A stretch of DNA of 32,993 bases from a virus (taxonomy: Duplodnaviria; Caudoviricetes). Both the position numbers and the translations under genes were made by a program. Of this stretch, positions 1-32,993 are shown in pieces. The notes beneath the pieces were generated by a model, which saw only the letters and a list, made by a program, of their open reading frames with translations, made no database searches and was not told the origin of the DNA. The DNA is taken from the IMG/VR virus record IMGVR_UViG_3300050162_000106, positions 1-32,993 of that record; one strand, 5' to 3'. Every line of letters starts with the position of its first letter. Position 1 is the stretch's first letter.

Positions 1-2
1 CT

Positions 3-401
3 GCTGCTCCTGCTCCCGGCCAATCCCCGGTGGCTGGTTTTGCCCCGGGTGCGACGGGATACCCTTCTAGCCCTTTGGGCGTGGGTGCCACCCCCTCCCC
101 GGCGGCGGGTTCGTTTGCTCCCGGTAGCGCCCCGGCGGGTTTTCCTGCCCCCGGTGCGGTGGCCGGTTATCCGAATGCTGCCCCCGGTGCGGTTGTTGGG
201 GCGGCGCCGGGTGGGGCCCCGGCTGGTGCGCCCGCTGCTATGGCGCCGTCTGCCCCGAGTGCTCCGGCCTATAGCGGGTTCATGCCGGGCCAACAAAAGG
301 TCATGCTCCCGGCCGCCGGTGGCGCCACGTATGAGCAATTCGTGGCCCAAGGCTGGACGGACGAGGCGATGATTTCCGCCGGTTACATGGCCATCCAGTA
401 A
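3..401 (+). CDS. 5'-truncated replication-region protein, possibly the C-terminal tail of a phage ssDNA-binding protein
   Basis: Frame is open from the window edge (AAPAPGQSPVAG...). Pro/Ala/Gly low-complexity tract ends in GATYEQFVAQGWTDEAMISAGYM. It lies upstream of the DNA polymerase. The SSB call is inference. Confidence 0.45.
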   Translation, partial: AAPAPGQSPVAGFAPGATGYPSSPLGVGATPSPAAGSFAPGSAPAGFPAPGAVAGYPNAAPGAVVGAAPGGAPAGAPAAMAPSAPSAPAYSGFMPGQQKVMLPAAGGATYEQFVAQGWTDEAMISAGYMAIQ

Positions 402-425
402 GAGCCCGGCGGGTCGCACCGGGTG

Positions 426-470
426 GGGCGCCAGAGGACCTAATGACGGTTTGCTGGCGCCCTTTCTTTC
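426..470 (+). terminator. putative intrinsic terminator/attenuator hairpin before the gapR-like gene
   Basis: GGGCGCCAG (426-434) pairs with CTGGCGCCC (454-462); inner GGACC/GGTTT stem; followed by TTTCTTTC. Confidence 0.5.
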
Positions 471-488
471 TCACGAGGAGACACACAA

Positions 489-752
489 ATGGCAGACATT
501 GGCCACAATTCGGGGATTGCCTCGGACGCGGCGGAGGACCTCATCCGGGGGCTGGAGCGTATCGAGCGGCTCCGCGAGGAGAAAAAGGGGGTTGAGGACG
601 ACATTAAGGACGTGTTTCTGGAATACAAAGCCAAGGGTTTTGACAACAAGACCATGCGCAAAATTCTGGACCTCCGCAAAATGAAGCCCGAGGACCGCAA
701 GGAAATGCAAGCCTTGCTTGAGGTTTACGCGGACGCGGTGGGGTTGGACTGA
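489..752 (+). CDS. gapR: GapR-like (DUF2312/UPF0335) nucleoid-associated DNA-binding protein
   Basis: 87 aa with the family signature IGHNS...LERIERLREEKKGVEDDIKDVFLEYKAKGFDNKTMRKILDLRK...LLEVY..A.G; GAGGAG RBS upstream. Confidence 0.9.
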   Translation: MADIGHNSGIASDAAEDLIRGLERIERLREEKKGVEDDIKDVFLEYKAKGFDNKTMRKILDLRKMKPEDRKEMQALLEVYADAVGLD

Positions 753-753
753 T

Positions 754-1005
754 ATGGATATTGAGACGCAATTGGAACGTGCGCCCATCCTCCTTGCGGA
801 GCGCGTGGGGATGCTGGGGCAATATGTCCGGGACCAATCAACCGGCATTGTGGGCCGCGTAAACGCGGTTTGCTTCAACGCCCACGAGCGGGCGCAATTC
901 CAGCTCAAGCGCTACGGGGTGGACCAAAACGGCCACCCATACCCGCTCCTTTGGGTGTATGTTGGGGACACCGTTCCCGCCACCTATGACGAGGCCCGGG
1001 CGTAA
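754..1005 (+). CDS. hypothetical phage protein (83 aa)
   Basis: ATG at 754 just after the gapR stop; stop overlaps the next start (TAATG); tightly packed operon. Confidence 0.65.
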   Translation: MDIETQLERAPILLAERVGMLGQYVRDQSTGIVGRVNAVCFNAHERAQFQLKRYGVDQNGHPYPLLWVYVGDTVPATYDEARA

Positions 1006-1211
1006 TGGCGCGCGGCACCTATCGCGGCTCCGAGCTCGTGGACCAAATCCGCCGCACCACCACGGCGCTGGAAATGGCCCTCATGCCCGAGGACGGCCAA
1101 GTCACCCCGGAGGCGGCGCAAACCGCTTGGGACACCGCAAACGAGCTCACGCGGCTGGTGGGGAGCGTTCCCGCCATCATCGCAGACATTCACCTCCCCA
1201 CCACGGACTAA
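1005..1211 (+). CDS. hypothetical phage protein (68 aa)
   Basis: Start coupled to the upstream stop; ends 6 nt before the polymerase ATG. Confidence 0.65.
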   Translation: MARGTYRGSELVDQIRRTTTALEMALMPEDGQVTPEAAQTAWDTANELTRLVGSVPAIIADIHLPTTD

Positions 1212-1217
1212 CCCACA

Positions 1218-3524
1218 ATGCGCCTTGCCCACGCTTCGATTGACTTTGAAACGGCCAGCTCCGCCGGGATATTCGCAACGGAGGACGGCCGCCTCATCGG
1301 TCCGCCGGGCGCGGGCAAGGGCAAAAAGGGCCTCTCCCAAGTGGGGGCCGCGTGCTACGCCCAGCACCCTAGCACGCGGGTTCTCTGGCTCTCCTACAAG
1401 CTGCCAACCGGCTTTCGCGCCCGGTGGCACTGTGGCCAGCCGTATGACGTGCTCCAGCCTCTTTTCGATTGGATCGCGCGCGGCGGCCGCGTGGGGGCGC
1501 ACAACCTGAAATTTGAGTGGTGGATATGGCAAGAGGTTTGCGTCAAGCGCCTCGGCTGGCCGCCGCTTCACCCTGAGAACCTCACGTGCTCCATGGCAAC
1601 GGCCAACGTGAACGGCCTCCCCGGGGCCCTCAAAATGCTGGCCACGGTGTTGCCGCTGGGCGTCCAGAAGGACACGGAGGGGGACCGCCTGATTAAGAAA
1701 TTCTCCATACCTAACAAGCCCACCAAGAAGCGCCCGGGCTGGTGGTGGATGCCGGAGGATGATTGGCAAGACTTCCTGAAAATGGGGGATTATTGCGACA
1801 CGGACACAGACGTGGAAAGCGCCGCGTGCCACGTCATGCCCCCCATGACGGCGGTCGAGCGGGCCTTTTGGATCATAGACCAAAGGATAAACCGCCGGGG
1901 GATTGCGATTGACCGCGCGGCCATCCGCGATTGCTTGGACATTCTGGGCCAAGTGCTGGAGCTCCGGGGCGAACAATTCCGCGCGCTCACCGGGCTGGAG
2001 CCCACGCAATTGGAGAAATTTAAGGGATGGCTGGCCGCCAAGGGCGTGTTCACGGATAGCTTGGACGAGGAGCATTTGGAGGAGCTGTTGGAGCGCCCCA
2101 GCCTCCCGGCCGAGGCGCGCGAGGCGCTGGAAATTCGGGCGCTCATCGGGTCCGCGTCCGTGAAAAAGCTCTTTGCCATGGAGAACCAATGCGCGGAGGA
2201 TAACCGCCTCCATGACTTGATTATCCACCACGGCGCACGCACCGGCCGCCCCACCGGCGAAGGCCCCCAGCCGCTCAACCTGCCCAAGAACGGGGCCAAG
2301 CTGGCCACGTGTGGGGCGTGCTCCGCGCCGTTCCACCCCAAGCACGCCTCTTGCCCGTGGTGCGGCCAGCTCCGCCCCCCGCCATCCGTGGAGAGCGAGC
2401 GCCGGTTATCCCCGCAATGGCGCCCGGATATGGTGGAGCCGGTGCTGGACGTTATGCGGACCCGGCGCCTTGACGCGGTGGAGCACTATTACGGGGACGC
2501 GGTGCCGCTCATCATGGGGCTGGTGCGCGCGCTGTTCTGGGCCGAGCCCGGTTACGAGCTGATAGCGTCCGACTATTCCGCGATTGAGGCCGTTGTCACC
2601 GCGTTTCTGGCGGGCGAGGAATGGCGCCAAGAGGTGTTCTTGGAGGGGAAGCCCATTTACCTGATGAGCGCCGCCAAGATTACCGGCAAGACGCTGGAAT
2701 TTTACGAGGAACACAAGGCCCGGACCGGGGGGCACCACCCGGACCGGCAATATGTGGGCAAGGTCGCGGAGCTCGCTCTGGGCTTTGGCGGCTGGATTGG
2801 CGCGTGGCGCAATTTTGACAGCTCCGACAAATACACGGACGAGGAGGTCAAAAAGCTAATCCTGAATTGGCGCCAAGCCTCCCCGGCCGTGGTGCAAATG
2901 TGGGGCGGTCAGAGCAACCCCAACGCGCCCCGCTTTGCGCCGGAGCCCTCGCTCTATGGGTTTGAGGGCGCCGCTCATGCCGCCGTGACCAACCCGGGGC
3001 AATCGTTCACCACCAACGGGGTGACATTCTATATCCGCCCCAAGGGGACGCCAATGTGGGACGATACCGGCGCGCACGTGGGGCACACGCACGCGGACGC
3101 GCTGATTATCCGCCTTCTGAGCGGCCGGGAGCTCACCTACTGGGAGCCCATGCGGACGCCATCGACACGTGATTATGATCCACCGTGGGTTATGAACCTG
3201 TCCTATATGACGTGGAACACCAACCCCAAGTATGGGCCCAAGGGGTGGGTGCGGATGCAAACCTATGGGGGGCGCCTCACTGAAAACATTGTGCAAGCCA
3301 CGGCCCACGATATTCTCCGCTACGCTATCGTGAACCTTGAGGCGGCCGGCTATCCGGCGGTCCTCCACGTCTATGATGAAATTATCGTGGAGGTGCCGGT
3401 CTGGGCCAAGCCGGGCGCGCTGGAGGAGGTGGAGCGGATCATGGGCACCATGCCGCCGTGGTGCGCTCATTGGCCGGTCAAAGCCTCGGGCGGCTGGCGA
3501 GGGAGACGGTATCGTAAGGAGTAA
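1218..3524 (+). CDS. polA: phage family A DNA polymerase with 3'-5' exonuclease
   Basis: Exo I SIDFET, Exo II AHNLKFE, Exo III YCDTD; GARTGR; motif A DYSAIE; motif B RQYVGKVAELALGFGG; ENIVQATAHD; motif C HVYDEI. Confidence 0.95.
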   Translation: MRLAHASIDFETASSAGIFATEDGRLIGPPGAGKGKKGLSQVGAACYAQHPSTRVLWLSYKLPTGFRARWHCGQPYDVLQPLFDWIARGGRVGAHNLKFEWWIWQEVCVKRLGWPPLHPENLTCSMATANVNGLPGALKMLATVLPLGVQKDTEGDRLIKKFSIPNKPTKKRPGWWWMPEDDWQDFLKMGDYCDTDTDVESAACHVMPPMTAVERAFWIIDQRINRRGIAIDRAAIRDCLDILGQVLELRGEQFRALTGLEPTQLEKFKGWLAAKGVFTDSLDEEHLEELLERPSLPAEAREALEIRALIGSASVKKLFAMENQCAEDNRLHDLIIHHGARTGRPTGEGPQPLNLPKNGAKLATCGACSAPFHPKHASCPWCGQLRPPPSVESERRLSPQWRPDMVEPVLDVMRTRRLDAVEHYYGDAVPLIMGLVRALFWAEPGYELIASDYSAIEAVVTAFLAGEEWRQEVFLEGKPIYLMSAAKITGKTLEFYEEHKARTGGHHPDRQYVGKVAELALGFGGWIGAWRNFDSSDKYTDEEVKKLILNWRQASPAVVQMWGGQSNPNAPRFAPEPSLYGFEGAAHAAVTNPGQSFTTNGVTFYIRPKGTPMWDDTGAHVGHTHADALIIRLLSGRELTYWEPMRTPSTRDYDPPWVMNLSYMTWNTNPKYGPKGWVRMQTYGGRLTENIVQATAHDILRYAIVNLEAAGYPAVLHVYDEIIVEVPVWAKPGALEEVERIMGTMPPWCAHWPVKASGGWRGRRYRKE

Positions 3525-3528
3525 AGCT

Positions 3529-3699
3529 ATGCTGAAATGGGCTAACGCTCTAGTCTTGTTGTGGGTGGTCGTGCGTTGGTGGGTCGGCCCGAGCTGCTCA
3601 AACACGGACAGCACCACGCCGCTGGCCGTGTTTGGCGCCGCGCTGGTGCTGTCCGCCGGGTTCATTGTCCCGTTTGTGAAGGCTTGGCGCAAGCCTTGA
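3529..3699 (+). CDS. small two-helix membrane protein (56 aa), function unknown
   Basis: AAGGAG RBS inside the end of the polymerase gene, then ATG at 3529; two hydrophobic stretches (ALVLLWVVVRWWV; LAVFGAALVLSAGFIVPFV). Confidence 0.55.
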   Translation: MLKWANALVLLWVVVRWWVGPSCSNTDSTTPLAVFGAALVLSAGFIVPFVKAWRKP

Positions 3700-3976
3700 G
3701 CTGAGCCGCCAGCCCTTGCCCCCACGTGCGGAGCTCCAGCGCGGAGCGGTCCACCACAAGGAGGTCGTGCCCGGCCTGCCCGTTTAGCTCGTTGGCCACG
3801 CGGGCGGGCTCTGGCGCCACGTCCGCCTCGTTGACGCACGGCACGGCCACGGGGACCTTTACCACCACCGGCTCCGCCTTGATCGCTGGAGGGGGCACGC
3901 GGCCGGTGGTGCACCCGCCCAGAGCGGGTCCCATGCACAAGAGCACCAGCCCCGCCAGAATAAAACGCGCCCTCAT
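3662..3976 (-). CDS. Rz1: o-spanin (Rz1-like outer-membrane lipoprotein)
   Basis: Signal peptide MRARFILAGLVLLCMGPA plus lipobox LGGC; Pro-rich VKVPVAVPC; ATGA overlap with the i-spanin stop; last gene of the lysis cassette. Confidence 0.8.
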   Translation of the reverse strand: MRARFILAGLVLLCMGPALGGCTTGRVPPPAIKAEPVVVKVPVAVPCVNEADVAPEPARVANELNGQAGHDLLVVDRSALELRTWGQGLAAQLKACAKPSQTGQ

Positions 3977-4410
3977 AGCTGCCCCCTCACCGCGTTGTGG
4001 GCGGCCGGGGCGGGACAATCCACCACCGGCGCCGGAGCGGCCCGGAGAGCCGCGATAGCGCGCGCCCGGCTGGCCGCGTCCCGGGCGGCCTGAGCTTTCG
4101 CCTCGGCCGCGCGCTGGGCCGCCGCGTCACTGGCTTTTTTGAACCCGTCCACGGCCTTGTTTTGCGCCCCGATCTGGGCCCGGAGCGTGCCAATCGTGGC
4201 TAGATCTGCCGTATGCGCTGCGCTCCAGCCCTTGGCGTCCTCGGCCGCCTGAGCCAGCCGTTTGTCCCGGGCGCCCAGCTCGTGGCCCTGCCAGAAAATG
4301 ACGATCGCGCACACGAGGAGCGCGAAGACATACCACGGGAGCGAGCGGAGCCATTCCAGCGCCGTCTTGCCCCAGCCGAGGAGCTTAGCCGCAAGCCAAA
4401 TTTCACCCAT
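3973..4410 (-). CDS. Rz: i-spanin (Rz-like inner-membrane protein)
   Basis: One N-terminal TM helix (YVFALLVCAIVIFW), then an Ala-rich coiled coil with a C-terminal Cys; sits between holin and lipoprotein. Confidence 0.8.
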   Translation of the reverse strand: MGEIWLAAKLLGWGKTALEWLRSLPWYVFALLVCAIVIFWQGHELGARDKRLAQAAEDAKGWSAAHTADLATIGTLRAQIGAQNKAVDGFKKASDAAAQRAAEAKAQAARDAASRARAIAALRAAPAPVVDCPAPAAHNAVRGQL

Positions 4411-4696
4411 TGGACGAGCCTCCCGGTGCGGTGGTGGGTTCCGTGCCGCGCTTCATGTAGAGCGCGCCAGCGCCCGCCACAAGGAGCCCGGAGATACCCC
4501 CGGCCCACACTACCCAATCTTGCGCGCTCCAGAGCGGCAACGTGGTGGCGTCACGCCAGAGCGCGAGGATAGACCCAGCCACCTGAGCAAACCCCACGCC
4601 GATGGGCGCAAGCGCGGCCAACACCCACAAAACGCGACCAAGGTCGTAGGTAGAACCGTCTAATCCGGTGAAACAGTCGCGAAAGAACTTTCTCAT
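4403..4696 (-). CDS. putative holin (2 TM)
   Basis: 97 aa with two hydrophobic segments and a basic/polar tail; ATGA overlap with the endolysin stop. Confidence 0.65.
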   Translation of the reverse strand: MRKFFRDCFTGLDGSTYDLGRVLWVLAALAPIGVGFAQVAGSILALWRDATTLPLWSAQDWVVWAGGISGLLVAGAGALYMKRGTEPTTAPGGSSNG

Positions 4697-5298
4697 TGGA
4701 TTACCCCCAAGAGCTCAAAGAATTTCATGCGGTCCGCCAAACCGTTATAACCGCCGTTAATGAGGAGCGTTGCCCGGCGCGTGTCGGCTGCGTCCGCCGC
4801 CGCGTTGATGTCCCGGGCGGTCCAGTAGCGGCAAGCCGCCTCCACGGCCGTCTCCGGCTCCTCCAAGAGCTCCGGGTGGTTCACGCAATCCACGCCAGTG
4901 GCTTTCGCCAAGGCGGTGTAATTCGCGCGGCCGGTGGTCTGGAGCAAGCCCCGGCCCTTGAAGCGCGGGCCGTCCCCGGCTTGCGTGTTGCCAAGGTCCC
5001 GGCGCCCCTCATACCGCTGAAAATAGGAAAGGCCCCCATATTCCACCAACGTGGCAAAATGATCCGTTTCGCAACAGGCTTGGGCGAGGAACTGGCGCAC
5101 GCGCAAAGCGGTGTCTATGCCATGCTCCGGGAGCTTGTCCGCCAGCACCGTGGCCAGCGTGGGGATGAGGAGCGCGGAGCGCCCGGCCGCGCGGCGCATG
5201 GCCGCCGCCAGCGTCTTGGGCCCCAGCTTCCCGTCCATCACCAAGCCAGCATTGGCCACGGTGTTGAGGGCCTTTTGCGTCATGGTGGCGTCAAACAT
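4693..5298 (-). CDS. endolysin, glycoside hydrolase family 19 (chitinase-like lysozyme) with short N-terminal PG-binding-like segment
   Basis: FLAQACCET, YEGRRDLGNTQAGDGPRFKGRGLLQTTGRANY and INGGYNGLADR are GH19 endolysin motifs; DGKLGPKT resembles PG_binding_1. Start moved to ATG 5298 (AAGGA RBS). Confidence 0.9.
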   Translation of the reverse strand: MFDATMTQKALNTVANAGLVMDGKLGPKTLAAAMRRAAGRSALLIPTLATVLADKLPEHGIDTALRVRQFLAQACCETDHFATLVEYGGLSYFQRYEGRRDLGNTQAGDGPRFKGRGLLQTTGRANYTALAKATGVDCVNHPELLEEPETAVEAACRYWTARDINAAADAADTRRATLLINGGYNGLADRMKFFELLGVIQ

Positions 5299-5302
5299 GA
5301 GC

Positions 5303-5629
5303 TTAGTGTCCTTTGAGGTAGGGGAGAAAGGTCGCGATGAGCCACCCGACAGCGCCGCCAATGAGTGAAAGCGCGCCAAAGATAATCGTCGCGCCTTTCC
5401 AAAAACTCGCATGCTGCGTTTTGAGGACGGCCATATCCGTTGCAATCTGGTTGATTTGGCCCTGTTGTGTCTCCAGCTTCTGGGCCAACAAATGGGTGGC
5501 TTGGGCGCGCTCTTTGCTCAAATCTTCCATGGCCGTTAGCTTCTCATCCACCCGGGCCAACAACGCCGTTAATTCGAGCGTATTGCTGGCGTTGCTGCGA
5601 CGGGTAGAAGGGTTAACGCTTCCGACCAT
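5303..5629 (-). CDS. coiled-coil protein with C-terminal TM helix; second holin/antiholin candidate
   Basis: Heptad-rich N-terminus and TM helix FWKGATIIFGALSLIGGAVGWLIATFL; directly upstream of the endolysin. Confidence 0.55.
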   Translation of the reverse strand: MVGSVNPSTRRSNASNTLELTALLARVDEKLTAMEDLSKERAQATHLLAQKLETQQGQINQIATDMAVLKTQHASFWKGATIIFGALSLIGGAVGWLIATFLPYLKGH

Positions 5630-5646
5630 GGTTTTCCAGCCCTTGC

Positions 5647-5934
5647 TTAGGGTTTTGCCCGCGAGGGGCGGCGTTTCATGCGCCCCAGATCATCTTGCGC
5701 GTTGGTGAGGGCCGTTTCCGCCTTGCGAGCGCGCTCCGCGTGCCGCTCGGCTTCCGCAAGATTACGCTGGGCCTCTTCGCGGGCTTCCGTCACAAGCTTG
5801 CGGAGCTGAGCGTTTTCAGCCTCCAGCTCACGAGCGCGGGAGACGCTGCACACGTTTTGCATAACCAGCTCTCCAATATACTCGGCCAGTTCGTGACGAG
5901 CGCGGTCAGAGGGCAAGGGACTTTTTTGATCCAT
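5647..5934 (-). CDS. hypothetical coiled-coil protein
   Basis: ORF fills the gap between tail fibre and lysis genes; charged heptad pattern; likely start ATG 5934. Confidence 0.55.
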   Translation of the reverse strand: MDQKSPLPSDRARHELAEYIGELVMQNVCSVSRARELEAENAQLRKLVTEAREEAQRNLAEAERHAERARKAETALTNAQDDLGRMKRRPSRAKP

Positions 5935-5974
5935 AGGGCGTTCCCTCAATGGTGAAGCACGTCACTTGCCATGA

Positions 5975-6772
5975 TTAGCGACCCCAAGCAATCCAATAGA
6001 CGTATTGCGAACCGTCCAAAATCTTGCCCGCTTGGGTGCTATCTGCCTCAATCGTGCCGCCGTTGACGGTAAAGCCCGGATACATGAGCGTGATGGGGGC
6101 CCAATCTGGGCGGCTCCCGGCGCTGGGGCAACCTACAATACCCTCGAAAGCGTTGGGGAACGGGGTGTTGAAAAATAGCGCGGTGCCGGTGTTATTACTG
6201 CCTCCGTTCAACCGGGTGGACCCCAGCTTGACTATCCGGCCGTCCGGCAAGCGGATGCTCTGACCGTCCACGCTCGTGAGAAGAGAAGCGAGGATGCCCG
6301 GAGACAGAAAGGTAGCAGTGTCCGTTCCGTCTTTTGCCTGATCCAGCGTTGAGGCCGCCGCGCCGACCGCCGTCCATCCCGCCGGGGCCGAACCGTCCGG
6401 GTCCGTGAGGTTGCCGTCCACGGTGGATTGCCAGAGCTTCCCGGCCGTAGCGGTGGACATAATTACGGCGCCTTTGGGGTAGCCCCCGGCCGCCGTGGCA
6501 AAAGCGCTGTTGAACACCGCCGGGCCCCCGGCCGTCTGCCACCGGGTCCAACGCGTCACGTGGTTGAGAATGCCGTTAATGTCTTCGCCCGACACATAAG
6601 CGCCCCCGCCGGACAGGCTCGTGAACGTGTCGGGCGTAAAGCCATCGGTGAAGCTCGCCGCGCCAGCCAAGACGCCAATTTGCGAAGGCACCGGCACGGT
6701 GCGAATGTATCCACTCCCGGCGCTGTTGCCAAACGGAATAGCCACGCGGGCGGGCATATCGGACAGGTTCAT
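5975..6772 (-). CDS. short tail fibre protein
   Basis: N-terminal baseplate-anchor-like region (PSQIG..GAASFTDGF..GEDINGILN..GGYPKGA); C-terminal gp53-like fibre domain (LPDGRIVKLG..FNTPFPNA..YWIAWGR); follows the baseplate genes. Confidence 0.8.
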   Translation of the reverse strand: MNLSDMPARVAIPFGNSAGSGYIRTVPVPSQIGVLAGAASFTDGFTPDTFTSLSGGGAYVSGEDINGILNHVTRWTRWQTAGGPAVFNSAFATAAGGYPKGAVIMSTATAGKLWQSTVDGNLTDPDGSAPAGWTAVGAAASTLDQAKDGTDTATFLSPGILASLLTSVDGQSIRLPDGRIVKLGSTRLNGGSNNTGTALFFNTPFPNAFEGIVGCPSAGSRPDWAPITLMYPGFTVNGGTIEADSTQAGKILDGSQYVYWIAWGR

Positions 6773-6778
6773 GGGCGG

Positions 6779-7429
6779 TTATCCTTGCTCAATCAAAATG
6801 CGTTTGCCGGTTGGCCGGGGTAGGAGCCCCTCTTGGCTGGCTATGGCGTAGTCCACGGCGGTGAGCTGGACCCCAAAGTGATAGGTGAGCGTGCCGTCCG
6901 CGTTGTCCTTCACGTAGCTGTTACCATATCCCGGAAATAGCAACACGAGGATGGCATTAATTTCAGGGACGGTGCACCCGCACACGTTGGCCCTGGCTTT
7001 TGCCAGAATGACGCGGCGGTAAACGTCGTCCCCAAGCCGCACGTTGTTGGTGGCATCCGCCCCCCGATACCAAATGCCATGACCCCAATTCTGGGCCGTG
7101 CTCTGCCCGGCAAAGCCCACATAGGTATCCTCGGCCGGAACGGAGATTACGCGCGAGGCGCCCACAATGCGGCCCAGAATGTCCAGCCCGTAGCCCTTCG
7201 CGGTGGAGAGCTGCCAGATATTCTTAAAGAAAAAGTCGTCATAGGTGGCGCCATCCAGCCATGCGCCCGAGTATTCCACCAGTGCCTTGAGCACCGGGCT
7301 ATTGAAATACTGAGAAATGAGCGTGTCCAGCACGTCAAAGTTAACAAACCCGGCGTATTTCTCCGGGTTCGTGGTGTTGTCCAGCCTCGCGCCAAGGGGC
7401 GGGCGCCCTACGGGATACGCGCCCAGCAT
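6779..7429 (-). CDS. baseplate wedge protein (DUF2612-like)
   Basis: ISQYFNSP, TAKGYGLDILGRIVG, L.DDVYR..ILAKA, LLPRPTG motifs; follows the baseplate J gene. Confidence 0.85.
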   Translation of the reverse strand: MLGAYPVGRPPLGARLDNTTNPEKYAGFVNFDVLDTLISQYFNSPVLKALVEYSGAWLDGATYDDFFFKNIWQLSTAKGYGLDILGRIVGASRVISVPAEDTYVGFAGQSTAQNWGHGIWYRGADATNNVRLGDDVYRRVILAKARANVCGCTVPEINAILVLLFPGYGNSYVKDNADGTLTYHFGVQLTAVDYAIASQEGLLPRPTGKRILIEQG

Positions 7430-8874
7430 TACACAAGCGCCACTTGAATGTTGCCGGAGCTAACCCCGGCCATTTGGTTGAGGTTCAAGTCCGCGTAATC
7501 ATGCGTTGGCGAGAACGCCACATAGGACCCGGCCGCGAGGGTCTGGGCGGAGCTCACGCTATAGGTTCCGATGCCCCCCGGGGTGCCGGTGAGCTGGCCG
7601 GTGATGGTGGTCCCCTCATTGGAGCCGGTGATGGTCTGCCCCGTGGCCAGCGCGCCCGAGGAAACGGCCGTCACCGTCAAGACGTTGCCGGAAATGGACC
7701 CGGTGAAATGGGCCGCGTCCGTGTCATTCGGGCAACCCAATTTGAGGGTGACAATTTCCGCCCAATCCCCGAGCGCTTGAATGGGCTTGTAGAAGCGAGA
7801 GGCCAGCACGCGCGAGCCCATGCCCGGGCGCCCCTTGCCAGTAACGTCCGCTCCTGAAAACACGCTGGCCACGGCGGCACGGACTTGAGCCGCTACGTCC
7901 GCCGGGACGCTCTCTTGGGCGCTCAGTTCCACCCGAATAATAAAAGGCGCTGTTTCCGCGCGGTCAAACGTCACCTCGTAAGTGGGTAGGGGGAGCGCAT
8001 AACCGCTCTGGTCGTCCTCCACCGTCACGGTGGTGGTGCCGGGGTAATAGGGGGTTCCGGGAACACGCTTGGTCCAGATGGCTTTGGCCACGGCGCTGTC
8101 CGTGCCGCCATATACGCAAATGAACACCGCGCCCGCCGGGATAGTGACGCCTCGCACAGTAATAGGACCGCTGGTGGGGTTGTCGTAAACGTAAGCGTCC
8201 ACGCATCCGGGACCATTGTTTGGGTCCAGCAAGAGGCCACGGAGCGCCGCGTTATTGGCGGAGCCGTTCTTGGCGAGCTCCGCTTGGCGCCGGGCCTCAA
8301 ATTGCTGGGGCGTTTCTACCGCGCGCCCCTCTACCCCAGCGCTGGCGTTGGTGATGGTATCCCACCCGCTTACACCTTGATAAATCTCGCTCAGATACCC
8401 CGCCGGACAAGCGACGGCCCCGGGCGCCACGCATTGAAACTGCACATCCACGGAGCCGTTGGCCGGGATGGTGGTGGCCGTCAAAGCTGCATAAATGTCC
8501 CCACCTTCGGTCTTGGCGAGCGCGCCTTGGGGAATGCGTGTGCGCACCGCGCCGGTGCAAGTGGCCGTCACTACCGTATAGGCCGCCGGGATGCGCTCCA
8601 CCGCAAAAAATCGGCCAATAGCGTCCTGCATCCGGCCGGAGCTGGTGGCGGGGTCTACGCGCGAGACGAACGCCAGCTGAAGGTCCACGAACGCTTGGAG
8701 CGTGGCGGAGAAGCTGGTCCCGAGCTGGCCTTGGGGCGTCTCCGCGTCCGTGCTCATCGCGTCCGTGCCAAAGGCCGCCTTAAAGTCCGCCATGACGCCA
8801 TTAAAGAACGCCTCGGCCGTGGGCGCGTTAACGCCGGTGTCGTCAATCGTGGGGACGGGGACGTTTGAGGCCAT
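7429..8874 (-). CDS. baseplate J/gp47-like wedge protein
   Basis: [41 protein letters not shown] motifs. Confidence 0.9.
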
Positions 8875-8877
8875 GGT

Positions 8878-9228
8878 TTAGGTGCTCGCGTATTGTGGGC
8901 CGTAATCCGTGGCCAGTTGGATTTGGCCCGTAAGGTTCCGGCCGGTTAGGTCCGTAACATACACCACCGCGCCGTTGACGCCATCCACCGCCAGCGCCGC
9001 CTCCTCCATATCCGCCTTGAGGAGCGGAACGGGATAGGCGTTGTTGAAAATGTCGCTCCAGAGAGGCACGCCCTTGGTGGTGTCGTAATAGAGCTCGCCC
9101 CGGATGAGGCGGCACGCGGTGGAAACGTTTTGTGAAATGGCGTAAGGGTCCGACGCAAGGGCCCAATTGCCTTTGGCGTCTAGCGCCAAATCCCAAGCAA
9201 CGGTGTCCAGCAATAGACTTGCGCTCAT
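8878..9228 (-). CDS. baseplate wedge / sheath initiator (gp25/gp46-like)
   Basis: LLLD...WDL.LD..GN.A, GELYYDTTKGVP; lies between spike and baseplate J. Confidence 0.8.
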   Translation of the reverse strand: MSASLLLDTVAWDLALDAKGNWALASDPYAISQNVSTACRLIRGELYYDTTKGVPLWSDIFNNAYPVPLLKADMEEAALAVDGVNGAVVYVTDLTGRNLTGQIQLATDYGPQYAST

Positions 9229-9833
9229 GCGATAGGCTCCCCGGTTTTCCCGGCACCGTTTTGCACGTTCCCGTGCTTGTGGTGCTGGAGGCTCACGCCA
9301 TTGGCCACAACGTCCCCCGTCACGTCAAGGTCCCCGTCAACATAGACCTTTGACGCGGGCTTGAGGCGAATATTCCCGTTGGCGTCAAACTGGATATATT
9401 GCTCCGGCGTGCCGTTGAGGAACCCGCCCAGATAGAACCCGTCCGCCCAATCGAAACGCCGGGCGCTTGCCGGGAGCCCCGCCGCCCTCGTGTTTTTCAC
9501 ACGGCTGGTGTCGTGGGACGCAAAGACCGCAAAGCCTATATCCCCTTTCACCGGGTCCAGAATAACCGCCTTGGAGCCGCCTTGAAGCCGAAAATAGGGG
9601 AGATTGTGGAGCGGCCCATGGGGCACCGCGTTGCCCGCCCCGTCCGTCTGGTGCACGAGGGGCTTTACGTCCACATAGCCCACCGGCGAGAGGCCGCCCG
9701 AGGTCGTGACGCTCAGCACCTCCACGAGCGCCCCCGTGGCCATCCCGCCCGTGATTTGATGCACGAGGAACGCGAGCTGGGCGAAGTCGTCTCCCACGTC
9801 CTTGGCACTGGCAAAGCCGGTTGGTGTCGTCAT
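9225..9833 (-). CDS. baseplate central spike (Gp138-like)
   Basis: N-terminal OB-fold motifs (VDVKPLV, LPYFRLQGG..AVILDP.KGDIG) and C-terminal metal-binding HKH tip motif. Confidence 0.9.
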   Translation of the reverse strand: MTTPTGFASAKDVGDDFAQLAFLVHQITGGMATGALVEVLSVTTSGGLSPVGYVDVKPLVHQTDGAGNAVPHGPLHNLPYFRLQGGSKAVILDPVKGDIGFAVFASHDTSRVKNTRAAGLPASARRFDWADGFYLGGFLNGTPEQYIQFDANGNIRLKPASKVYVDGDLDVTGDVVANGVSLQHHKHGNVQNGAGKTGEPIA

Positions 9834-9834
9834 A

Positions 9835-10734
9835 TCAGCCGCTCACCGTCTGTTGGTCGCCCAAGCCCGCAAACCTCTGAGCTTCAATATGCGTGAACCA
9901 ACGCCCGTCCGGGACCTCGCTCTCAAGGTCGTGGGTGACGTTGTAGGGATACCACGTGCCGTTGGCCGGTTCCTCCACGCTGGTGATATTCACCGGCCCG
10001 TTGACGCGGAACGAGGGGTTATAGATGGACGAAAATACCACGCCCTTATCGTTGAACGAGGGGAAGCCCACCAGCCCGGTGCGCTCGCTCACGTCCACGG
10101 CCAAGGCGTCCCGGGGCTTGCCCCGGGGCCAGATGGCGAGGACGCCCACCTCATCCATCGCATACTCAAAACGCGCCATGCGGGCCAGCCGCCGGAGCTG
10201 GCTCATTGCATCGCCCGGGAGATAGGGGTCCGTAAGCTGAACGTTCACCCCGCTATTTTGCAGCGTGAGCGGGGGCGTCATTTGCTGGGCGATGCTGGCC
10301 GCAATAACCGCCGCGTCAACGCTCCCCTTGTAGCTCAGAGGGGGCACGCTCGCGTAGGCGCTCCCCATGCCGCCATACGCCTGAAACGTAAACATGGCCT
10401 CCGGCTGGCCGCTATGATCGCTCCAGCCGTTGAAAATCTGCCCGGTGAAAATCAGGGCCATGGTGTCCCCGTCCCCGGCCATGACTTGGACCTCATTCTG
10501 AAGCCCTTGCGTCCAGCCGTTTTGCAGCACGGTTAGGCGCTTGGTGATTGTCGGGGGGAGACCCCAAACCTCGCAATTGAGCTGGTCCATAGACGTGGAC
10601 ATAGTGGCGGTGAGTTCCGCGCGCACGCGCAAGCCGGTGAGGTCCACCACGTTGGCGCCGCTCTCCGTGAACGTGCCGGAGGTGGCCGCAAGGGTAAACC
10701 GGAGGTTGATTGCGCGCTTGCGAAACTGGCTCAT
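9835..10734 (-). CDS. baseplate hub protein
   Basis: 299 aa; EVWGL, MAGD...IFTGQI, TGLVGFPSF, VTHDLESEVPDGRWFT; position before the spike. Confidence 0.8.
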   Translation of the reverse strand: MSQFRKRAINLRFTLAATSGTFTESGANVVDLTGLRVRAELTATMSTSMDQLNCEVWGLPPTITKRLTVLQNGWTQGLQNEVQVMAGDGDTMALIFTGQIFNGWSDHSGQPEAMFTFQAYGGMGSAYASVPPLSYKGSVDAAVIAASIAQQMTPPLTLQNSGVNVQLTDPYLPGDAMSQLRRLARMARFEYAMDEVGVLAIWPRGKPRDALAVDVSERTGLVGFPSFNDKGVVFSSIYNPSFRVNGPVNITSVEEPANGTWYPYNVTHDLESEVPDGRWFTHIEAQRFAGLGDQQTVSG

Positions 10735-11030
10735 AGGTCGGGATCATAGAGCAAAACGAAACGCGAGCCCAAGCCCGAATAGCTGGGGTCTTCCGCGCCT
10801 TGCGTGTCGAAAAAGTAGAGGTTTCCTGAAAAGCCCAAATACCCGTCCCGGAGAAGCTTCACAAGATTGAGCGCCTCCAGCCCCCGGCGCACGGCTGTTG
10901 TACCCACAAAAAGGTCTACAAAGAGCCCATAGCGGCGCTGGTAAACCCGGAGGGTGCACGACTGCGAGCCGAGATAAACTTGGACCGTCTGGTCCTCCAC
11001 GGCCTGCAAAGGGATGAGAACAGCGCTCAT
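10731..11030 (-). CDS. baseplate plug-like small protein
   Basis: IPLQAV.DQT..V.LG.Q.C, GFSGNLYFFDTQG..DP.YSGLGSRF.L.Y; coupled to neighbouring genes. Confidence 0.75.
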   Translation of the reverse strand: MSAVLIPLQAVEDQTVQVYLGSQSCTLRVYQRRYGLFVDLFVGTTAVRRGLEALNLVKLLRDGYLGFSGNLYFFDTQGAEDPSYSGLGSRFVLLYDPDL

Positions 11031-11662
11031 TGCGGCAATGCTCCCGGGGTCTGGCTATTGGAAGGCGTCCGCGTTTGGACAGCGCCGCTATTGATGCTGG
11101 ACGCGGCACTGGGGTCTTGGACTTTGGAGAACGTGGTTCCCACGCTATTGCGCACGGCTTTGAACGATAGTCGCACCGTCAACATGTTGGAGCCTTTCTC
11201 CGCGTTGCGCTGGACTGCCAGATCCAAAAGGTTGTAACCTTTATACACCCACGAGGGGGTGAGCACGTTCACCGTGCTCACGGATTGGCGGAGGTCCTCC
11301 AGCACCCGGCGGAAAGTCTGGCGCGCGCTGTCCGTGCCTTCTTTGGAAAGCGTGAGCGTGAGTTCCCCGGGCTTTTGCACCTTGTTGTAGGACTGAAAAC
11401 CGCCGCTCCCCACGGGATAGTCGGGGATGCTCCCCATGTTGCGGTCCGATAGGTCCACGTAGCTGGTGGGGCCTTGCCCCTCGTTGAAAATGCTCTGACC
11501 GTCCGTGTCGTGGATGCCCCACGTGGTCGTGGCGGCCGCCACCACAATAGCGCTACTGTCCGATGAGACAGGCGTCACGACCGCTGGGGTCGTGGCAGGC
11601 GTTCGACGCACAGCGGGAACACCCGAAGCGCTGGGAACGGTTGGACTTGCCGGATCGGCCAT
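11027..11662 (-). CDS. tail tube initiator / Dit-like baseplate protein
   Basis: IPDYPVGSGGFQSYNKV..P motif; directly after the tape measure gene. Confidence 0.75.
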   Translation of the reverse strand: MADPASPTVPSASGVPAVRRTPATTPAVVTPVSSDSSAIVVAAATTTWGIHDTDGQSIFNEGQGPTSYVDLSDRNMGSIPDYPVGSGGFQSYNKVQKPGELTLTLSKEGTDSARQTFRRVLEDLRQSVSTVNVLTPSWVYKGYNLLDLAVQRNAEKGSNMLTVRLSFKAVRNSVGTTFSKVQDPSAASSINSGAVQTRTPSNSQTPGALPQ

Positions 11663-11663
11663 A

Positions 11664-13283
11664 TCAATTCACCCCCGTGTTGGCATTGGCCACGCGGTGG
11701 GCGTTGTTCATTGCCCGGCGGACGCCTCGCTCCACGTGGTGCCCCACCGCGCGCGGATCTTGGTTCCCCCGGGCATCCACGTGGACATTTACTTGCGCCG
11801 GAGCGGCCGGAGCTCGTCCCGCTGCTCCCGACGCCACACGCCGTATATCGTAGCCCTCATGCCGGGCAATGGCCCGAGCGAGCGCCCCGGCCTGCGAGGC
11901 GCTGAGGCGCTGGAATGGGTTGATGCCCGTCTCTCGGCTCACCGCGTTAATGTATGCGCCCGTGTTGTTCTCATTGGGAGGGGCCCACGAGCGAATGACG
12001 CCCGCCAGGGTGCCAAATTGTTGGATTTTTGCGGATACTAACCGCTCTGCCGCAGCAAACCCGGCCTCCTGAGACGCAAACCGAGCAAAACCCCCCTCAT
12101 CCACCCCGGCAAACCCCGGAAGCCTTCGCACCCAAGCCGATGCCTTTAAGTTACCCGGGTTGTTATTGCGGGTAGCGCGCGTTCCCGTGCCGGAAATTCC
12201 TACGGGATTTTGCGTAGAGGCGTCATCCCACCCTCCTCCAACCCCAAAATTCTGGTTTCTCCACCCCTCGGTATCCCGATAGATGGGGGACTTTTCGCGG
12301 ATAGCCTGCGCGGTCGCTGGAGAAATCGCTCCAAAAAGTTCCATCGTAGACGCTAGCCAATCAATAGGGTCCAAGAGCCGAATAAAATTCGCGGCGAGAT
12401 CGCGGGCATTCTGTCCCAAATCGGAGCTGGACCCGCTCACATACTCCAACGCTTGCGCTACCCCATCCAAAGTTTCAATGGTCCCGGAGCTTCGGGCTAG
12501 ACCCAAAAGCGCCGTTTGGAGGTGCTGCAACGTGCGTTGGAAATCTTCCGCTGCACGGGCGTTTTCTTCGGTCACGTTTGCACGTTGCTCGGCCAATGCC
12601 AGCTCTGCCTCCAGCGCCGGGCGCCCGCGTTCGATTGCGTTGATGAACGCCGGAGAAAGGCCGAACGTCTCTTGAAGCCGCTTGCTAAATGTGGCTTGGA
12701 GCATACTCTCTCCGCCGGGCGTCCCCTTCGCCCGTGTGACGGAGAGCTCCTTTTGGTATTGGTCCGCGAGGTGGAGGAAAACCTCCGAGGGGTTGCCGAG
12801 GGTCTGGGCGAGCTGTTGGGGCGAGCCCTTGAACCCAAGCTGGGCGAGCTGAGGGCCGGGGATTTGGTCCGGGTGCAAAATGAAATTGGCTTGCATATCC
12901 TTGAGTTTGGCGATGGCGGCCGTTGCCTCCTCAGCCGTGCCTCCAGCACCTGCCACAACGGCTTGCCAACCGGCAATTTCGTTTGCGTTTACGCCAAACA
13001 CTTGAGCCGAGCGGCCGAGTTGGGCTGTGGTGCTCACGAGGTTGGAGGCAAATTGCGTCAAGCTCTTGGCGCCCGCCAGCGTGAGGAGGAAACCCGTCAC
13101 CTCGCCACGGAGCTTTGCAAACGCGGCCCCTTGGTTCTTGAGCGAACCCTCCACGTCCTGCCCGGACTTTTTCGCGCGCTCGCCGGTCTCCTTAAGGCCC
13201 TTGTCCACCTCTTGCCGGGCCCGGTCGTAATCCTTCTTATCCAGCCCAAGGGTGACTAGAAGGCTGTCAATAATCGTGGCCAT
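11664..13283 (-). CDS. tape measure protein with C-terminal lysozyme-like domain
   Basis: Start MATIIDSLLVTLGLD; long Ala-rich helical region; C-terminal RNNNPGNL...WAPPNENNT.AY...IARHEG domain; follows the tail chaperone. Confidence 0.9.
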   Translation of the reverse strand: MATIIDSLLVTLGLDKKDYDRARQEVDKGLKETGERAKKSGQDVEGSLKNQGAAFAKLRGEVTGFLLTLAGAKSLTQFASNLVSTTAQLGRSAQVFGVNANEIAGWQAVVAGAGGTAEEATAAIAKLKDMQANFILHPDQIPGPQLAQLGFKGSPQQLAQTLGNPSEVFLHLADQYQKELSVTRAKGTPGGESMLQATFSKRLQETFGLSPAFINAIERGRPALEAELALAEQRANVTEENARAAEDFQRTLQHLQTALLGLARSSGTIETLDGVAQALEYVSGSSSDLGQNARDLAANFIRLLDPIDWLASTMELFGAISPATAQAIREKSPIYRDTEGWRNQNFGVGGGWDDASTQNPVGISGTGTRATRNNNPGNLKASAWVRRLPGFAGVDEGGFARFASQEAGFAAAERLVSAKIQQFGTLAGVIRSWAPPNENNTGAYINAVSRETGINPFQRLSASQAGALARAIARHEGYDIRRVASGAAGRAPAAPAQVNVHVDARGNQDPRAVGHHVERGVRRAMNNAHRVANANTGVN

Positions 13284-13285
13284 GC

Positions 13286-13537
13286 CTATGCCTCCGTAGG
13301 CGGGGGTGGGGCGGCACGACGCTCATTCTCGCTTCGCACCAAAACCACCTCCACGAGCGCCATTACATCCTCCAGACTATAGACAGTTTGGACCTCGCGC
13401 AATGTGGCCAGTCGATGGCTCAACACTATCCCGATTGGTTGGGAGACGTTGGGGAAGGGGCAGGGTTCCCACTGGTGGCCGCCGCCCCCTGAGCTTTCGC
13501 CCTCAAATTCGATAGGGTTGCGGCCACGGAAAAACCC
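13286..13537 (-). CDS. -1 frameshift extension of the tail assembly chaperone (gpGT-like C-terminus)
   Basis: The -1 frame is open from slippery G GGT TTT (13537-13531) to the stop at 13286, 2 nt before the tape measure start. It encodes ...LATLREVQTVYSLEDVMALVEV. Confidence 0.8.
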   Translation of the reverse strand, partial: GFFRGRNPIEFEGESSGGGGHQWEPCPFPNVSQPIGIVLSHRLATLREVQTVYSLEDVMALVEVVLVRSENERRAAPPPPTEA

Positions 13538-13911
13538 GTGTGAAGCTCTAGCACCTTGTCCCGGAGCCACAACAGGGTGGGCCATTCCTCCACGTCCTCT
13601 TGGAAGTCCGCCCGGGCATAGTCGGGGCGCGCGGGGTCTGGCACAATGGCCACGCAAGCCGTCATCTCGTCCAAAAGCGGCCGCGCCTCGTCAAAGGACG
13701 CGGAGAGGAGGGCTTGAAGCCCATATGCGGCCACGACGGCAAAGTGTCCCAGTAAGTTCGCCGGAGGCACTTCCGCGCCGGAGCGCGCCAGCACGGAAGA
13801 CGCACGCCAAGCCCATTCCTCGGCCCGCCATGCATCCATTTCGGTGATGCGGAAAACCTTGCCTTTATCGCGACCCTCGGCTTCCACGGTAACGTCAATG
13901 GTTTTTCGCAT
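13426..13911 (-). CDS. tail assembly chaperone (gpG-like)
   Basis: EGRDKGKVFRITEM.A..AEEWA, DVEE..TLL.LR...LELH.GF motifs; lies between tail tube and tape measure. Confidence 0.85.
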   Translation of the reverse strand: MRKTIDVTVEAEGRDKGKVFRITEMDAWRAEEWAWRASSVLARSGAEVPPANLLGHFAVVAAYGLQALLSASFDEARPLLDEMTACVAIVPDPARPDYARADFQEDVEEWPTLLWLRDKVLELHTGFSVAATLSNLRAKAQGAAATSGNPAPSPTSPNQSG

Positions 13912-13914
13912 CCG

Positions 13915-14358
13915 CTAAGCCCCCACGTATGCCGAAGGGACCACGGCCTCCCATTGGATCGAATATTTGCGGGGCTGGAGGACCTTTTTCACTGCAGGTG
14001 CGGGGCTATACTGGCGGAGCACGCCCCGGACAAGCTGGTATTGGCGCCCGGTAGCCGGGAGCACGGCCAAGCCGCTGGCGCGTAGGATGGTGCGGAGCTG
14101 GCGCTGAGCGGCCCACCAATTTTCAAACAGCGTGTTGCTGGCGCTATCGGCCTGCAACGTGATGTTTTGCGTAAAAACCGCAGGGACGTAACCGGCGGAA
14201 AACGTGCCATCCACGCCCATCATCCCCTCGGTCACATCCACGTCCGGAAAGTCAAACGCTTCATCCGAGGCGAACCCCGAAATGGCGCGGGGCGTAACGT
14301 AAATGCCCGTGATGGTGAGGGCCAAGATGGCATTGGCCGCCGTAATGTTGCCGCTCAT
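13915..14358 (-). CDS. tail tube protein
   Basis: 147 aa after the sheath; ITAANA, GFASD.AF, MGVDG..SAG, ITLQADS.S motifs. Confidence 0.85.
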   Translation of the reverse strand: MSGNITAANAILALTITGIYVTPRAISGFASDEAFDFPDVDVTEGMMGVDGTFSAGYVPAVFTQNITLQADSASNTLFENWWAAQRQLRTILRASGLAVLPATGRQYQLVRGVLRQYSPAPAVKKVLQPRKYSIQWEAVVPSAYVGA

Positions 14359-14359
14359 A

Positions 14360-16075
14360 TTATTGGACCTCCGCGCTTGTCAGGCTCAGGGATTGGATGC
14401 TCTGCCCATCCGCGTAAAAAAACAAGATGCTAGGCGAGCCGCGCGCCGCGCGCACCGTGGCGCTTGCGGGCTTAATCACCAGAGCCCATCCCGCCTGCGT
14501 GATGGTAGCCGCGACGTCCGCCCCGGCCAGATTGTTTACTTTGGAAATTTGGCTCTCGCTCAACTCCACCCCCGGCTGAATGGCGCCGAACGACACGGCC
14601 GCCGCGATAGGCGCCGCCAGCGCCGCCGAGACGAGCGCATACCCCGTCGTGGTGTATGGAATGTTCGGAGTATTGGCCTCCACGTCAAAAAGTGCTGTTT
14701 TCAGGGCGTCGTTCAGCCACACTTGATTGACGTAGCTGTCCATCCACAAAAACTTGCCGGTGATGGACCCAAAAAGCTCACGGCTATACGCTTTCTTGGT
14801 GCCTCCCAAACGGCCATAGAAGTTGATGCCCTTGGCCTTGAGCACCTTAGCCACGGTGAGGTCGTCTACGTCCACCGGCATGGTGGGGGACGTGAGATAC
14901 GCGAAATTCTGACGTCCGCCTTCCGCCGTGAAGTCGATGGATGCCGCGCTCCCCATAATAAACGCCGCCGCCAAATACCGCGAGACCGGGGCGTGCTGGA
15001 AATAGACGCCCTCATAGCCAGCTTGAGCAATGGCATAGAACGCGCCCGCCGTGGCGTTGGCGTTGGTGTTGTTGGCCGTGTCCGTGCTCCACGGAACATA
15101 GGCGTAGCGGCTGTTCTGGCCGCTCACCCATGCGCCGAAAGCCTCCACCAGCGCGTCCGTGGGCTCCCACAACGTGGAGAAAGTCACCCAATTGGTGGTG
15201 GACGCCACCAGCCCGTCCATGAACGCGCCCGGGACGGCCGCGCCGGAGCCCTCGCTCACCACCGCGCCGGTGTTGGCCGTGAGCTTCAAAACCGTGGCCA
15301 GCGTGCCGTCCGCCGCCGCTGTGATGGTGTATCCCGCGCCGGGGCTGCCCCGCTTGAGGAGGAGCGCGTCCAGCGTGGGCGAATACGAGACGGTGAGCGC
15401 CCCGCCCAAGACCGCTGCGCTGGCCAGCGTGCCCACATTCTCGCTAAGCTGGTAAGTGCCCACGCCCCCCGGGGTTCCTGAGAGCTGGCCGGTGATGGTG
15501 GTCCCCGTCGGGATAGTGCCTGCGGCGTTGGTAACTGCTTGGCCCACAACCAAGGTCCCGGTAACCGCCGTGACCGTCATTACCGACCCGGAAATGCTGG
15601 CGGTGGCCTGCGCGTCAGAATAGCTGAGGGCTGCTTGGATGAACGCGGCCACCTGAGAGAAGCTCGTGGCCGTGCTCAGGTTGATGGACGAGGACGTGAC
15701 GGTTTCGCCGTCAATGTCCAGCGAAATGGTGCCGGCCGCCAGCGTGGTGAGCTCGCCCAGCGAGGTGGCGAGGGTGCCCCCCTCCAGATACGGCGCCACG
15801 CCGGTGAGCGGAAATTGCGCCACCAACAGGTTGGCGGGCTTCTGGGGCGAGCTGTCGAACCCTTGGAAATACTGGTCCGCAAAGGCGTATTCCGCCGAGC
15901 TTGCGCCAAAATAAGCGCTCACCGCCTCCGGTGTAACAAAGCTGGCCACGGTGCCCACAGGGGGAAGCGAGTTAGACGTAAGGAGGACGCCTACCGCGTC
16001 CACCCCGGCGCCACCAGCCGCAACCACGGCGGGGGTGACGCTGGCGACAAAATCAATCGGGATGCTCTTGGTCAT
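14360..16075 (-). CDS. tail sheath protein (DUF3383-like)
   Basis: V..YFG..S.EY..A..YF.GF, NW.TFST.WEP, G.F.W.DSYVNQ.WLN, IPY...GY, R.AR.SP...FY.DG.SIQ motifs. Confidence 0.9.
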   Translation of the reverse strand: MTKSIPIDFVASVTPAVVAAGGAGVDAVGVLLTSNSLPPVGTVASFVTPEAVSAYFGASSAEYAFADQYFQGFDSSPQKPANLLVAQFPLTGVAPYLEGGTLATSLGELTTLAAGTISLDIDGETVTSSSINLSTATSFSQVAAFIQAALSYSDAQATASISGSVMTVTAVTGTLVVGQAVTNAAGTIPTGTTITGQLSGTPGGVGTYQLSENVGTLASAAVLGGALTVSYSPTLDALLLKRGSPGAGYTITAAADGTLATVLKLTANTGAVVSEGSGAAVPGAFMDGLVASTTNWVTFSTLWEPTDALVEAFGAWVSGQNSRYAYVPWSTDTANNTNANATAGAFYAIAQAGYEGVYFQHAPVSRYLAAAFIMGSAASIDFTAEGGRQNFAYLTSPTMPVDVDDLTVAKVLKAKGINFYGRLGGTKKAYSRELFGSITGKFLWMDSYVNQVWLNDALKTALFDVEANTPNIPYTTTGYALVSAALAAPIAAAVSFGAIQPGVELSESQISKVNNLAGADVAATITQAGWALVIKPASATVRAARGSPSILFFYADGQSIQSLSLTSAEVQ

Positions 16076-16590
16076 TGGTCCGCCTCATACGTTTGAATGG
16101 CCAGCTCCGTGGCGTAGTCTTGGGGCAAGGTTAGCACGGGTTTAGCTTGCAAGTAAATCGTCACTATCCACCGGCTCTCGTATTGCGCCTCCCCGTTGTG
16201 GAACGCGCTCTGGAGCGGTTCGTCCGCAAAGAGCGGCGAGAGAATGGACCCGGCGAAGAAGGAGCACGCCCAGCCGCTCCGCCAGAGCGTAGATATGCGC
16301 TCAGAATTGGCCGCCGAGGCATCCCCGTGCACGTCTAATTGCACGCCCCACTTGGAACTTTTTTCCAAGTCCATGGTGGCCGCGCCCGGCGTCGGGTCGT
16401 ATCTCTCCACGTTGGTGGAGAGGCGCTCTTGGCGCACGGGGGTCATTATGACGTAATCGCCCTGCAAGGGCTCGGGAACGCGGTTGTCCTGCCCTTGGAT
16501 CGCGGGGGTGTTGTCCGGGAGGACGGCTTCCAGAAAGAGCCGGATTTGCTCCAGCACGTCCTCTTTGGTAAAATTCAGCTCCACGGCCAT
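16072..16590 (-). CDS. neck / tail terminator protein
   Basis: QGQDNRVPEP, RLSTN, VQLDVHG, PLFADEP.Q, GE.QYE.RW motifs; just before the sheath. Confidence 0.75.
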   Translation of the reverse strand: MAVELNFTKEDVLEQIRLFLEAVLPDNTPAIQGQDNRVPEPLQGDYVIMTPVRQERLSTNVERYDPTPGAATMDLEKSSKWGVQLDVHGDASAANSERISTLWRSGWACSFFAGSILSPLFADEPLQSAFHNGEAQYESRWIVTIYLQAKPVLTLPQDYATELAIQTYEADQ

Positions 16591-16593
16591 GGC

Positions 16594-17025
16594 TTAGCCC
16601 CCTAGTGACGGGTTTATGGGGTTCCCGTTGGCGTCCACTACGTTTTCCGGTGGGTTCACTTGCTGTTGCACCAGCACCTTGACCCACCCATCTGCGTCCC
16701 AAACCTCCAGCACATCCACCACGAGCCAGAACGCGCCGCCGAAAGCCAGAAGGTCCCCGCCGCGCCCGGCCAGTCGCTCCACGCCCGCAAGGTAGCCTTG
16801 GAAATAGACTTGGCGCATGACGCCTTGAATATTGAGGCTCTCCGCCCGGCGCAAGGCGCCATAGCCCGCGCTCTGGACTTGGAGCGGCTGGCGTTGGATA
16901 AGCTGATAAGAGGGCAAGCGTTTGCCGCCGTAACCCGTCATGGGGCCGGTATTCAAATACACGTCCCCCACCACGTCCGGGTTGATGGAAGTCACAAGGC
17001 CATGGACCAAACCGCGCAAGCTCAT
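16594..17025 (-). CDS. head-tail adaptor / head closure protein
   Basis: Start ATG 17025 with GGAGGTGAGG RBS overlapping the upstream stop; QVQ, LNIQG, GGDLL.F....WLVV.VLE.W motifs. Confidence 0.7.
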   Translation of the reverse strand: MSLRGLVHGLVTSINPDVVGDVYLNTGPMTGYGGKRLPSYQLIQRQPLQVQSAGYGALRRAESLNIQGVMRQVYFQGYLAGVERLAGRGGDLLAFGGAFWLVVDVLEVWDADGWVKVLVQQQVNPPENVVDANGNPINPSLGG

Positions 17026-17573
17026 TGCCTCACCTCCCATGCTTGAGGGCCTTGGAGATATTGCAACATTTTGCCGGTCCACACGAGAGGTTTAGCGGCC
17101 GTGCCGGTGAGGCCCGAGGTTTTGCCCTCGGCCACGTCCTTGCGCGCCGCCTTCACGTCTGAAAATTCCATGCCCACCCGGTCCGGGAAACGCGAACGAA
17201 GGAGGAGCGTCACCTCACTGAGCGCCGGACTGTTGGTCTTGACGAGGCTTGCAGCAATGTCGCCCGCCATTTGGCCCCCTATGGCTTCCAGCGCTCCGGC
17301 CGCATTGTAATCCAGCCGCCTGAGTTCCATCACAAGAAGCTTGCCCCACGTGGTCTTGCCGTCCGCAATGGCGTTGGAGAAGAACGGCCGGGGCGGGATG
17401 CCCTTTGACGGCGCCCCATAGTTTTGCGAGGCGGCCACCGTGGCCATATAGGTGCCGTCCTCATACCGGGCCGAGCTGGAATAGCCCACGCGGACCTCGC
17501 GCGCGGTGCTGAGCCGCCGGGCTAGTTCCTCAAGGTATGCGCTCGCTCGGGCGCCGCCGGTGAATTTGGCCAC
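17022..17573 (-). CDS. neck / virion morphogenesis protein (HK97 gp10-like)
   Basis: A.Y.DGT..A.VA....YGAP..GIPPRPFF and KPLVWTG.ML motifs. Confidence 0.75.
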   Translation of the reverse strand: MAKFTGGARASAYLEELARRLSTAREVRVGYSSSARYEDGTYMATVAASQNYGAPSKGIPPRPFFSNAIADGKTTWGKLLVMELRRLDYNAAGALEAIGGQMAGDIAASLVKTNSPALSEVTLLLRSRFPDRVGMEFSDVKAARKDVAEGKTSGLTGTAAKPLVWTGKMLQYLQGPQAWEVRQ

Positions 17574-17576
17574 GGT

Positions 17577-18038
17577 TCAATAGCCCGGCGGAAAGCGGCG
17601 CCGGTTCCCCACGTCCACAAACACCCGAGGCCCCTTGAGGTAGGTCGCCCGCATATAGGGTTGGATGGCGGTCCAGTATTGCGCGCCGTATTGCGTTTGC
17701 CGATACCACGCGGCCGTCTCGCTGGTGCTGGACAGGGGCGTGAGGCCGATTGAAACGGAGCCCTCGCTGGCGTTGTTGATGTTGCCGACCATGCCCGCGC
17801 CCCCGCCAGTGGCGTTGCGTTGCTCTAGCGCCGCGAGGTGGGCCACCAGCATGTTGAGGAGCTGGAGGCGCCGGGGCTCGTTCTGGACAATGCTTGCGGG
17901 CTCGTCCGGGCCGTCATTCCCCAGCAAGGTGAGGGTGGCGTCCGAAAACATAGCCTCCGCCGTGGCCTGAGACGTGACGGCCGCGAGCGCGGGATACCGC
18001 GCCGCCCAGCTCGCATAATCAAAGACCACGGCGGCCAT
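17577..18038 (-). CDS. head-tail connector (DUF4054-like)
   Basis: VVFD...W...YP, LL.MLVAHLA.L, VG.I..ASEGSVS, AWY.QT.YG.QYW motifs. Confidence 0.85.
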   Translation of the reverse strand: MAAVVFDYASWAARYPALAAVTSQATAEAMFSDATLTLLGNDGPDEPASIVQNEPRRLQLLNMLVAHLAALEQRNATGGGAGMVGNINNASEGSVSIGLTPLSSTSETAAWYRQTQYGAQYWTAIQPYMRATYLKGPRVFVDVGNRRRFPPGY

Positions 18039-18041
18039 GGC

Positions 18042-18485
18042 TTAGTCCTCCTCGCTGCGCGTTTCCACGCCCTCGGCTTCCTTGAAGCCCTTGGCCTCGG
18101 GGTCGATCTGGTCCACGCCGGTCTTGACGCCATCGCCCAGGGCCTCCGCGTGGCTCTCAATCTTGGCCTTGGTGTTCTTGACAATGTGGCCATTGCGAAC
18201 GGCATCCACATTGTGCGTCGCTACCCAGTCGTCAAACCATTCCTCAGGCACGTTATGCGTGATGCCCCAGCGGCCACTCACGGCCAGCGAGGTGACGATG
18301 GCCTTGGGGTGGTTTGCTCCGGCCAGCGTGAGCTTGGCGCCAGCGTGATGAATGGTGAAGCCGTGGGGGAGGTTGCACGCAATGGAGCATTTGGCGCCGG
18401 TGCCGCCCGCCTTTTCGATAGCGTCCGGGAGCTTGGCCACGGTGAGCGTGGGCGCGCTCATTGGGTTACTGGTAATGTCGGTCAT
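18042..18485 (-). CDS. putative head completion / structural protein
   Basis: ACNLPHG, WGITHNV..E.FD.W, KTG.DQIDP; conserved position after the capsid gene; AGAGG RBS. Confidence 0.6.
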   Translation of the reverse strand: MTDITSNPMSAPTLTVAKLPDAIEKAGGTGAKCSIACNLPHGFTIHHAGAKLTLAGANHPKAIVTSLAVSGRWGITHNVPEEWFDDWVATHNVDAVRNGHIVKNTKAKIESHAEALGDGVKTGVDQIDPEAKGFKEAEGVETRSEED

Positions 18486-18510
18486 GGTTGCCTCTTTCTC
18501 GGCTAGAGGG

Positions 18511-18547
18511 AAGAAAAACGGCCCCCGAGCGTAAACCCGGGGGCCGT
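18511..18547 (-). terminator. rho-independent terminator downstream of the major capsid gene
   Basis: Minus strand ACGGCCCCCGGG-TTTACG-CTCGGGGGCCGT followed by TTTTCTT. Confidence 0.85.
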
Positions 18548-18584
18548 CCGCACCGCCCCGCCCGAGTGCAGGGCGGCGAAGCGT

Positions 18585-19655
18585 TTAGATGCCCAGCATC
18601 TGAGCCATAGCGATGGGGTAACGCATGATGAAACCCCAAGTGCCCGCGCTCTTTTTCTGAGCCCACGAGCTGCTCTTTTGGATCACGGCATGGTTGCGGA
18701 GCTTTTCGGTAAAGCCGCAATATGTCGTGTCCTTGCCGTCCACCTTGTCCAAGCGGAGCTGAGCCAGCGAGCCGCCCGAGGTGTCCATTTCCGGCGCGGT
18801 CACAACCTTGAGGTTGGGGAAACCGCGCTTGATATATTGGCCCGCCGTATAGCTGCCGAAGCTGTTGGCGTTCTCCAGATAAATGTCCTTTTCCGGCGAG
18901 ATAACCAAGGTCATCGCGTCGTCCTTCCGGGCGTTGCCGCCCATCTGGCTCTGGAGCTGGGAGAACAACGCCTGAATATCCGCGTAAATCTGCTCCGGCG
19001 GGGTGCCCGGGCCCCATTCGGTGGTGCTGGGGCCGCCGGTCTTGGTGGTCGGAGCAATGGGCGCGAACAAGGAGGGATCGTTCAAGGAACCATAGAGCGT
19101 GAGGCCCGAAATGCCGTAAAAGTTGCTCTTGTTCTGGAACTTGGACAGGTTGAGCGCGGCGGCCACGGACTGCTCCGAGATATACGCCACCCCGGCCAGC
19201 GCCTCCACGTCCACCTCGCGCTCGCCCCAGCGTGCGAAAGTCTGGAAGTGATAGCTTTTGCGATAGACGAAATTCACGTTGTGGCCCGAGCGGCCGCTTT
19301 CGCTGTAATCGCCATACGAGCTCACAAAGCCCGTGCTTTCGATCACGCGAAATTCCGTGGAATACGTGGTCCAGTTGCCCTTTTGCGTGGAGCCGTAAGC
19401 CTCCTCGGACTTCATGGGCTGAGTGACAACGCGGATTTCCTCCTGATCCACCAGATTGGCGAGATAGGCGGGGATAGCCGCGTTTGCCGTGGTCACAATG
19501 CCCGGAACCGCGTCCATGGCCAGCCCGGGAAGCTCCCGGCGCATGGCGTCCATGGCGAGGCGCGGGCGCTCGTGCATAGCCGGGGTTACAATGGTGGCGG
19601 TGGGCGAGACGTGCACGCCATGCGCCACCAGACGGTCAAAATCAGAACGGCGCAT
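18585..19655 (-). CDS. major capsid protein (DUF2184-like, HK97 fold)
   Basis: NAAIPAYL, KG.WT, SYGDYS, R.SYHFQT..RWGERE, L.KFQN...FYGI.GL..YG.LNDP, FTEKLR.H, QKKS.GTWG, AQMLGI; followed by a strong terminator. Confidence 0.92.
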   Translation of the reverse strand: MRRSDFDRLVAHGVHVSPTATIVTPAMHERPRLAMDAMRRELPGLAMDAVPGIVTTANAAIPAYLANLVDQEEIRVVTQPMKSEEAYGSTQKGNWTTYSTEFRVIESTGFVSSYGDYSESGRSGHNVNFVYRKSYHFQTFARWGEREVDVEALAGVAYISEQSVAAALNLSKFQNKSNFYGISGLTLYGSLNDPSLFAPIAPTTKTGGPSTTEWGPGTPPEQIYADIQALFSQLQSQMGGNARKDDAMTLVISPEKDIYLENANSFGSYTAGQYIKRGFPNLKVVTAPEMDTSGGSLAQLRLDKVDGKDTTYCGFTEKLRNHAVIQKSSSWAQKKSAGTWGFIMRYPIAMAQMLGI

Positions 19656-19660
19656 AGTCT

Positions 19661-20161
19661 TTAGCTCCCGATGCCAATGATTGCTTGCTCACCCACGGCG
19701 GCCGCCGAGAGGAAGGACCACGGGGTTTCGACATACCCCGAAATGGTGGCGCCCGCCGCACCCGGCTGGACGGAGCCGTCCGTGGTGCTGGCAAAAGCCT
19801 TGAGGCCGATAGTGGCGGCCCCCACGGTCACGTCCACGAGGACGTCCGCGTCCTCGTGAAGCACAATCGCGTTGCCGCCGTTGAGCACCATAGAGGCGCC
19901 CACCAACCCCGTGGTGAGGAAGCCCCCCGGCTGGCCCTCGCGCGCGGCGAAGCCCAGACGAGCCACGCCTGAGCCGGGCTTGGCATTGGAGACGACACCG
20001 GCCGCGTTGGCCCATGCAAAGCGGCCGAGGGTGACACCGGCGGACGTGGCCACGAGGGCACTGTCACCGGCCACCATAGCCTTGCGCGGGTTGTCGCTTG
20101 CGAAGTCCCCCGCCACGCCAATGCCGGGGAAGCGGTTCACCTGAGTTTGAAAACCGGTCAT
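19661..20161 (-). CDS. capsid cement/decoration protein
   Basis: GFQTQVN..PG.GVAGDFAS.NPR, GV.LGRFAW; lies between protease and capsid. Confidence 0.8.
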   Translation of the reverse strand: MTGFQTQVNRFPGIGVAGDFASDNPRKAMVAGDSALVATSAGVTLGRFAWANAAGVVSNAKPGSGVARLGFAAREGQPGGFLTTGLVGASMVLNGGNAIVLHEDADVLVDVTVGAATIGLKAFASTTDGSVQPGAAGATISGYVETPWSFLSAAAVGEQAIIGIGS

Positions 20162-20164
20162 ACC

Positions 20165-21448
20165 TTAGTTGCTCCGCGAAATACGGCTGGCGACAGGGAG
20201 GACGCCATCCAAGGGGCTCTTGGCGCCAGCCGGGGCGCTATCCGATGCGAACGAACGGCCCGAGGGGGCGCCGGGGAGCATATCCACCATTGCCTCCAGA
20301 GCGGCCGTTTCCTTGACGCCCCGGTGGCTCACCCCGTGAACGTCCAGAGCCTTGCGATAGAGCGCCGAAGCGCCGCCGGGCAGGGCGTCCATGGCCACGC
20401 GCACGCGGCCAATATGAGGCGCCACCTTGTCGCAAGCGCGCTGCCATGCGCCGATTTCAGCCACCACGGCCTTGCGGATAGCGTCCGCGTCCATGGCCTT
20501 GGCGGGCTTGCGGATAGCGTCCGCGTCCATGGCCTTGGCGGGCTTGCGGTCGTTGGCCTTGGCGGGCTTGTCCTTGTCGTCCTCGCCCTCGCCGGGCTTG
20601 TCCTCGGGGTCCTCGTCCTCGGCTTCCGCCTTGGGCTTGAAATGGGAGGCCACGGCGCCCCATTCGTCATCGGTCAGCTTGCCCCGGATTTCCTCGGGGA
20701 TGCCGTCCATGGCGTTGGGGTCGGGGTTGAGCTCGTCATCATCGGCGCCCTCGTCCACGTCCTTGTTTTCCTCCTCCTCAATCGCGGAACCCGCGCCCAG
20801 AAGGTCCACCAGCTCCTCGGTGGAAATGTCCGCGTCATTGGCGAAAAGCCCCCGGGCCTTACGCACAAAGCGGTCAAAAGCATTTTTCTTCATGCGTAGC
20901 CCTTTCGGCAATGCGTCATTGACCTTTACGTCACGCCCCGCGCGCCCTCGGTCCACGAGGGCCACGTGGTTAGGGGCGAGATTAACCATTCGGCCGTCAT
21001 AGCGCAAGCCCTTGAAAACTCCGGGTTCCATAACGGGTTCGTAACCGTAAGAAGCGGAAAGCTCATGCTTTTCCTCTGCCTCCACTGCGTCAATGTCCTT
21101 TTGGTCCCAAATCGTGAGCTGGGGCGTGCGGACATATTCCCCGTCAAAATAGCACCCGTGACCAACCACGCCCGCTTGGTGCTTCTTTTCCGGCTTCTCG
21201 GAACGTACCTCTACGTGCTCGTCCAGCAAGGGCTTGTTGCCCCACAAGGGGGCCGCCTTCTCCAGCTCCTCGGGCGGCCGGAGCATCATGTAAATGCGGT
21301 CCGGCTCCAGCCCCAAACGGTCGTAATCGGGAATTTCCTTCCCGTAGTAGCCGTTCACAGTGGCTTTGGTGATGGGGCAATCCGCAACGTGGAGGTGGCC
21401 ATCTTCGTCCACCCGGCGCGCGCTGGAGCGATCAAAAGCAATACGCAT
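20165..21448 (-). CDS. prohead protease / scaffold (DUF2213-like)
   Basis: I.KA.VN.YYG.EIP, LRPPEEL, ELSASY, G..YDG.M.N...NHVALV..GRAG.DV.V.D protease domain plus acidic scaffold tail; GGAGG RBS. Confidence 0.9.
   Translation of the reverse strand: MRIAFDRSSARRVDEDGHLHVADCPITKATVNGYYGKEIPDYDRLGLEPDRIYMMLRPPEELEKAAPLWGNKPLLDEHVEVRSEKPEKKHQAGVVGHGCYFDGEYVRTPQLTIWDQKDIDAVEAEEKHELSASYGYEPVMEPGVFKGLRYDGRMVNLAPNHVALVDRGRAGRDVKVNDALPKGLRMKKNAFDRFVRKARGLFANDADISTEELVDLLGAGSAIEEEENKDVDEGADDDELNPDPNAMDGIPEEIRGKLTDDEWGAVASHFKPKAEAEDEDPEDKPGEGEDDKDKPAKANDRKPAKAMDADAIRKPAKAMDADAIRKAVVAEIGAWQRACDKVAPHIGRVRVAMDALPGGASALYRKALDVHGVSHRGVKETAALEAMVDMLPGAPSGRSFASDSAPAGAKSPLDGVLPVASRISRSN
20471..20549 (-). repeat. 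36-bp in-frame tandem repeat (about 2.2 copies) in the scaffold domain
   Basis: cttgcggatagcgtccgcgtccatggccttggcggg at 20471-20506 and 20507-20542, plus 7 nt; encodes RKPAKAMDADAI twice. Confidence 0.95.
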
Positions 21449-21486
21449 TAGGGGGCCTCCACCTTAAAACGGAGCGGCTTGATCAG

Positions 21487-21789
21487 TCACTCTCCGGGGT
21501 CCAGCAAGGACCATGCGCGCATTACCAGCAGCGCGGAAGGGTAACCCTGCCCGATCCGGTCTTTGATTAGCGCCACGTCTTCCACGCTTACATCGATGGG
21601 TGCGCTGGAGCCAAAGATACGCTCGGCCAGCTTTGCCCGGCGAACCTTTTGTTCACCAGATGTTTGTTCATTGGGCAAAGGCGCGCAAAGTGCTTCAATA
21701 GCCATATGGCCAAGCGTCATAGGCTTTTCTTCAATGCAGATCGCTTCGCCCGAAAGCGCGGTAATTTGGCTAGAAAAATCAATTTTCAC
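21487..21789 (-). CDS. hypothetical protein (100 aa), possible fibre-associated chaperone
   Basis: AAGGAGG RBS with GTG start; last gene of the inserted cassette, after a fibre-like gene. Confidence 0.7.
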   Translation of the reverse strand: MKIDFSSQITALSGEAICIEEKPMTLGHMAIEALCAPLPNEQTSGEQKVRRAKLAERIFGSSAPIDVSVEDVALIKDRIGQGYPSALLVMRAWSLLDPGE

Positions 21790-21807
21790 GAGTATTCCTC
21801 CTTAAGT

Positions 21808-23298
21808 TCAAGCAGCGCGGACCATCACAGCCGAACCGTTACGGTAAAAGTCGCCAACCAACAAGCCGCCCGCCGCTGCCGCCGCATCATTGGCATAGCT
21901 GCGCACATTCCCAATCGGGATGTTAAGCGCTCCGTTGCCTTGCGGGGTAAGCTGAATGCCGACGTTGGCATCACTTCCGTATGCCGCGAACTGCACCTTA
22001 TTGCCAGTGGCAGAAGGCACGACGCCGGGATAGTTTACGCTGGACGTTCCAATGTTCTCAATGCGGAAAATCCACTTACCGCTAGTGAAGTTGCTGACGG
22101 TAACGCGGTCGTCGGAAAGGTTAAGAGTGGCTCCCTTGTCCGCCGTGGTCGCGGTGCCATAAATTGCCGAAACTTGGTGGCTAGCGGCATACCAAAGCTG
22201 CCCATGGCCCTTTGCAAAACTGATCGCTTCGGCAGTCCCAGTAACACCGTCCGAACCAGCAAGCGAGTTGCTTCCGAAAACAAGACCGCGCTTAAACTTT
22301 GCGCCGTTATCGCGAACGTTGATCGCAAAGCTAACGTCGAAAACACCGCTTATCGACTCCCCGCCGCTTGCGATCTGGATCGCCCCAATCTGATTACCTG
22401 CTTGAGAATAGGGCTGCGTTACGGGAGTTGTGGCGTTAACGTAATTGATTGCGTCAAATTCAGATGCGTAAGTAGGGCCAACAGCAGAGCTATCTCTTTG
22501 GCCTTCAAAATAGCCGCCCCAAGCGCCGGTTCCCAGCGTTGAGTTATTGTTTAGGCCGATGCTCAAAATGCCAATCGCGTTTCTGGCATCGGTGTAGTTT
22601 TTCGTTTGCGCACCAACAACAACCGCATTGCTGGAGTATGGGGCGTCGTCGTTCAAAATACCGACTTGCGCGCCCTGCAAGAACCCAAATGAGTGGCCCT
22701 TAGATAGCTGGAATACTGTAAGCCAATCAGGTTGCGAACCCGCATCAGTGCCGAGATTTTTAGTCGCGCCAGCAATAAAAACGCGGTCGTTAAAGCGCTG
22801 AATTTTGGCACCGTCATCCGCATAGAAAAAGCCGGTGCTTATCTGACTAGCCACTTCCAGCGCTGTTTCCAACGCTTGCATGCCCGCTTTGGCGCTCACG
22901 TTATCGGGAATGGTATACCCCGAAAATGTCCCCATGTTATTTGCGGTAGGGGCCACGCCAAGCGCCGCAGCGTTAGCTTTTCCGATCCCCGTAGACCCCT
23001 GAATTTCCGCAATGTCGGAGGCCAAAAAGGTAAAGCTCACCAGAACCCCCGCCGGGAAGTCTACGGGAGCGCCTCCATTCGTGCTGCTTGAAACAGTTCG
23101 GGATAGAGACCGGGTTGCAGACGTAAAGGTCCCCACGCCGACCTCTACACGAGAGTCTTGCTGGACTGAGTAGGAATAGCTCGCCCCGTCCGTAAGCCGC
23201 TCAGCTCCAAAAAATCCCGTCGCGGCTTCCCCCAATACAAAAGCCCCCGTGCCTGAGGAGCTGGCCACGATGCACACGCAATCCACGAAACTGTTCAT
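21808..23298 (-). CDS. fibre/spike-like protein (496 aa)
   Basis: N-terminal ~95 aa (D.V.....GTG...LG.A.TGF...EVG.GT....LSR.V.SS.NGG..VDF.AG) resemble a common phage fibre anchor domain; the rest is G/S/A/N-rich beta structure. Confidence 0.6.
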   Translation of the reverse strand: MNSFVDCVCIVASSSGTGAFVLGEAATGFFGAERLTDGASYSYSVQQDSRVEVGVGTFTSATRSLSRTVSSSTNGGAPVDFPAGVLVSFTFLASDIAEIQGSTGIGKANAAALGVAPTANNMGTFSGYTIPDNVSAKAGMQALETALEVASQISTGFFYADDGAKIQRFNDRVFIAGATKNLGTDAGSQPDWLTVFQLSKGHSFGFLQGAQVGILNDDAPYSSNAVVVGAQTKNYTDARNAIGILSIGLNNNSTLGTGAWGGYFEGQRDSSAVGPTYASEFDAINYVNATTPVTQPYSQAGNQIGAIQIASGGESISGVFDVSFAINVRDNGAKFKRGLVFGSNSLAGSDGVTGTAEAISFAKGHGQLWYAASHQVSAIYGTATTADKGATLNLSDDRVTVSNFTSGKWIFRIENIGTSSVNYPGVVPSATGNKVQFAAYGSDANVGIQLTPQGNGALNIPIGNVRSYANDAAAAAGGLLVGDFYRNGSAVMVRAA

Positions 23299-23312
23299 CC
23301 CATTTAATCCTT

Positions 23313-26096
23313 TTATTTCTCGTAACAGCCGATAGCTCCGGTCCCATCCTGCCTGCGCGCTACCCCGTCAAGGTCAAAGCGCAGAGGCTGGGTTATGGCC
23401 ATACCGATCATGGTAGAACCGTTGGCAAGGTGGTAGTCGCCGTTTCCAGTGCCGCCACCAGTGCCCATGTTGGTTTTGTCGTTCACAAACTGCGCGCTGA
23501 CATTGCTAGAGTTGAACACGTTATAGAGGCTGTTTACGCCGAAACGCAGGCCTGCATAGCCTTGCGGTCCAAGCAAGCCGCTCCCTTGCGAGCCTAACAG
23601 CGACATATTACGCGCCGTACCCACCCAATAAGCGCCAGAATAAACCTGACAGCGATTGCCGCTACGGACAGGGGTTGCGTGCGAATTGCTATCCCAAATC
23701 ACATTGACTGTTGTATAGATATTGTTCGCACGATACCAGCTACGTGAAAGAGGCGTATTTGGGTCGTCATTGTATGGGCCGTTGCAGCGGTCGCCAACAT
23801 AGGTGTTTCCCGCCTCGACAAAGTAGGTCAGGCCGATGTTGCCGCCGTCTGCCGCGATTTCATAGCACTTGTCCGAACCGCCACCTACGGCGCTTTCAAT
23901 CAAGTTGTTGAGCATGGCGGCCCCAACACTCGGTATTCCGGTGTCCGCCGTGGTGCCGACGGCATTCAGGATGAGCAGCTTGCCGCCAGTTGTCCCCGTC
24001 ACGCCGCGAATTTCATTGTTAGCTACAATGATGGACTTTGGCAGAATGATGCCGGACGAAGTGCCGCGCCCGTTTCTCACCATATTCGCGCCGGTCATCT
24101 TGTTTCCAATGATGTTTGACGCATGGATTTCAAGCGTTCCGGCGCAACGATTGCCCGCCATCAAAGCGGGCTGCGCACGTGCGTTTTGGTTTCCGGTAGT
24201 GAACACCGTGGAGATCACATTGTTGACGTACCAGACAGCGCCCACGCGATTGATCACCTCGGGCGCGGTGCCGCCGGTTACGCCGGTAATCGTGCCGTTA
24301 GCCACAACATAGCTGGAAGTGATCAAGCCAAATGTGGTTGCGCCATCCGTAGCTGGATCAAGGATGATGTTGCCGTTACCGCTGCTAGTGGCGGTCAGGT
24401 TCACCCCGTCAAGATAGGCCATTTTAGGGCCGGTTTTGGTTGCGCCCGTGGTAATGGATGCAGTTGGCGTGGTAGGATCCGGTTTAATGTAGCAATACAG
24501 AGATCCAGACGCCAGCGCCGCAGCAGACGTTCCAATGCCACCATGCGCGCCGGTCAGCCACATTGTGCCGCCTGCCAGATTATTATGCGTGGTCAATCCT
24601 CCGCCTGCGGTGTTGTGATAAGTCACAAGAGCCGCCGCAGCCAGACCGATAGAGCCGTAGCTGTTTCCAGCATCAAAAGCCGTTTTGGAAGCAGCATAGG
24701 TGGCATAGACAGCGGGCGTACCTGCATTGGTGCCGGTGGCGTTGACGTGAGCGTGGCCGCGCTTAAACAGGCTGGCAGGATCATTGTAGAAGTGCCAGCG
24801 GGCCGGGGTGTCGCGAGTTGTCAGCAAGGGCGTAGTGGCAGCCGCAACATAGGTCCATACAACCGCGCCATCGGTGGTAGTTGTCGTGCCGGTAGGGCCG
24901 CCAGAGGATGCGCTGGTGCCTGCCGTGGTGCAGAGGTAGACGTTGCCGCCATTGACCACCACTTGATGCAGCATATAGGCCGTGCTGGCAGTCCAAGGCG
25001 CTCCATAGCCGTTCACCCGCGAGCGCCATACTGGGCCAATCCACGGGTAGAACTCGAATTCGATAAACCCGTCACCGGCAGCCAACCCCGAGGCGTCATT
25101 GCTGGTACGGTAGCATTCCACACCTCGCCCTGCTGGGCTGCTGGTTGTGATCCGGTTAGACAGAACGGAAGCTGTGCAGGTGGACCAGCCGGAAAGCGCG
25201 TTGTAACTAGCGTCGATTAGGCGGCTGCGCATCATAGCAATTTGCTGGCCATAGCCGATGAATGTAGCGATGCCCTGCGCAGGCACAAACTCCAACTCAA
25301 TCGTTGAGGTAGCAGAGCCTTGGATAACCTGATGCGGTGGCGTCAAGAGCGCCATCATCACCGGCTCCACCTGTAGTCCGCTGCTGTTTGTAATGCGGTC
25401 CAGCGGAATGCTGAACATCGCATTGTTGGACGTGCCGTTCGGCTGGTAGCAGCCGGAGCCAATGGAGGCGGACAGGATTTCAGTGGTCGCGTAAATAGGC
25501 GAGTCCAGAGCCACGCGCACGCGCACGTCACTGCCCGACACGTATTCCTGAAAGCCGGTATAGCTGCTGAAATCCAAGCAGACCCATGTAACCGTGCCGT
25601 CGGTAATGCTTTCGCCTACCGTGGGGGTTGTGCCGCTCGTCATCTTGGTCGGGCGTGTCGCGCCGGTAATGCCACCGCCAATGGTGTACCAAGAATAGTT
25701 GTTGGTGCCGGAAATGAACGAATTTGGCGCGACGGTGGTTAGCGCCGTCCAGTCAACCGGCCATACTTCCTTGATCGCCACGGTGCCCTTGACGGTGCGC
25801 GTTCGCCATACCTGTGTGCCGGTGGCGTCATAACCAAGGTCGCGCACATTAAACGTCAGGCTACTGAAATCAGGGATGGGATCACCGCCAGCGGAGACCG
25901 GATACATCTTACGCCGAGACATCCCTTTGAACGTGACCTCGGCACCAAATGCGGTGAGGTCAGGGGAGCCGCTGGGGTTGAGTGTGGAGACGGCCCCGTT
26001 GATGACGTTGATGGACAGAACATCACCAACGACGGGGCCAGCGGTACCACCAAGCGCCGCGATATTGGACGCGCCAGCCAGTAATCGCCACAGCAT
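23313..26096 (-). CDS. large carbohydrate-binding / parallel beta-helix protein (927 aa), candidate depolymerase or adhesin
   Basis: TAATG coupling at 26096. Two CBM5/12-like Trp repeats (WTALTT...TDGTVTW; WTASTAY...TDGAVVW). Asn-ladder region (VNN, AGN, IGN, ANN, LNN). C-terminal GDYHL...DLDG..R......IGCYE motif typical of beta-helix proteins. Confidence 0.65.
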   Translation of the reverse strand: MLWRLLAGASNIAALGGTAGPVVGDVLSINVINGAVSTLNPSGSPDLTAFGAEVTFKGMSRRKMYPVSAGGDPIPDFSSLTFNVRDLGYDATGTQVWRTRTVKGTVAIKEVWPVDWTALTTVAPNSFISGTNNYSWYTIGGGITGATRPTKMTSGTTPTVGESITDGTVTWVCLDFSSYTGFQEYVSGSDVRVRVALDSPIYATTEILSASIGSGCYQPNGTSNNAMFSIPLDRITNSSGLQVEPVMMALLTPPHQVIQGSATSTIELEFVPAQGIATFIGYGQQIAMMRSRLIDASYNALSGWSTCTASVLSNRITTSSPAGRGVECYRTSNDASGLAAGDGFIEFEFYPWIGPVWRSRVNGYGAPWTASTAYMLHQVVVNGGNVYLCTTAGTSASSGGPTGTTTTTDGAVVWTYVAAATTPLLTTRDTPARWHFYNDPASLFKRGHAHVNATGTNAGTPAVYATYAASKTAFDAGNSYGSIGLAAAALVTYHNTAGGGLTTHNNLAGGTMWLTGAHGGIGTSAAALASGSLYCYIKPDPTTPTASITTGATKTGPKMAYLDGVNLTATSSGNGNIILDPATDGATTFGLITSSYVVANGTITGVTGGTAPEVINRVGAVWYVNNVISTVFTTGNQNARAQPALMAGNRCAGTLEIHASNIIGNKMTGANMVRNGRGTSSGIILPKSIIVANNEIRGVTGTTGGKLLILNAVGTTADTGIPSVGAAMLNNLIESAVGGGSDKCYEIAADGGNIGLTYFVEAGNTYVGDRCNGPYNDDPNTPLSRSWYRANNIYTTVNVIWDSNSHATPVRSGNRCQVYSGAYWVGTARNMSLLGSQGSGLLGPQGYAGLRFGVNSLYNVFNSSNVSAQFVNDKTNMGTGGGTGNGDYHLANGSTMIGMAITQPLRFDLDGVARRQDGTGAIGCYEK

Positions 26097-26998
26097 TATG
26101 CGAAGCTCCCCACCCCGATCACCGTAACGTTTGCGCCCGTTGTGACCTTCCATGCGCCCGAAACCGACTTGGCGCCCAGAGGGACAAAAAACGGGACGAG
26201 GCTCGTGACGGAACTAGCGCCACCAGCAAACAGCGTAATCGCCGTCCCGCTTCCATCCTGAACCGACACTGCCCCCGGAGACGTGCTGAGCGGAGTAATT
26301 AGCAACCCCGTCAAAACATCACCAACCGCGCCCGTGGCGCCAAGAACCTGCGAGGTCGAAGAAGCTGCTACCGCTTCGTAGGCCGTTCCCGAAATAGCCG
26401 CCAGCGCCGCATTGGCCACGTCTTGCTTGGCCGCAGTCGACGCTCCGGCGGGGAGAGGCAGAGACGCCGCGCTTACCGCCTGCGTGGCCGGGAAATTCGA
26501 TACCGCTACCGATCCGCCCGCCTGCAAGGGCGAAACCGCCGAACCGTCCGCCGCAACAAGCATCGTGGCCAGTTGACCATTAAGACCAAACCATGCGTTT
26601 TGCCGCTGCCCTGAGGATACCGCCGTGGGCGCATTTGCATTTGCCTGCCCGCCGATTTTGATAGGGGCGTTAAGGTCCGTCATGCCCACACCACGGTCCC
26701 CGCTTACGGGGCCAGACGTGCGCAATGCCCCAACGCTATCGACGGTAAGGTAGACCACCTGCCCGTCAGACGGGACCATACCCGCTGCTTTGTATACGCC
26801 GCCAATCTGCACCGGATTGCCAGAAGCCGTTGTCAAATTGGCCGAATACCCTTGAATATTCGACGAACCGCCTCCGCCGCCGCCGCCGCCGCTGGTGGGC
26901 AAAGGGTTGGCGGCGGTTACCGGCTGAGGGTCGTCGTTCGCATCACGAAACCACACCTCTGCCATGGGATACCCCGGGACAAGACGGCCTCCAGTCAT
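26096..26998 (-). CDS. putative virion appendage/adaptor protein (300 aa)
   Basis: GAGGGAG RBS before ATG 26998; PVTAANPLP plus poly-Gly linker; C-terminal beta-sandwich-like region. Confidence 0.6.
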   Translation of the reverse strand: MTGGRLVPGYPMAEVWFRDANDDPQPVTAANPLPTSGGGGGGGGSSNIQGYSANLTTASGNPVQIGGVYKAAGMVPSDGQVVYLTVDSVGALRTSGPVSGDRGVGMTDLNAPIKIGGQANANAPTAVSSGQRQNAWFGLNGQLATMLVAADGSAVSPLQAGGSVAVSNFPATQAVSAASLPLPAGASTAAKQDVANAALAAISGTAYEAVAASSTSQVLGATGAVGDVLTGLLITPLSTSPGAVSVQDGSGTAITLFAGGASSVTSLVPFFVPLGAKSVSGAWKVTTGANVTVIGVGSFA

Positions 26999-27027
26999 AA
27001 AACACTCCCTCGATGAAATTCCCCACG

Positions 27028-27056
27028 ACTGTAACGCTTCGCCAGATACACGTCCA
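27028..27056 (-). promoter_or_regulatory. candidate sigma70-type promoter for the inserted cassette
   Basis: Minus strand TGGACG-17 nt-TACAGT in the short gap before the 26998 RBS. Confidence 0.35.
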
Positions 27057-27917
27057 TTAATTTTCAAGGTCCGCAAGGCTAGGCAGAACCAGCCGAGACA
27101 CGCAACGGCAATTCGGCTCCACACCCGGGTGCGTCCATTTTCCCTCAAGGTGGGCGCCTTTAGCCAGCGAATAGCGCTTGCCGGAAAATGCCACGTGCTC
27201 CGGTCGGGGCTTCTTGCCGCCAGCCGAGTGGAGCCATTCGCCCTCTGTGCACCCGAGGTCCAAGCCCCGTTGGCGCGCGAGCGTGGCCGTGGTCTTGTTG
27301 GTCTGATCACGGGCGATGAATGCCGCCCGGCGCCGCGTCACGCCCAACGTGTCCTCCAGTTCGTTGGTGAGCTGGTGGAGGTCTTGGCCCTGTTGAATGG
27401 ACCGCATGACGGCGCCATCCACATTGGTGAGGTGGCGGTCCGCTATGTCTGAAATGAGGTTCACTTGCTCCGAAATAGTGGCTTGCACCACGGCGCGCAT
27501 TTGCCGCGTCATCCGAAATTCAATGCTCACCCCATTGTCTTTGAGGATTTGCTCCATGGCTTGGTCCACGTGGCGTTGCCCGCGCCGGGCAATCTCCTTG
27601 CTGAGCTCCTCGGCCATCTTGCGGAATTTGCCGCGCCAGAGCCGCCCACGCTTGCGGAGGAGGTCCCGGAGCTCGCGTTCTGGGCTAGCGTCATTGGCCA
27701 CGGTGGTGGGCGTATCGCGGTGCCACTGAGCCTTGAGCCAATAGACGATAGACGCTTGCATGGCGTCCACCTCGCGCTCCAGCCGCTCCGTGTAATACGC
27801 GCGGAGAGCGGCCGAGGGACGAACCCCCGGCACGGCCTTGCCCGGCTGGTAAACCTTCGCCCGGGGCGTCTCCGGCTCGCGCGGCCGTGTCCGGGCCTTG
27901 ACCGGGGGGCGGCTCAT
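27057..27917 (-). CDS. minor head protein (Mu F / SPP1 gp7-like)
   Basis: RA.FIARDQTNK, W.HS.GGK.PR.EH, PG.EPNCRC; ATGA overlap with the portal stop. Confidence 0.9.
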   Translation of the reverse strand: MSRPPVKARTRPREPETPRAKVYQPGKAVPGVRPSAALRAYYTERLEREVDAMQASIVYWLKAQWHRDTPTTVANDASPERELRDLLRKRGRLWRGKFRKMAEELSKEIARRGQRHVDQAMEQILKDNGVSIEFRMTRQMRAVVQATISEQVNLISDIADRHLTNVDGAVMRSIQQGQDLHQLTNELEDTLGVTRRRAAFIARDQTNKTTATLARQRGLDLGCTEGEWLHSAGGKKPRPEHVAFSGKRYSLAKGAHLEGKWTHPGVEPNCRCVSRLVLPSLADLEN

Positions 27918-29449
27918 TCCTCTTGCGCCTCCTCGCCGTCCTCGTAATCCTCGGGCGGCTCCGGCGTCTTGAGCTTCACGCCAAAGTAGATGCCACCCTC
28001 CTCGCTAACGAGGCGCTCGCGCACGTCCTCGGGGTCCAGCACCCCGGCTTGGATATAGCCCACCTCTGCGGCTTGGTTCGTCTGGCGCACGCGGGCCTCG
28101 GCCTCCTCGTCCAGCTCCCAAAGGTCCACAAACTCAAACGTAATGCCCTCGTCCACGGTCCCGTCCATGTTGAGCTGGAGGACGCGCAACAGGGTGGTGA
28201 GCGGCGCTTGGAGGGTCTTTTCCTGATATCCATGGACGTGGCCGTAGAACGCCTTGATTTCCCCCTCGCTGGAGGCGTTCAACCCGCTGGCGCCATCGCC
28301 AATATAATTCACCTTGGCGATGCCCACCATGGAGCAAATCATTTCCTGCGATTGCGCGAGGAGGTCTTTTACGCCGGACAGGGGCGCGGACACGTTCTTG
28401 AGGTCCTCCGTGTCCTTGTTCACCAGCATAAGGCCGCCGCTGTCCCGGCCAAAAATAAAAGACTTGATCCGGTTCACCAGCTCGCCCGCGCCCTCCGGCG
28501 TGAGCATGACGGACAGGTCCGTGGACAAGACCATGGTGGAGAAGGAATAGAGGAGGTTGGCCACGCTGGTGCGGTTGCGGATGAAGTAATCCACATACGG
28601 CTTAGCCATTTGCGTGAGGGACAGGCCCCCAAACATATACACCGGCTTGAGCATATCCGGAACCTCGCGGCCCACGAACGTGAGCATCCGCGTTGTGTGC
28701 ACGGCGGTGCCCATGACGAGCCATTGCGAGGGTGCATAGAAATCGTCCGCGAGCGGCCGGGTGCTGTTGAAGTTGAGCGGATAGCTCCAATACGCCTCCA
28801 CCACCTTGAGGTTCCTCAAGGTGCCCTTGGTGATGGTGGCCTCATCGTGCTTGAGCGGGTTTGCCAGCTCCGCGTCCGTGTCCTCACCCAAGTCCATGAA
28901 AATGTGGGCGCGGCCCATGGAGCCGTCCAGCTCGATAGCCTCGCGGAATTTCTCGCGCACGCCAAAGCGGCGCATTTCCCCCTCAAGCGCCGCAATGCGC
29001 TCGTGGCTGTCGCCCTTGAGCTTGATCCACTTGCGCGTGCATTCGGCCGCCCAAATCTCGCAAATCCGGCGGTATTCGGGGCGTTGCTGGAGCTCCGCCA
29101 AGTAGGCGTAGCCCATGAAACCGAGGCCCTCGCTCCACGCGCTGGAATTGGCCGCATAGTCCGCCATTTCAGCATATGGCAGACTGTCCATGGCGAGCGT
29201 GCGGGCGTCCTCCGGCTGGCCCTCCAACCAACGGTCCAACCACGCTGGCTTGGTGGGTGCGCGCCAAGTCTCGGGAGCCGATAGCCCGGCCGCCAGCCGA
29301 TAGCCAAGGTCCGCCACGGCCGCCGGTGAGAAGAAGGAGCCGCGCGAGGTCTTAGCCACGGGGTCGGGGAGCTGGGGCGCCGCCGCGTCCATGGCCAGCC
29401 ACCGGCGCAAGTGTCGCTTAGCGGCGCGTTTGAAGTTGGCGAAGGCCAT
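27914..29449 (-). CDS. portal protein (DUF1073-like)
   Basis: FMGY.YLAEL.QRPEYR, A.ECTRKWI, LKP.Y.FGGLSL.Q, SAPLSG..DL.AQSQE, GLNASSEGEI..FY; follows terL. Confidence 0.92.
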   Translation of the reverse strand: MAFANFKRAAKRHLRRWLAMDAAAPQLPDPVAKTSRGSFFSPAAVADLGYRLAAGLSAPETWRAPTKPAWLDRWLEGQPEDARTLAMDSLPYAEMADYAANSSAWSEGLGFMGYAYLAELQQRPEYRRICEIWAAECTRKWIKLKGDSHERIAALEGEMRRFGVREKFREAIELDGSMGRAHIFMDLGEDTDAELANPLKHDEATITKGTLRNLKVVEAYWSYPLNFNSTRPLADDFYAPSQWLVMGTAVHTTRMLTFVGREVPDMLKPVYMFGGLSLTQMAKPYVDYFIRNRTSVANLLYSFSTMVLSTDLSVMLTPEGAGELVNRIKSFIFGRDSGGLMLVNKDTEDLKNVSAPLSGVKDLLAQSQEMICSMVGIAKVNYIGDGASGLNASSEGEIKAFYGHVHGYQEKTLQAPLTTLLRVLQLNMDGTVDEGITFEFVDLWELDEEAEARVRQTNQAAEVGYIQAGVLDPEDVRERLVSEEGGIYFGVKLKTPEPPEDYEDGEEAQEE

Positions 29450-31805
29450 AGCGCAAATCCTTTAGGGCTTCATTGCTCACAACGAGCGGACGGTTAAGGG
29501 CTACCATAGAGAACGCCCGGGAAAAAGCGTCCACTTGGTCGTCAAAGGTTCCGCTGGGGAAAGCGGCCAGCTCCTCCCTAAACGGATGGTTCCACGTGGC
29601 GCGCACCATGCCCACGTTTCCGATGTTGACTTGGGCGGCCGCCGGTGCCGCGCGCGTGGCCTTGTCGCCCGTCTCCGGGGTGCTCACAACCTTGTATCCC
29701 GCCAGCTTCTTGGTGAACGTTGCCACCTGAGACTTGCCCGCTTGGCCCGGGTCTTGTGGCAAGCCCACGGTGCAATGGCGGCCGTCTTGCTTCGCGGTGT
29801 TGATGATGCCCGCCTCCACGTCCTCGGGGCCGCCACGAAAGCGCACCACGTCCAAGACCACATAGCGGTCCTCGCGCGTCCGCATCATCTTGACGCCCAC
29901 CGTCCAGTCCGGGTTCGCGGTGCCCATTTTCTTGGTGGCCGCAAGGTCCCACGCCCGGACGATATGGGGCGTCTTGCCGGGCTCAGTCTCCAGCACCTCC
30001 AGACTGTGGACCTTGAAAACGGTCCCCTCGCCCGCCGTGGGCTTGCCTTGGTAAAGCGCGTTCCAATCGCGCATGGCCCCGGCCGCCTCATACTCGGCCT
30101 TGATGAGCTGGAGCGCCTTGGCATAGCCATATTCATCATCGCCCCAGAGCCATTCACCCGGCTGGCGGCCGAGCGGGTCCGGCTCATCCCCGGTGGCTTG
30201 GGCGGGGATGTTGAGGACGCGCCACTGGCCCGGCTGGCGCTCTATCAAGCGGCCACCAAGGTCGTCTTGATGCCATCTCGTGTTGGATACGCAGAGGCCG
30301 TCTGCGATGAAGTTATGCACATTTTCGACCTCAATATCAAAAACCTCCTCCCGACCGGCGGGTTCAATGCTCGTGATGATGTCGAAGGTAGGCTGCGGCT
30401 CGTTCCAAGATTTCAGCGGTGTTCGGCTCCCCGATCGTGACATTGCAGGCATTGCAAAGGAGGCCGCGAACTTTGCCGCTCGCATGATCGTGATCCACGC
30501 ATAGGCGCCGCGTTCGGCCATACCGACGCAAATCATCCGGCCCCGCACCACAAATCGCACAAAGCCCATTTTGACGCTCGTGAAGAGCCGTGTATTCGCT
30601 CGCGGATAGCCCATAGCGATGTTTGACGTGCCTCTGGCGGATGGCCTCCGAATTGCATGACGGGGGGCGATACCCGCTGGCCCATCGCTCACGTCCATAA
30701 TGGACGTTGCACAAACCTCGGCACTTCGCGGGGGCGTCACAATCTTCAGCCGCGCAAACTTTGCCGCGATACTGGCCATGGTGCCCCATAGGGTGCGCCC
30801 GAACGCGCTCTGGGTCGTGCTTGTAGCAGGTGCCCCCTTTGCGCTGGGCTCGCGTGGTGCACCCTTCGACTGAGCACGGACTATCCGGTCGCCTACGACC
30901 AGTTCCCGGACCTTTACCCACTCTAAAACCCCTTCGCGCTCGACAAGAAACGGGTGCCTCTCGTTTGCCCGAACGGAGCTACCATAGATTGTCTTGATTT
31001 CATAGACATGATCTATGCCTTGGCTGCACCAATTTAGCACACGGTTACAGACGAAATCCCGGCGCTCTCGGTCGTAACTCAATACCATGTCGCCCGGGCG
31101 CACGTCGCGAAGAGGTTTCTCTGCGCCGTCCGCCATCCGCACGGGGGTGTCCCCCGTCATGCACATAATGACAATGATCCACGCCCCGGGCTTCAGGCGC
31201 GTGCGGAGGTCCACGAGGAACCAGTTCCATAACTTCTCGCGCATGGTCTCGCTCTCGGCCGCCTCGCGTGACTTCACCGGGTCGTCAATGAGCACCCCGT
31301 CCGCACGGTTGCCCGCGATGGCTACGCCCACACCAGCCGCACGATAGCGGCCGCGCTTGTCCGTGGTCCAGAGCGGAGCGGACCGCTTGCGGAGCTTGAA
31401 GGGCACGAGGTCCGGACGCTGGTCCACGAGCGCCAACGTGCGCTCTGAGAAGTCCTCGGCCAGCGTGGAGGTATTGGACGCGCCAATGAGGTTAAACGCG
31501 GGCTGGCGGCTCAAGAGGTGCGCCGGGAGGAGCTCGCTCGTATAGGTGGACTTCGCGGAGCCCGGCGGGGCGTTGATGAGGAGGCGGGGCGGACCGCGCC
31601 CGCTAATCGTCTCCTCCACGGCTTGCACAATGACGCGGTGGTGCTTGGCGGGCTTCCAACCCCTGTCCCGGCCCACCTCCTCGCACCAGCTCGCATAGTC
31701 CGCGCGGGCGCCCTTGAGGCTAAGCTCCCGGGCGTTGCGAAACGTGCGCTCTTGCTCCTCGGGGCTCTGGCGAGCCACCCACGCCACCAACTCCTCGTCC
31801 GTCAC
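29418..31805 (-). CDS. terL: terminase large subunit, intein-containing precursor (795 aa; 501 aa after splicing)
   Basis: Walker A APPGSAKST, Walker B VLIDDP, IVIM|TRWH motif split by the intein, nuclease AWDLA and DDQVDA. Confidence 0.95.
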   Translation of the reverse strand: MTDEELVAWVARQSPEEQERTFRNARELSLKGARADYASWCEEVGRDRGWKPAKHHRVIVQAVEETISGRGPPRLLINAPPGSAKSTYTSELLPAHLLSRQPAFNLIGASNTSTLAEDFSERTLALVDQRPDLVPFKLRKRSAPLWTTDKRGRYRAAGVGVAIAGNRADGVLIDDPVKSREAAESETMREKLWNWFLVDLRTRLKPGAWIIVIMCMTGDTPVRMADGAEKPLRDVRPGDMVLSYDRERRDFVCNRVLNWCSQGIDHVYEIKTIYGSSVRANERHPFLVEREGVLEWVKVRELVVGDRIVRAQSKGAPREPSAKGAPATSTTQSAFGRTLWGTMASIAAKFARLKIVTPPRSAEVCATSIMDVSDGPAGIAPRHAIRRPSARGTSNIAMGYPRANTRLFTSVKMGFVRFVVRGRMICVGMAERGAYAWITIMRAAKFAASFAMPAMSRSGSRTPLKSWNEPQPTFDIITSIEPAGREEVFDIEVENVHNFIADGLCVSNTRWHQDDLGGRLIERQPGQWRVLNIPAQATGDEPDPLGRQPGEWLWGDDEYGYAKALQLIKAEYEAAGAMRDWNALYQGKPTAGEGTVFKVHSLEVLETEPGKTPHIVRAWDLAATKKMGTANPDWTVGVKMMRTREDRYVVLDVVRFRGGPEDVEAGIINTAKQDGRHCTVGLPQDPGQAGKSQVATFTKKLAGYKVVSTPETGDKATRAAPAAAQVNIGNVGMVRATWNHPFREELAAFPSGTFDDQVDAFSRAFSMVALNRPLVVSNEALKDLRYGLRQLQTRR
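30282..31163 (-). mobile_element. intein (294 aa) in TerL, inserted between IVIM and TRWH
   Basis: Block A CMTGDTPVRMADG (Cys1 codon 31163-31161); block B VRANERHPF; WVKVRELVVGDRI; block F EVFDIEVENVHNFIADG; C-terminal ...VSN then +1 Thr. Confidence 0.95.
30364..30921 (-). CDS. zinc-finger / Endonuclease VII-family HNH homing endonuclease nested out of frame inside the intein
   Basis: GTG start with GAAGGGG 7 nt upstream. Two C-x4-C...C-x2-H repeats, then the Endo VII domain YGLS..EY......Q.G.CAIC...LCVDHDH.SGKVRGLLC..CN..IG. Frame is -1 relative to TerL. Confidence 0.9.
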   Translation of the reverse strand: MGKGPGTGRRRPDSPCSVEGCTTRAQRKGGTCYKHDPERVRAHPMGHHGQYRGKVCAAEDCDAPAKCRGLCNVHYGRERWASGYRPPSCNSEAIRQRHVKHRYGLSASEYTALHERQNGLCAICGAGPDDLRRYGRTRRLCVDHDHASGKVRGLLCNACNVTIGEPNTAEILERAAAYLRHHHEH

Positions 31806-32278
31806 TCCTTCACCTCGTGAAATTCCGCGTCCACGGGAGCGGGGAGCTCCAACCGGCTGGCCACGGTAAGGCTCGCGCGAATGGCGGCCGCAATCTCCGC
31901 CGGGGTGCGTTTCGTCTCATCCTCGGGCGGGGGCGCCACGGCCCGGTCCAGAGCCGCTTGAGAGAAGCGACGGGGGCAGATGAGCGCGGCCACCTTGAGG
32001 TTGGTATCCACAATCACGCGCTTGGTTTTCGGGTCCAGCGTGGCGTCCCGTGCCACCTCCGGGCATTCAAGGACGAGGGCCTCCGCGTAAAGCTCCTGCG
32101 CGCGCGCGAACTGGTCGGCCATTTCTGGATCCGCCGCGCGCCAATCGTGCCACGTGGTCCTCCCGATGCCTACGGCCGCCAGCACCGGGCCGAGGTGCCG
32201 CCCTTCGCTCACGAGCTTGCAAATGGTTGCGCCAATTGCTTTTTTCGTCTCGTCATCAAAGGGTGATACCCCGGCCAT
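31802..32278 (-). CDS. terS: terminase small subunit
   Basis: N-terminal HTH-like IC..VSEG..L......GIGRTTW.DW......F.RA; GTGA overlap with the terL start. Confidence 0.85.
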   Translation of the reverse strand: MAGVSPFDDETKKAIGATICKLVSEGRHLGPVLAAVGIGRTTWHDWRAADPEMADQFARAQELYAEALVLECPEVARDATLDPKTKRVIVDTNLKVAALICPRRFSQAALDRAVAPPPEDETKRTPAEIAAAIRASLTVASRLELPAPVDAEFHEVKE

Positions 32279-32317
32279 ATGGTTCTCTCGGTCGTTTAGG
32301 GCACCCGTAGCGGGTCG

Positions 32318-32776
32318 CTACGGCATGAGCGCCCTAACCATAGTAACCAATCGGTCATCGTCTGGGAAGGCGTCTTTAGGCAAAGCCCCCGTTTCTTTCA
32401 GCACCCCGAGGATAAGGGACCGAAACTCCTCCAGCGCGTCAAACTTCTGGAGGAGCTTCTGGAGGTCCGCCAGCCCGGCCGAGTCCATGAACAGCTCCAC
32501 GGTCTGGTGCTGGTCGTGGAGCTCGCGCACGCCGGTGAGGAGCTGGAGCGCTTTCTCCACTTGGTCCACGTCATTGTGCTCTATGTCGTCCACATCATGG
32601 AGCTCGTGGAGCCGGTGCGTTATAACGAGGTCGTTAAGCGCGTCCAGCTCGTTGGAGCTATCCTCCGCCTCGTTCACGAGCTCGTCAAAATCCCGTATCA
32701 AATCCGTGTCCGCCTCTGGCCACACCCGATAGCGGTCCAACCATTCTTTTAACCGTGTCGTCATTTTATACACCAT
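32318..32776 (-). CDS. hypothetical acidic helical protein (152 aa)
   Basis: GGAGG RBS before ATG 32776; first gene downstream of the candidate promoter. Confidence 0.7.
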   Translation of the reverse strand: MVYKMTTRLKEWLDRYRVWPEADTDLIRDFDELVNEAEDSSNELDALNDLVITHRLHELHDVDDIEHNDVDQVEKALQLLTGVRELHDQHQTVELFMDSAGLADLQKLLQKFDALEEFRSLILGVLKETGALPKDAFPDDDRLVTMVRALMP

Positions 32777-32802
32777 ATCGTCCTCCGTGGTCTAGGCTGG
32801 CC

Positions 32803-32831
32803 ACAATACGCGCTCGCCCCGCCCCGGGCAA
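32803..32831 (-). promoter_or_regulatory. candidate sigma70-type promoter driving the minus-strand region
   Basis: Minus strand TTGCCC-17 nt-TATTGT, about 27 nt upstream of the 32776 start. Confidence 0.45.
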
Positions 32832-32993
32832 GGCCCATAATCTGGGCGTCTCGCTACGTGGGGGGCTCGCCACTATGAACGCGGCGTGCAATAGCGTTTC
32901 TCCTAATGATCTTTTGATTAGGTTAGCGATTTTCAGTAACCCCCCATAGGACCAACATTCTGGAATACACCCCCCCCCCCATATGTGTTGCAT

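Follow-up and report, generated by a model that had tools for sequence, protein, structure and literature searches.

An endonuclease VII-like gene nested out of frame in a phage terminase intein, with conserved start signals and a likely role in homing

Introduction

The closest described system comes from a preprint by Gosselin, Arsenault and Gogarten (bioRxiv 10.1101/2025.01.02.630785), whose main text reports an endonuclease VII-like homing endonuclease encoded in frame 3 of inteins, calls it previously unreported, and names the phages Angelicage, Affeca, Keitabear, and Sedona. This main text, to which the check was confined, does not mention a start codon, ribosomes, synonymous sites, or the phage Chandler. 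Further reports of inteins with a frame-3 nuclease were not found in a search of the openly readable literature.

Three other systems are relevant here through passages of the respective papers. In the passages of Kelley et al. (2016; PMC5050341), TerL6-f inteins are described from mycobacteriophage clusters B3/B4, and the intein of Chandler gp6 was spliced in a reporter. Endonuclease activity was assayed for TerL1-b and TerL1-c only, and a nested gene is not mentioned in these passages. Those of Fang et al. (2018; PMC6083498) describe F-CphI, in which a DHHRN motif acts as a homing endonuclease, and give the residue roles and the definition of DHHRN (D40, H41, H43, R54, and N62, with two CX2C zinc pairs). 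Those of Arsenault et al. (2025; PMC11855218) describe the ShiLan domain, an out-of-frame HNH gene within a phage methylase.

Here, an intein in the terminase large subunit gene of a tailed phage is analyzed. The window, i.e., the whole stretch of viral DNA under analysis, is 32,993 nucleotides long. The four phages named in the preprint were the top four phages in a tblastn search (34% identity over the whole intein, E 5e-33 to 1e-30), and the nuclease of the window is 46% identical to that of Angelicage. The window intein has a same-strand Endo VII ORF in frame 3, no in-frame nuclease, and homology to the cluster-47 inteins of the preprint. Since it shows these tested defining features and is a homologue of the named members, it belongs to the class of Gosselin et al. 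The original prediction, made from the window sequence, had mentioned out-of-frame intein nucleases in a few phages; the preprint reports this architecture in the same intein family.

Results

The terL intein

The window carries terL in a packaging module whose neighbors are terS, head, sheath, and baseplate genes, and the source phage of this 33-kb contig is contractile-tailed. The following features were recognized.

29418–31805, minus strand: terL, terminase large subunit precursor of 795 aa, with Terminase_6N and Terminase_6C matches
30282–31163, minus strand: intein of 294 aa, Cys1 to Asn294, ending in CVSN and followed by Thr at +1
30879–31163, minus strand: N-terminal splicing region, approximately codons 1–95 (C1, R69-H70-P71-F72, W82), recognized by invariant columns
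30282–30362, minus strand: C-terminal splicing region, codons 268–294 (D276, F285, N294), recognized by conservation and a dN/dS of 0.04

The precursor is one uninterrupted frame composed of a 214-aa N-extein, the 294-aa intein, and a 287-aa C-extein, and the splicing blocks are complete, as had been predicted. The splicing domain matches Pfam Intein_splicing (E 2.4e-13). The insertion point in TerL is M/TRW in the ATPase coupling motif, and the site name TerL6-f was taken via the match to Chandler (naming of PMC5050341). C1, H70, D276, N294, and the +1 Thr are invariant across 76 aligned intein sequences. Cys1, the block B His, the block F Asp, the terminal Asn, and a +1 Cys, Ser, or Thr are the features of class 1 inteins. 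The terL intein has all of these residues and is an in-frame, stop-free insertion with empty homologues. At the penultimate position it has Ser in place of His, a replacement shared by 12 of 128 relatives.

The intein frame matched only Hint-type families in Pfam and no nuclease family, consistent with the original prediction that its middle part lacks one. A canonical intein with LAGLIDADG or an in-frame HNH nuclease was ruled out because the intein polypeptide contains no nuclease domain in Pfam. A split intein with an intervening nuclease gene, an arrangement reportedly described by Dassa in 2009, was also ruled out, as the host frame is a single 795-aa ORF and not two.

The nested nuclease gene

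A second gene lies on the same strand within the intein.

30364–30921, minus strand: nested nuclease ORF, 185 aa, 558 nt, GTG start, in intein frame 3 with an offset of 242 nt
30919–30921, minus strand: GTG start, made of the last base of the E81 codon and TG of the invariant Trp82 codon
30697–30876, minus strand: two Cys/His zinc-finger-like repeats, residues 16–35 and about 56–75 (Zf_WRKY19, E 2.5e-05)
30382–30633, minus strand: Endo VII/DHHRN catalytic domain (PF02945, residues 97–180; alignment with T4 Endo VII, 1e7d)
30364–30366, minus strand: TGA stop, inside the I266-E267 codons

The ORF matches Pfam Endonuclease_7 with the e-value 2.2e-20, and four PHROG families of endonuclease VII also match it. 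Thus, the predicted out-of-frame nuclease of 185 aa was found where expected, with both of its ends overprinting intein motifs. Its catalytic and zinc residues, judged by conservation among 128 relatives, are C121, C124, D143, H144, H146, R152, C156, C159, and N160. In the alignment with T4 endonuclease VII, the equivalents of D40, H41, H43, R54, and N62 and the four zinc cysteines are all present. The D, the first H, the R, the N, and the four Cys are kept in 128 of 128 relatives. The earlier designation as a zinc-finger/Endo VII HNH nuclease stands for Endo VII; the protein is better filed as Endo VII/DHHRN than as a classical HNH nuclease. A single-sequence structure model of the nuclease had a pLDDT of 38, and fold evidence was left out of the argument.

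The Zf_WRKY19 match covers two stretches and lies under the curated cut-off. The zinc-finger-like repeats are likely to be DNA-binding. Pattern counts in relatives gave one repeat in 62 cases, two in 65, and three in 1. The stop codon of the nested ORF in relatives is located 21–33 codons ahead of the intein end.

Distribution of the family and reality of the double frame

Intein matches were found in 596 proteins among 2943 candidates, and those listed have the x/TRW site in common. Relatives are encoded in 426 of the 599 viral stretches scanned. The architecture, described as a rare oddity of actinophages, is therefore common. The loci retained for analysis were the best 80 of 426 viral, 79 of 329 genome, and 80 of 472 metagenome-contig confirmed relatives. 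From the 245 loci fetched, about 60 genome-contig loci were other inteins and were removed by the family HMM cut-off; two loci (L211 and L240) miss the C-terminal intein end. Including earlier loci and the window, both intein ends are present in 186 loci, and the host frame is open in 185 of them, in a set ranked by tblastn to an open frame and thus biased toward open host frames.

Dereplication at 95% identity left 131 representatives. The strict Endo VII pattern is in frame 3 in 124 of them and in frame 1 in one (the frameshifted L096), and none of the 131 has it on the opposite strand. The six without the pattern comprise four full-length variants, L014 with a premature stop, and L097, a mini-intein of 148 aa that keeps a 35-codon remnant of the nested ORF. 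Intact nested ORFs were found on isolate genome contigs of Oribacterium, Bradyrhizobium, Mycolicibacterium, and Kistimonas. In the phages Angelicage, AlanGrant, Fosterous, phi1_186018, and Phlyer, this terL site likewise holds the nested gene in frame 3, unannotated, and our own translation revealed the nested frame-3 nuclease gene in the Chandler intein. The original prediction that standard annotation would miss the gene is borne out by all six GenBank records examined; because of such omissions, intein surveys may miscall these elements as degenerate inteins.

No viral contig close to the window over the whole TerL was found. A same-site intein, P0266, gave only one distant match when used as a locus query, and a plasmid search gave three distant, partial matches.

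Two compensating indels in the assembly could hide an in-frame nuclease, a possibility raised with the original prediction. No evidence in favor of it was found. Contigs from three other samples (X2–X4) agree with the window over the start and the stop of the nested ORF, with 0 differences and 0 gaps. They are assembled sequences with a depth of 2–5 rather than raw reads, and they cover the intein except for 30990–31015; a further sample, X1, is possibly the source of the window. The arrangement of an open host frame with the nuclease in frame 3 recurs across the intein loci, curated isolate phages included. The probability of such an artefact is practically negligible, and the double frame is taken as real. 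The open host frame of the window alone is unsurprising, since 28.5% of synonymous shuffles also leave it open, while the evidence from the family is strong.

Selection on the two frames

Selection was measured over the nested core in 22 non-overlapping pairs with 72–95% nucleotide identity. The nuclease frame has a median dN/dS of 0.12, with 22 of 22 pairs below 1, while the host frame has a median of 1.75, with only 2 of 22 pairs below 1. Substitutions are most frequent at the third codon position of the nuclease (0.415 vs. 0.147 and 0.099). The host-frame value above 1 is due to the overlap and does not indicate positive selection. At the splicing ends, the host-frame dN/dS is 0.15 (codons 1–72) and 0.04 (C-terminal region). 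These values apply to the family and not to the branch of the window, because the nearest nuclease relative is at most 49% identical.

The host frame contains 0 stops where synonymous shuffles would give 188, in loci from a search that favored open frames, while the unused frame has 1532 against 1507. The intein frame is thus kept stop-free, and the nuclease frame is under purifying selection, both as anticipated. The original claim that all 558 nt are dual-coding holds in that both frames are open, but in the middle region amino-acid selection acts only in the nuclease frame. The locus offers a clear natural example of gene overlap, where all that one of the frames needs is to remain without stops.

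Start codon and Shine-Dalgarno sequence

The start of the nested ORF overlaps the invariant Trp codon of the intein in 130 of 130 in-frame relatives, being ATG in 107 and GTG in 23. Where a pyrimidine would be possible at the first base, a purine is observed in 36 of 36 cases, against 18.5 expected from the extein codon use of each locus. At the corresponding Trp of unrelated inteins, three GTG and two CTG were seen, in five inteins only. A Shine-Dalgarno-like sequence precedes the start.

30929–30934, minus strand: Shine-Dalgarno-like AAGGGG in the E77-G78-V79 codons

Among 121 relatives, the Gly78 codon, four codons upstream of the start, is GGA in 75 against 16 expected, which creates a Shine-Dalgarno sequence of the GGAG type. 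The duplex energy with the anti-Shine-Dalgarno sequence has a family median of -7.1, compared with -2.8 for 384 control out-of-frame starts; it is -7.4 for the nested start of the window and -7.2 for terL itself. Selection on these positions suggests that translation would begin at the GTG overlapping the Trp82 codon, aided by the Shine-Dalgarno sequence in the Gly78 codon.

The nuclease might alternatively arise from a programmed -1 frameshift that joins it to the N-extein and the N-terminal part of the intein. A -1 shift does reach frame 3, and in the window this frame has 19 open codons ahead of the GTG. However, it is open for just 0–6 codons upstream in 68 of 128 loci, heptamers of the form X XXY YYZ lie close to the start in only 9 of 128 so that no slippery site is conserved, and the start conserved in every in-frame relative together with the Shine-Dalgarno bias is at odds with frameshifting. 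This alternative is highly improbable, and independent initiation on the Trp codon is preferred.

P0266, in whose own frame LAGLIDADG-like motifs were recognized by eye, has the same motif with this Trp. Since this motif is shared, the Trp of the intein probably predates the nuclease.

A promoter-like signal upstream of the nested start

Synonymous-site constraint has a mean of 0.27 in codons 45–80, compared with 0.03 in codons 1–44 and 0.06 in codons 268–294. The following position corresponds to a sigma70-like promoter in relatives.

30945–31028, minus strand: position homologous to the sigma70-like promoter, intein codons 46–73 (-35 at 30999–31004, -10 at 30976–30981)

The sigma70 score exceeds the synonymous null in 119 of 128 loci, against 70 of 128 for the control codons 4–41. 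With a base-matched null, 112 of 128 loci exceed it on the sense strand and 41 of 128 on the antisense strand. Four shuffled sigma70 motifs exceed the null in 58, 86, 44, and 70 loci, so that one of the four controls shows an excess as well. The best -10 lies 60 nt ahead of the nested start in 56 loci and 70 nt ahead of it in 37 loci, and the commonest hexamers at the first position are TAAAAT (24), TATAAT (11), and TAGAAT (10). Individually, only 31 of 128 loci are in the top 5% of their own shuffles, and pooled p-values are overstated because the loci are related.

The copy in the window is degenerate and not significant, as 41% of its shuffles reach the score, and a plain consensus promoter scan of 30200–32993 found none. 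In the region ahead of the nested start, folding of the alignment gave no pairs, and complementary columns that covary were not found, so that RNA structure does not account for the synonymous-site constraint. An operator like that of I-TevI, with a copy of the homing site over the promoter, showed no excess (64 of 128 loci above null in sense and 67 of 128 in antisense).

Based on these family-level signals, the view that transcription of the nuclease in many members begins at a promoter within the N-terminal coding region of the intein is slightly favored over its negation. The original prediction proposed separate polypeptides from one mRNA. Separate initiation is supported by the conserved start and Shine-Dalgarno sequence, but one mRNA is probably too simple, given the promoter-like signal that relatives retain ahead of the nested start.

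Mobility of the element

Among the 119 TerLs nearest by C-extein, the TerL6-f site is empty in 116 and carries an intein in three. The 21 closest have no intein, and the first of them is 93% identical in both exteins, which suggests that the gain of the intein in the phage of the window was recent. Natural empty alleles, identical at 33–34 of 42 nt around the site, were found on four viral contigs. The element is thus dispensable in this terL clade.

In 117 long-flank loci, there are 20 pairs in which nucleases at least 70% identical lie within terminases at most 45% identical; in Angelicage and Fosterous, the flanks are identical and the nucleases are just 47% identical. In trees of 42 rows (22 chosen and 20 random), seven such elements form a clade of nucleases with the support 99.8, whereas a clade of their terminases is rejected in the extein tree (AU p 0.003); these seven were picked after their low extein identity had been seen, not blindly. 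For the nuclease grouping of AlanGrant and phi1, the AU test gave no rejection (p 0.64). The trees of nuclease and splicing domain conflict at 23 of 42 splits, which may come either from short alignments or from swapping of nucleases. The conflict between element and terminase trees and the intein-free TerL at 93% identity fit homing.

An alternative is that the nuclease serves the phage in some way apart from homing, such as exclusion of competitors by cutting terL, resolution of branched DNA, or damage to host DNA, with the intein as its shelter. Its best solved relative, T4 endonuclease VII, is a resolvase and resolves branched DNA during packaging, but the C-terminal catalytic domain and N-terminal fingers are like those of F-CphI and unlike a resolvase. 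Purifying selection by itself is the same for homing and for a benefit to the phage, and cutting the essential terL of a competitor would be a by-product of homing. The empty sites of 116 of the 119 nearest TerLs, the tree conflict, and the occurrence of decayed copies (L014 and L097) speak against such a function, which is regarded as improbable. Homing, which the original prediction had named as one possibility, is the likely role of the nested nuclease.

The nuclease gene of the window might also be a silent relic that only looks intact. The weak promoter match and the long terminal branch of this copy would agree with that. Its catalytic and zinc residues, start, Shine-Dalgarno sequence, and stop are nevertheless all intact at no more than 49% identity to any relative, and the intein-free TerL points to a recent gain; such a relic is very improbable, and a functional nuclease remains the preferred reading.

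Discussion

Proposed mechanism

It is very probable, on comparative sequence evidence, that the intein splices out of TerL with a junk loop, and that homing is driven by a separately made DHHRN nuclease through cleavage of terL alleles that lack the intein. Both frames are open, and the residues for splicing and for nuclease catalysis are intact. The 795-aa precursor would splice into a 501-aa TerL and the 294-aa intein, by analogy with the tested relative from Chandler, and the excised intein would carry the junk translation of the out-of-frame stretch as a hanging loop. Because the Chandler intein was spliced and carries the nested gene, a family member splices with this loop in place. Ribosomes would initiate separately at the GTG of the Trp82 codon with the help of the Gly78 codon, as the selection on both suggests. 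A promoter inside the intein would free the nuclease from the late timing of terL, while the copy in the window may use the terL mRNA. With its zinc fingers and DHHRN domain, the nuclease would then cleave close to the empty site of a prophage or co-infecting phage, and the intein would be copied during repair. A free-standing Endo VII gene may have entered a mini-intein out of frame once, after which the start signals would have become fixed on intein codons.

The layout of the unit is a putative promoter in codons 46–73, the Shine-Dalgarno sequence at Gly78, the start at Trp82, and the stop just before the C-terminal splicing block. Metagenomic copies of the TerL6-f lineage number in the hundreds. 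The chances are about even for a broader proposal, in which the intein harbors a full transcription and translation unit, the elements form one old, mobile TerL6-f lineage across several bacterial phyla, the timing of homing is uncoupled from late terL expression by the internal promoter, if this is real, and cassettes have perhaps been swapped. The fixed start, the Shine-Dalgarno sequence, and the promoter-like signals make the question of the preprint on expression and homing of nested ORFs directly testable, and Chandler, an isolated phage whose intein is proven to splice, is at hand for this.

Comparison with known systems

The RNA-spliced nuclease-bearing insert, in the passages on it, resembles the window element in that the nuclease is translated apart from the host gene and has its own ribosome-binding site and promoter inside the element. 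It differs in that RNA splicing removes the insert, so that no overlap constrains it; it also has hairpins sequestering the ribosome-binding site and operators, and the window element shows no sign of either. The ShiLan domain, as described in the passages of PMC11855218, shares a nuclease in another frame of an insertion free of host stops, and a GTG start. It has no splicing domain, its nuclease is of the HNH type, no ribosome-binding site is detectable, and the host gene is non-essential. F-CphI, according to the passages of PMC6083498, shares the C-terminal Endo VII motif, and CX2C, DHDH, R, CX2C, and N are all observed in the window nuclease. F-CphI is the product of its own gene, whereas in the window the nuclease gene shares its DNA with an intein and encodes zinc-finger repeats at the N-terminus.

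The TerL6-f inteins in the passages of PMC5050341 occupy the same site in the ATPase coupling motif, and the intein of Chandler gp6 is homologous to that of the window. The inteins in the main text of Gosselin et al. share with the window the frame 3, the nuclease type, the intein family, and the terL site. The window phage differs in being contractile-tailed, in coming from leaf-litter metagenomes, and in its distant terminase (27% over the flanks), and its nuclease has two zinc fingers, compared with one in the phages named there. Evidence on start, Shine-Dalgarno sequence, and dN/dS appears to be new, as it is absent from that main text. The architecture itself has thus already been described, and the additions made here are its breadth beyond actinophages, the selection data, the fixed Trp start, and the promoter signal at the family level.

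Reduced and variant members of the intein family

A mini-intein of 148 aa, belonging to the same family as the terL intein of the window, was recognized in the locus L097 (4001-4444). It retains the nested start codon and 35 codons left over from the N-terminal part of the nuclease, and its sequence indicates the decay stage of the cycle. A 141-aa version of the mini-intein is present in P0039.

In another locus, L096 (4001-4823), the Endo VII domain is brought into the starting frame of the intein by a frameshift. The host frame, that is, the terL/intein reading frame, also contains an early stop, and a working in-frame form of the nuclease is probably not represented here. This locus is likely to be a decayed prophage or to contain a sequencing error.

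The second catalytic His is replaced by Tyr (DHCY) in a subgroup (L014, L031, and L037). The nuclease frame of L014 additionally contains a premature stop.

Distribution among hosts and insertion sites

The Gordonia phages Angelicage (L002:1147-1941) and Fosterous (L004:1147-1947) have identical terminase flanks with different elements, which share 47% identity in the nuclease and 70% in the splicing ends. This pattern suggests that the two elements either invaded independently or that one replaced the other at a single site. One element is shared (within 95%) by isolate contigs of Oribacterium (L098) and Dysosmobacter (L099), at 4001-4801 in both.

Two related TerL proteins, P0276 and P0354, contain an intein at a different site, immediately before the Walker B region; the middles of these inteins also look like shadow translation.

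Other genes in the window

21811-27310, minus strand: three large ORFs of 404, 946, and 496 aa, flanked by the genes for head morphogenesis and protease

These ORFs showed no clear match to Pfam or PHROG, with one weak match to a virion protein. They are possibly head decoration proteins.

A second nuclease type at the same terL site

The TerL protein P0266, with 66% identity in the C-extein, contains a related intein of 344 aa at the site occupied by the window intein. LAGLIDADG-like motifs were recognized by eye in frame in this intein. The comparison indicates that one terL site is contested by two nuclease types, the LAGLIDADG-like type of P0266 and Endo VII.
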